DNA of 62,326 nt, the filler included, from Sphacelaria rigidula (Eukaryota): NCBI GenBank assembly GCA_964200075.2. It is 9 parts of 9 records of this genome, joined end to end, with 100 filler letters (N's around TTAATTAATTAA, not from the genome) between each part and the next. Parts side by side here need not be neighbours in the genome. Positions count along the whole stretch, not along the records: positions 55,492 to 62,326 come from CAXNAA020017840.1; 8 more parts are not named here. One strand, given 5' to 3'. The notes beneath the pieces were generated by a model that was not told where the DNA came from, ran no database searches, and saw nothing but the letters and a program-made list of their open reading frames with translations. This document shows positions 1 through 62,326 of this stretch, piece by piece. A program made the translations under genes and the position numbers. How positions within the stretch are numbered: the stretch's first letter is position 1; each line of letters starts with the position of its first letter.

Positions 1-63
1 CTCAGAGCTTGTGCTGCGGCGCCTTTGGTGTGGGTGTGGATGTGGGGGGGGGGTCTGTGGGTT

Positions 64-180
64 GGGGGCGTACTCATTCCTTGATTGCCCTAGTCGTTTC
101 ACTATTGACCTTTCGAGACGGGGCGTGGTCAATGGTCCAATGACTAAGGCAAGCAACAATGAGTACGCCGCCCCCTCCCC
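64..180. repeat. Short TIR-type repeat (GGGG..GTACTCAT...ATGAGTAC..CCCC). Related copies near 6985-7080, 27880-27970, 34765-34860; a variant at 41485-41519 and 55335-55391
   Basis: Inverted ends ggggcgtactcat / atgagtacgccgcccc here. The shared core gtactcatttgttgcttgccttrgtcgtttgaccattgacc occurs in several independent contigs. Confidence 0.7.
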
Positions 181-2025
181 CGGTATCGATCGAAGGCACT
201 TGCGGACGGTACTTCCCTTGGGTTTTTGTCGCATACTGGCTAGCTCCTCAAACCTCATTTCATTGATCAACCTCATTTTATAGAATCTCCTGTTGGATGG
301 TTCATGATGGGATGGTGATTTTGTCATATATGTGGGAAGAAAAATCTACAGGGTAACTACGTCAAGTCTGGACTTGGCTGGGACGCCGGGCGCACGTGGA
401 AATGTCTTGAAACCCCTTCGGTTGCCAACAAATCCACACTTTAGAATGAAAAAACACCACAAAGCTACGTTGAGTTCTGGGGAAATGGAGAAAGCTCGCG
501 GTGCTGCTGGTAGCGCTGCTGCTGCTTCTGCTTCTACGAGGAACGGTTATTAGGTGCATAGTTATTTTTGCCAAGATTTATTCAGAATGCAGTCGGGGCG
601 GTGATGGCTCCACTATTAATACCTGAAATGATCAGATCTCCGCGGTGGGCATTCTATATGCTACGAGCTTTTGTCAGTCACCAGGTAGAGTTGTCGATGG
701 CAAAACACTGTTGACGTTGTCGTAGAGATGTTCCACGACAGTCATGGACTGCTGCTGGGAGAGGTGCGGCAGCAACCGCCGGGTGCGGCAGACATCGTGT
801 AATGTTACGGCAGCAGGAACGCATGGGTCTTGTCGATGTTCATCGAACATCCCATGTGCTCAATGGTGGTGGATAATACACTAGAGCTCTGCAGAGTTCG
901 AAGATTGAACTAATCTGCGCATTGTCGATGCTCCGCTCATGAGCCACAAGAAGATATTCCAGATCCATTTTTGCAATGCCGAACTAGTCGAGTGTTTAAC
1001 TCTTCCAGCATTTCACTGGTAGTTGAACCTGTAGTCCCGGTGAGTCGGTAGACAGCAGCGCACTGCCAACATACGCGAGCAATTGTTGGTTGTGTTTGCC
1101 TGGATTTATGATGGGTTTGGATGTCTATAGTCGGGAAGTCGTATTCCGTATTTCGCGTAGCAGTTGTTGTGCATGTTTCAGCAAGTCCATCGCGTGAAAT
1201 TCACAGTCGCAGATAGCTCAGATATTGTTGGCCTGGAAGTACCACGAAGCCCTGTACTTGTACTAAGTAGACGAACACGACGTGTTAGTACACAACGACC
1301 AGCTTCGACCATTTCCGCTGCGCAGAGCGCAGCTGGGTGCGGCGTGATTCAGACAGCTGGGCCCCGATACGGCACCGCGAATGAGGTTGTTTACGGCTAG
1401 GGCTCGACGTAGGGTTAGGAATGCGCTACTGCGTTTGAGATGGTTGAACTTGGATTCTGAGGCTAGATCTGTTGTTGCAAAGGACCAGGGACGAAATTGA
1501 GGGTGAGGATTGGGCGGCGTTAAACTTGGATTTTGCTACAGGATGTAATATTAGTTGGATTTTGTCATGTAGGAACACACCTGAAGATGGGTCTTCAAGT
1601 GTCTCTCAGTCAGAGAACCACTAAAGTTCTCATTTTGTCCAATTTCTGGATGAATTGACGGGTCAAGTGAGGATCTATTTCGAGCAGCTCTTCTCCTGTT
1701 CAAATTCCAAATCTGCCAGTGTGTATGAGATTTGTACAGTAGAAGAAGCTGCTCGAAAAAACAAAATGCCCTATTTATTTGGGGAAAAAACAATATTTCG
1801 AAAAGCGTCTCTAAACAAACAATCCTGCAGATTTTGTAACAAAATATTTCAAACATTTTAAATTGGGAGTGCCTCGCTAGAGGGTTGCTCACAGTGTGTC
1901 GAGAAAAGCGCTATACAGAATGCTGGTAGAGGTACTAGGGTTTGCAAATACCATACAGGGATTCCCACAAAGACTGTAAAGAATCCTGTGCAGCGCGTGC
2001 TACAGGGTGCTATCTGTCCAAGTGT

Positions 2026-2156
2026 GTTGTTCGGTCCGAAGCGTACTGAGAATCTTGCATATGGATGACAGCCTACATTGAGTGTTTCATTCCCTGGTAT
2101 GGCCACTTCCAGAGACAGCCGCGGGTTCCACACTGCCTCATGGGGTGTCTCACCAT
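2026..2156 (+). repeat. Dispersed repeat with core TGGTATCGCCACTTCCAGAGACAGCC. Copies at 20812-20945 (+), 34684-34752 (+), 48348-48455 (-)
   Basis: Four alignable copies in four contigs; three abut a contig end. Confidence 0.8.
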
Positions 2157-3399
2157 TTAAGCACTGCTTAGTACGATCATCACCTTTGTGCAGAATTGAG
2201 GATTTCCTCTCCGCACGATATCATCTAGCACGACCATCATCATGGTTACCGCAAAGAAACGCAAGCGAAAAATGCGGTGACCCAGTTACCTAGCTCACGC
2301 TGTGAGCGGCGCCTATTACGGCGCCGTTACCAACCGACGTCAACTCTCAAAAGGAAAAAGGGGGAAAGGGGGCAGGCAAAACAAGGGGAAGGGGCTTAAG
2401 CCGAAGGCGTGTGCGGTTCCCGGTTAGACATGAACCCTCACATGATACTACGAACATCCGTACTGATTGCGGTCAGTAGGCCTGCACCACCCTCGTGCCA
2501 TACGGTAGGGGGACGTATGCCATAGCCGGCTGTCCATGCATAATAATGCAGTGTGTGCTGCCGGCTCAGTGATATCACGATGACTGTCCCCGCCAAAGCT
2601 CCATTCTCAACCGCTCAACCCTTTGGGAAGCCTCTCCTCCCGCCCCCGGGCCAGACGCCTCATTTTGTCAAGCCCTAACAAAGAAGAAAACACGTTAGCA
2701 GAAAACCCCAACGACGACAATTCAACTGGGAAATATCAAAGAAGAATCCACCAGGACACGCCACGGGTGCACGAAAAATGTCCCCCCCGACGAGTTCAAG
2801 TAGAGTTTATCCAATCATACTACGCAGAGGGGAAAATCGAATTGTATGCATCGATGAGAAGCCACAAACACGCTATAAAACTGACTATACACAAAGCAGC
2901 ACGGGGTTCCGGGCTCCGACTCGGCATATCTGTACATCAGCCACTGTTTAAAAGTGAAGCACCGTTTTGGTGGGCTGCATCATTAGGTGGCGGGTATGCT
3001 GTGAGTATGCTGAGAATAATCGACCACATCTTCTTCAAAAACCACCACTTGCAAATATTCAATTTCCCATTACTAGTCCAGAAGGATTAAGGGTGCTCTC
3101 GATGCACAAGAATTGGTGGTATCTCACTCTACATTTTGATCTGGACGTTTTGTCGAATCATCAAGCATGACAGTTCCAAACCCACAGAAGGGATACCTCA
3201 ATACCTGGGTGCCAGGGGGGCTGTCGTATCGTAGTGAAAGGTAGTTTTGCGAAACACGATTAGCCATTCGCGCTGTGATTAGTCGCTGCGATGCCACCCA
3301 AAAAAATGATAATATGCCACAAAAAATATGAACGAAGCATTTTCGTACTGGTTGAATTTTTTGGACTGATACCTCCTAAGCGAATCTCGTTGGTAAAGA

Positions 3400-4400
3400 T
3401 GAACGTACCGACTGTAGACGTCGAGTCCCGAGATTTGGCAAGGACATCGAGCGACATCGAGCAACAAGCCCTGCGTGAGCTTGAGACGCTCACTACCCAC
3501 GGCAATAAAAACGCAGGTGAAGCACTAGCAGCTGATCAGCGGGAACGATGTGTTCACCTTGAGAGAGGTGTGCCTAAGTTGAATGGCTGTAATTTTGTTT
3601 TGCACCACGCGCGATCAGCACACACGAGCAGTGAATGATGACAGCATCCGCAAAAGTCCTTCGCCGCATGTGGAGCTACGTTCTTCCCATAGTAAAAAGA
3701 TTTCAGCACATAACGACGACGGCATATCTGCACATGATCAAGGCACGGGTGGTCACTGGGGTCTGTAACCTGGCCATTTTGGGACCTTATCCACCTTTGG
3801 CAAGGTCCGCGGGTTGCGTAGACAACTGAAGAGCATTCGCACAGCATGGACAGGATCGAAACAAAACATGTCCCAGTCTATAGGCGGGTGACTCCCCTGT
3901 AGACTGGAACATTCTTTGTTTCGAACCTGTCCATGCTGTGCGAATGCTCTTCAGTTGTCTACCCAACCTGCGGACCTTGCCAAAGGTGGATAAGGTCCCA
4001 AAATGGCCAGGTTACAGATCCCAGTGGCCACCCGTGGGGCTGCTGAACACCAGCGATAAAACGCACGTATGGTACGGGCATCTGTGAGCGATGTTTTTAG
4101 ACACGTTTTGGGGTTACCTGCTGACACCTGTTGGACCAACACGACGTCAAAACCCAGGGAGCACCAATACCGCCAAGTTTCATATGGATCTGGACAAAAC
4201 ACCTGTTTTCACTGCGACTCTAAGTTGGCCTCTATAGAAGAAGGAGTTTATACCCATCAAAGCTTTTGGGTAGCGTCGATGCGCCTGAGTAAAATAGGTT
4301 CTAAAGGTGATACTATCGTGGAATAACCACTCGGGTGCTAGACCGTACACAAGGATCCAAGAGACAACTGTGCGACGGAAGGCGACGATGTTTTTCGTCA
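3400..4400 (+). pseudogene. Decayed ORF interrupted by a foldback element; possible 2OG-Fe(II) dioxygenase-like relic
   Basis: ORF pieces 3291-3638, 3635-3743 and 4039-4326. Removing the palindrome plus 3 nt rejoins ...HMIK-AAEHQR in frame. Motif YGSGQNTCFHCD...FWVASMRL resembles the AlkB-type Y..G....HxD...IASLSL pattern. Stops and frameshifts are present. Confidence 0.3.
3744..4036. mobile_element. Foldback MITE (293 bp, near-perfect palindrome, CACGGG...CCCGTG ends)
   Basis: Arms cacgggtggtcactgggg...cagtcta and tagactgg...ccagtggccacccgtg are reverse complements with few mismatches. Flanks agg/ggg could be an imperfect 3-bp TSD. Confidence 0.9.
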
Positions 4401-4741
4401 AATCGCCCATGGCAGATTGTCGTGGAGAAATGTGGGTTGTATAGGACAGGGTGCGGAATAGAGGATAAGAGTATCATTTTGATTGGTCATGCAGACCGAC
4501 ACGGTGTTTGGTGCTTCTTGTCTTGGCCGTAGTGCTGGAGATATGGCGGTCCGTATGCATGCCTGTCCCGTTGAGTACAGCCTCAGCCGCGTTTTGGGCA
4601 CTGCCTGGTAGTTGTTGCGCTCATGATCCGTTTCAGTATTTGGCGTATATGCCCGCCCTTGGGCGTATATCTTACGCGCCTTGGTCATGGGCGAAATTTT
4701 CTGTCACCGTGCATATAACGCGCATTTTCACGTAGCAGGGG

Positions 4742-4954
4742 ATACAACGCGTGAGCGGACCGCGTGCCTTTTGGACCGCATCGGATTTTCAACACCCCAA
4801 TGTTCAGGGGTAAGGTTAGAGTTAAGGTCAGGGTTAGGGTCAGGGGCGCGGTCGCTGCAGGGGCTGGCCCGAGCGATCTTGAAAAACGCCGGTCCCGGGG
4901 TCTTTTGAACTTTGATGCGATCCAGAAAGCATGCGGTTCGCTCACGCATTACAG
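4742..4954. mobile_element. MITE with TIR CTGTAATGCGTGAGAGGACCGCGTGC and internal TTAGGG-like repeats
   Basis: Inverted ends shared with copies at 21918-22076 and 47477-47634. Interior ggttagagttaaggtcagggttagggtcaggg. Confidence 0.8.
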
Positions 4955-5062
4955 GAGCACCGGGGAACGACGTATTTGCATACCTAGCTAACCCCAACCA
5001 CGATACAGCCAACGCATGGGAGAGAGTGGCATGACCCACAGACTAGTCTGCGTTTCATCTCA

Positions 5063-6420
5063 GTGGTGATGCAACGTCCAGTCCAGCAGTGGGTCACGTC
5101 AACAGTGCTGCCCTCCAACCTCAATCCTGGAGCTGCGGATTTTTATCCTGTACTAAGAGACAAACTCAACGCCGCAACTGCAGAGTTTTACCCGAAGTTG
5201 GAACACTGTCACGGGAATCACGTCGATGGAGATGAGTCACGTGTGAACAAATACCAGATTCGGCGGACTGGAGGAACTAGCGGCCGACGCGGGCTGGGAA
5301 GGCTGTACCGTCCCCGCGAAACCAAAACGGAAGGCAAGTACCATGACCGACGTGCCGAAGAGAAACTGGAAGAGATGCAATAATCTTGAACGTGAAATTT
5401 GAAGGCGAAAGAGCCTGAAAAGAAGGATAGAACAAAGAGAAAGACGTGTAAATGTAGAAAAGACTGGAGATGGGTCGCGTTCGCGGGAGCTCAAAGTGGC
5501 AACCTATAACATCTGTACACTGATCCTCATGGCACAAAAAGGGGCTGGCCATGCTGGGATGGTGTTGCAAAAATTTCAGAAATGTCGCATGTGACGTCAT
5601 CAGACCGCAGGAAAGAAGAGCGGGCTGCACAGAGTTCGTTGCGGCAAGATAGCGTGTCTTCTGCTGCGGCGCGGAAAGGGGCTAGGAAAGGGCTGGTCAA
5701 CATGGGGTCGGGTTGGCGGTGAAAGAGTAGATCGTCAATAGGGCGAGACAGACTCGGGCACTCATCAGCAAACGCCTCATGTCGGTGACGTTCAACCTCC
5801 GAGCAGATCAAATGCTGCTACGTTTGTAGTCGCTCATGTCCCTATAGACACATCAAAGTCGAGAGAAGAGAGATGAGTAATGGCACGGTAGAGGTGCACT
5901 TTTTGGGTCAGAACGTATCTGAGGCTACACACTAAGCCCATATACTTTTCATCAAAAGTATTCTAAAACAAAGAGTCGCCGAAAGAAAAGGTGTGCACCT
6001 ACCGTGGTATTGCTCGGATATGTTCTGTGATGAGTTTTGGACAGCACTGTGAACCGAGTACCATGCAAACACCACCTGTTTATTCCAATGGACGCTAACG
6101 CTAAGACTGGGGTACAAACGGGTGAGGAGTCATGGAAAATTGTGGGATCATACGGGTGGGATTCCCAATCTAACGACTGTAACGGCACCTCTCTACCGCA
6201 ACTTGCAGGTATCAACAGGCTTGCCCTGGTCAACGCATTTTCTTCACCCCAAAGGGGAGCACATACATCGCGTACGTTCAACGGTAATGAGGCTCGTGCC
6301 GCGGAAAAAAAGGCATTGACTACATCCTCATACGGCAAGATCACCGCAGACTTGTCTACAATGTCACCGTTTGCCTTCAACCACCCAACTCGCCGGGTTC
6401 TGACCACATTATAAAGTGAT
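5063..6420 (+). mobile_element. Degenerate non-LTR retrotransposon (LINE, RTE-like): N-terminal region plus APE endonuclease
   Basis: APE motifs appear in order across frameshifts: LKVATYNICTL (5490), CDVIRPQE, GQHGVGLAVKE, ISKRLM, TFVVAHVP, HLFIPMDANAKTG, NDCNG..LALVNAF, IDYIL, SDH. Confidence 0.85.
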
Positions 6421-6837
6421 GCTACTAGCCGAGGGGCGCGCGCGCGGGGGGGGGGGGGGGCATTCCACGAACAGGAGCTCACAGGTGTGTCAGACGATCT
6501 AACTACTCGCGGTGCGTTTGTATGTGAGTGAGAATGGTTCCAGTGGTATGAATGAGCCTATCGTATTGGTAGCGAGCGTGTTTGAACAAATGTCGCTGCT
6601 TTCAACGACCATTCGGGGTGAAAATTCGTAGAGTAAATGCCCCAATATTCTTCCCCCCCCCCCCGCATCGGTAGACCTACCAGAAAGAAGAAATAAACCA
6701 GTCGTCGAAAAGACGAGGAAGAAGATGGACAGAATTACCTCTGTGACAAAGCAATAGAGAGCAGAAGTCATATAGTGGCAGAATGTGAACTATACAAGGG
6801 GGAGCGGGACATGCTAGCGGGGGAAATGCGAGACGTG

Positions 6838-6937
6838 NNNNNNNNNNNNNNNNNNNNNNNNNNNNNNNNNNNNNNNNNNNNTTAATTAATTAANNNNNNN
6901 NNNNNNNNNNNNNNNNNNNNNNNNNNNNNNNNNNNNN
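6838..6937. other. Artificial contig linker (N44-TTAATTAATTAA-N44). Same linker at 13775-13874, 20712-20811, 27648-27747, 34584-34683, 41520-41619, 48456-48555, 55392-55491
   Basis: Identical 100-nt block with an all-frame stop core. It recurs every 6936-6937 nt and separates contigs of 6837-6835 nt in decreasing size order. Confidence 0.98.
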
Positions 6938-7267
6938 GGCGGGGGGAAGGGGGGGGCGGGGGGGGGGGGGGTGGGGGGGGGGGGGGGGGGGAGCGTACTC
7001 ATTTGTTGCTTGCCTTGGTCGTTTGACCATTGACCGCGCATCCCTTCCGAGACGGAACACCGTTCCTACTGCTGATAGAGGGGCGGACGGGTGTGTGTGT
7101 GAAAGAGGGAGATATGGGTGTGCGAGGTCCACTTCTTCGTATACCCAAGCTCTGCTGCGAAATATATCGAAGCTAATTCCTGTGGTGCGGATATAGTGTA
7201 CTGTCTATTGCAAGTAGTACCCATTGTCACGAGCTGTGCAAGGTGTGATCCATCCTCAGTGACGATG

Positions 7268-7365
7268 ACTATCGACCGCCGACTCCGACAGTCTGTTGTC
7301 GACGACAGTGGTTATCGACAGTCGACTCCGATAGTCTGTTGTTGACGGCAATGGCTATCGACAAT
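7268..7365. repeat. About 44-bp tandem duplication (tatcgac..cgactccgayagtctgttgt..gac)
   Basis: Two adjacent similar units are visible directly. Confidence 0.65.
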
Positions 7366-8224
7366 CTACGTTGTCAGTCTATCGTGGGCCGGGATGGACG
7401 TTGATAGTCGAGGGCTGGTAAATCGGCTTCAGTGCACCATTGTTGGGACAGATGCCTATCGCCACTGCTTTTCGGGGATATATTATTTCGAACAATAACA
7501 ATCGATGACGAAGTCCACCGCTCCATTGTTACCACAACGATGTATCGTGACTCTTACCTCATTTATGTTGTCGACAACAAGGTCTACCCAAAGACGACTG
7601 GCGGCGTCTAATGTCGCCGGCAAAGGCCATTGTCAACCATTTTTCGGGGGCTATTACAGTGGCAATGTTCTATTACATGGTTGTACTGTCCAGGATACAA
7701 GCAGATTCCACTCGCACACACAGCCCCCTCTCGACTTGCTACAGGCAACAAGGCTAACGCTCTGGGATTTCAAGATTAAAGTAGAAAAACTATCAAGCAC
7801 CCACATCACTAACCGAAATATCTAGCTTACCGCTTTGTCGTTCTGGCCACTGACGTCAAAGTTCTGGCGCATGAGTGACAGGAACTCACGAACGGTAGGG
7901 TGCTCCCCAAGATTGAATCGGGAAGCCGCGTCGATCGGAAATGCTCTGACGAAACGAAACGTCAAGTATCTTGGGGGATTTGTCCGGAATAGTTGACTAT
8001 TCCGTGCTGCCTTCAGGTTATTTTGGACCTCGATAGCCCTGCACATCACCGAAGATACAGAGAACGATGAAACCGTGGCGTATATGTGGGGGAAACCGGG
8101 CATGTGTCGCATGGCGCAGGTCATTGAAACGCAAACAGCGCGAGTTATCAGAAACATAGCAAGCACATCAGCCGCAGCTAGGATAGTAACGTGTGGGCAC
8201 AAATTCAACGAAAACGCACACCTA

Positions 8225-8898
8225 CAGTAATATACACACTGAACCGTGTTCTAGGCACGCGGAACTACCAATAGCAGAGATGGGATGGCACTCACTTTGC
8301 ATTCGTCACCTGTGTTCGCGCGCTCTTGATGTTGTTTTGTTTGTCGAGGTGAGTCGTGGCGCTCGAGGTCTGCTTGCTTCATATTTTGATCATCTTCCGT
8401 TTTTTGCGACACTTCTCATCCGCCTGACGCGAGAAGAGCTGTCCCCTCTCAACCGGCTTCCCCTTCTCATCGTAAGTCCATTGCTCTTCTGGTTCAGCGT
8501 CCGACCTCACGCCCCGAAAATGAATGACGCTAGGGCTTCGACTGTTCGGCCGTGCAATATAAGAGGCTTGCACGCCCGAACAGTCGGGGTCCCAGTGTCA
8601 TCCATCCTTGGGGCGTGAGGTCAAACGCTAAACCAGAAGAGGAATGAACTTACGATGACAAGGGGAAGCCGGTAGAGAGGGAACAGCTCTTCTTGTGTCA
8701 GGCGAATGAGGAGTGCCGCAATGAACGGAGGATGATCAAAATATGAAGCAAGCAGACCTCGAGCGCCGCGACGCACCTCGACAAACAGCACAACATCCAG
8801 CGTGCACGAGCATAGTTGGCGAATGAGAAGTGGGTGTCACCTCATCTCTGCGATTGGTAGTCCCTCGCGCCTAGAGGACGGGTCAGTGTACGTTACTG
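8225..8898. mobile_element. 674-bp foldback element with CAGT...ACTG termini and TA target duplication (Tc1/mariner-type MITE ends)
   Basis: TA|CAGTAA at 8223-8230 and TTACTG|TA at 8893-8900. Arms about 8225-8556 and 8568-8898 are diverged reverse complements around an 11-nt loop. Confidence 0.88.
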
Positions 8899-9820
8899 TA
8901 ACGGAACAAAACGGATTTATATGAGAAAACAAGCCCGTCAACATCGGCCCTTGATAGTCTGGGAAAGGTCGCTGGAGAAATAGGGCGGAGGGCTCACCCC
9001 GGGGACTAGTTTCCAGAAAATGCAGTGTTGGAAGTCCCGCCTCACAGTAGTTACTGAAAAAATCCGGGGGATTTGTACATCCAGAGTCATCGTCTACTTT
9101 CTTTTCGTGCGTCACATGCTGTAGAGTAAGATGTAATCGCGTCCGGTACAGTAGCGACTTCCGCTGTTATATCAAGTAGGAAGGACACCCCTTACTCCAA
9201 CCGACCGCAGCTTCGTACAGAAGTCGTGCTATACCGTGCACAATGAAGTCACGTGGCAGTCAGAAGTACGTGACAAGTCATGAAGTGGTTGCACGGAGTG
9301 CTGCGACAGCTATACTTTTGCTACAGCACCGGTCACGGTAGTTTTTCATGACAACTGGCCCTACACACATTCGCGCTTTGAAAGGTGCCTCTGAAACCCC
9401 ACCTGCCGAAATTTTGCTGTGATTTGTACCGATCATGAAAAGCAGCACAGTGCACAAAATGTTTTTTACACTCTCCGCCGAAGCGCTATGCCTCTTCGGT
9501 CGAGTCGATGCGCATCAATTTTTGATCGAAAAAGTACCGTGGAAAACGACGATTTCGAGCTGATTGTTTGTGACTTGGACACGTAGTATCGTCATCATAC
9601 ACTACGATAGCTGAGTTATACTAGCAAGGTGGAATTATGCCTAATGTTTCGCTAGCACAGTCGGGGCGGGCCGTGTCTGAGCACATCGTTTTCCAACCGA
9701 AAAAGTGCAGTGGGAAACAGGAATTCCGATCTGATACATCGTGGTTTCAGCCATCGTCAAAATAAAGGACGATGGTTGAAATCACAACCAAGAATTCGAT
9801 CGATAAATAACGTGCGAAGA

Positions 9821-11007
9821 CCATTTTTTAGGGCAGCCACAAACCTCGATCTGCACGCAGATCGGGGGAACTCAAATTGGGAAACGCCTATTATGGATCC
9901 TAATTTAACCGGAATCAGGGAAGCTCAGATTCGTATGTAACGAGTCAAGAATGTTTTCCCCCGAATTTGAGCGCAGATCGGGGGAAAATCGAGGTTCCCC
10001 GAATCTGTAGGAAGTGACGTACGTACATTGACGTACTCTGATAGGGCAACATGCGTTTGTTATGTTTGCAACCGCAGCAGGAAACAGTCTCGTGACAGCA
10101 TAGGCCGTGCCTGCCAGCGCCAGCTACTGGAGCAGCTTCGCACGGGGTTTGACAAGCAGTGTTGACGCCGTACTCTGCGGCGATGGTAGTATATTATGCT
10201 GCACCGCGTCGCTGTATGTATCATCAAAACGAACGGTACTGTAATGTCCTCCTCTGCTGTCGCTATACATGCAGGGTGATGAATGACACTGCACTCGTGA
10301 ACTCTTGTCGCACACTGCGCACTGTTCTCGCACTACCGGCTGTGGGTTGTCACCCCATCTGTCTTGGACGCCAGTTCACACCTTTCGGTATATGTGGGCG
10401 CACCAGCCGGGATCACACCGGAGGAAGGCCAACAATGGAGTTTTTTTTCTTTTTTATTTGTTTCAGTTCTCCACCTTCCTTCTGCGGTGCTTGCCCTTCT
10501 TTTTCATCGCGAGAGGGGTTCAGCACTCCCTTTCCCTCGTCGATCGTGAAGTCGAATTTTTGTGTCCCCACGACATCGTCGTTCTCCATTGTGTGAGAAA
10601 AAGTCCCCGATCGTGTGACTGCACCGAGTTTCGAACCCACGACCCAAGCGTCAGGAGGTTTTGAGGTTATCGACTGAGCCACCGGGGCGACCGGCTTGCC
10701 ACTGTACTGCCATCTATCACCACACGGCATTATCGTGTACTGTGATGGTGGAGGATACTGCACTACATTACACCCTGGAGTTACCACGGCACGACGCTGC
10801 TCTTGAAGGATGATTCACTGCACCCCTGCTCTTCGGCTTCACTGTGATACTACACCCCTGCCCTGTACGAAACTATGCCAACAAATCTGTGAAACCATAG
10901 CATGATGATGGGGTACATACGGATCTGACTTTCGGGAATCTGAGTCCCCCCGATTTGGTACAGATTGGGGTCCCGCCAGATTCGGGATTGGTTCCCATAA
11001 AAAATGG
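9821..11007. mobile_element. Probable old non-autonomous DNA element with degenerate TIRs and CAGATCGGGGG subterminal motifs, hosting a SINE
   Basis: ccattttttagggcagcca..cagatcgggggaactcaaatt on the left mirrors aatctgagtccccccgattt..tggttcccataaaaaatgg on the right. Confidence 0.45.
10340..10695 (-). mobile_element. tRNA-derived SINE
   Basis: The minus-strand head gccggtcgccccggTGGCTCAGTCGATaacc...gtgGGTTCGAAACtcgg has Pol III A and B boxes. Body copies occur at 35250-36020. Confidence 0.8.
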
Positions 11008-11414
11008 CGAAGGATACGCCTTCAGCGAAATCCTAATCAACACACACCATCAGTAATGCGGTTCGGCAGGGAAAATCAACCCCTGTGCTGTGATTTCATC
11101 CACTCTATCCCGGACGCCAGTGTACGTATTTTGATGAAAGTGGGAGCATGAGCGCGGGTCACACAGGCGAGAGGGGAGCGAAGGAGTTATTTCGCTTGTT
11201 GTCCAACTTCTTTCCGCGGCGACTATCGCAGGCGCCCTCGAATCATTCGCACCATCACCCGGGACCGTCAAGTCCGATGAAGACAGTATAGTCTAGCAGA
11301 CTCCCGATCCCACAGTCAGCGACCCTTATTGTCAACAATCCTACATAACGTGTGGCCTGCGTCGGCATTCTACCACGGAAATACGACCTCTCGAAATGTG
11401 AACCGGCCTGTCTT

Positions 11415-11735
11415 GCGGCTTCACATTGTTGATTCCCAGGTCTTCATAATATGCAACAAGGACAAACGATTGTTGAACGTTTGTTTAGCAGCCGCTACAG
11501 GTGGCACACAATAGTTACCATCGTGCGGGTTCAGCTTGTCCATTCCCGGGTCTTCGGGATATGCTAAAACAGCAAGCAACTGTTGAACGTTTGTTTGGCA
11601 GCCGCTACAGGTGGCAGATGATAATTACTATCGTGCAGGTTCAGATAGTTAATTTCCAGGGCTTCCGAATATGCAACAACAGCACGCGACTGTTGAACCT
11701 TGCGTCGTTTAGCAGCCGCGACAGGTGGCATGCGA
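11415..11735. repeat. Tandem repeat, about 3 units of ~109 bp
   Basis: Recurrent atatgc..aac..ctgttgaacgtttgttt(a/g)gcagccgctacaggtggca. Confidence 0.85.
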
Positions 11736-12135
11736 TTTCTGGAACTAGGCCGATACATCAGACAGCCCGTTATCCTGTCTCATCATACGTGATAACTAAT
11801 TGATGAGGCCTGCAAATGTTGTCATACCTGGGTGCTTCGTACATGCGAGTTGAAAATCATGGCACCGAGGACAGAATGTAAAAGGATCGTCGACGATTCA
11901 ACAGGTGTGACGTCGTCGCCCCAATAGTTGAGCATCCAGCCGTTGAATGATATCCACGTGGTGGTTGATTGTATCGAAAAGTCACCGGGGGGGGGGCGCC
12001 TTGCAGACTACGAAAGGGCCGACGGCGTCATGTGACAAACAAAAACAGCCCATTACCACCCAACACTATATTGCAAACCCGATGATATCGCATGAGTTCC
12101 GGACGAAACGGGCCTCAGGGCGTGTGAAGACGACG

Positions 12136-13294
12136 ATGGCGGGCACTGGTCCCATCTGGTCAGGTGAGTGTACTGTGCAAAAAAACACTAGACACCGCGT
12201 GCTCAAATTTCCCATCGCTTTGGGCGTGCACCCCCCCTGTCACACTACATCACCATGCCTTCACCGGAAGGTATCAACCGATGCCATGGGCATGCAAAAG
12301 CTCCTACAGCGTAGTTTCGTCGGAACCTGTAGGGTCCCTGTCGCACAACTTGCGCTAACGTAGTTGGGTCGACCCCATTGACAGTCGGGTGTCCGAGATC
12401 TGCAAAGAGCGATACGCGAGCATGGCTCTACTGCGTCGTGTGCGCCAGTGGTTTGTCTTACGGAAGATGTTGGAGATACATGTTGGGATGATCTGCCACC
12501 CGACATCCACCTGAGGGTGATGGACGGCAATCACCGGGTAGCAGCGTTGAAGGCCAATGGCGAAGAGGACGACAAGGCCGCCTCATCCATCATCGTGCGC
12601 GTCCACGCCGTCATGGATAATACGATCATGCGCACGGTGGCTGAAGGTGAGTGACTGTAACTGCTGTCGTAAGGACGTCTACAGCATGTCGCGCATACAC
12701 TTTGTTGGTGGTCGGCAATAGGCTGCACTTGAGCGCCCTCAGTATGACGGTTGGAGATGAGGAGGGTTCCACGCGCCAGTATCTACGTTGGTGCTCACTG
12801 TAGCATAGACGCACTCACGCCCTGTTTTTGTGTACTGCACCTGTAACTCCACCGTAGCGTGTTACTTGTGATGTTACGACGTATGCAATGTCGTACCGTA
12901 GATTGCGGGTCGATACAGGTTGTTCTCGAGTCCTCCCCAATCTGTAGTGGATGCTTGTCCTTAGTCAGTTGTGGTGCACAGTTCCCCGTTGATGTGGTCG
13001 AAATTACATCATATGTCAGCCCACGACCCCTTGAAGGTGTCAGTCGTTGGCACAGTCATCATATGTTCGTCTAGACGTTCCTTGCCACAACCTGGAAATC
13101 CCACCGCTTGTGTCCGTCCGTCACTGTCAATTCTGCGTTGCAGAGGTATGAACAAGGTGACCTCGGCGATCGTGGAGCATGTTCTTGTCGACGAACTAGT
13201 GTGGTATAGATTTCTTGTGCAGGTCGAACAACGGAAGGATAAAACTTTGGGACCCGCTACTGTATGCACGAGGTCGAGGAAGACGTTTCAGGCG
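12136..13294 (+). CDS. Spliced ParB/sulfiredoxin-fold (ParBc-like) protein, partial and possibly pseudogenised. Putative exons 12136-12163, ~12310 (or 12385)-12646, 13146-13294
   Basis: VPVAQLALT*LGRPH*QSGVRDLQRAIREHG...PVVCL...LRVMDGNHRVAALK...IIVRVH follows the ParB/Srx pattern (L..SI...G...P.VV...DGxHR..A). There are three GTGAGT donors. The phase-1 intron 12647-13145 joins TVAE-G-MNKVTSAIVE in frame, although its acceptor is GAG. Confidence 0.6.
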
Positions 13295-13689
13295 GTGAGT
13301 GCCCTTCCTTTATGCTTTCGGTGATGCTATCTCTTGTTGTCATGATCCACGACCTATGCCTGATACGGTACTGGCCACGAAGCATCGTCACTAGATCCCT
13401 GATGAAAGTTACTCAATATGAGACCGCGTCTGAGAAGAATATTTTCGATATAACTTGTGCTGTGAGAGAGGAAAATTCCGATCTGATGGGTCCTGATTTC
13501 AACCACCACTTGTAGAGGTACACCAAACTCAAGATTACCAGTATATTTTACCCCTTAGACTGCGACTCCCCCGAAGGTGGACTGAGATGGACTATGCCAC
13601 ATTTGGGGTTCCGAAGAACTCTTTTCTCTTTACACAAAACGCATTTTTGATGAACATGTGAATATGTGGCATCTGTATGGAAAATAGTC

Positions 13690-13774
13690 CCGGACAACCA
13701 GTTGCCGTGGCACGCGGGAGTGCTGCAGGGAACGGAGAGGTTCATGACCTCATGGCACAGGAAGGAAGAGGAGG
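13690..13774 (+). mobile_element. Fragment of an RTE-like LINE ORF C-terminus
   Basis: PWHAGVLQGTERFMTSWHRKEEE resembles KWYIGVEKGAEEF of the LINE at 30349-30591. Confidence 0.45.
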
Positions 13775-14273
13775 NNNNNNNNNNNNNNNNNNNNNNNNNN
13801 NNNNNNNNNNNNNNNNNNTTAATTAATTAANNNNNNNNNNNNNNNNNNNNNNNNNNNNNNNNNNNNNNNNNNNNGGCCTGATCAGTTTGCAGCAAACAAG
13901 ACCAACTCAAGGCGTGTTAACGTCACGAGGAGTTGGAGAAGTAGAGCCGAGGAGGTTCTGAGGCAGTGCTAGGGTGGGCTGTGGTATCGCTCGTGCGAGA
14001 GGTGCGGGGGGTTGACCAGCAGCTGGCGAGCCCGTGCACGTTCCGGAAAAGCGGCGAAATTACTGCCTGGTTGAGCCAGCGAGAGTTGCTTGTTCCACGC
14101 TTGGCCAGGTACGGCCAAGAAGGGGAGTCTAAGGACTTCAAACCCGTGGTGAGACCTGCGTGAGGAAGAGGCGCTGTGGCCATTATCGTTGTAAGGTGGT
14201 ACAGCGCGTCTCGGTGTAAGGAGAGAGTTGTTGTTCCTGTGCGTGGGAAGCGACTTCGTTTTTCAAAAAGGCG

Positions 14274-16092
14274 GTGAGGAGTACTGTACTGCTGACCGAA
14301 ATGGATGAGGCGCAGGAATGTGTCATCGTCGATGGTCGCGTTGTTCCTGTACTGGCGCTGGAGATGCCGTACTACGGCCGCACGTTTTCGAGCGAGAAAT
14401 CGGCCAAGTTTTTACGCAAATACGAGCGATATTTGCGAGATGTAGATCAGGTGAACGCGCGGTGGACAAACCTCTTTGAGGTGGCAGCAGTTTCTGAGCT
14501 CATGCCGAAACATATTGCGAAATGTCTATGTGACAAGTTCTTGAAGCATGATTATGATGTTGAGAACCAGCACTTGCTTTTCGCGTTGCGCAAGCATGCG
14601 CCATCCGGTGGGGCTGCTTGCCCTGTGACAGCCCAGGAACATGCGTCTGCCCGAGGGAACAGGCACGACAGTGCACCCGCCGAACGTGCAGTGGGTGCTG
14701 CGCGTTTGAAACAACGATACAGGGCAGCTGCTTGCACTGTGACAGCCCAGAAACATGTGTCTGCCCGAGGGAACAGGCACGACAGTGCACCCGCCGAACA
14801 TGCAGTAGGTGCTGCGTGTTTGAAACACCGATACAGGGCAGCTGCTTGCACTGTGAAAGCCGAGAAGTATGTGTCTGTCCGAGGGGATAGGCGCGATAGT
14901 GCACCCGCTGAACGTGCAGTCGTAGGGCACGTCTCAAATCACGATACAGGGCAGCTGTTTCGACTGTGCAGAGCGTGAAGGAGACGCAGCACGTGTCTGT
15001 CAAAAGGGGTAGGCATGAGAGCGCGTTCGCCGACAGTACCACGGTAAGCATTGGTTTGGATGCTGCTGGTATTGCTGCTGGAGAGGACGAATATGTCACA
15101 CAGGTCGAGCAGACTGAAGGTAGCTCAGCTGCCGCTATTGCCGTTCAGGAGTGCGCTGAGCAGGAGGTGATGGCTGAAGCGGGAATATTTGATCCACTCG
15201 CTGCTGCCGCTGCTGCCGCTGCTGTTGGAAGCGCGAAGCCAATTTGCTCCGATGAGCTAGCGCTGAGCGGCAAAGATCCAGGTTGCTTGTGGACGCCGGA
15301 CCAGAGCGTGATTGGGGTACACCTTGCATGCTCACCGCTGCAAGGGGGTGTTATCTTCGTGATGAGAGTGAGCAAAGCAAGCTTGGGGCTTGCGATGCTC
15401 AGGGTGAATCTATCTGCGCCAATGACATAGCGGGAGATCGTTCAGATTATTCGCAGGGGTGTCTGCTTGAAGGACAGGTGGATGCCGGGTTGGTGGAATT
15501 GCCGCCGGAGCAGCGCGTAGCTGTGGACACGCCTTGCATGATCGAAACAACAGGGGCGTGTGACCCGCGTGAAGTGGGTACGAAGAGCGAGCTGCAAGCT
15601 CGGGATGCTGTTAATGATCACAATTCTGACGGCGACGACAAGTGTCGCGTGGTGTTGCGGTGGTCGTCCGCATTGCTGTTTACATGGACAGCTTTGGCGT
15701 ATTTGGCGGCGATGGCGGAGGTGTCTCCACTGTTTCGCCACGGGGTGTTTGAGGAGGATAGTGTGCCATCAGGAGGTGTTGCTGCTCCGGACTGTGTGGC
15801 TATTTCCGTTTCACCTCTTATTTCCTCTGTAAAAGCGACTGAAGAACGAGCGTTCGTGAATGCGCAAGTATCTGTGGGGGCAGATGATCTGTCGCATTGG
15901 TTTGGCGGTGCGAATATACCTTTTAGAGGCGTGTTGAGCTACACCATGGAGGTGCCAGGTGTAGCTAGACTGAAGGTGCAAGGAGGGAGTGTCCGAGAGG
16001 AAAGGATGCTCTACGCTGTGCACGGGGTTGTGGTTCGAGTGCTGCTGTTTCTCTGGAGCGGACTGGAGGAATACGAAGAAGGCATTACCTGA
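14274..16092 (+). pseudogene. Long frameshifted ORF with a gag-like N-terminus and internal 38-aa repeats, probably LTR-element derived
   Basis: Three overlapping + ORFs (14274-14978, 14966-15430, 15283-16092). The repeat phase shows a 1-nt frameshift near 14925. The N-terminal AKFLRKYERYLRDV..VSELMP is gag-like (inference). Confidence 0.4.
14613..15035 (+). repeat. 114-bp coding tandem repeat, 3 full units plus 1 degenerate
   Basis: Units start gctgcttgc(a/c)ctgtga at about 14613, 14727 and 14841. Translation AACTVTAQKHVSARGNRHDSAPAEHAVGAACLKHRYRA. Confidence 0.9.
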
Positions 16093-16578
16093 GGTGTTTG
16101 CTGTTGTGGTGAGCGCCGAGTTGGGTACTGATGTTGAGGAGCAAGTGCTGTGGTGAGTGAGTGCTTGTTGAGAATGAGGAAACACATTATGACTGGTGAC
16201 GCAAATCGTTTTGAGAATGATTTCAGCTTGTTATTGTGTGGTTTGTGGTAATGCTTGCGCATGAAACATGGTTGTTGAGCGAGTATGATCGTATCGCGTG
16301 TGCAGGGTAAAACTCTGGCATACACGTAGGTATTTGGCATGTGTGTGTTGCGCTGATCTGGTTGGCACGGACGATGCATGGTGTTTGCTGCGAAGAAGGT
16401 GGCATTGCCTGTGCTAAGTGAAATATTGGCATGCATGTGCGGATTTCATATGCTGAGTGGAAATTTGGCAGGCATGTGCGAGTTCTTGCTCGAATGGTAC
16501 TGATATGAATGATATCTGGTGACGACCTAGGGTGGGCAGTTTTTAATATACTGCTGTACGCTAAATGAAGTGAACCTC

Positions 16579-16745
16579 GACACTTTCTACGATAGCCCCC
16601 CCCCAAAACCAGCTAAAAGTTTCACGAAAAAAATGGCCATACAGTGCNNNNNNNNNNGCTCGGTTTTTCCCATTTCGATTTACGGGAAGATTTTGCCTCC
16701 CAAAACCATGCACTTTTGCGGGGGGGGGCTATCGTAGAAAATGTC
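16579..16745. mobile_element. MITE with TIR GACACTTTCTACGATAGCCCCC and 4-bp TSD (CCTC)
   Basis: cctc|gacactttctacgatagcccc ... ggggctatcgtagaaaatgtc|cctc. A second copy lies at 29833-30084. Confidence 0.88.
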
Positions 16746-18227
16746 CCTCGTATAATTTTACTCGCGTGGGAACACAGTCGAATCATATTTGTGCGGTTTG
16801 CAGGTACTGACTGCAGGATATATGGATTGCTGCTGTTAGAGTGAAAATGAGCAATAAAATACGAAATACGTAGGCTTGTACTGACTGTAAGAGACGGTGA
16901 CACCTGCTGTTAGCGTGAAAATGAGGTGAAAGATACGAAATGCGTAGGCTCGTTGTGTGTGTGCAGGTTTGACGCGAGTCCTTCCGATGGTTGAAGATAA
17001 AGACCTTATGCGCGCATGCATCAATGATCTTTGACCGTGGCACGTTTTTGTATGAATTGTCGCGTGTTTAAACGGGCACGTGGTTGGTTTTTCGTTCATG
17101 TCAGAAGGAGTATGTGGACGATGCGTCCATTTGTTCGAAGAACTGGTGCAGGTGGACTGCAAGAGTGTCAAGAAATTCATTATTTCTACATTTTGGCTGA
17201 CGCACGGATGGGATATGACGGTCCAAGATCCAAACGAGATATAGAAATGTCTGGGGTTTGCTCGAAAACAAGAGTTCGAGAACGAGCTCACGAGGGGTGA
17301 TCAATGATGGCGGAGGTCGAGATCCGTTCGCCGTCGTTGGATTAGTATGCAAGACTTGAATAGCGGTTTGAGTCATGGCTTTCCTTCGATTGTCGGAATA
17401 AAATGATGGTAAGTTGAAGCATCGAAGCTTTGACGGCGGGGAGGCATGCGATGCATACGTTTTTTACAGTGTTGCAGAAGCAAGAGGCCAGGTGCGTTTT
17501 AGACTTGTTGGGTGCATATTTCCTTCTAGCGTGAGGATGATGTATCATTTGGCTGCTGCACTCCGTCGCGCAGGTGTTGAACGTACAAAGAGTGCATATT
17601 GTATGTTGAGAAGTACCTTGTCTCGGATGAGAGGGACGATGAGTCACGAGTGTTCTGGAGTTTGACGTTTGCTGACATTTTCGGTTTCGTGCCGATGAAG
17701 AGTCAAGAGACTTGTTTTTGGCGAAGATTTGAGAATTTGGCGCTAGCTATCGCTTTGTAACTCGAAGTGGTGCAAGTAGCGTGATTGTATGTTCATGATG
17801 GACGATATTTTCTTGGAATCTCTTGCGAGTTGTTCGGAAGTAGGGCAAGCTTGTATGAAACTGTTGTCGAAAGCAGCGGAAGAGATTGCTAATCTTTGCA
17901 GAAAAGACGGTTCTATCAGGCACCAATGATGTCTGAGTTTGTCAAGCTCTGATGTAACTACTTGTTGGTAGTAGAGAGCTTTGGGGGTGCTGTAGACTCT
18001 AGCCACCATTGTTACCTAGGGACATTTGTAGGTGGAGTTGCGGGTCTGATTGCCGGACTCTGTGATGGTGACCTCCATGACGAGTAGGCTTCATTTTTCC
18101 ACTCTGGTGGGGAGAGGCTATGGTTCTTTTCTCCTGTACTATGCTGAGGGTAGATGTATGAAAAACTGAAGCTGGTGAAGTCCATGTGCCCGTGATAGGA
18201 GGAGTCCACATGGCAATCTGACCTTGA

Positions 18228-20650
18228 GTGACAGAAGTCTACAGGCGTCAGCAGGGGTCCCGTTCTGGGTCCGGCTCAGCCGCAGAAGCTGCTGCTCCGC
18301 AACGGGCGGTACAGGTGAGACCGACCACTCTAGTGTCGGGCTCGGTGCCGGCGCCGCCGGCAGCAGAGCAAGGCGAGACGCCTGCTGCTGAGCCGGCCGG
18401 ATTTCAGCTGAAATTTGGATCCGCTGCTGTGTCAGCCGGAGTACCACTGAAATCTGGTTCTGCGGACGGGGCTTCTTACCCGCCGGCGGGGCCGGTGACT
18501 CCAGCGGGGGCGTCTGTACCTGCGCCGCACGCGCAGCCGTGGCGCCAAGTGGGGATCACGACCAATCAATCGGCGGAGCAGGTGCCGGTCGAGTATCAAG
18601 AAAAATATATTCCTGCAGAGTTATATCTCCCAAATCAAGGGGCGCGGGGAGCCATATCGATCAACGCTGTGTTAGATTCAGGCGCCCATTTCACGAGCGT
18701 GTCGGTGCTGGTTGTGGAGATGCTGGAGCGTCTACTCCCTGGTGAGCAAATCCGCATTTCGTTCTAGCTCATGGCGCGGTAGGCCATCACCGCATCGGAG
18801 CAACGTATAAATGTCACGGAGCGTACGATTCCCCTACAGTTGGCTTTCAGGACTACCTGGGTGCCAGCGAAATTACCCCCGATATCGTTTGCGATCATGC
18901 TGGGAACGGATGGCGTCGTTCTGTTGGGCTTACCCACGCTTCAGGGACTCGGAGTCGATCCGTATGATCGGCTGTTAGAGTCCCTAAAAACACAAATGCC
19001 GTCGCCCGGTTCGAGTGTCGAGACGCCTGCTTTTTTGGTCAGTCGCAGAGTGAGCTTGTCGGTTGATGCTCTCCAGGAGGCGGGGGGGCAGGTGTCCGAG
19101 GAGCGTGATGAGGCGATGGAACGCTTGGTGGAGCGTGGCCCCGAGATATTTATTGAGCCGGCAGAAGAGGAGTCCGCGCGAATGGCTGCGCTGGAGGAAA
19201 GCGTGACGGATGCTGTGGCAAATGACTTCAACGTCTCAAAAGCGGAGCGCTTGCGTGGCATATTGTATCACCACGTGAACGCGTTTCGTCGTGCGCTGAG
19301 GGGTTATCCCCCTGCGCGCGTGGAACCCATGAGGGTTATACTGAAGCCAGGGGCAGCCGCGGTGAAGGCAAAACCGAGGAGGTATGATCCGGTAAAGTCT
19401 AGTTGGTTAGCTTCTTGTATGGGAGCTCTTGTGGCGTTTGGGTTGGTGTTAAGGAATTTAGAGGCGGTGTGGTCCAGTGCGGCGATGGCGGTGCCGAAGA
19501 AGGACTATTTCCGTCTTGTCAGCGATTACGGAGCCGTCAATGACCAGGTGGAGAAGTCGCCGGGTGTCATGCCCAATCAGGAATCCGATATGATAGATCT
19601 GTTGAGCGCGCGATGTTCCAGTAACTTGGACCTCCTACAGGGGTACTGGCAGATGTCGTTGGCCGAAGAGGCGTAGGAGATATTCACCATCACAACTCCG
19701 TTTGGCATGTTTACCCCGCAACGAGTACCGCAAGGCGTCTTGAATGCGCCTTCCTATTTTCAAGGTGTCATGGTAGACCATTTAGATGGCTTGAAATGCA
19801 AGATTTGGGTGGATGATGTCTTTTTCTTCGCGGATACGGAAGACGAACTGCTGGATACGCTTGATGCAATCTTGGCTTGCTCAGAGAGTGTTGGTCTGTT
19901 TGCAGCTGCCCACACGTGTACCTTTTTTTCTATAGTGAACTTGTGTGGTGTGGGAAAATATATTCACACGGCCGCGTCTCGCATGACCCGGTCCGCTTGC
20001 AAGGTTTGTTTGACGTGCGGCGTCCAGAAACAGCAGCAGAACTAATGCACTTCCTGCACGCAATGAACTGGTTGCGTACCTCGTGCCACGTATGACCGAA
20101 GTAGTGGCGCCCTTGCACGTTTTCCTAAGAACTCATGGTGGGGGCTGCAAGGCACACGAAGCGGGTGGCCAAAAACACGTTATTCGCCTGCATCGTGGAC
20201 GGAGGACAGGCTGCAGGCATGGGCGGAAGCGAAGGATCTGGTGGCTCATGCCGTGACGCTGTTCCATCCCCGCCCCGGTTGCCAGGTGCTGGTGTTTCCG
20301 AATGCATCCGAGTGTCATTGCAGTAGTTTTGTAACGCAGGTGCCTGATGCAGAAATGCAAAAACGGTTGCCGGTTGAAGAGATGACGGATGAACCGCTGG
20401 CTTTTCTTGGTGGTACTTTCAAGGGTTCACAGATGCGTTGGGCAACCATTGACAAGGAAGGTTTTGCTATCGTGAGCACTTTTTCGTCGTTTCGAGCATC
20501 TTTTGTGGAATGGCGTGCACATTTTCACGGATCACGAAAATCTAGCGAATATTTTTAACTCGGAGGCATGCATGACGTCTGTGTCGGAGGCGTTGGCAAA
20601 GAAATTGGAGGGTTGGAAAGGAGTATTAGGCCAGTATCGGTAAACAATTT
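18228..20650 (+). mobile_element. Degenerate Ty3/gypsy LTR retrotransposon pol (protease, RT, RNase H); integrase not seen before the contig end
   Basis: Protease NAVLDSGA; RT FRLVSDY..VN, LDLLQGYWQM, RVPQGVLNAPSYFQ, IWVDDV; RNase H PLAFLGGTFKGSQMRWATIDKEGFAIV. Several stops and frameshifts. Confidence 0.95.
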
Positions 20651-21129
20651 AGCAGCAAATTGTGCGAATTGAGGTTTAACTCTGAATTGAGGCTCAAGTG
20701 GGCAACCCGACNNNNNNNNNNNNNNNNNNNNNNNNNNNNNNNNNNNNNNNNNNNNTTAATTAATTAANNNNNNNNNNNNNNNNNNNNNNNNNNNNNNNNN
20801 NNNNNNNNNNNGGTTGTTCGGCCCAAAGCCTACTGGCTATCTTGCATTTGGATGACAGCCTACAACGAGTTGCTTCATTTTCTGGTATCGCCACTTCCAG
20901 AGACAGCCACGGCGTACACACTGCCTCACGGGTGTTTCACCATATCGTGCGTTGTGGAGTAAAATCAATCAAACGGCAATTTTTGTTTCAGGGCTTCCCT
21001 TGGAATTTGGCGACACAATCGCCCCGGCGATCTAGTTGTTCGAATGTGACCATTCGCGTGGGATTTTTCTTCGACGTACCTGATTTCCACCGTCGGAAGC
21101 GTGAGCACGTGAGTGAAAAAAAAGAAAAA

Positions 21130-21545
21130 AGACTGAGCTTCTTTGGCGAGGGTTGACGCGGTACGGGAGTGCTGATAGTCATGACCCAATCCGCGAAACC
21201 AAAATGCAAAGCGTGTATCGGGGAGAGATGGGTTGCTCCCTTGAGATCGCAGCCTCGCCCCGAGGAGGGGGAAGGGGGGAGGGGGGTTCAAAGTGCGACG
21301 AGAAAGAAAACAACAGGAAAAAAAAACGGAACCGGGAGATCGGGAGATCTGGGACATCGGGAGCTCACCCACACGTCTACTTTTTTCTTCGTTTGATCGC
21401 AACTTGAACCCCCTTCCCTCGCCCCGGATAAGCCCGTGGTCAAAAGGGATCACCTCATCTCTACCTTGGCACCCGCCTAACATTTTGGTCTCGCGAGATT
21501 GGACCAGCACTACTCCCGCACCGCGGCAACTCTCGTCCAGTAAGC
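21130..21545. repeat. Two diverged copies of one repeat in inverted orientation (about 21130-21310 and 21380-21545); third copy at about 61800-61960
   Basis: Shared core ttgaacccc..cccatctctcccc..cacgc.ttgca.tttggt.tcgcggattgggtca..gcactcccg.accgcgtcaac. Confidence 0.7.
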
Positions 21546-21917
21546 TTTTTTTTTATACTGCTTTTTTTTATCGGTGCTCACGTTATCAACCGCGGTTCGC
21601 AGATGAAAAAATCCAAACTAATCGCATCTGGTGGGGATGGAACCTATATTTTCTCAACTTCAACAGTGCCAGTGCTACTACTAACTAGACCATACTCTCG
21701 TGAGGAAGGACAAACGTCGGTGAGGTCATGGAAAAGCAGAGCTTGTGCAAGAGAAGCTGGATGCCGTGTCTCGCCCGAAACATAGCCAAGACGTTGTGCA
21801 CTCAGCTATTTCCCTTCGTTCTCGTATCAACTACAACTACATTACTGGTGAAAAACTCATACGCGGCAGCTTCCATCTCAAGGCCTGTAATCCCCTCTTT
21901 CCCCGTCGTCGTCTCTG

Positions 21918-22076
21918 CTGTAATGCGTGAAAGGACCGCGTGCTTGGAGGACCGGTTAGGGCCATGGGCGTGGTCCCTGCATGGACTGGCTTCGATTGGT
22001 TTTGAAAAACGCCGATCCTGAGGTGTCTCGAACCACGATGCGGTCCCCTAAGTACGCGGTCCTCTCACGCAATAGA
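21918..22076. mobile_element. MITE, CTGTAATGCGTGA-TIR family (internally shortened copy)
   Basis: TIRs match the copies at 4742-4954 and 47477-47634. Confidence 0.8.
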
Positions 22077-22758
22077 CCTTCTATCCCGGCTATATCTCTT
22101 TTTCGAAACAATACCACCGAGTGAACCTCTGAATTCGGTAACTCCGGCGCTGCAGCTGTGGATGTTACGGCTGTGACCAAACCACCCCTGCACGTGATGA
22201 TCATCTTCAAGGACAACAAGAACCGTGTATTCAGTGATTCTCGCTCCCTCTCTTTTACACACAGCAGTCTCATTCCATATATTTTACAGGGGAGGGGGGG
22301 GCACGACACAGCGGGGTTCCGCCCCAGTGCAGTCTTTTCCTACAGTGCCACCGAAATCACATTTGTAACACTCTTGAATCGCTGTACTACTATCAAGCAT
22401 TTTCATTGTATCAGCGTAGTACGGGGTTCCACTTTTCCCTTAGTGAACACTCAACGTTTATGAGACCAGACCTCCGCTGAACAGGGGTAAGAGCCCATGG
22501 TGAATCGGAATCATTTTGACCCGAAAAACGGCTGAAAATAGCGCCAATTCACAAAAGGACCACCGCTCGCGGTCAAAGGGTTGCACTCCTGGATAATGGG
22601 CGTTCGGTACCAAAGCGGTTCATGTGAGAGAATCAACCAATCAAGATTGAGGTCCCTGTATAGTGCTGTGGTTCGTCAGCCCCCATAGGGTCGGTCAATA
22701 TGCGTTATCTGGTCCACAAAACGAAGCACAAAAAGAGTTATTTTGTCAACACGCTCAC

Positions 22759-24463
22759 CTCTTCGTCGATCTTAAGGAAGGCGGCATCGTCCTCCTGCCT
22801 CCTCTTTTTTATATTGTCGTCAATCTCTGCGTTAGCTTCGTTCACCAATTTCTGCGCAACAACCCCCCAAGCGGCGGTTACGCATGAGAAGAGGACACAC
22901 AACACACAAACATACGCACAAAAAAAAATGGTATTTCAAGAGAACGGAGGACAACGCACCACACAAAGATCCAAATCTCCGTAAGTAATCTCAGGGACGG
23001 TCACACACAAACACATACACAAACGAAACGGTTTCGGTTCGACGGCTTCAGAAGGAAACGCAGAACAAGGGAAGGCAAAAACTAAGAAGGGGCAAAATGA
23101 TCGATTTGGACCTTAATTATGATGACCTTGATGCATACTGAAAGGACAAAGCACTGAATCGATGAATAAGGGGCGTTTATTCGAAATCTTAGTACACAGA
23201 CTGAGGGGTGGCAGTACTAAGGGCGCATTTTTTTTTTCGGTTTCATCAGACTTTTTCGAAAGCTTGGAATTTCTCTTGGCTCTTCAACAAAAAACAATGC
23301 CAAGAAAAAAAAAATCGATGCTGGATCCTCGGAGCAAGCTGCAGGCAGTCTGAAAATTCGTCTGCTGTCTGACCTGGTCGGGAAACCTACTCTCGACATT
23401 ATGCGGGACACATAGAAACTGTGCGAAAATGTCGCGAGAGATCGTCTGGAAAAAAAAGTGCCGTTAATAACACCCGTAAGCGGTAATATGAAGGAAATAA
23501 TAAAAACGAATCTCAATGAATTGATCAAACCGGGTGTATTTTCACAACATACGTCAAGTATTTCGTCAAAACGAAGACGAGAAACGAAACCTGCCAAACC
23601 GAAAAAAATAAAACCCGAAGTATCTCAATGAGTCTCATTTAAAATGATGACAACCGAACTGGAGGCGAGGCACGTGCTCTATTCCTTGAAAACACACACG
23701 AGAAATCGACGACCACATGAAGATATGTCTGTGGAAGACACCTCTTTGCAGTGACATATCAGAGACTGATGCCACACACGTACAAAGAACCAGAGCATGC
23801 AGGTACAAGGTAGGAACGGTCCGCGAGGACCAGATTACCGAGGACCATGTAATGCCAACGATACTAGACAACTTGGGGTGATGCCAGGAAGAGCCTGATA
23901 TTAGGACGGACCAACATCCTCCGAGGAACTGGTCGCCCCCTCGCGACCACTTCTCGTCTGACCCAAATTCTTGCCTACATATACAAGAGGAATCTTCGGC
24001 ATCAGGACGACATCTCCCAAGACAGCCTTCTCCTCAGTCTGTCTACCCTAGCGATACGCCTTCCTCACATATGTATATATCAAGATACTTGATGCACCTC
24101 AAATAAATCAAATCAATCAGAGAGGCATTTATTCACCTATTTAAACTCATCTCTCAAACTAAATGAATAGATGTTATTTTCCGCTATTATTCAACTTTAC
24201 ATTTCGAGAGAGAGAGAGAGAGAGAGGGAGAGAAATAATAAGAATTGATCACCTCACGAATAGAGAATAACATGAAGAAACATCACCTGGGTGAAGTCCG
24301 TATGCTCCTTAGGCCGCCACGCCAGCCGCGGTGACGCCTTGGTGAAGATGTAACCCTTCAGTTGCTCCTGATTCGCCACGTACGCGTTGCCGTGCAGGGC
24401 GAGTAAGGCCTTCTGCCCCCTTGCTTGAATCTCATCCCGCTTCACCAGCTCCTGCTCGCGCTC
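22759..24463 (-). CDS. PNN: Pinin/SDK/memA-domain protein, two internal exons (24287-24463, 22759-22851); possible upstream mini-exon near 24830-24866
   Basis: Both exons are phase 0-0 with AG/GT ends. The spliced peptide EREQELVKRDEIQARGQKALLALHGNAYVANQEQLKGYIFTKASPRLAWRPKEHTDFTQ|KLVNEANAEIDDNIKKRRQEDD matches the pinin L..FI.TK..P.L...P..H motif. Confidence 0.75.
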
Positions 24464-24574
24464 CTGTTGATTTTGTTTTTGTTTTGTTTTTCCGTTCACG
24501 TCATCAAACACATTACATTACGATGAATAAATACAGCATCAATGTGTACCTTGGGGGCGCCTGTCTCTCTAGTG

Positions 24575-24770
24575 GCCATAAAGCTGGATCCCTAGGGGAT
24601 TCGAAAATGTGCGACAATCGATCAGTCAATCCATGAACCAATGAACCAATCGATGGATCAATGAATCAATCGATGGATCAATCGATCGATGAATCAACAA
24701 TCAAGCAATCGATCAATGAATCAACAAATCAATCAATGAGTCAATGGACCAATCGATGAATCAATGAACC
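24575..24770 (+). repeat. Retroposon 3' end (GACCACGGCTGGATCC..GGGG..TGCGAC + (AATC)n tail). Copies at 29610-29705(-), 38145-38230(-), 40650-40718(+), 41350-41416(-), 48690-48778(+), 53815-53880(+)
   Basis: The same motif followed by an AATC microsatellite tail occurs seven times in four contigs. Confidence 0.75.
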
Positions 24771-26075
24771 AGGAGAAGAGGACGTGAACACGTCTGCTCG
24801 ACTAAACCAATAACAGGCCGTTGACTTCGCTGCTGCTTCTGCTTCTGCTGCTGCATCTCCTGCTTCTGCCAGGGCAACAAGAGAATAACACGACACAGTC
24901 TTTCACGACTCATCAACACGTGTAAAAAACAAAAACGATCATTTAGGACAGCATATACAAAACCGCGTGATTTGGGGGGCACTCTGCAAGTTCAGAGAAA
25001 GGGGGAACGCTTGCCCTACACGGCTATTCTTGCCATCCATCGTGCATAACAGAGTACAGTACAGGACAACACTTTTTTTTTCTTCGGCGATTTTACACGC
25101 CATTCACGCCCTGGGCAATAGACTAGACTAAGTTGTCAAAAATGCACTGCGCACAGTATGTCTATCGCATTAGACGCAGTAGTCGATACTGCACACAGTA
25201 CACTTTTGACAATCTACTCTTTCGTCCGGAATGAGATGCCATTATGGTGCATGACATGACCACCACCGTGCCAAGAGCCATACACACAAAACAACATGAC
25301 ATACTACACTGCAGAACCATCGCCATTGGTATCCGACAATTTTCACGATGAAGGTTCTTTATGTTTCGCCAAGAGCACAATTCCTACATTCATCTATTTT
25401 TTTTGCTAGTTATTCATGTTAACAAAAAACGAAATAAAGAAAATGAAACGACAGTAATCGTGACGAGGGCGCCGAGGCGCGTCGATGCCGCACATTCTTC
25501 GTTTTTCCTTATATATATATATATATATTTTGGGGGGGGATACAATACTTCAAGCCAAGTTACCCTGAAATTACCCCCGAGTAACCCGTGAATGGGCAAG
25601 ATTTGTGGCAATTTTTCCAAGACAAAACGATATTCTCCTGAAGAAACGCTTCGTGTATATATTGATGTCAACAGCACGCAAACCACACCCGCACATTGTT
25701 TCAAGAGGTGCGTACATTTCATCTCAAATCACATGTATAGTACTGATGATATTCTATGATCTCCTGAGTGCCAGCAACGGCAAAAAAAAATATCAGCTGC
25801 GAGGTATATCTCGCGCAGAAGAGCTCTTCTCAAGAATCTTTGAAAACAAAAAACGTCTTCAGAATTCTGAGAGGAATCGTTTTACGCCCTCAAACTTGAC
25901 ATCGTATCGCTAGAAAAGTCCACGTGCAACGGAACACGAATCCCCGTCCAGATTCGATTTTTTCACCCATGTTATTTGCAAAACTTTACTCCACAAAAAA
26001 ATTGGAGAAAGTTATCTTCTGAAGAAATCCAAGAGCTGTTCAAATCCGGCGTCAGAATTGTTATTCGAAAAGTAT

Positions 26076-27198
26076 CACACGTCGGACAGATCAGCTCCCT
26101 ATAGCTCGAGCTAGCTCTTTTTGAGCGTAGCTCCCTAGTGAGCTATGAGAGCTACATGAGCTACGCATGTTTTTCCTGGGGTGAGCCATGGGAGCAGTAT
26201 GAGCTACGCATATTTAACGTATGTGAGCTACCAACCCGTAGCTGATCAGCTCAGATTCGTCCCGAGTGAGCTACGAGAGCTGCATGAGCTAGACATGTTT
26301 GCCCTTGATGAGCTATGAGAGATGCATGAGCTACACATGTTTGCCCTGGATGAGCCATGAGAGCTGAGAGCTACGATTGCCCATCCCTTTGACCGCGAGG
26401 GTAGGAGGTCTTGGAATCGGCATCATTCACACCCGAAAAATCAAGTGAATTATGCTGATTTATCAGATCGCCAACCCTCGCGGTCAAAGGGCTAACCCCT
26501 TGACAGCGAGCAGAAGTCATCTGTTGAATCGGCCCCAATTTCACTTGAAAGACGTATGCATAACCAGATGGACTCGTACCCTCGCGGCCAAGCGATCAAA
26601 AGAAATGAATCGGTCGAGTATTGTAGACACTGAACACTACCTGTGTAATACTTTTTTTCACCATCCGACCAAGCGAAGGAGGATGTGTTGGGTTCGTTTC
26701 TCTTCCTATCGCCAAGAGTGAGGTAACATCACAACCTAATGATATGTGGCACCATCCGTTCGAACAAGAATGTTGCATCATAAGCGACACGGGGTTGGCC
26801 AGCGGCGAGCTACGCATATGACATGAGTGCGCCACGACCATGTGTCCCTGGGGTGAGCTACCGGCCGTAGCTCATCCGCTCATGTTTTCCCCGGGTGAGC
26901 TACAAGAGCTGCGGGAGTTATACACGTTTGCCTTGGGTGAGCTATCGAGCGTAGCTCATCCACATATGTTTTCCCTGGGTGAGCTGTGAGAGCTACAAGA
27001 GTTGCACATGTTTGCCCTGGGTGAGCTATGAGAGCTGCATGAGCTTCACATGTTTTTCCTGGGTGAGCTACCAACTCGTAGCTCATCAGCGCGCGTTTGC
27101 CTCGTGTTGAGCTATCGGACGTAGTTCACATGTACGTGTTTGACTACAAGGGAGCTACCGCCCGCAGGTGAGCTAGCTCATGAGCTGTCCTACGTGTG
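26076..27198. mobile_element. Non-autonomous DNA transposon with CACACGT.GGACA TIRs and dense GAGCTA subterminal repeats (CACTA-like architecture)
   Basis: Ends cacacgtcggaca / tgtcctacgtgtg. Arrays of ~43-bp catgtttt.cctgggtgagcta units at 26095-26375 and 26805-27190. No clean TSD. Confidence 0.7.
26385..26595. mobile_element. Two abutting ~100-bp MITEs with CCC(T)TTGACCGCGAG TIRs (piggyBac-like ends). Relatives near 22495-22582 and 54205-54305
   Basis: ccctttgaccgcgagggt...accctcgcggtcaaaggg|ctaa|ccccttgacagcgag...ctcgcggccaag. The CCC..GGG ends have TTAA-like flanks. Confidence 0.7.
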
Positions 27199-28529
27199 AA
27201 AAGCATAACTTTATGAGAAAATGGAACAAGGTTTTGAGGTTATCTGGGAACACTTGACAGAAGAATGAAGAGAGAGAAAGAAAAACTCTTCATCGTTGCC
27301 TGTGGGTAGAGACAAGAGTTTCAACGGTGTTTCAGAACGTCCGAACAACCGGTCCGTCCGTAATGCCCAGGTAAAAACCCCGTGAGTGCAAAAAAAGATA
27401 CACTACAGAACAGTATACCCTTGAACTATTCCATACCCTGGACAATATACGCTCAATAGTTGCGATTGACGAGAAGTGTACTGCATAAAGTATAGGCCTA
27501 TTGCAGTATGTTTGTTGTCTATTGCATCTATTGACCATATACTTCCTCTGTCCCATAAGTTATGTCCGTTATGTTTATACGAGCAATTAAAGGAGTCTGA
27601 TTTGATTTTCGATTCTTTTATTGCATTCGTTGGCTTTTTTTGTGCAANNNNNNNNNNNNNNNNNNNNNNNNNNNNNNNNNNNNNNNNNNNNTTAATTAAT
27701 TAANNNNNNNNNNNNNNNNNNNNNNNNNNNNNNNNNNNNNNNNNNNNTTGCTGCTTTCAACGGCGATCTGACTCGAAATTACGAGCAACAAATGCCCCAA
27801 AATACCCCCACCTCTATCGTAGGATGGCTCGAGTGCATCAGTCAAGATGCGGCAACGCGAGCTTTTCTATTGATGGGGAGGGGGGTACTCATTTTTGTTG
27901 TTTGCCTTAGTCGTTTGACCGTTGACCGCGTATCCCTTTCGACGGAGCACCGTTTCTACTCCTAATAGAGACACCTCCGACATTTGGGCGCTCATTACGC
28001 GTACGTTTCTTCCATTTATCACACAGAAACGTTTCACATATCTTTCATCCCCGTTCTATTGCGTCGTCTGTGGCCACCATCTATCTCCCAGTATAGCCGC
28101 GCATCGTTTTCTCCCTACTGTCTAATAATGCATCAAACGAGTTCATGCCACCTTCGTTCGCGTCCCGCATCTCCTCCTCTACAGTAGTCAACATCAGAAG
28201 TATGCAGTTCGTAACTTATTAGTTTCTCCAGGTTTCTCAAGGATTTTCTGAATTTGTTACGCTTTCCACCGCTCATCACAGTCGCTGTTGGATGTCGAAA
28301 AATGGGCATCAGGAGATATTTTTATCATCTTGATGACAAATATTCGAAGAAAAAATATCGGCGATCAATATTGAGTAACTTACGGGCTTGGCCGATCTTC
28401 GGGGGTCCTGCAAAAGTGCAACCCCAGGTGGTAGCTTTTGGGTATTTTCGGTGGATCGACTCGATCCCGATCATATAAGTTGAGACTCAAAAAGGATTTT
28501 TTTTTTTTAATTTCACCTTTTCACTGCGC

Positions 28530-28985
28530 TAAAGCCGGAAAACTATGTTTCTTGCGCCATTCACGGTCAGTAACACCCTCCTGATGAACGAGGTACTTAC
28601 TCCATATCGCCCCCACAACACCAACTTGGGCAATACGATTTGAGCACGGTCTGCATATTTTGCCAAAACTATTGACGTGTGCACTTTCGAGTGCTCATGG
28701 AAAATGTTATGCGAAAAATAGAAGAAAAAAGGCCATCCGCAGAAATCCTCGACTGAGGTCTGTGCGGTATAAGGAGGAAAACACGATCTCGATCGTTATC
28801 GTGAAGAATTGTATACGTATTCATTCATCTGAATATTTACCGTTTCGTTGCGGAAGAGCCGGAAGCCTGTTTTCATTGTACCAAAAACGGCCAATGACAC
28901 CCTCCTGATAAACGGGATATCTAGTCTGCATCGCCCCAAAAACATCAACTTAGGCACCGCAGTTTGAGTGCGGCCTACGCATCCC
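28530..28985. repeat. Diverged direct duplication (~115-bp units about 325 bp apart)
   Basis: acaccctcctgat(g/a)aacg...atcgcccc..aaca.caactt.ggca at about 28573 and 28898. Confidence 0.6.
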
Positions 28986-29609
28986 CCTAAATCTACCGGC
29001 GCTAGCACTTTCAAGTAGTAATGAACAATAGTGCTCGAGAAAAAGTCAAGAACTACAACAACTATGAATTCTGAAGACTTCTGATGCTGACTACTAAAGC
29101 ACGTCCCGTCCCTCCTTGCATAGTTCACTTTCTGCCACTCTGTGAGTCCTACTTTCCATCGCTTCGCCACAGCGGCAATTCTGTGCATCTACTTCCTCCT
29201 CCCTTCGACTACTGGCCTATATCTTTTTTCGTTCTGGCAGGTTCAGGTCCCTCATCCGAAATCGCAGTTTCAATTTTTCCCGAAGTCCTCTGGGCCATGT
29301 AGATATGTTTTTATCCCTATCCCCTCTCTCAACCTCCCGTACAGCTTCAGGTGTTCTTCCTTGTCTACTGTCCGTCCTAGCGCTCTTTTTCCCCTCATTT
29401 ATCTCATGTGTCACACTTTTGTCTTATACCCGTCACATACACCCACGGGCATAATCCCGTTTTTCCCCCCTCCTATCCCCTTCCGTACTTTCTCGACTAC
29501 TCTATACCACCTTGTTCCAGCCTGCCCTCTCGTACTTTTCTTCCATACAGCCCTGTCAACTATGGCTGGCAATCTCTTTCTTGTGATCTTCTTTACGCTA
29601 TATTTTATT

Positions 29610-32600
29610 TGATTGATTGATCGATCGATCGATTGGTTGGTTCGTTGATTGATTGATTGTCGCACTTTACCTAACCCCCCAGGGATCCAGCCGTGGTCAC
29701 ATGATAGGCGTACCCAAGAAACAAACAACACTGAAGCACTCGCTGAAGAAAAAGACGGAACAGAGAAGTCGAGCAGAACGACATAATAGTAGACGAAGAT
29801 TTGAAGAAAAAATGAAGAAAAAGGCAACAAAAGACACTTTCTACGATAGCCCCCCCCAAAACAGTGCATAGTTTTGGCAGGCAAAATCTTCACGTAAATC
29901 GAAATGGGTATGGCCCAGCACAACGGGAAGCTGGGAATTCCCACGCTTGGGTTCCTTCTAGCCAATGTCGCCAATATGAGGCGCTTCATGCGGCCTGGAT
30001 CCGAACATCAGGCGCTGTTTGACCATTTTTTTCATGACACTTTCAGCTGTTTTTTTTTGGGGGGGGGCTATCGTAGAAGGTATCAAAAGCAATGCACAGA
30101 AAGAAGTAGCCGATCTAAAACAAAAAGGAAAATACAAGAGATAAAAGAACAGAGATCGGGAAAAAGCCCTGGGGATTCAGGGCAGTAGAGTAGATACAGA
30201 CACACACCAGCGGGCACCGCAGAGCCACCGACTAATAATGACGTAATCAACAACCGATATGAGTAGACAGGATTCTTCGATTGGCGGCCTTCGACACAAC
30301 AGCCTCTCGTTTGTGACGGCGGTCTGATTCTCGTTTGTCCGCGCGTCTTCACGTGTCCTCAAACTCTTCCGCTCCTTTTTCGACTCCAATATACCATTTG
30401 CCCACATTCTTCGCCGCAATGACCCAATCGTATGCATCCTCAACCCCTACACCGTAGACGAACGATTTCCATCGGGATCCTTTGTGCGGGACAGCCCCTA
30501 GTGAACGAAGGTTCTCCTGCAGGTTATCCTCCCATTGCTTGGGGAGGCGGCTGGCCTCCTTGGGCCCTCGTGTGGTTAACCGACCGCTCATGATGCGCTT
30601 AGGAAGGCGTGTTTCCTTCTACTGGACAAGGACTCCCGCGAATAAGAAATGATGTTTGCGGATAGTCATCTCAATACGTTCGCAGTTGGTCATCTCGAGC
30701 ACCGCTCTGTACGAAAGAGTCTTGAAGCCATTTCAATATTTCGTGCGGAACCTAAACACTCGCAGCATGAGCTTATGGTGGGCAGTCCGCGGGTTGTCGA
30801 ATTCCTCAGAACATAGCGTCCATATTACACATTCATACAACAGAGCTTCTACCACCTCCGCTTGAAGCAGTCGAACTTTCGAGGATAGCTCGGCGTTGGG
30901 TCGGTCGTAGAGTTGTGAGCTATATTGCCAGTTCAATTTTCGCATGTCTCTGTTCGTTCCAAGTGGGTACATCGCCAATTCTGCCCCCAATGCTGTATCA
31001 CTCGTCGTCTTCGAGCATCCAAGTATCTTCTTAGCTGCTGCCATCTGCACTTTTCCTAGCTTTTTCACCAACGTCGCGTTTCCCTCCCATACGTCTCCTG
31101 CATATTCCAGCTCTCTTTGCTTTTGCCATCATTCTGATCTTTCTAATATCCCAACGAAATCATCCACGAACACCAATCTTGATACCGCATCTTCCCCCAC
31201 CTTGACTCCTTATTTTGCTGCTTCTATTGCTATTTCCAGGCCACTACTTGAATAATGTCACCTAATGTGTATACATGGTCTACGTAACTACGGTTTGGTC
31301 GAAAACCTGTTTGCCCCTCGCTGACTTTTCCCTCCTTCTCGAGCATCGTTCCCACTCCATCATTGAGAATCTCACAGAATGTTTCCCTTACGGTGCTCAG
31401 TAGCGTTATCTCTCTGTAATTCTCTGGGTCAGCCTTGTCTCCTGTTTTAAAAAGGTTTACTACTACAGTACTCCTTGTATCCACCTCTTGGGCATGTATC
31501 CGTTTCTGCATATCCAATGATACAGCGTAACCATCGTGGAAATCACCCCCTTTCTCCATTCTTGAGAACTTCGATCGCTATTTCGTCTGCCCCTATTGCC
31601 TTCTTTCTGTTCTTGATATCAGCTACGCACTCCTTCACTTCATCTCTGGTGAAATCTCTGCAATTCTTATGAGCCACTACCCTCCCTTTTTTTCTTTTTC
31701 GAATTCCATGTCGAACTTCTTGTTTGTTTTTGGTGTTTGTGGTTTACGGTAGTGCTCGACTAGCACTTCTCTCCTTCTCTTCGACCTACTGACCATTATA
31801 TCGTTTCGTACCCGTAGTGTGGCTATCCCCTTGTCTATATTTCTTGCCTGGTTTCCCGTCATCCCTTTTATCCCTACCCAGATTCGTTTCATCCCGCCAT
31901 CAAAATCTTCATTTGTTATATTGAGTGATGCCACGGTAGGGATGCACAAATGTTTTCTGTCAGGGGCCCTTCATCTCATCCAAAACACGACTTATGAAGA
32001 AACATGTGAGAGTACGCCAGGATTACTTTTCCAATGTGCTAGAATAGGGATATCCCGAACGACTTTGCATATGGGGATGCCCTGATCCACATTCTTGTGC
32101 ATCTAAAATCGTTACGAGCTTCTGAACCAGACAAGATTTTGCGAAAAAAAAGTGCACCCCTACCGTAGCATTGCTCTACTCACTACATCTTCCCATATTC
32201 CCTTTTTTTTCTGTACCATCTTTTTTTCTTCCTTTCGATTTTTTTCAGAAGATTCCTCCAATCCTGCCGTGGTTTCACTCGATGTGTATCTTGCGGTGGC
32301 CCCTCTCGTTACTCTTATAGCCTCTTTCACTTCCTTATCCCACCATTTCACTGCTCTGTTGCATGCGATTAGTTGCTCCCCTATGACCTCACTCATCGTG
32401 TTCTTGACCGACTGCTCCCATCCTTCTTCAATCTTTGCTCCTGCTCGATCTATTTCCACTTCGGTATCAACTGCACCCACGCGTTCCAACAACTCAGAAA
32501 ATTGCACTGCATTTTTTTTATCATTTCTTTTTGGCTCGTGCTGTTTTGCTTCCATTTCTAGTTAATCCATTCCCTATTTGCACAACTTCCTACCCCGCCT

Positions 32601-33130
32601 CTATTTCTTTTGGCTCTCGTCAGTTGGCTTTCTGTCCACATTAGGCGATGATCCGCAGTTCCCACGTCCTCTGCGCGTACATATACTTCCATTTTCGTAC
32701 TACTTTCATGCGTTACCATTATGTAGTCAAGAACGGAGCGTTCTCTCTCGTCTTTTCATTTTCTAGTCCATGTCAATTGCGCCTCTGACTTTTGTGCTTC
32801 ATCGTTCAGCGTCTTCATCTCGTTGTTCTCAAGGAACTCCAGTATTCCTGTCCCATTCATCTTCTCGTTTCTGTATTGCCCCATGATATCATCCGGTTGA
32901 CCCGCTTTTCCAACCCTTGCATTAAAATCTCCCACTTACATTATTTTACCTTGCCTTTCATACCCATGTACATCTACTGCTATCTCTTCAAACCTCCGCT
33001 GTATTGTGTTCACCCTACTATTCGCTTCTAGGGGCATGTAGACGTTCCCTACGAAAAATAAAATCATTCCCAGCTCTGCTGATACCCTTATCCGTGCGCT
33101 CTCATCGAATTGATCCTTCTGGTGAAAGGT
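29610..33130 (-). mobile_element. Degenerate, internally deleted and chimeric LINE (APE + RT), ending in an AATC tail
   Basis: APE: FVGNVYMP, GDFNARVG. RT: VVNLFKTGDKADPENYREITLLS, QTGFRPNRSYVDHVYTL, LVFVDDFV, LEYAGDVW, AAAKKILGCS. Then a second-family C-terminus: EALLYECVIW, RLPKRIMSG, KWYIGVEKG. Confidence 0.92.
29833..30084. mobile_element. MITE, GACACTTTCTACGATAG-TIR family, TSD AAAA, inserted in the LINE 3' UTR
   Basis: aaaa|gacactttctacgatagcccc ... ggggctatcgtagaaggtatc|aaaa. Confidence 0.88.
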
Positions 33131-34872
33131 CCCACTTAGCCCCTGCCGCTCTTGTGACGACGAAAGGGGTGGTGTATTGGGTATGTGGTAATAACATGAT
33201 GTTAATCTCTCCATCGATTGGCGATCGCCGGACGAAGACACACAAAAGGCGTGGGCCAGGAGCTTTCTCTCCGGTATTGTTCCTCCGGCGGCATCATCGT
33301 CATCGGTAAGCGTGTACATCGCATTAACTGGGTACACCTACCCACACCTGCTTAGCTTTTAACAAAAGCGAACCACCCTGTAAATTGCTTTTCAAACTGG
33401 GTGGGCAGAATTTTCACAATCGCAAAGGGGGTTTGAACCTCATTTCAATGGTATACCTCATTTTCGGGGAGACTCTCACTATGGTTTTCCACGTTTTGAA
33501 ACATCTGTCGCCAAGACGTTAACGTATATCCGCATGGGTAAAATCAACTGACGAAGCTCATCTTGGTAAATGAGAAGGAAGTCTGTCCCGGTTCGGTGGT
33601 GCCGTGGTAGCAGCCTATAGCACCTCTTTTCGTCTTGAAAATGTAAAGCAGACAGATACGCCAGGTGCATAAAAGGTGCTGTGTAAAAAATAGTCGTTGT
33701 TCGACACTGGTCGCTTTGTGGTGTTTGGTTCACCCTCATGAACATATTTTGCGCTATCATACTGTACATGGGCACAGGTGTACCTTGGGGGATATCCTTT
33801 GCGTTGGAAGGGTTAAAGGGACAGATGGTTTTCGCTAAATATCTGTCTTTTTCTTTCCATGATACTGCGTTTTGTCGTGGAACCGACCTTAGTAAAAGTT
33901 GCACGTGCACAATTTTCATCAATTTGTCCAGGGCAGTACTGACAACAAACGGGGGATCCTAAGGAGTGGGTACGAAAATTGCGCAAAATGGTACCCCTTG
34001 AAAGCACCGAGGAGACTCGAACCCCCCAATGGTTGGAGAACCAAGCCCAGAAGATGTAGTATCCATTTTTAAAATGTGATGCGCGTCGTTTGTCTCCGGA
34101 CTAAAGCCCAACACGTTCCAATCTGGATTTTTTTTCCCCCTAGCTCAAGTTAAAGCATGCCGTTCGTGGAATTTCTGGACACCCAACTGCTCCTTCCGGA
34201 CCATGTGTTTACATTCCATGCGCTTCTCTTCCTTTGTGATTGTTGGGGGACTGTCGAGTTTGATGAAGGTTTGAGAATTGTTTCCGAAATAACTTGCCGG
34301 CGAGTTGCGGGAGCCACAAACAGTTACTTGGAACCTTTAGGGCTATTGAGTGTTTGGCATATTTACTTGTTTTACGTCAGCGGAGGGCATGTACCATTTC
34401 GCACAATTTCCGAGCCCCATCTTCTTCTCTTCGTTTCCAGAAAAAAAAAATCGTCCCCATGTTCCATCATCTCCCCTTTATGGATAAAATCGCTTGGTGA
34501 GCCCTTACAATCACAGGGCTCTGGCGCACGGTGTGCTGGGGAGGCAGGGGGCGGGGGGGGGGGGGGGGGGGGGTGGTTTTGTTNNNNNNNNNNNNNNNNN
34601 NNNNNNNNNNNNNNNNNNNNNNNNNNNTTAATTAATTAANNNNNNNNNNNNNNNNNNNNNNNNNNNNNNNNNNNNNNNNNNNNCTTTATTCCGTGGTATC
34701 GCCACTTCCAGAGACAGCCATGGCTTTTACACTGCCTCACGGGTGTCTAACCGTAAATGTTCGAGGAGGGGGGGGGGCGTTACTCATTTGTTGCTTGCCT
34801 TATTCGTGTGACCATTGACCACGTATCCCTTTCGAGACGGAGCACCGCTCTCGAGGGGGGGGGGGGTTGGTG

Positions 34873-34958
34873 GAGGTATCTCAAACTCGGGGTTACCGGT
34901 ATATTTGACTGTAGAATGCTGTGAAACCTACCGGGAACCTCGCGTTTGAGATACCCTC
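34873..34958. mobile_element. Tiny MITE/hairpin with GAGGTATCTCAAAC inverted ends
   Basis: gaggtatctcaaactcggggttaccggt ... accgggaacctcgcgtttgagataccctc. Confidence 0.65.
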
Positions 34959-35087
34959 ACTGTTAATAACTCGAATCGCACACATCGCCGAGGGCCACAG
35001 GTTTTTTCGCGGATCTTTCTGTGAATATATGCAGATCCAATACATTTCCTATTTCGTTAAGGGTACATAAATGGATCTTGTGTTCAC

Positions 35088-35149
35088 CTGGTGCAGGTAG
35101 GCGGGGATGGCGGGGAGCCAGAGTGTAGTATAGCTATGATGATATCTAT
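35088..35149 (-). CDS. Candidate isolated 62-nt exon (RYHHSYTTLWLPAIPAYLHQ), product unknown
   Basis: ctgcag acceptor, CAG|gtgaac donor and an open frame. No family recognised. Confidence 0.3.
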
Positions 35150-35249
35150 CTGCAGAGATGGGATTTTCCGCAGAGCTGCTTGTAGTAGTTGAACTTGTCA
35201 ACAGAAACATAGCTCACTTGCATCGACCATCCCCTGTTCGCACTGACAG

Positions 35250-36020
35250 TGGACGCCAGTTTACCTTAGAGCAGGGGTATATGTGGCCGCGCCAGCCAGG
35301 GCCACACAGAAGGAACGTCAACACCGGAGATTTTCACTTTGTTTTTGTACTCCACCTTCCTTTTGCGGTGGGCATCGGTGCGTCGGTATCAGCCAGCCGG
35401 TGAGCAGTGGTGTTACGTTTGGATGTTGTGTGTGTGTGCGTGTATGTTGTTGTCCCATCTATTCAGGACGCTAGCAGTTCACGCCTTATTTTAGTATATA
35501 TTTGGGCGCATCAGCCGGGGTCACGGAAGACGAAGGCAAACACGGGAGTTTAATATCTTTAATTTTGTTTTAGTACTCCACCTTCCATCTGCGGTATTTG
35601 TCATATTTGTTTATTGCGAGAGGGGTTCAGCAGTCCCTTTCCCTCGTCGATCATGAAATCGAACTTCGGATACCCACGCACAGTCGCTCTCAACTGTTGG
35701 GCATGGTGTGAGAAAAAAATCCAGTTCGTGTGACTTCATCGACGTTCGAACCAACGACCCAACCGTCAAAAAGATTCAAAATTACGAACCAAGCCACCGG
35801 GGCGACCGACCACTGGATGTTGTTGTTATTTTCGCTATAATTTTGAGGATAGAGAGATACGTACCGACAGGACAAAAAGCTTTCACGCAGAAGGAAGGCC
35901 AGAGTTTATTTTTTTTTGTGAACTAACTCCGCCTTCCTTCTGCGGTGCTTGTCTTCCGTTTTGTTCGTGACAAGGTTTCAGCGGTCCCTTTCCCTCGTTG
36001 ACCGTTAGGTCGAATTTTGT
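35250..36020 (-). mobile_element. Cluster of three partial or degenerate copies of the tRNA-derived SINE
   Basis: Body motifs ctccaccttcc.tctgcggt, gaggggttcagc..tccctttccctcgtcga and head ccaccggggcgaccg are shared with 10340-10695. Confidence 0.75.
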
Positions 36021-36264
36021 GTGACATAGTCGCTGTCCACTGACAGATGGATAGGCCTATGGTGGTGATAAAAATCCACACCCTGGATGATGACAAATAA
36101 TTACAATGTCAGGAAGTGTACGGGGTACAGTGCCGACTATCGCGTCTATTGCAATACACAACAAAGGAAATCGCTCATCTTGGGACGATGCGGTGCCGCT
36201 GAACGTATGGCACACGCTTGTGGGCTACCAACAACATGCCAAAACTACCTGACACCATTGTTCC

Positions 36265-36425
36265 TAATACAGAGAAGTTTGTCGTCAGTGGTCATGACTT
36301 GAGAGTGCATATGCACATTCCCAATACAGAGAGGTTTGTCCGCAGTCGCCTTGATTTGAGAGTTCATATGCATGTTCTCAATAATACAGAGATGTGTGTC
36401 CGTAGTCTTCTTGAGTTGAGCGTGT
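36265..36425. repeat. About 58-bp tandem repeat x3, followed by poly-G and (CA)n simple repeats to 36740
   Basis: aatacagaga..tttgtc..cagt..c.tga.ttgagagt.catatgca units. Confidence 0.8.
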
Positions 36426-38860
36426 TGAAGAGTATATATGCATGTATGACGTACTGACGTTGCCTGCCCGCTGCATTTTGCATTTGGGATGGGGGGGGGG
36501 GGGGGGGGGGAGCACACACAGGGGGACAGATCACACACAGCGGCNNNNNNNNNNGTATGTGTTATAGTCTTCGGCTGCGTGGTGCCGGTGACGTGCTTGT
36601 TGGTGTGGAGGTGGGGGGGGGGGGGGGGGGGGGGGGGGGGTACACACACAGCGGTACAGATCACACACAGCGGCACAGGTCACACACACACAAACACACA
36701 CACACGCACGCACGCACACACACACACGCACGCACAGGCGGGTGAACACGAGCCAGCGGCAAAAGCAGCAGCAGTATAACATAGCACGGAGACGGCAACC
36801 GCTGAACCCATCGAACGGGTATTGAAGAAGGCTATTTCCCTACTGTCTGCGGTACTGTTCTGACTGCGCGCTGGTGTACAAAAGTACCATCCAACATTTT
36901 CGTACCTGTGTCAAGCTTGTCCCATCACCCTACGGTACCGTGTGTGAACATATTGTATAGATCCAGCATACATGAGAGAGCCGTGAGAATTCTCGTCCAA
37001 GGCTATGTAGCATACTGTTAGCTGTCTACTTTACTGTACTACTGTCTAACCCTAACCCTCACCCTCACCCCGACGAAGGCATACTGAGAACTCTCGGGTA
37101 AGGCGGGTGCAGCTGTTGCTACTCTATACACAGTGCTCTTTCTTTTACGGCAATCCGTGAGGTGGTGGATGAGAGCCAGCCGTGTAGGGGCAACAAAACT
37201 TGCTCAAGATGGAGTCGTTGACCGTCTTATTTTCACGGGCGCATGTTTTGTTTCGGAGAAGGTGGGCATTACATGAAGTGCACAGCGTAACAGATCCACA
37301 AGAGAGTATAAAGCTCAACATCCCACCATACTGGTGCAGTTGGATAGATAGATGAGGGCGGAGAGCGCACATCACACTACGTGCTAGCGGCGCACGTACG
37401 TCGGACCACCCCGTTATTGGCCGATGGGTGTCCCGGCTAGGTGATGGTCGTTTGTGATGCTAACAACAAACACTGGATTGCTGTGCATAGATGCAGCAGT
37501 GAGTCGTATCGGTAGTGTCCAGAATACGGGTCTTTCAGATTCTGCGGGTAGACAAAGAGCTTGACCGTTCGGCACGGATCGTCTTTCGGCCTACTTTTGT
37601 GGGGCGATAGAGAAGAGTGACAGTTTTTTTTTCTCCTCTTGAGTTTGAGCGTCTAGCGTAAAATAGTGTTCCAAGAATGATCATTTTTAGTAGGATAAAG
37701 GATGGAAAAACCGTACATGAATGCGCTGATCTATGTATGGAGCGGAGAGACATTTACGCTATTAATAAATAGATAATAGATAGAAAGTAGGATGAATAAT
37801 ATATGAAGTATGCTCTATTGTATCTGGCCAATTTCGAAGCCTGGCATGCATCCCTGCCGCAGCAGATGGACACTTAAACCCGAGTAATTTTCAAGTGAGG
37901 ATGATGCCCATCCAAAATGACTGGTGGATAGCCTCACGTGAATGATTGAAGGGACAAGTGAAGAGACAATTGACCAGGTCACGAAGCGCTTGAATCGGAT
38001 TTTGTTTCAAGTACCATTGCGCTATGCTCAGCCTTCAGCGGATTCCAAATTCGACTTTCCATTCCTGGATGCTTGACAACAGGAAGGGTAGTTATTTTAA
38101 CGTAGGAGGGGGCGAGTCATCGTTTCGTCACAGTATGTTCAAGAACTGATTGGTTGATTGCTTGGGCGGTCGGTTGGTCCGTTGATTGTCCCGCATTAAT
38201 TAACCCGCTGCGAATTCAGCCGTGGTCGCACAACGGACGAACGAAAGCTTTCCAAATGGAGGCGGAAACATTCGTTTTGCGACTCTGAAGGGACCTTGAG
38301 TACAAGACGGACAACAAAAATGAAGACAGAGCAGCAGAAATGTATGTACCATTGACACTCTCTCTTCAAGTCAGGCAGAGAAACCAAATACCTGGTGGCA
38401 AATCATGGGAAAAAATACAGCGCAACATGTACTACCTGTAACCCATGCAGCATGACGCTACGAAACAGATAGAAATACTGAGACTTCACATCACCAGCTT
38501 TGCTCTGCACCTCCAGAAGTAAAGATAGACTGGATCTCAATCCCCCAAGGCCAGGAGCGCAAATACCAGATGCTACTATGATGTTTTCTCCCCGCTGCAC
38601 GCATGACAAATGTTTCAAAAGCAGTCTGGATACGACTCAGTAAATCACGTGCTCTGGTGTACCCGGTACTTTGCTCAGTCATTGATTGCCCGCCTTATCC
38701 TGGAATCCTCAGTATGTGCACGTGTTGCTGTTCTACGTACCCTACCCTGGGAAACGCGGCCCTGAAAACACTCTGACATTGCAGGGTACCCGGGGCCGCA
38801 GTACCCCACCCTATCCACCCAAATAAAACTATATTTGCGCAGTGCCTAAGTATACCTCAC

Positions 38861-38945
38861 CTCGTAGTCCGAAGAAGATTTGAGTTTGTAGTCCCCCATG
38901 TTAGCCTCGGCCAGCGCGATGGCGGCCACGTCTCTGTCATCGTAC
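38861..38945 (-). CDS. CFAP44: Single exon resembling cilia- and flagella-associated protein 44 (WDR52)
   Basis: YDDRDVAAIALAEANMGDYKLKSSSDYE|gtgagg matches the CFAP44 motif D..DV.AI..A...MGD..LK...DY. The acceptor is ambiguous (CAG at 38934 or a damaged site near 38946). Confidence 0.7.
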
Positions 38946-40454
38946 CGCGTAGGTTGAAAACAGGGAAGCACATCATCGAAATTGCAGCGAAATGTACGGT
39001 ATTTGGCCGGAGGTATGCCGCTGCTTCGAGTAAGCCGGCTTCCGGCTACAAAACTCGACTAACCTTCATGCCAGAGGTACATGACACGAATGGATGCACG
39101 TAGCGCGTGCTACTCATTTTCAATGCGTTTATCGAAGCCATGGAGTATCATTGTGGGCTAACTCGTGGGAATAACCGTATCATTCACCATCACAATATTT
39201 AAGATGTCGGCGTTTGCCTATATAATCGTGCCTGTTGCCTGAGGAGAATAGCTGCGGTGTGCAGGCCGCTATGTGAAACGGGGTCCTTCAATACAGCGTA
39301 ACCAAAGGATCCGTGCACGATGAGAATATATATCATTTGATTTTCTTGTTTCGGATAAAAGTATATCTTGATATATCGCGAGGCACGTTCTCTTGTTACC
39401 ATGTGCTTTACTGTTGGCCAAAACCCACACATACACGGATGACCGCTGGTGCACATTGTCCGAATTTTGGAACGTTGCTAAGCCATCGACAATTTGAGCA
39501 GCATGCGTAGACCGTGAATCGGATCGCAAGGCGGATGTCCGGGGGTATAGGCGTATTTTAAAAGGCGACACGACGCGAAACCGGGTATGGTCGCAACCCG
39601 ACCCGCGCTCGACTCATTCATAACGCACATAACCTAGGGACGTTCCAAAAGGGGGATAACGTATACCAGCGGCCACTTGTGTATATGCACCCCGAGCGTA
39701 TCGAAAGCGAGAACAGATAACAAGACAAGAGTTTGTTTTTGCTTGTGCGTACTTCAGCCGCGGGGAAAAGGATCGGAGAAAAAGAATAGGTTGCTTTGTG
39801 GTATCACATCATTGTTGTAATGTTCTAGGACTCTCCCCTGACTAGGGATGAGCGGGGAAGGCGAGGGTAGCATAGACTCCGATTTTCCCCTGCCTGGCCC
39901 TATCGGTCGTCGACGTTTTTACTCGCCTTGTAACTTTAGCGGTATTCCTCAGCTGTGTATCCTGTACATGTATGGGTTGCTTCGTTCTTGTCTCTGATGC
40001 CCATCTTTCTGCCTTCCATTCCATGTTGATTAATTTTTTTCCCTTCCTCCTCTCTTCTTACTCTGTTTCCCTTCGTCTTCTCTTGTTTTGCCCTTTTGCT
40101 TCATTTTTTTGTATTGTTTCTGCCGGGGTATTATCTGTGTGGCGCCACTTGTAGAGCTCATGGGTGAGAATCCCTGCCCAAAGAGAGCGGCCGGCAGATG
40201 GCTGAGTCTCAACCTGCATCCAAGGTATTGTTTTGTCTTGTGCTATCTTTTGTTTTTTGCACAGCCCAGCCTACGTGCCTGACGACATGCGGCAGGGGGT
40301 TGCCAGATTTTTTTGTTATTTGTGTTTTGTTGTGAGTCGCTATCTGTCCCTACGGCTGCTTGATTTTCCTCGATCGGGTGTAAATGTGCGCAAGCGTTTT
40401 TTCTACCGGACGCCATGATGCAAAGGCCGGCCGTTTCTAGTCTTCTTTATCCGC

Positions 40455-40475
40455 CTTATTTATTTGTTTTTTCCT

Positions 40476-40506
<31 letters not shown>

Positions 40507-40950
40507 TTTTTCTCTTTTTTTTTTTCTTCTTTTTCTTTTTTTTATCTATTTTCCTTTTCACTCTACTCTGTATGTTTCACCTTTCTGCTTTCTTCACTTT
40601 CTCTTAGTTAGCGAGTTTCCGTTTGTTTTATCCCGGGTAAGTCTATCATGAGACCACGGCTGGATCCATAGGGGATCAGTCAATACAAGACAATCAATGA
40701 ATCATTCAACTCATCAATGTCTTTTGCTCCTGTTCAGCTTTCATCGTTTGTTTCTCCGGGACCAGCTTTCGATCATAGTCTGGATTTTCGCTTGTTGTTT
40801 TCTTCTCCTCTCCTTTCCTCCACTTTCCTTTTTTTTTTCTTGACTTTCCGTTACTTCACCTCGCTTTCTTTCCTTTCCTTTCCTTTCCTTTTGTTCCGCT
40901 TCGTTCCATTTCGTTTCGTTTCCATTCCACTCCTTTCATTTTCCTTTGAT
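40455..40950. repeat. Pyrimidine-rich low-complexity tracts: poly-T and (TTTCC/TTCGT)n
   Basis: Directly visible. Confidence 0.85.
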
Positions 40951-42184
40951 TTGCTGCCCGCCTGCCTGATTTATTTTCGTTTGCAATCTACTCGTTTGCT
41001 CCCTGTTTCTTCATAAGTTATCTTTCTCAGGCCTGTTTTATCGACAATTTCCGTTATTTCTCTTAGGTGTGTCTACCTTGTAATCATGGCTGGATTTGTA
41101 GCCGGACTTAACGTCCACTCCCCTTCCTGCCCTGCGTTAGGCGCCATTGATTCCTCTAACCCTGCAGCTACGACTATACTGGTATATTTTATACTACAGA
41201 ACCTTCTGTACGTTAAAGTCAGCTACAATGGACGTTCGCACCGGCAGGCAAACGCAGAAAGTCGACTCCACCAACTGACAGTAAACGATCAATTATGCTA
41301 AAAAGAAGAAGACTGGTGGTGTATCGATCGACCGTCCTTTCGAAACGCTCTTTGATTGATTGACTAAATGATTGATGATCGCACCTTAACCGATCCCCAG
41401 GAATCCAGCCGTGGCCATACAAATGGTAAACGCAATGGAGATGAAAACATAATGAACACACTCACTGCTCATCGAAAACAAATAGGAGGGGGGTGTACTC
41501 ATGATCATGCATGCCATAGNNNNNNNNNNNNNNNNNNNNNNNNNNNNNNNNNNNNNNNNNNNNTTAATTAATTAANNNNNNNNNNNNNNNNNNNNNNNNN
41601 NNNNNNNNNNNNNNNNNNNTGGTTCTGGAGGTTAGTGTTAGGTGGTGGGTGGGGTGTGGGTGGTGCGGGGTGGTGGGGGGGGGTGATGAGGTGATGAGAC
41701 CAGGATCACGACCTCGCTGAGGCTCGTTTGTGGAAGTAATTACTGAGCAGCTTAGGGCCAGGCACAACGATTTCGTCACAGAGGAATGACAGCGGCCACC
41801 CTCAACACTACTGCCCACACTCTTTTCCCGTGTTCCTCATGTGGGGTACACGACGACGCTGGAGAAACTACTGGAGCGCATCTGCAAGCCTTGTCTAGTC
41901 TCTCTAGCCTTGCTATCAGACGGTACGGGTTGGCAGCCAACCCACAGTATCCACAGGAGCAGTAGATGACGGTAGTACCTGTTAGATGTGATCGATCCAA
42001 TGTCACGTCAGGCGGCCAGCGTATTTCCTGCAGGATTGAACGAAAATCTCGTCCACACGAGTTGCTACATCGGCCGCAATGAGTGTTCCTACAGCAATAG
42101 CTTGTCACCTTTCCGCCGACGTAGTTCCTTATTTGAGTACGTCTGGTGTTTATCCTCTCGGTTTTTCGTTGATCCTTTTCGCAG

Positions 42185-45100
42185 GAGCGGCGAAAATTTG
42201 GAGCACTAGGATGGTGCATACCGTACGAGTTTAACGACGGTGATCTTAACGCGTGCGTGACCTTTTTGGAGAAGCACCTGTACTCAGGCTCTGTTTCCTG
42301 GCCTACCGTGCAGTACATGGTGAGCGCAACAGACGAGTTCGTCGATTGGACTAGAAGTCGGCGCTACCTTTTCTATGGGTCGATTGACCTATGGCTGTAC
42401 CCTTCAGTACGATTTCTAAATCGCCGTGCAGTGGTAGTTTATAGGTACAGTAAACAGTGCAGCGACAGCCCTGGGATCTCTGTTATTCTGCGGAAACATT
42501 TCCATTTTGAGCAGTTGCAGTCCGCAAAATCGGTTTTGTAAGCTAATCTCACTTCACATCGTGAAACCGTCGTTGGTGATATGATGTTCACTGCTGCTAG
42601 GGCGGTCGAACAACTCGCTAAAACCAAGAGCGAGGAAAATGCCGCAGAAGAGTCTTAGTGGTGACGCATGTCCCCAGAAAGGTTCACCTACACGAGACCG
42701 AAGACGTCACCTCCAAAATCCTCGCTGGAAGCATGAATATTCCACTCTAAGCTTACGCGGAAGCCGACAGCTCTACCACCACCTGTGCTTACACTTCTCA
42801 TAAACATCCAAGGAAAAATCTGAGCTTTGCTCAACCATGTGGAGTAATGTGTGCGTCTGGGTTTGCTTGAACTCACCTGGGCAGGTGGGCGAGGTCCAGT
42901 ACGGCGGGAAAATCACCGACGACTTGGATCGGCGTTTATTCAAAGCGTACGCGGAAACCTGGATGGGTCCGGCGGCACTCTCGTCTTCGTTTTGTTTCAA
43001 CCCTAGTGTCCCGATGCAGGGCGTGGCTAGGTTCAAGTACGTCATCCCGGAGAGTCAAGAGGTGAGTCCAAGTTTCATCGAGTTCGGAGATGGCCTGAAG
43101 GCGCCATCACTCATGTCTCGGAGAACCACCCCTGAATATAGGTCGATGAAGTAAGATATGAAAACGCAGGGAAGTGCTGTTTGTTGTAACATTGCCGCAG
43201 GTTTCATACTTGAGCCAGACGTGGAAGTAATCGCTTCACTCGGCAGCACAAGAAAGACAAGGAACCACTAATCGAAATGTTGAGTTTCATACCCCTCGGC
43301 TTTTGCATATTCCCGACAATCCGCCATGTCTGTAAGGTGGAGGACTACATAACCTTTATACAGAGCTTCCCAGGCGTAGACGGACCCGAGGTATTCGGGT
43401 TGCACCCCAACGCCGATCTCACGTTCCGAAATAAGGAAGGACAGCAGCTACTGGCTACATTGATGGAGACGCAGCCGAAGCAGGCGGCCGGGAGCACGGG
43501 TCGCACACGGGAAGACATGGTGCGCCGTGTACTGTAGCGATTTCAGCTTATGATGGTCCCTCAAGACTTTGGTATTGTGTGCGGTGAATGCTCCACCGGC
43601 GGTCACGGGATGCGTTTATACTATCATTGTCCATTCCCAGCTTGTTTTTGAAACAACGTCGAGGGCATATTCGAGTGTGTGATTGTTTTACTCGACACAT
43701 TCATTTTCATCGGCTTTCCGACAGGTCGTGATCAATCGTAGCATATGCATCTAATGTCATTCTGTTTCCCCCTGCAACCGCATGATTTATTCGCCCCAGA
43801 AAGTCAATCCTCGGCATGTGATTGATCTCTGGTTTGAACCCGGTTGCACGGGGACGATCAGGTCCTTGAAAAATGCTCTGAGCTGCTAGCGGCAGTACCC
43901 GAAGGATTCACGGAAGCCGCCTACCTGGAGAGTATTGCTGCGCAGGGCGGACTGGGGGTGCCCCTCAATATATTCCTCATGCAAGAAGTACAGCGACTGC
44001 AGCTGGTCATTGTGAACGTTGGTGGAGTGCTAAAGGTGAGGGCCGCGAGAGCCGGCATTCTACGGTCAGACGCTGCGCTTGTTTAGTATTCGACGCCTCG
44101 AACGAAGTCTGGTGTGGGAGATTGATATGGACCCGCCTTTGCCCTTCCCCTCTCCATACCTCGATAGTTGCAGCTGGCTGAATGCTCGTACGTCGCACGC
44201 TTGCAGAAGAAGGTGAATGACGGGTATCGCAGAATGCGGTCTGATACAAAATATCTGGATTCGCCTCGTTGAGCGCGCGTGTAATCGTACGCTGTAGCAG
44301 TAGACAGACCATAGGCGCTCTCTCCCGACTCACTAAGCATGCGCCGTTTCTTGAATGAGCGTAAGTTTCCTATGACCTGGCGAAAGAAAAACTGTCAACG
44401 GCAGTGGTCCGTTGACAACCGTTTATACGGCCAGTGATTGTCGCTTAGCCCTGAATCTTTGTCCGTTGCTACTCCCCTACGCTACCGCTGGACGGGGTCT
44501 CTCTCTACAGACCCTCCTCCAGGCCATTCGGGGCGAAGTAGTCGTCACCGAGGATCTGATGTCCGCAATAAACGCCGTCTACGATGCACGAGTGCCTCAC
44601 CAGTGGATGTTTAGCTATGGAGGAGATGAAATTTCCTGGATGTCGGCATCTCTTGGACTGTGGTTCTCGAGCTTCACCGCAAGAAACGATCAGCTTTCTG
44701 GCTGGCTGTCGGGGGGACGACCGCCGTGCTTTTGGATCACTGGTTTTTTCAACCCTCAGGTGGTACATGCGGTTCTTGGTTGCGCTTGTGTACCGCCAGG
44801 GAATTAATTTTGCGAGCGACTTCCGTCAATCGTGCACTGTGTTTTTTGCGTAGGGCTATCGCGCATCATCGTTTACAGGCTTATCCCGCACCTGCAGCTG
44901 AAAGCTACTGTACGGAGCAATACCTCAGGGTTGCCCCTTCGCTCTCCGTGGAACTGCATCGTAGTCGTTCTGTACTTCGCTCATATGACCGGCGTACACG
45001 TCGCCGTGTGCTTCGCGACATCCAGGGCTTCGTAACGGCAGTCCAGCAAGAGGTCACCCGAGCGCACAAGGCTGATCGATGGAGTCTAGACGGCGTCGTG

Positions 45101-46087
45101 CTGCACACGGAGGTGAGGGATTTGCGACATACCTGCGTCGAGTGCGATACAGGTACCTGCGGTTCAATGTCAGCTCTGTCTAGAAAGATGCAGGTCAGAC
45201 ACACTCGGTCTTGGAAAAAGGCTGTACTTTTGAAAGAACAAGAGTGGATCTGATGTCCATTGTGGACGACGTAAGAGGTTATTCAGGATCAATGACATCC
45301 ATATTGTGTATCTTGAGTCGTTTGTAAGAAGTACAAGTTGACCGTGTCGCACTCATCTATCGTGTAGGTGCACTTGCCAATCGTTTACTTTCAAGTCCAG
45401 GGATACAACTTCTTCATGCTAGAATACGGAGCCCGTTGAAGTCGGCAATAACCCATCGGCTAGTGGACTCGTTGCGGTGATTGCTCTACATGCTGAAGCA
45501 TCGGTACGTGCGTCCAATTCTACGCAGGTGACCGAATTCGAGAAGTCAGAACAAATCAAGGCTCCTCCGAAAGAGGGTGTGTACATTCACGGATTGTACC
45601 TCGACGGTGCGCAATGGAATCGCAGCGAAAACAGGTAACCAGGAGAAATTTAGTCGCAATATCACATTCCATGTACCCATCTATCGTATCCTATCGCTAT
45701 CAGTGCGTCGTCCGACGGTTTGAATGGTTTTACCGTCAACGAAAGTGTCTGCTAGGGATGCAATGGCCTTGAACAACCTATCGACTAAATGCTTCCGTCT
45801 GATCGTGCATGTTGCCAATACACAGCTTGGTGGAATCCAAGCCCAAGGAGCTCTTCAGTAGTGTGCCCGTGATGTACGTCACGGCGATCACCAAAGCACA
45901 GCGGAAGGGGCTAAGCGGCGACTACGGTCCACACGGCGGATTTGACTGTCCTGTGTACAAATACGCTCTCAGGACTGACAAGTACATCATATTCCTTGTA
46001 ACTCTCGCCGCGAGAACCAGGCCTCCGAGCCACTGGACATTGAGAGGTGTTGCGCTGCTCTGCGGCTCGGGGGATACCGTCCAGTAG
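42185..46087 (+). CDS. DNAH5: Axonemal outer-arm dynein heavy chain (gamma; DNAH5/DNAH8/ODA2-type), last 8 exons: 42185-42319, 42885-43061, 43337-43519, 43862-44035, 44511-44759, 45026-45112, 45528-45634, 45826-46087
   Basis: All introns are GT-AG and phase-consistent. Motifs [101 protein letters not shown]; stop at 46085-46087. Confidence 0.96.
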
Positions 46088-46660
46088 TAGATACGGTAGG
46101 TGTACCTGGGTACCCGACGATGAGAGGCAAGGCCACGCGCATGGAAAGCGGAAAGGCCTGCTTGGTGCCATACTGATAAATTCTTCTCATTCAAGTTGGG
46201 CTGCTTGGACTGCGAAGAAGTTCCTCTCTCTTTAGCCTACTTGTGTAGAAATGTAATGGTTATCGGTAGAATATACGCAATGTATTTTCTTTGAGCCTCA
46301 ATACATGAGTTATTGTGCAACCTCTCTCTGGGTTATTAGAACCATGTGGGGATTCCATCTAGAATATCATTTCCGTGTGTGATGTCCATCGAGGATGTCC
46401 ACCCTGGGTATGGACCCCTCACCTCTAGACTCTTGGGTTGGCGTCGAGTGGCAACGGCGCTGTAAAACAAGCCACCACAGCCTAGACAAATGTACCGACT
46501 GTCACCGTACATATACCGGGAACCGCCACTACACAAAGAAAGTCCTGGACCGACGGACACAACTTTCAAGAACAATAGCAACCCAATGGTTTCCCCCCGG
46601 AAACACACAAAATGGATATAGACATTTTATACCGAAGATGATCATTTTCCCTATTGAAAA

Positions 46661-47099
46661 CACTGGATCTTACAAATTGGGGATGGATCTTTTATTGGGG
46701 ATGAGAAACCCGGAGAATTAAGACCTTCGTATCCACACCAAATCTTCGATTTATGGTTCCATTTCTTCACCTACTGATAGCTATTGACAACTGCTACACG
46801 CCATATAAATTTGGATTTCGATCACCGAAGTGATGGGATCCTAGGTGAAAAACCAATTTCAGAACCATTTGAGTGTCCGTTCGGACACGCGGAACTCCCC
46901 AAATTGGTTTTTCACCTGGGATCCCCACCTTTCGCTTATCGAAATTCAAAATTCTATGGCGAGTAGCAGTTGTCAATAGCTATCAGTAGGTAAAGATATG
47001 GAACCATATTTCGAAGCTTTGGTGTGGATACGAAGATTTTAATTCTCCGGGTTTCTCATCCCCAACAAAAGATCCATCCCCACTTTGTAAGATCCCGTG
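46661..47099. mobile_element. 439-bp foldback MITE (CAC.GGATCTTACAAA...TTTGTAAGATCCCGTG)
   Basis: Palindromic along its whole length. A full-length sibling lies at 61175-61615. Confidence 0.92.
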
Positions 47100-47194
47100 T
47101 TTTTACTACTTCCTTTTCCTCAGGCATTCTGTTTATCATTCCTTTCTAGTGCTTTCCTGCTTTTTTTTTTCTACATTTCTCCCTTCTTCTTTTT

Positions 47195-47435
47195 TCAACC
47201 TACCATAACACAGCCCGGACATAGCCATGAAAGAGAGAACCTAACCCTCCTTTTTCTTTGACCTACCAGAACACAGCCCGGACATGGACGTGAAATAGAG
47301 AATCGAACCCTCCTTTTTATTTAACCTATCATAACATAGCCCGGGCATAGGCATGGAATACAGAAGCTAAGTCTCCTTCTTATTTAACGTACCAGAACAC
47401 AGCCCGGACATAGACATGGAATACAGAAGCTAACG
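47195..47435. repeat. About 62-bp tandem repeat x4
   Basis: aacctacca.aacacagcccggacatag.catg.aata.agaa.ctaac units. Confidence 0.88.
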
Positions 47436-47476
47436 ATCCTTTTGACGAGAGTGGACGAGGTGTAGAAGTGCTGACC

Positions 47477-47634
47477 CTGTAATGCGTGAGAGGACCGCGT
47501 GCTTAGGGGACCGCATCGTAGTTCGAATGCCCCTGATCCTAACCCCAACACTAACCCTAACCCTAACCCTAACCATAGGGATGTTGAAGATCCGATGCAG
47601 TCCTCTAAGCACGCAGTCCTGTCACGCATTACAG
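47477..47634. mobile_element. MITE, CTGTAATGCGTGA-TIR family with an internal (CCCTAA)n tract
   Basis: About 40-bp TIRs; interior ctaaccccaacactaaccctaaccctaaccctaacc. Confidence 0.88.
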
Positions 47635-49760
47635 ACTCGATCCTTTAAAGTGAAAACTATCAAGGAGGTACTGCACCGGGCGAAAGAATGATCGAACCTT
47701 TGGGACTACGGACTTGTCGCGAGGAAGGTCAGGGGGTGAAATTATGGCAAGAAAAAAACATGAGAAGTCTCCACCGCGGCATGTTTCCAGCATCACTATC
47801 GAGTCTTTGACTGTGGAATAGGTGTCTAGCTTACACATTTCCCCGGGCCTATTATGGCGCTACAGTGATCTTTTTGCATCATAACATACGTATATGTGCA
47901 CGAGGGTGACATGTTACAGTCTTCCACATTACAGGAGAATGGATGGGTGTATGATGAAACCGATTGTATCAAGTTGTCCCGGCTTGCTGTGCCTGCATCT
48001 CAGCGGCACCTTTTTTGGCAGGCGCCTTGCCTTCGCATTCGTGGCGGTGTGCTGCCGACTTGCCACATAAAAGTTGTCAACGGCGGAAACAGAGTACCGG
48101 GTTATGCTACGATATAGGGGGGAGGGGGATTTGGGGCCGTTTTCTTCCACGAAGTTCTACTTGAAATCGTCGTTGATAGCAACAATGGTTGTTCGCACGC
48201 GCTTGCTTCCGATAAATAGCGCTCGTTCACATTACTCGACACCGCTTTTACCCAAATGCAAGCGCAACGCGAGTGTCTTAGGCCATCTGAAACATCTATG
48301 AGACCATTTTTTCGTGGAATCACCCCCCCCCCCTCCCTATCGTGGCCTGGTTAGACACCCATGAGGCAGTGTAAAAGCCATGGCTGCCTCTGGAAGTTGC
48401 GATACCACAGAATAAAGCAACTCATCCTTGGCTGCCATCCAAATACAAGATAACCNNNNNNNNNNNNNNNNNNNNNNNNNNNNNNNNNNNNNNNNNNNNT
48501 TAATTAATTAANNNNNNNNNNNNNNNNNNNNNNNNNNNNNNNNNNNNNNNNNNNNTAGTATGGGCGAACCCCCCCCCCCCCCCCCCCCTCAGAAGGTCGA
48601 AAATAAAAAAATGGGAGTGTGGGTCCAGGATTTGTGTTTTGTGCCCTCTTGGCGAATGTTTCCATTTTGTTTGTCTTTCTGGTTGGTTATCATGTGACCA
48701 CGTCTGGATCCCTCAAGGATCAATTAAAGAGCGAAAATTAATCAATCAGTCAATCAATCAGTCAGTCAGTCAATCAAGGCCCTTGGGAAATGCCGCCACG
48801 TGACCCCTTGGACAGCAGGAAACGAAATTGTTACTGTACTTTAGCTTGATTCTGTGTACATGTACTGAAAATACGCAATGCGGATTTTTGCTACTGTTCT
48901 GTCGAACCCATGCATTGGTCCGTGTCATCTACAGAATATCTTTTTGATATTCGTTTCATCGACGCACCGATGTATCAGTATCGTCACGCAAGGGCACAAC
49001 CCGTGCCGGAACCGCGTTCCCGAGCTGGTGAGGGACCCCACCGGAGGCGGAAAAAAAAAGTTTGGGTATCATCTCTCCTTGAAATCAGCCCCCGTGTTGA
49101 CCTCCCCAACGGTAGCTTCCTTATGCGCACGAAATTGAATTCGGCCGACAAAAATACGCCGAGAATGAAAAAAGACAAGAGATGCATCTCCGGTTCAGTG
49201 CCGCTCGCTGAGGGATGCAACCCGTTTATATCTTTTTGCGGTAGAAACAAGATGCTGCTGGCGGTGTTGTTACTGCTTCTGGTTACCCGTTGGGGGTTGC
49301 GTTGCTGCAGCAAGCCACTACAGGCCGCCCTCACAGCTAGATGGTGGCGATGGCATGGAACAACACGATGGCCGCACTAATATGCGAACGAGGGCTTCGT
49401 GAAGGGCTCCGACCACTTGAATGTCGGCAAATGCATTTATATGTGTACGAGTAGTCATACTACAGAGGTGCGCTGGCGAGGAAACAGTATGCTGGCTGCT
49501 GATTCTCCCTGGGGGAAAGTGCTTTCGCATTGTTAGTATGCGAATGTCGCTGCGTATCCCAACTTCACACACCGTACAGCGGACATTGGTGTTCAAAGGG
49601 CTGAAAGAACAAGAGGTATACCTCCAAGAATGTAGCAGAACAGGCAACAGGAGTGGTGTTAGCTTTTACTTTTTTGCTGCCGATCATCTTGTGGATTTCT
49701 TTTGCCGTTCATCTTCCGAGACAGAAAACGGGATTTAACTTTTATTCTCTGCGAACCCAG

Positions 49761-52700
49761 GTGGTGGCTTCGGTCCAAGCGGAACATGCAGGTCACAGGC
49801 AGCTCCTGTGGCGGCCGCCGCTGTGCTGCCGGCTCTGCTGGCGCTGCTGTATTGCGCGGGTCTATTCAGCAATAGTTTCATTGAGGTGGGCGACGAGATT
49901 TTAGAGTTGGAAATTATTTTGACGGGCTCGGTAATTTCCAAAATATAGCACTCCGCAAATGAACACCCTCAAAATATAGATAGAGAGTCCTTGTACCTCA
50001 CCTCCTTTCCCCCTTTCCCCCTTTCCCCCTTTCCCCTGTCGGTTGTCGTTGGTTGATTACTATTAATACGTCCATCAGGATAGTATTTGCCCGTGGTTTG
50101 TAGCTGTTTATTCACCCACATAAAAAATTTATTACTTAAATACTCGGTCCACTCCCCGTAGAGATTATGTCACGATCGCCACGATTTTCACCAAAACCGG
50201 CCTTCCTCCCCACCCCCCCAAAAATTACTGTCACAACCACATCGCCCAATACCTCCGTGATTGTCGCGCGCTCATTTTCAGGCAGAGGACGGCCTTCATC
50301 GCTTCCTCGGCGCGTCTGCATTGCTCACACTAGCTGCACTGGTCGCTGTCCCATCCTTTCCCGTGGGGCTTGGCGCTACGACTTCCGGTTTTCGGGTCAA
50401 AACACGAGGAAACACGACCACCCTGGCAGGAGCAGCACGAGCGACGGACTCTGTCACAGCCAATCTTCACGACAAAGAGGCATTCGATGATACTCGGCAG
50501 GGTTTCTTCGCGTGGGGACTGATGCAAGCCGCACGGGGGGCGGTGGAAGACGGAGCGGGGGCGGGGTGCTACGTGGTGCTTGCCGCCGTCTGCTTACGCC
50601 TTGCGGGGGCTGTTCAAGACTCCCACGTTGGGGGAGCGGTCGGGTTAACGCCGGGCGCCGGCAGCGCTTTCAGCATACGGTGGTCAGTGCTGCCTCTCAT
50701 TTTGTTGTGGTATCTCTGTCGGTCGTCGCGATTTCATTCTGGCGGCGTTGATAGCAGCAGCAGCAGCGAGGGGATTTCGTCTCAGGCTCGTGGGAGGGCC
50801 ATGTCAATCGCCGAGTGCTGTTGGCGAAGCATTGCCAGGGGCGCAAGCAGAGGACGGAGAGCGAGGAGAGTGGATGACGGCTTCGAGGAAGGAGGAGGAC
50901 GAGGGGAATGGTTGTTGCCGCCTCGGAAATCCTTGACATCGTCGACTTTGTCTTTGCCACGGGTTCGCTTTACGGTGCATGACTTGCTCCAAGCGGCCAG
51001 CTTGGTTGCTGTTGCGGGGTACTGGGCCAACGCCGCGTTGACTCCCCCGACGGAAGCGAGGTCCCACAGTAATAACACCGACATCGATTCTCGGCCTGCG
51101 AGCGCCGTAGATGCGGCCGAGACAGGAGCGACGGCGGGGGCAGGAATCGGCGGAGCGGAGTCATCGCCCCTCGATGACATGCTTGAACCGCTCTTGTCGA
51201 TTCCGATCCGCTTGTTGCTTCCCCGGATCACCTACGCTTTGTGCGTAGCCGGCTTGGCCGTGACGGTCCGGTGGCCGTCGGCAAATCGAAAGCTGCAAAC
51301 AGATCGGGGGAAGAGACAACGGCGACTGCCTGCGCTTGTCGGTTCTCCGAACCATTCGGCGCACGATTCTGTGAACCGTACTTCCAGCGGCGGTGGTTGC
51401 GAGACGTACTCCAACGTTTCGGCGCGGGCGGCGGCCAAAGTGATCACCCATCTTGTTCCTGTAGTAGTGCTGCTTCTGGGACCGGGATCCCCGCCGGTGG
51501 TTGTGCTCGTGGCCATGGCGTGCGGGTTCGTGATGAAAGGTATTTCGCTCGCTACAGCTGCTCTAGCTACTCCCGCCGCTGGAAGCAGATCCTCATCTTT
51601 GGGGGCAGCGGTGCCATTGGGGGCCGTGGCTGTTGCCTGGACTATCGTCGGCCGTGCGTGCTTTTTCCTTACGGGGCATCATAACCAGTTCAGCAGGCTG
51701 CAGTACTCGGCCGGGTTTGTAGGTGCGTGTGGGTTTTTTCGCAGTAGACATATCTTGACGGCACTTGACGCGGTGCGCGAGTGCTAACCCAATCGGGTGA
51801 TACGAAAATGTCAGGCATGCACAGCGGGAGAGATTTGGTGACCCCTTGAGACAACAGGATCGTCCCGAGGAAGGGAGGGGTTAAAATGGAGCATGACGGA
51901 AAGTATCATGTACACTCGGTTGGGGTAGATGCCAATATCCGCGATAGTCAGTGGCACACACCCTGATGAGACAAGATACACTTCCGATATGGCTGTCACT
52001 GTGTTTGGCGATTTATCTTGCCGAGAGTTCGGAATGGTTTTACCTGTGGTGATTTGGTCGAGAAACGCATACAGCCCAGAAAATCTCAACGTATCCTGCG
52101 TACAAGAATCCATCCGTCTGATTTGACCACGTAATCATCCGCGTTTATTCAGCAGTGATGATTACACCTTCCATGTTCCCCTTGACTGTCGTGCTGTATT
52201 TTCTCTCGTGTTTCTTCATTTTCTTCTCCGCGACGGATACTCCCGCATGTTCTTCAGGGTTCGACGAGTTTGACTTTAGGGTGGCCGGCCTTCTCCTCTT
52301 TCTCAACACCTTCGGCACCGAGATACTCGTCGCCTTTACCGTTCCCCTCGCCGCCGCGGCCGCCACCCCTCAGCGTACTAGAGCACCAACACTGCTACCG
52401 CCATACTCCCCAGACCGGGAACCATGCGACCATGGGGGCGGATGCAGTAGTGCTGGCCTGGCTGACACTTCCATCCCTACGGCTTCGGTGCCAACGCCAA
52501 GGGCATCGAATTTTGGAGATGGGAACCGAGATCCCGGGGCTAGGATAAGGGGGCGCGGTGTCGCCGCCGCTGACTTTATGAGTACTGCTGAACGCAGCGA
52601 CCGTTTGGGAGTTATACCGGCACTGCCGATTGACAGCCGTTCTCACGGCGACACGGACGGCGCTTGCTATAACTACGGCGCCAGGACAAGGGAGGGTGAA

Positions 52701-53063
52701 GGAGCGGTCTTGGATACGTTCCGCGGAGAGGATGGCGAAGGAGTAGGAGTCACGGAAGGAGGAGGCGACCGGGCGCTACTCCATGCGTCGGCCACTTCTT
52801 TTTTGGTTGTTATGGAGAGGCTATCCGGCTTGATGCTGCTCCTCAGCGCTGCGCGCACGTTCTTGTCCGCCGCTAACGTGTCGGTGCAGCGAGGGCACCT
52901 CATGCTCTGGGCGGTGTTCGCGCCGAAGTTCGTGTTTGATGCCACCATGCAGGCCGTCAGCGGGGCGGCCGCGGTTGTTGTGTGGGCTGTTGTGTGTGCA
53001 TCCGTCCACGGCTTGTCCAACAGTAAGCGCGTAGTGAACTCTGAACGTTCAACTTCGGTTTAG
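49761..53063 (+). CDS. PIGO: GPI ethanolamine phosphate transferase 3 (PIG-O type), last 3 exons: 49761-49885, 50282-51722, 52258-53063
   Basis: Spliced motifs LFSNSFIE|AEDGLHRFL, FFLTGHHNQFSRLQYSAGFV|GFDEF...LLFLNTFG and QRGHLMLWAVFAPKFVFD. Introns are GT-AG and in phase; many hydrophobic segments. Confidence 0.9.
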
Positions 53064-53544
53064 TACTAAGTAGTAAGTCATTTTCCAGCCCTTGTATGTT
53101 AGGCTAGTGCGAACATTTGTGAATCGAGTTGAGTCTAAGATAATGCATCTACCGTAGAGATCCCGAGTCCTCAAAAGTATAAGTAGAATAATACTGAGCA
53201 TTTCAGCGTCCCGATAGAGAGATACCTTGGTCTTACAGTTATTCTCCGAGTTAGCATGGTGCTAGCTCATGACACATTTTGGCGGCCGATGGGTCAACGT
53301 TCACGACAGCGTCTAACGGGACAAAGCTTTTCCCCCATTGTTTTGTTGGGATAATGACAACATGACGTGTCCCCACCTCCTGCGCGGTGCAATTGTTCGA
53401 CCGGAGCAAAGCTTTTCCCCCCTCAAATTGTCTGTGATACAGACAGGGTTCATCTCACGGACGGGGTTTGAGGCCCTGAAGAGGCTGAACTAATAATATC
53501 TCGTGTGTGGGGGGGTGGGAGTCATACAGTTTTCGACTCATCCC

Positions 53545-53880
53545 CCTCCCCCCCTTCGTGGTCCGGCGGAAACCCGGCGTGCTCCGTCCCGGCTTTGTAG
53601 GGATGCGAGGCCAGTGGTCTCACGACTACGACATGCGTGATGTTGAGATGAACCTTGGTCGATGTCTGACGTCACCCGCGGCCACTTCGGAGTGGAAGGA
53701 CTTTTGGACGTTGATCAACTTCGCTCGGTGAAAATTTTCGTCGGAAATCGGCCGACGAGACTGATTGACTCCTTTTGGGGGGAAACCAGAAAACTGCGAT
53801 TGGGTACGTCCATCATGAGACAACGGCTGGACCCCTGGGGGGTCAGTCAAATGCGACAATCAAATCAAATCAATTCAAAT
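53545..53880 (+). mobile_element. About 335-bp SINE-like retroposon; its 5' part recurs at 62275-62326
   Basis: ggtccggcg.aaacccggcgtgctccgtcccggctttg is shared by both copies. It ends in the GAC.ACGGCTGGA / (AAATC)n tail. Confidence 0.65.
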
Positions 53881-56624
53881 GCGTGCCACTCTGCCCTTCC
53901 GAATGTGGGGGGGATGGCAACCCGGGTGGTCGACAAGAGCGGACAGTGCCCATCGTTGAGTGCATGGTGATGCACATTCCAAAACACAGACTCGAAAATG
54001 ACGACAGTAACCGAGAGATGCAGAGGCGAGGAGGGGCACCGAAGAATATACAGCTACTACCGTTTGTTCCATGCTGGGCCAGCCATAATTAGCGTAAATA
54101 GCCAAGAATTTAAATGACGGCAAGTGTCCGCAGCGCACAAACTGCCCTCTTCAGAACAGTACTCGTACTATCTTAGTCCAAGTTTCAACTTCGCACTTTC
54201 GATGAACCACTTGACGGCGAGCAAAGGTTATCTGTTGAGTCAGCTTCAATTTCACTTGAAAAAAGTATGCACCATCCAGATGGACTACCCTCACGGCCAA
54301 GGGTCTAACAGCGACAATTCAGGTTCTTGGGTTTCCACGGCTCATCATGCTTCGTGTTTGATCCCGAACTTCTAGAATCGAGAGGCAGGAGCACCCGACA
54401 CACATACCGCGAAAAAAAAAAGAGACCAATATTGAACGAGTTATGGGATCCCCCGTCATTGGGGATCCTACGAGTGTACAGCCCAGAGTTCTTGCTCTAT
54501 GATATTATTTGTCGGCCGTACCAATCCGGACCATTACAATAGAAAATTAGTTCCTTCAGTTTTTTCAATTCTCGATATTCCTTACGCTACCGCCGCAAAA
54601 ACGTGTTCTTGTCATATACAGTCAACAACACCCCCCTCAATAAACGGAGTTTTACTCCGTATTGATGCGACAGATTAAAAAATTGGGCAATGTGTCCCGA
54701 GCACGACCTGCTTCTTTTCCAACGCCTACCGCCCCTGAAACTTTCGAGTAAAGGTGACGAATCGTCTGCGAAAAAAACGGGTACCACTGTAACGTGTTCA
54801 AAATCAACGGCTAGCCAAACAAAGCACAACAGTACAGCACAATAACTTTAAACATCGCGAAAAATAGTAGCCTTTGACAGCACGGAGCCTTTGACAACAA
54901 CTGTAGATCGACGTGACATGCTGTCAGAGCCCGTTCCACGCATAGCCGAGTTGGCGGTCCATAAGCAAACCATCTCAGAATTATTGCCACGCCGAGAAGT
55001 CTTCATCCATGATCAGCTGAGGAGGATGAACCATGGACACGTGCATCAAAAAAGCAAAGCGCGGGGGACGGGGGGAGAGGGGGCTTTTTCATTCCAAGGT
55101 AGAAGCTACCACCCATATTTTATTTCTCACGAAACACGGAGAGGTTCAATGGTTCAGTGCACAATGCACATGGCGACATTTCTAGACGCACACGGTGTTT
55201 TCCTCCACAAACACTACCTTGACTGCACCAACTACTACCCACCCGCAAGAGACTGTAATTTGGACCACAGCCCTGGTTCGTTTCACGACTTTCGTACAGT
55301 ACCTACGCCTTACCCTGTGAAGGGAGGAGGAGAAGGGGGGGTGTACTCATGATCATGCATGCCATGGTCATCAGACCATTGGCCTCGCATCNNNNNNNNN
55401 NNNNNNNNNNNNNNNNNNNNNNNNNNNNNNNNNNNTTAATTAATTAANNNNNNNNNNNNNNNNNNNNNNNNNNNNNNNNNNNNNNNNNNNNACAAATTTG
55501 GACAATCTTTGAGAAACTAGGAAATTACGGATTCTGCATACTTCTGACGCTGACTACTGTATTCATCTGAAAACTCTGCGTCAGTGAGTGCATCGTAAGT
55601 CGATATCGTTAGAACGACACTTACCATAAATACATCACCGGCTGCCAGACTGTCAAAACTAAGGATCCGCTAGCATTGCCACTGTCTATATGGGGATGTT
55701 GCCCCCTTGTCGGGTACGCTTTCGTGCATGATACTAGATGTAGATCATGCTTGTAAATGGGAACCAACTGCTGGGCGTTCTCACTCAAGACTTCGATTTG
55801 AAGATGATACTAGGTAGGGTGCATACGCTGTGTGTCCAGGTGCCCCTTGGAGCAGGATGCGTTTGGTTTCTGTTTGACAAAGTTATCCCGGAAAAAACGA
55901 AATCAATAGGGGTTCTAGAGGTGAAAAATCCAGTGAAACAAATGTCGCGAAAAACCGGTTAGTCGATTTTTTACTCGCAGCAGAAATCAAGTTCACCTTG
56001 TGGAATTGGGATGTACTTCCCACTCACGCCGGAAGTCGACTGTAAATGCCTGTCCCCCCCATCCACGATACCACGGCTACACTCTTGGCTGAGCCATCTG
56101 ACACCTTCGAGTCACGTGTGCACTCTGTCCAGTGTGGGGGGTTGGCAAGTGCACGCGTCATACGCTTTCTCACAATAATGTGATACCCTCGACAAGCTGG
56201 TTGTCCCATTGGCAACACAGGAGTTGTTCCCAGCGACAGTAGAGGCCAGGGTGCTGCTACAGCACTCACAGCGAAGCAGTACCAGATGAGTGAACATTCT
56301 GCAGCACGCTCCACGCGTGCCAATCAATACGGCAGGCATTACAGTGTTGACACCCGCTACAACAAAAAAAACACTTGTGCGAACTGCTTCTTCCACGAAG
56401 CAATTCGTTAAAGCCACCACCAGAACTCCGGCGCAGCATCCGCATATCATGATCACCCAAGAACAGCTCTACCCTTTCGCAGCGACACGCGCGAAAACCG
56501 GGGCTGCGGCGGCGCATTTGGATATATTTCACCGTCAAACTCGTCAGGCAAAACTGGCGTTAAGCTACAGATCGGCGTGCGGCGAGCATGTCATAATCAC
56601 TCCAACTCGCGTTCGTGTTGACAC

Positions 56625-58466
56625 TTACGCAAGGGGGGGAAACGGAGCCGAAAATGCCAGCTCCATCTTCATACCTTCCTCTTTACCATGAAACACAACT
56701 GAAGAAGCATCTACAGCAGCGTCTTCTGCCCGAAGGAGTTCACGAGCCATAGACCTCGTCCTGCAAATCCGCTTCTTCACTCTTTCATCGCATATATCGC
56801 TGGAGTTACTGCCAATCCTGCTGCTCCCACCTTCATCAGAGTAGGTGGCGACGCCACCCCTCCTTCGCAAGCTCTGCCTGGGACGCTGGGAGGGAGAAGA
56901 CTCTTCCAATTTCACCTTCGTGTGCGGTCCCGTCCAAAGAGATCCTCCTTCGATACCCTCGGCGGGCTGCGGTGGCGCGGTATCAACACGTTCGGAACTT
57001 CCGAATAAAATGGGGCCGAACCCGACATCATCCGTACCATCCTTCTGACTAGTGGAATATTTGGGTCGTCCATCTTGGGTGGAAATTTGATCGAAAATGT
57101 CTTGATGTTGCCCTCGCCCGGTTGCTTGAGATACGGCATGTTGGCATACGTGAATCTGTTCGGCGCCATCAACGCGGCACACACACCGACCCGAACAGCT
57201 TTCGCTGCCGCATCTCTTGCTCACTATATTGCCCATCCCCACCCTCGCTTGACCGGTACAGAAGTGCGCCTTCTGATTCCCCGCTACACCATACGATGGT
57301 TTCTTCGAGCAGCCCTCGTTGCCGCATCTCTTGCTCACTACGTTAACCATCCCTACCCTCGCGTGACTGGCACAGAACTCCGCCTTCCGACTTCCCGCTA
57401 CACCGTACGATGATTTCTTGTTGCAGCCCTTGTTGCCGCACTTCTTGCTCACCACGTCAACCATCCCTGCCCTCGCGTGACCGGCACAGAACTCCGCCTT
57501 CCGACTTCCCGCGACACCGTACGATGGTTGTTTGGAGCAACCCTCGTTGCCGCATCTCTTGCTCACCACGTCAACCATCCCTGCCCTGGCGTGACTGGCA
57601 CAGAACTCCGCCTTCCGACTTCCCGCTACACCGTACGATGGTTTCTTCGAGCAGCCCTCGTTGCCGCATCTCTTGCTCACCACGTCAACCATCCTTGCCC
57701 TGGCGTGACCGGCACAGAACTCCGCTTTTCGACTACCCGCTACACCGTACGATGGTTTCTTGGAGCAGCCCTCGTTGCCGCACTTCTTCCTTGCTACATA
57801 GACCATCCCTACCCTGGCGTGACTGCCACAGAACTCCGCCTTCCGGCTTCCCGCTACACCGTACGATGGTTGTTTGGGGCAGCCCTCGTTGCCGCACATC
57901 TTCCTCGCTACATAGACCATCCCTGCCCTGGCGTGACCGGCACAGAATCCAGCCAACCGGGTTCCCGCTACACCGTACGATGGTATTTTGGAGCAGCCCT
58001 CGTTACCGCACCTCTTGCTCACTACATTGACCATCTTCACCCTGGCGTGACTCGCACAGAACTCCGCTCTCCGGCTGTCCGCTGCACCGTACGATGGTCT
58101 CTTCGAGCAGCCCTCGTTGCCGCACTTCTTGCTCTTGACGTTGACCATCCCTGCCCTGGCGTGATCGGCACAGACCTCCACCAACCGGCTTCCCGCTACA
58201 CCGTACGATGGATGTTTGGCACAGCTCTCGTTGCCGCACTTCTTGTTCGTCACATTCACCATCTCCACCCTGGTGTGATCGCCACAGAATTCGGCTTTCC
58301 GACTCCCCGCTGACCCGTACGATGGTTGCTTGGACCAGCCCTTGTTGCCGCACCCCTTACTTACTCCACTGACCTTACCAACCAGGTTCACCGGCACCTC
58401 CAAGATGTTGACGACCGTCGCGCTATCTCGCGAAACTTTCAAGCAGCTCTCCGGGCGCGCTGCCAA
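56625..58466 (-). CDS. EsV-1-7 cysteine-rich repeat protein (10 full + 1 degenerate 38-aa repeats, then a low-complexity C-terminus); true start uncertain
   Basis: 613-codon uninterrupted frame. The unit KKCGNEGCSKxPSYGVAGSRKAEFCAxHARAGMVDVVS (C-x4-C-x16-C-x2-H) is the EsV-1-7 motif of Ectocarpus virus 1 and brown-algal IMM-family proteins. Confidence 0.93.
   Translation of the reverse strand: MAARPESCLKVSRDSATVVNILEVPVNLVGKVSGVSKGCGNKGWSKQPSYGSAGSRKAEFCGDHTRVEMVNVTNKKCGNESCAKHPSYGVAGSRLVEVCADHARAGMVNVKSKKCGNEGCSKRPSYGAADSRRAEFCASHARVKMVNVVSKRCGNEGCSKIPSYGVAGTRLAGFCAGHARAGMVYVARKMCGNEGCPKQPSYGVAGSRKAEFCGSHARVGMVYVARKKCGNEGCSKKPSYGVAGSRKAEFCAGHARARMVDVVSKRCGNEGCSKKPSYGVAGSRKAEFCASHARAGMVDVVSKRCGNEGCSKQPSYGVAGSRKAEFCAGHARAGMVDVVSKKCGNKGCNKKSSYGVAGSRKAEFCASHARVGMVNVVSKRCGNEGCSKKPSYGVAGNQKAHFCTGQARVGMGNIVSKRCGSESCSGRCVCRVDGAEQIHVCQHAVSQATGRGQHQDIFDQISTQDGRPKYSTSQKDGTDDVGFGPILFGSSERVDTAPPQPAEGIEGGSLWTGPHTKVKLEESSPSQRPRQSLRRRGGVATYSDEGGSSRIGSNSSDICDERVKKRICRTRSMARELLRAEDAAVDASSVVFHGKEEGMKMELAFSAPFPPLA
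57138..58358 (-). repeat. 114-bp coding tandem array (EsV-1-7 units)
   Basis: Exact 114-nt period from 58358 to 57218. Confidence 0.97.
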
Positions 58467-61174
58467 GCTAGCATCACCGCCATGACGGCAAAACGAGAGG
58501 CTCTAGCGCACTCAATATCGGCTGTTTCAGGCAGTCAACGGCCGAACGAAGGGGGGAGGCTGTCCCTCCTGCCGCTGCCTGAGAATAATTAACGGATTCA
58601 AAAGCCGAAAAACAGATTCTCAAGTGTTTCCCAAATGCGGCATACAGTACTTCGAGACAAATGCCAAGTACGGCCTGTATACATCTTGCGTGGGCCTTTA
58701 CTTTGTGATAGAACCTTTGCTCTGTCGAACACTCTATTTACAAACGTAGTGCTGCCGATTCTTCTGGTGGAGAGCTTCGCAACACGATAGACATTTCCTC
58801 CACTGGATGCGTTGCTGAATTGCGCAGCAAGAAAGCAACACAAACACGTATCATACACTACGGCCAAAACTCAGGAATGGGTAAATGATTTAGATCGAGA
58901 AAAACACTACAAGCTTTATATTTTTCAGTATCAAAAGTGGGAGAACCTTGGGCCTCCATGAGAAACTCGTAGACCACCTTCTGTTGTCGTCAGTTGTGCC
59001 ATGCAGAAAGCTCGACAAGATACAAATATATGTATCTCACAAATGTCTTTGCCTGAGGAAACTTCCTTCACTGATCTTCATCAATTTTCGCGTATGAAGT
59101 GACATGATTGAGAGGATGTGAACGTCCTCGTCGTAAGTACCATCCTGCATATTTCTGCATTAGTATCTGCTGCGGCTGTAGGTACACGTATTGACACAAC
59201 CGGTCAAGGACTCCGCGTCTCAAAAGGCAGGCCGGTTTCTCCGCGACTGATGGCCATAAACGTTCCGTTTCCGCAACACCAACTGACATGCATGCAACAA
59301 TTGAGTAGGGAAAAGTATCGAACAGGCACGTGAAACTGCACTATAAAAAACAGGGAGTGAACAACCAAAGGTGATTTTTTCATGAACGAGTCAAGAATTC
59401 TACGAGACAATTTCGGAATCATACCTCATTCTCGGTCAAGTTTGACCCATTTTCAAAGCGATAGCTCAGAAACACGACATTCTACAGAGAAGGCAATTGA
59501 AACGGATGGTTCTGATAACAAAATCAGCAAACACTGGCATTTCCGCCTCTTCATGGGAGAAGCCAAAGTCAGTGCCTTGCTGGATGCTGCACCTTCTCAA
59601 CACATTTAGACTCAACGTCACCAGGAGACACGAGATGATTGCATAAACTATACACAGCGAAGTGCAAGATAATAAAATTGCTCAAGCTAACTCGTTGAAG
59701 GAAAAGGGTACGTATCAGTGTCTACCGAACACGGACTGTCCTTCCCGTAGGGAAGTCGCGAAGTCACGGTACGGCTTGAGCGGTCAAGTCCGTGCTTGAA
59801 AACAAAACTTTCGCGGTGGTTGGAAAATATACAAATCTCAGGCCCCGCCTCAACACCGGTACATAACAATCCTGATGAATTCCGGTCGACAGCCCAGAAC
59901 AAGTGCATGGCTACATCATCTATGATAAACAAATACACGATCCTTGACGAGGCCATGATGGGCTGCGCCATTCGCTTGAAGTTCCTTCATAGTATGCCTT
60001 GAGGGTTGATGCTTTGCGAATGAAAATGGCTTCACATGCGCAGAAAGATACACTACATACATCGCCCCCCGTGTTTTTAACGATAAGTCACACAACAACC
60101 TATGCGATCGGGACGTATGTGGTCGTGGTGATCTTGGATCGTTCGGTATGGACTGGAACCAAGGTGCTGGAGGAAAAAGCGCGAGTCAGGAGCACACTAA
60201 AATGAAGTAAGTTCATCACCAGCACTTTGTGCACATTAGCCCCCGAAAACATTGTGCTTTCGGCAAATGAAATGATCAAGACATGACAGCGCCTCCAAAT
60301 TAGACCATCTTAGTGCACAGGACGTGTGAACATTACTTTAGGAGCAAATTACACCCAGCTCCCAACACGAGACCAGGGGTAATGGTTGGGAAGCACTTGA
60401 TTCAGCAGGTCAACAGATTTCGGTTCTTGTGATCTCAGCACTTCGTTCATGATCGCCTTATACATGTCGTGGTATTTGATGTTACATTCCATCACATACT
60501 TTCGTTCGAGTGACTGACTCTGACTGCAATCCTGTCTGATTAGTTGCTCCCACGCCGATGAGATAGTGTTGCACGTCTCGGTTAACAGTGATAACACCGC
60601 TGGCGTGCAATCAGTCCTTCCGCTTCCATGCTGCAAAAGGGTTTCTCCATTGACAGCACCCTTCCAACCTCCCCTCCTCATGCTCCTGACTTGCCCTCGG
60701 ACGGTACAACATGGTGAGTAGGAGCCACGCCCTACACGGGTCGCTGGGGTTTTTGATACATGTCGACACTTTGCATCGTGGTCAGCACCCATTCGGGTCT
60801 TGACGTGTGCTCTAGTTGGGAGTATCGAGGCCGTAACGAACGTTGGGTTCGTGTTGGCATGTGTTGGACACGAGGTTGCCCTCTGAGCAACATATTTCAA
60901 CATGTACTTCCCCCGCCGGCTGTGGATACCGGTATATCGAGTCGGCAGAATGGAAATAGTTATCAGACAACATACGTCGAGCACAAACAATGCAAAGGGT
61001 GTCATTACATAGATTGACTTGTGCCCAGGGCGCTTCCCATTTCAGTATATTTTGGTGTTTGTGACGTTGGTCTTGGCTTGCGGCGATGAAACCGGAGTGG
61101 TCTCGGCTGGGCCCTTGTTAGTAGTGGCTCTGGAATGAAGGTCCGCCGCACGCACTCGGGGTATGGTGATATAA

Positions 61175-61615
61175 CACGAGATCTTACAAATTGGGGATGG
61201 ATCTTTCATTGGGGATGAGAAATCCGGAGAAATAAAATCTTCGTATCCACACCAAATGTTCGAAGTATAGTTCCATTTCTTCACCTACTGACAGCTATTG
61301 ACAACTGCTACACGCCATAGAAATTTGGATTTCAATCACCGAAATGCTGGCGTCCTAGGTAAAAAAAACCATTTCAGAACAATTTTGGCGTCCAAACGGA
61401 CTCCCGTGATTCCCCAGAATTAATTTTTTACGTAGGACTCCACGATTTCGGTGATCGAAATCCAAATTTTTATGGTATGAAGCAGTTGTCAGTAGCTATC
61501 AGTAGGTGAAGAAATGGAACCATATTTCGAAGATTTCGTGTGTGAGAAAATATTTGAATTCTCCGGGCTTCTCATCTCCAATAAAAGATCCATCCCCAAT
61601 TTGTAAGATCCCGTG
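61175..61615. mobile_element. 441-bp foldback MITE, sibling of 46661-47099
   Basis: cacgagatcttacaaattgggg ... ccccaatttgtaagatcccgtg; aligns end to end with the other copy. Confidence 0.92.
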
Positions 61616-62326
61616 TTATATGCCGTTGCACGGAAGCATAAAGTTGTCTTGAAGCACAAATCGTATTCGTGTTATCGCCGTCGCCCTACATTCGCAAGGG
61701 CCCGCAGCAAGCCGGTGCTGAAACGCGAGCCATTCCCTGGCAAATCCCCGCATAGTCGTCCCGTACTAGTTTCGGCCACTATTTCTTCATTCTTTGGTTT
61801 TTTTATTCGTCACACTTTGAACCCCTCCCCTTCCTCGGGACGAGTCCGTGGTATCAAGAGATCAACCCATCTCTCCCCAGCACACGCCTTGCACTTTGGT
61901 GTCGCGGATTGGGTCAGCACTCCCGCACCGCGTCAACTCACGTCAACCAAACTCAGTCGACTGCATATGGTTTACGCGTGTCCTCACGCTTTCCACGGAG
62001 AGATACTGCGAAGTAGAAACCCAACGCATCGGGATTGGAACCCTCGTTTTCTCCACCCTAATGGCGACCGTAGCACCATTACACCACCGGGGCGCGGCGG
62101 CACTACCATGCCTGTTGTCAAGTACACGCTCGGAACTTGCTCCGCGGTATGCCACAGATTGTATGTTGCAAACTGCTGATTCTCGGGTAGACAGGAGACA
62201 GCGTCAAGCGTGAAGCGTCAAGCCGCTGCACGCTGGGCCTAGGGGCCCGATATCGGAAAATGACGGTACCCCTCCCCCCCCCCCGCCTGGTCCGGCGAGA
62301 ACCCGGCGTGCTCCGTCCCGGCTTTG

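Follow-up and report, generated by a model that had tools for sequence, protein, structure and literature searches.

The EsV-1-7 proteins are among the largest gene families of brown algae and include IMM (IMMEDIATE UPRIGHT), a developmental regulator of Ectocarpus. The portion of the Denoeud et al. preprint that deals with the family counts 2018 EsV-1-7 proteins in 31 genomes, and it describes IMM as having five EsV-1-7 units and an N-terminal domain of its own. Zinc binding by the motif is a supposition in the relevant parts of the literature (Denoeud et al. preprint; PMC12477816), and the proteins are hypothesized, in an excerpt of another report, to be zinc finger transcription factors (PMC12629598). 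PMC12477816 adds a different kind of member, the Ectocarpus transposase TcMar-2_Ec32, which acquired an N-terminal EsV-1-7 domain.

The 62,326-nucleotide stretch of Sphacelaria rigidula DNA that we analyzed (here called the window) encodes a member of this family in a gene of the brown-alga type. Its product consists of nine or ten tandem 38-residue modules, a divergent module that ends the array, and a tail that is not basic; compared by description, it has ten units, whereas five are given for IMM in that portion of the preprint.

Locus and array architecture

The coding strand of the EsV-1-7 array, which was absent from the preliminary description of this DNA, is the minus strand. The features are as follows.

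Open frame, 56625..58502, minus strand: 625 codons from stop to stop; contains all of the visible EsV-1-7 gene body
In-frame stop TAG, 58505-58503, minus strand: upstream of the array frame
Upstream ATG, 58481..58483, minus strand: 1 base off the array frame; its own frame ends after 14 codons (read directly)
First in-frame ATG, 58260..58262, minus strand: codon 69 of the window's protein (P0001), at position 31 of unit 1
Units 1 to 10, 58352-57213, minus strand: 38 aa (114 nt) each
Unit 1, 58239..58352, minus strand: C6 replaced by W, with loss of the second putative zinc ligand; sits upstream of the first in-frame ATG
Units 2 to 9, 57327..58238, minus strand: eight canonical 38-aa modules (C-x4-C-x16-C-x2-H), 114 nt each, with boundaries at 58238, 58124, 58010, 57896, 57782, 57668, 57554, and 57440; the position 9 codon begins 24 nt below each unit start
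Unit 10, 57213..57326, minus strand: H26 replaced by Q, with loss of the fourth putative ligand; linker GMGNI in place of GMVNV
Unit 11 (divergent), 57099..57212, minus strand: C1, C6, and C23 kept, His at position 25, KxPSYG core gone
Tail, 56625..57098, minus strand: without a Pfam family
VKLE, 56904..56915, minus strand: first psi-K-x-E motif of the tail (residues 518-521)
MKME, 56661..56672, minus strand: second psi-K-x-E motif (residues 599-602), near the C terminus

Tandem Repeats Finder reported a repeat of period 114 at 57202-58374 (10.3 copies, 83% matches, 0% indels, score 1404), and Pfam recognized EsV_1_7_cys (PF19114) in 10 stretches (E=3.3e-133; 433.6 bits against a cut-off of 25); both searches bear out the ten 38-aa units with an exact 114-nt period that had been described. 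The full C-x4-C-x16-C-x2-H ligand set is present in 8 of the 10 units (units 2 to 9), and 38 is the commonest unit spacing in relatives as well (851 of 1326 intervals). The degenerate end units noted earlier (C6 to W in unit 1, H26 to Q in unit 10, and the divergent unit 11) were likewise found on reexamination, and such ends recur in relatives; a divergent last unit with a C-R-Q-H end is seen again in Sphacelaria relatives. The array is as basic as had been claimed, with 68 K and R versus 23 D and E residues (net charge, +45; pI, 9.8). Unit 11 and the tail together have a net charge of -2. The tail can be aligned, though weakly, with those of Sphacelaria relatives, and psi-K-x-E motifs are found in the tails of 18 of the 29 named brown-algal relatives. 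An Atlas search with the tail (residues 419-613) gave a best score of 0.75, which is under the useful range.

DUF1490 exceeded its Pfam cut-off (45.6-50.3 bits), but 0 stretches passed individually; the matches to DUF1490, Phe_ZIP, CILP_5th, and CoV_NSP13_ZBD were judged to be repeat-driven artifacts. A second 114-nt tandem repeat lies elsewhere in the window (14613-14968). Because it has no Pfam family and no match to the EsV-1-7 unit profile (best E=6.1), we rejected it as an EsV-1-7 sequence and regard it as unrelated to the array.

An AF2 model of four units (pLDDT, 90.4) contained short strands and one three-residue helix. When this model was compared with the PDB by Foldseek, none of the 22 matches at E<=10 reached E<=0.001 (best E=2.4). 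The best of these, the nsp13 zinc-binding domain, LIM, and GATA3 (E from 2.4 up), were rejected as fold kin, and no fold was assigned. When the array and two alignments were used as queries against PDB sequences, only chance matches came back (E=0.27, 1.2, and 2.3), and Pfam scans of the array and the unit yielded no C2H2 family.

Since no in-frame ATG precedes unit 1 in the open frame (56625..58502, minus strand), this unit is possibly untranslated or is spliced to an unseen upstream exon. The linker Met (in MVNVV or MVDVV) that is equivalent to the first in-frame ATG serves as the start of 3 of the 6 Sphacelaria gene models that we inspected. Partial decay is possible, because there is no in-frame start before unit 1 and a ligand is missing in two units. 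Taken further, the locus could be a decaying or non-specific copy, that is, a recent paralogue with no proper start and broken end units that binds polyanions without preference or is unexpressed; we judge this to be unlikely. The out-of-frame position of the closest upstream ATG and the substitutions of C6 and H26 would fit such a copy, as would the outcome of the database searches, in which no match was identical to the protein (the best showed 57% identity over 54% of the query), and the size of the family, which the same portion of the Denoeud et al. preprint puts at hundreds of members per genome. However, the 625-codon frame is open and has zero indels across 10.3 copies, and pN/pS among the units is 0.43 and not ~1. 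Moreover, Sphacelaria relatives have the same architecture, down to the divergent last unit and the motifs in the tail, and the gene models of several of these relatives likewise begin at the linker Met.

Positions that differ from unit to unit

The units had been called near-identical, which was an overstatement because they are 55-95% identical to one another in protein (mean, 73%) and 72-95% identical in DNA. They are under purifying selection (pooled pN/pS=0.43), and, having diverged at synonymous sites (pS=0.33), they give no sign of the recent reshuffling by repeat recombination that had been suggested. Our rereading of position 9 gave the same residues as before (Q,H,R,I,Q,K,K,Q,K,K; codons CAA,CAT,AGA,ATA,CAA,AAA,AAA,CAA,AAA,AAA) and the same near-invariant flanks (K8, S11, Y12, and G13 in 10/10 units and P10 in 9/10). 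In this sample of 10 units, position 9 was the most variable site (2.05 bits; 5 residue types), with further variation at positions 35 (1.57 bits), 25 (1.52 bits), 33 (1.49 bits), and 7, 30, and 38 (1.36 bits each). Position 9 also carried the top non-synonymous load, with a total, over 45 unit pairs, of 47.5 non-synonymous versus 2.5 synonymous differences.

For the family tests, protein sets were selected by similarity to the query. Among 1015 canonical units from 201 other proteins, position 9 ranked first in mean within-array entropy (1.78 bits), and positions 35, 11, and 36 came next. In family-wide entropy it ranked 7th (3.40 bits versus 3.70 bits at position 7), although it had been first in a smaller initial sample. 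Among 383 within-protein pairs of units with an identity of at least 75%, the residue differed in 63% of pairs at position 9, in 60% at position 36, in 55% at position 35, and in 49% at position 11; at the other family-wide variable positions (2, 3, 7, 25, and 29), it differed in 20-31%. The within-array share of the total diversity was calculated from 140 proteins (859 units). At position 9, diversity was 0.80 within an array and 0.85 for any two units, and the resulting ratio of 0.94 (0.92-0.97 by bootstrap over proteins, not over the tree) was the highest among 34 variable positions, although a fast, weakly constrained site can also give a high ratio. The ratios for positions 36, 11, 33, and 35 were 0.91, 0.90, 0.89, and 0.86, and those for positions 2, 3, 4, 7, 14, 15, 25, 28, and 29 were 0.61-0.74. 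The same positions led in three subsets (72 nuclease-fused, 22 named brown-algal, and 64 other proteins) and in a fourth set that was assembled by the nuclease domain and not by the array (77 proteins, 363 units). Within arrays, position 9 covaried weakly with other positions (9-11, z=2.8), and the only standout pairs were 33-36 (z=9.9) and 35-36 (z=4.5).

The special standing of position 9 thus holds across the family for diversity within arrays but not for overall entropy. The unit-specific set consists of positions 9, 36, 35, and 33, plus 11 in viral relatives, and so comprises more than one residue; this small set replaces the single variable residue of the preliminary description. Like modular readers of the TALE/PPR/PUF kind, the family keeps a constant repeat scaffold and varies a few positions from unit to unit within an array.

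Variable positions of this sort might instead track changing protein partners, possibly viral, if the array were a protein-binding scaffold like LIM, B-box, and ankyrin arrays. The family is common to giant viruses and their algal hosts, LIM and PHD domains are among the insignificant fold neighbors of the units, and the portions of the cited literature that bear on EsV-1-7 name no ligand, all of which would suit a scaffold. However, few protein-protein scaffolds would be expected to carry a net charge of +45 over 380 residues. In addition, the position 9 alphabet is narrow, with R, Q, I, H, and K accounting for 713 of 1015 units, and these residues are typical of base contacts. A scaffold function seems improbable to us.

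Fusion of related arrays to a nuclease-fold domain

A conserved C-terminal domain follows the array in 103 of the 229 relatives that we fetched, and R-P-D, E-x-D-E-x-x-H, R, and N are invariant in it (98 sequences). The AF2 model of this domain had a pLDDT of 92.8, and nearly all of the PDB fold matches listed for it were PD-(D/E)xK nucleases, among them McrC, Hjc, Bax1, R2 endonuclease, and PspGI, with probabilities up to 1.00 but E values that were all >0.001 (best, 5.1e-3). Its BFVD matches were named Endonuclease or DUF559 and came from Faunusvirus, cedratvirus, Pithovirus, and Marseillevirus records, and its nearest Atlas clusters were those of Nucleocytoviricota. Among the best 120 relatives of the nuclease-fold domain, 95 carried EsV-1-7 arrays and 25 carried an array of different, 18-aa zinc modules; the arrays ahead of the domain had 5-12 units.

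Family profiles gave little for this domain. Pfam returned nothing at E<=10 for it except DUF6405 (E=0.087), and no nuclease family was among the first 25 of the 39 Pfam families listed for 80 members. NCBIfam matches to nuclease-fused proteins were all far below cut-off and in the array part, and of 5 proteins compared with PHROGs, 1 had a match, the sole hit being phrog_9084, "homing endonuclease" (E=0.0027). In four EukProt models among the longer relatives of P0001, UCH/DUSP/zf-MYND, DOT1, or RVT_1 domains were found beside EsV-1-7 units; these carry little weight, because the gene models may be merged. A search for the R-P-D and E-x-D-E-x-x-H motifs found the nuclease domain neither in P0001 nor in any of the 29 named brown-algal relatives (0/29), so the fusion argument reaches the window's protein by array homology only.

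In many proteins of the giant-virus type, the same array stands N-terminal to a nuclease-fold domain, which now makes nucleic acid the likeliest ligand. Since RNA-cutting cap-snatching endonucleases are among the PD-(D/E)xK fold matches, an RNA ligand keeps some probability, which we put low. The array would then read RNA through a row of modules resembling zinc knuckles, each of which would hold a few nucleotides of a single strand in the manner of PUF, PPR, CCCH, and RanBP2-type finger proteins; its strongly basic character, its small putative zinc modules with unit-specific residues, and the inclusion of RNA endonucleases in the nuclease fold of the viral partners are compatible with this. 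Most of the fold matches, however, are DNA enzymes (McrC, Hjc, Bax1, R2 endonuclease, and PspGI), the names in BFVD are Endonuclease and DUF559, and the other known fusion partner, as described in PMC12477816, is a DNA transposase; the weak match to the SBP family (see below) also points to a DNA-binding domain. Likewise, arrays of 5-12 units that stand before a nuclease domain and are exchangeable with a second zinc array fit target-site recognition better than they fit a protein-binding scaffold.

Proposed function

Taken together, the nuclease fusions, the alternative 18-aa zinc array, and the mariner transposase fusion make the array look like a swappable nucleic acid-targeting part. The window's protein lacks the nuclease, has an array of net charge +45, and bears two psi-K-x-E motifs in its tail, and it is therefore probably a DNA-binding regulator. 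More specifically, the prediction that it acts in the nucleus as a transcription-regulator-type protein and binds DNA sequence-selectively stands, in our estimation, an even chance of being right. Four parts of this picture are inferred: that zinc is bound, that DNA is the ligand, that it is read one module at a time, and that the protein is nuclear. One zinc ion would sit in each module, and the conserved K or R residues at positions 8, 18, 19, 37, and 38 would grip the nucleic acid backbone. The preference of a module would be set by a few unit-specific side chains, namely, position 9 just past the zinc knuckle and positions 33, 35, and 36 in the linker, which position 11 would join in viral relatives, and the string of modules would read an extended site in the fashion of a C2H2 array. 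The modular code for a nucleic acid ligand that had been envisaged is thus supported in part: the nuclease-fold and mariner fusions favor nucleic acid, while the code itself is an interpretation.

A broader reading, which we advance tentatively and hold to be somewhat less probable, is that EsV-1-7 arrays are a further natural class of modular, re-programmable DNA recognition beside C2H2 fingers and TALEs. In giant viruses they would aim a large family of nucleases and would sometimes be swapped for the array of 18-residue zinc modules; brown algae would have retained the array, dispensed with the nuclease, and multiplied the array into hundreds of regulators, including IMM and this gene. Under such a scheme, each 38-residue module would read a short DNA step via positions 9 and 11, which follow the knuckle, and the linker positions 33, 35, and 36, and the giant-virus PD-(D/E)xK-fold proteins would be natural zinc-module nucleases.

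Two results make EsV-1-7 function testable, namely, the short list of unit-specific positions shared by algal and viral arrays and the frequent fusion to a nuclease fold. They point to DNA as the ligand to assay, to the residues to exchange, and to the surroundings of the viral nuclease genes as the place to look for natural target sites. If the broader reading is true, it would explain how a domain shared with viruses grew into a large family of regulators, and it would provide a new protein scaffold for sequence recognition.

Comparison with known systems

The array shares its ligand spacing and tandem 38-aa units with the EsV-1-7 family (PF19114), in which its best relatives are brown-algal proteins, and its fold is matched by the EsV-1-7 protein of Ectocarpus siliculosus virus 1. 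The tail with two psi-K-x-E motifs is common to Sphacelaria paralogues. The giant-virus "Endonuclease" proteins, in which an array precedes a PD-(D/E)xK-fold, DUF559-like domain, have the same unit-specific positions (9, 11, 35, and 36); however, N predominates at position 13 of their units and K at position 27, as opposed to G and A in the window's array, and the window's protein, lacking the nuclease domain, is not a member of this fusion class.

The first zinc site of the SBP DNA-binding domain has the spacing C-x4-C-x16-C-x2-H, identical to that of an EsV-1-7 unit. One whole unit matched SBP (PF03110) weakly over profile positions 1-34 of 75, which cover this first site (E=0.0023 and E=0.0048; 18.6 and 17.6 bits versus a cut-off of 27). 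The unit is nevertheless not an SBP domain: the score is under the cut-off, SBP has a second zinc site and no tandem repeat, and each EsV-1-7 unit here contains only three Cys and one His. Zf_WRKY19 (PF24906), a 24-position profile that spans the knuckle region only, matched 9 of 80 scanned relatives (best E=5.2e-13) and, weakly, the window's unit (E=0.3).

TALE arrays are alike in unit length, in being long, and in having units that differ at defined positions, and the artificial TALE nuclease fusions parallel the natural viral array-nuclease fusions. The array is nevertheless not a TALE array: TALE units are helical and metal-free, and nearly all of their variation falls at two neighboring residues, whereas the EsV-1-7 units here are 55-95% identical and have at least 4 separate variable positions.

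C2H2 zinc fingers have the ligand pattern C-x2-4-C-x12-H-x3-5-H and a beta-beta-alpha fold. The present array is not of this class, since its ligands are C-x4-C-x16-C-x2-H, its units are 38 aa long rather than ~28, and the predicted structure has strands and a three-residue helix and no beta-beta-alpha arrangement. Both kinds of array nevertheless consist of tandem zinc modules (putative in the array described here) in which the scaffold and the basic linkers are conserved and each module varies at a few positions, and C2H2 arrays are the closest analogy for how this array may work.

Organization of the array

The array is encoded on the minus strand, within a single open frame.

58502 to 56625, minus: open frame of 625 codons, stop to stop
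57202-58374, minus (coding): tandem array (Tandem Repeats Finder: period 114, 10.3 copies, 83% matches, no indels)
58352-57213, minus: ten 38-residue units, cut at the first Cys
57212-57099, minus: divergent eleventh unit

Pfam assigned the array to PF19114 EsV_1_7_cys (E=3.3e-133, ten stretches), and a six-frame scan with our own unit profile found no further EsV-1-7 unit copies in the window. At the protein level, the Pfam model DUF1490 also scored 45.6-50.3 bits over 57213-58352 (curated cut-off, 28.4), with no single stretch passing alone; this score is probably the sum of weak matches to a repeat. The preliminary description of ten 38-aa units with an exact 114-nt period agrees with the Tandem Repeats Finder result. 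Numbering each unit from its first Cys (putative zinc ligands C1, C6, C23, and H26), we also recovered on the minus-strand frame the residues and codons reported for the site flagged as variable, position 9 (Q, H, R, I, Q, K, K, Q, K, K). Its near-invariant surroundings were likewise found (K8 and S11-Y12-G13 do not vary, and P10 is replaced by S once), as were the degenerate terminal units (C6 to W in unit 1, H26 to Q in unit 10, and the divergent unit 11) and the very basic character of the array (68 K+R versus 23 D+E; net charge, +45; pI 9.8). “Near-identical” was too strong a term for the units, which share 55-95% identity in protein (mean, 73%) and 72-95% in DNA, the central units 6-9 being the most similar (88-95% nucleotide identity). 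Position 9 does have the highest entropy among the window's units (2.05 bits), but it is not the one variable residue, since positions 35 (1.57), 25 (1.52), 33 (1.49), and 7, 30, and 38 (1.36 each) vary as well. With the ten units pooled, pS was 0.33 and pN was 0.14 (ratio, 0.43), values that fit a coding sequence under purifying selection whose units have been separate for some time. Very recent homogenization of the array appears unlikely because the units have diverged at synonymous sites.

Positions that distinguish units within an array

Units were cut from a family sample of 229 proteins with a profile derived from the units in the window and subjected to one round of rebuilding. After units with gaps or lacking any of the four ligands were discarded, 1015 remained, from 201 proteins, with the window's protein excluded. 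In this sample, which was chosen by similarity to the query, consists of mutually related proteins, and was analyzed without a tree, position 9 ranked only seventh in family-wide entropy (3.40 bits), below positions 7, 2, 14, 25, 3, and 28; it had ranked first in a smaller first sample of 180 units. The expectation that this site would stand out in per-position entropy held within arrays, where mean entropy over the 1015 units was highest at position 9 (1.78), followed by positions 35, 11, and 36. Among 383 pairs of units from the same protein that were at least 75% identical, position 9 differed in 63%, position 36 in 60%, position 35 in 55%, position 11 in 49%, and position 33 in 35%; positions 2, 3, 7, 25, and 29 differed in 20-31%. 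The chance of a mismatch at position 9 was 0.80 within one protein versus 0.85 for any two units. The resulting within/total ratio of 0.94 (0.92-0.97 by bootstrap over proteins) was the highest of 34 variable positions; positions 36 (0.91), 11 (0.90), 33 (0.89), and 35 (0.86) came next, and the other broadly variable positions lay at 0.61-0.74.

The same positions led in nuclease-fused, named brown-algal, and remaining proteins (in the named brown-algal set the leaders were 36, 9, 35, and 33, with position 11 mostly S), and also in the protein set found via the nuclease-like domain described below. The alphabet at position 9 was narrow (R in 251, Q in 242, I in 85, H in 78, and K in 57 of the 1015 units). 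A site under no constraint at all would be expected to combine the fastest change with the broadest alphabet, whereas position 9 is fast but narrow. Within arrays, covariation linked positions 33 and 36 (z=9.9) and 35 and 36 (z=4.5); position 9 was nearly independent of these linker positions.

Units 5-8 were modeled with AlphaFold2 on an alignment of 119 relatives; the model was confident (pLDDT, 90.4; pTM, 0.59), with short strands (12-14 and 31-33), a bridge (22), and a helix of three residues (24-26) predicted for each unit. No significant neighbor of this model was found among solved structures. One whole unit matched positions 1-34 of the SBP profile at E=0.0023 (18.6 bits) and E=0.0048, below the Pfam cut-off of 27. 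In SBP, the first zinc site shows the spacing C-x4-C-x16-C-x2-H, which is also that of the EsV-1-7 unit. We treat this resemblance in sequence as a lead and not as membership.

A probable nuclease-fold domain joined to the array in relatives

The consensus of aligned relatives contained a conserved region past the array. By motif search, this C-terminal domain was present in 103 of the 229 proteins and in 0 of the 29 named brown-algal ones. It is ~150 aa long and is covered by no Pfam model; its invariant residues across 98 proteins are R-P-D, E-x-D-E-x-x-H, one R, and one N. Outside the window, a large giant-virus-type fusion family (among relatives P0014-P0229 and P0234-P0352) carries an N-terminal EsV-1-7 array of mostly 5-12 units. 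We modeled the partner domain of one relative, P0051 (pLDDT, 92.8). All of its PDB neighbors had E >0.001, and nearly all matches listed were PD-(D/E)xK-fold nucleases, which suggests that the predicted fold is of this kind; the best was McrC (E=5.1e-3; probability, 1.00), and others were archaeal Hjc, Bax1, the R2 endonuclease, bunyavirus cap-snatching endonucleases, PspGI, and AF1548. Among predicted viral structures, 51 matched at E<=0.001. These included records named Endonuclease from Faunusvirus, Brazilian cedratvirus, and several Pithovirus LCPAC, a DUF559 protein of Marseillevirus LCMAC201 (E=9.2e-7; target TM, 0.70), and EsV-1-7 itself, which covered the array part. The nearest Atlas clusters of the domain were 100% viral (Nucleocytoviricota).

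A search with the partner domain only, restricted to longer proteins, gave 1660 candidates, of which 1477 reached E<=0.001. Among the best 120 of these 1477, 95 had EsV-1-7 units, in most cases five or six. The other 25 of the best 120 (P0237, P0250, P0254, P0260, and 21 others) had a different array, 6-11 copies of an 18-residue module, C-x-H-x6-C-x2-C, spaced by 18 in 208 of 213 intervals. Variation in these modules is concentrated at positions 6, 8, and 9, with a similar alphabet (R/Q/I/Y/N/H). That two kinds of tandem zinc-module array serve one nuclease-fold domain is expected if the array is the aiming part. The target could instead be RNA, as RNA enzymes belong to this nuclease fold too, but we think this improbable. 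A protein-binding scaffold, which would be consistent with the absence of a known ligand, fits neither the charge of the array nor the nuclease context, and we consider it similarly unlikely.

We favor, at about even chances, the reading that the window protein is a nuclear DNA-binding regulator. The conserved K/R of each zinc module would make backbone contacts, positions 9, 33, 35, and 36 of each module would provide preference, and the tail would carry regulatory motifs. Independently, an Ectocarpus mariner transposase is reported to have gained an N-terminal EsV-1-7 domain (PMC12477816). Four long EukProt models (P0230-P0233) place EsV-1-7 units beside UCH/DUSP/zf-MYND, DOT1 histone methyltransferase, or reverse transcriptase; these may be genuine fusions or may result from the merging of gene models.

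Start and tail of the predicted protein

The ends of the predicted array protein, P0001, contain the following features.

58505-58503, minus: upstream in-frame stop
58483-58481, minus: upstream ATG, one base out of frame with the array
58262-58260, minus: first in-frame ATG, codon 69 of P0001, in the closing linker of unit 1
56904-56915, minus: psi-K-x-E motif VKLE, residue 518
56661-56672, minus: psi-K-x-E motif MKME, residue 599

From the upstream stop to unit 1, the frame has no ATG. The out-of-frame ATG may be explained by a frameshift, by misassembly, or by a short frame that is unrelated. Of six Sphacelaria rigidula models inspected, three (P0004, P0018, and P0086) begin at the equivalent linker Met, so the protein may start there, leaving unit 1 untranslated; alternatively, the sequence may lack an exon or a base. 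In unit 10 (57213-57326, minus), the change of H26 to Q occurs together with an unusual linker, GMGN. One unit of the Sphacelaria relative P0004 has the same two features, so this “broken” unit may be inherited rather than recently decayed. A missing start together with two broken units is what a decaying or non-specific copy would show, but the frame is open, pN/pS is 0.43, and the architecture is common to relatives; we regard decay as doubtful.

Unit 11 is followed by a tail of 157 residues, in which a Pfam scan found no family. The psi-K-x-E motif is the SUMO consensus, and the two motifs resemble SUMO-acceptor sites and are candidates for them. Tail psi-K-x-E motifs occur in 18 of the 29 named brown-algal relatives, often as MKVEL plus VKLEL, and a run of at least three K/R occurs in 19. 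The best database relatives of P0001 are Sphacelaria rigidula proteins (e.g., 57% identity over 54% of the query and 73% over 25%); the search returned no identical protein.

Sequence context

The window looks like eukaryotic chromosome. It contains an RNase H fragment of reverse transcriptase, simple repeats, and masked N blocks; no viral hallmark was seen among 12 window open frames scanned with Pfam.

14613-14968, inside open frame 14220-14978 (+): second tandem repeat, period 114 nt, 3.1 copies, 86% matches
18228-20558: retroelement open frames
20067-20558: reverse-transcriptase RNase H domains (PF17919, E=1.6e-9)

The repeat at 14613-14968 matches no Pfam family and does not resemble EsV-1-7 units, and its equal period looks like coincidence. 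Frames at 18228-19676 had no Pfam match. CCTAAC, which corresponds to the telomere unit CCCTAA in rotated form, occurs six times at 47538-47574, internal to the window. Paired 44-N blocks (6838-6937, 13775-13874, 20712-20811, 27648-27747, 34584-34683, 41520-41619, 48456-48555, and 55392-55491) recur every ~6.9 kb, with two 10-N runs in addition; the N blocks look like masking or scaffolding, not biology.

Comparison with known systems

The locus is an ordinary member of the known EsV-1-7 family, which has no assigned function. The domain has been called a possible novel zinc finger (Denoeud et al., preprint) and elsewhere one of “unknown function”, EsV-1-7 proteins are hypothesized to be zinc-finger transcription factors (PMC12629598), and the Ectocarpus members have no other Pfam domain (2026 preprint). 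In the literature searched, we found no mention of this set of unit-specific positions or of the fusion between array and nuclease; some viral fusion proteins are already named “Endonuclease” in UniProt-derived names. By defining features, the window array is not an SBP domain. Nor is it by such features a C2H2 finger or a TALE, although it may work as either of these does.
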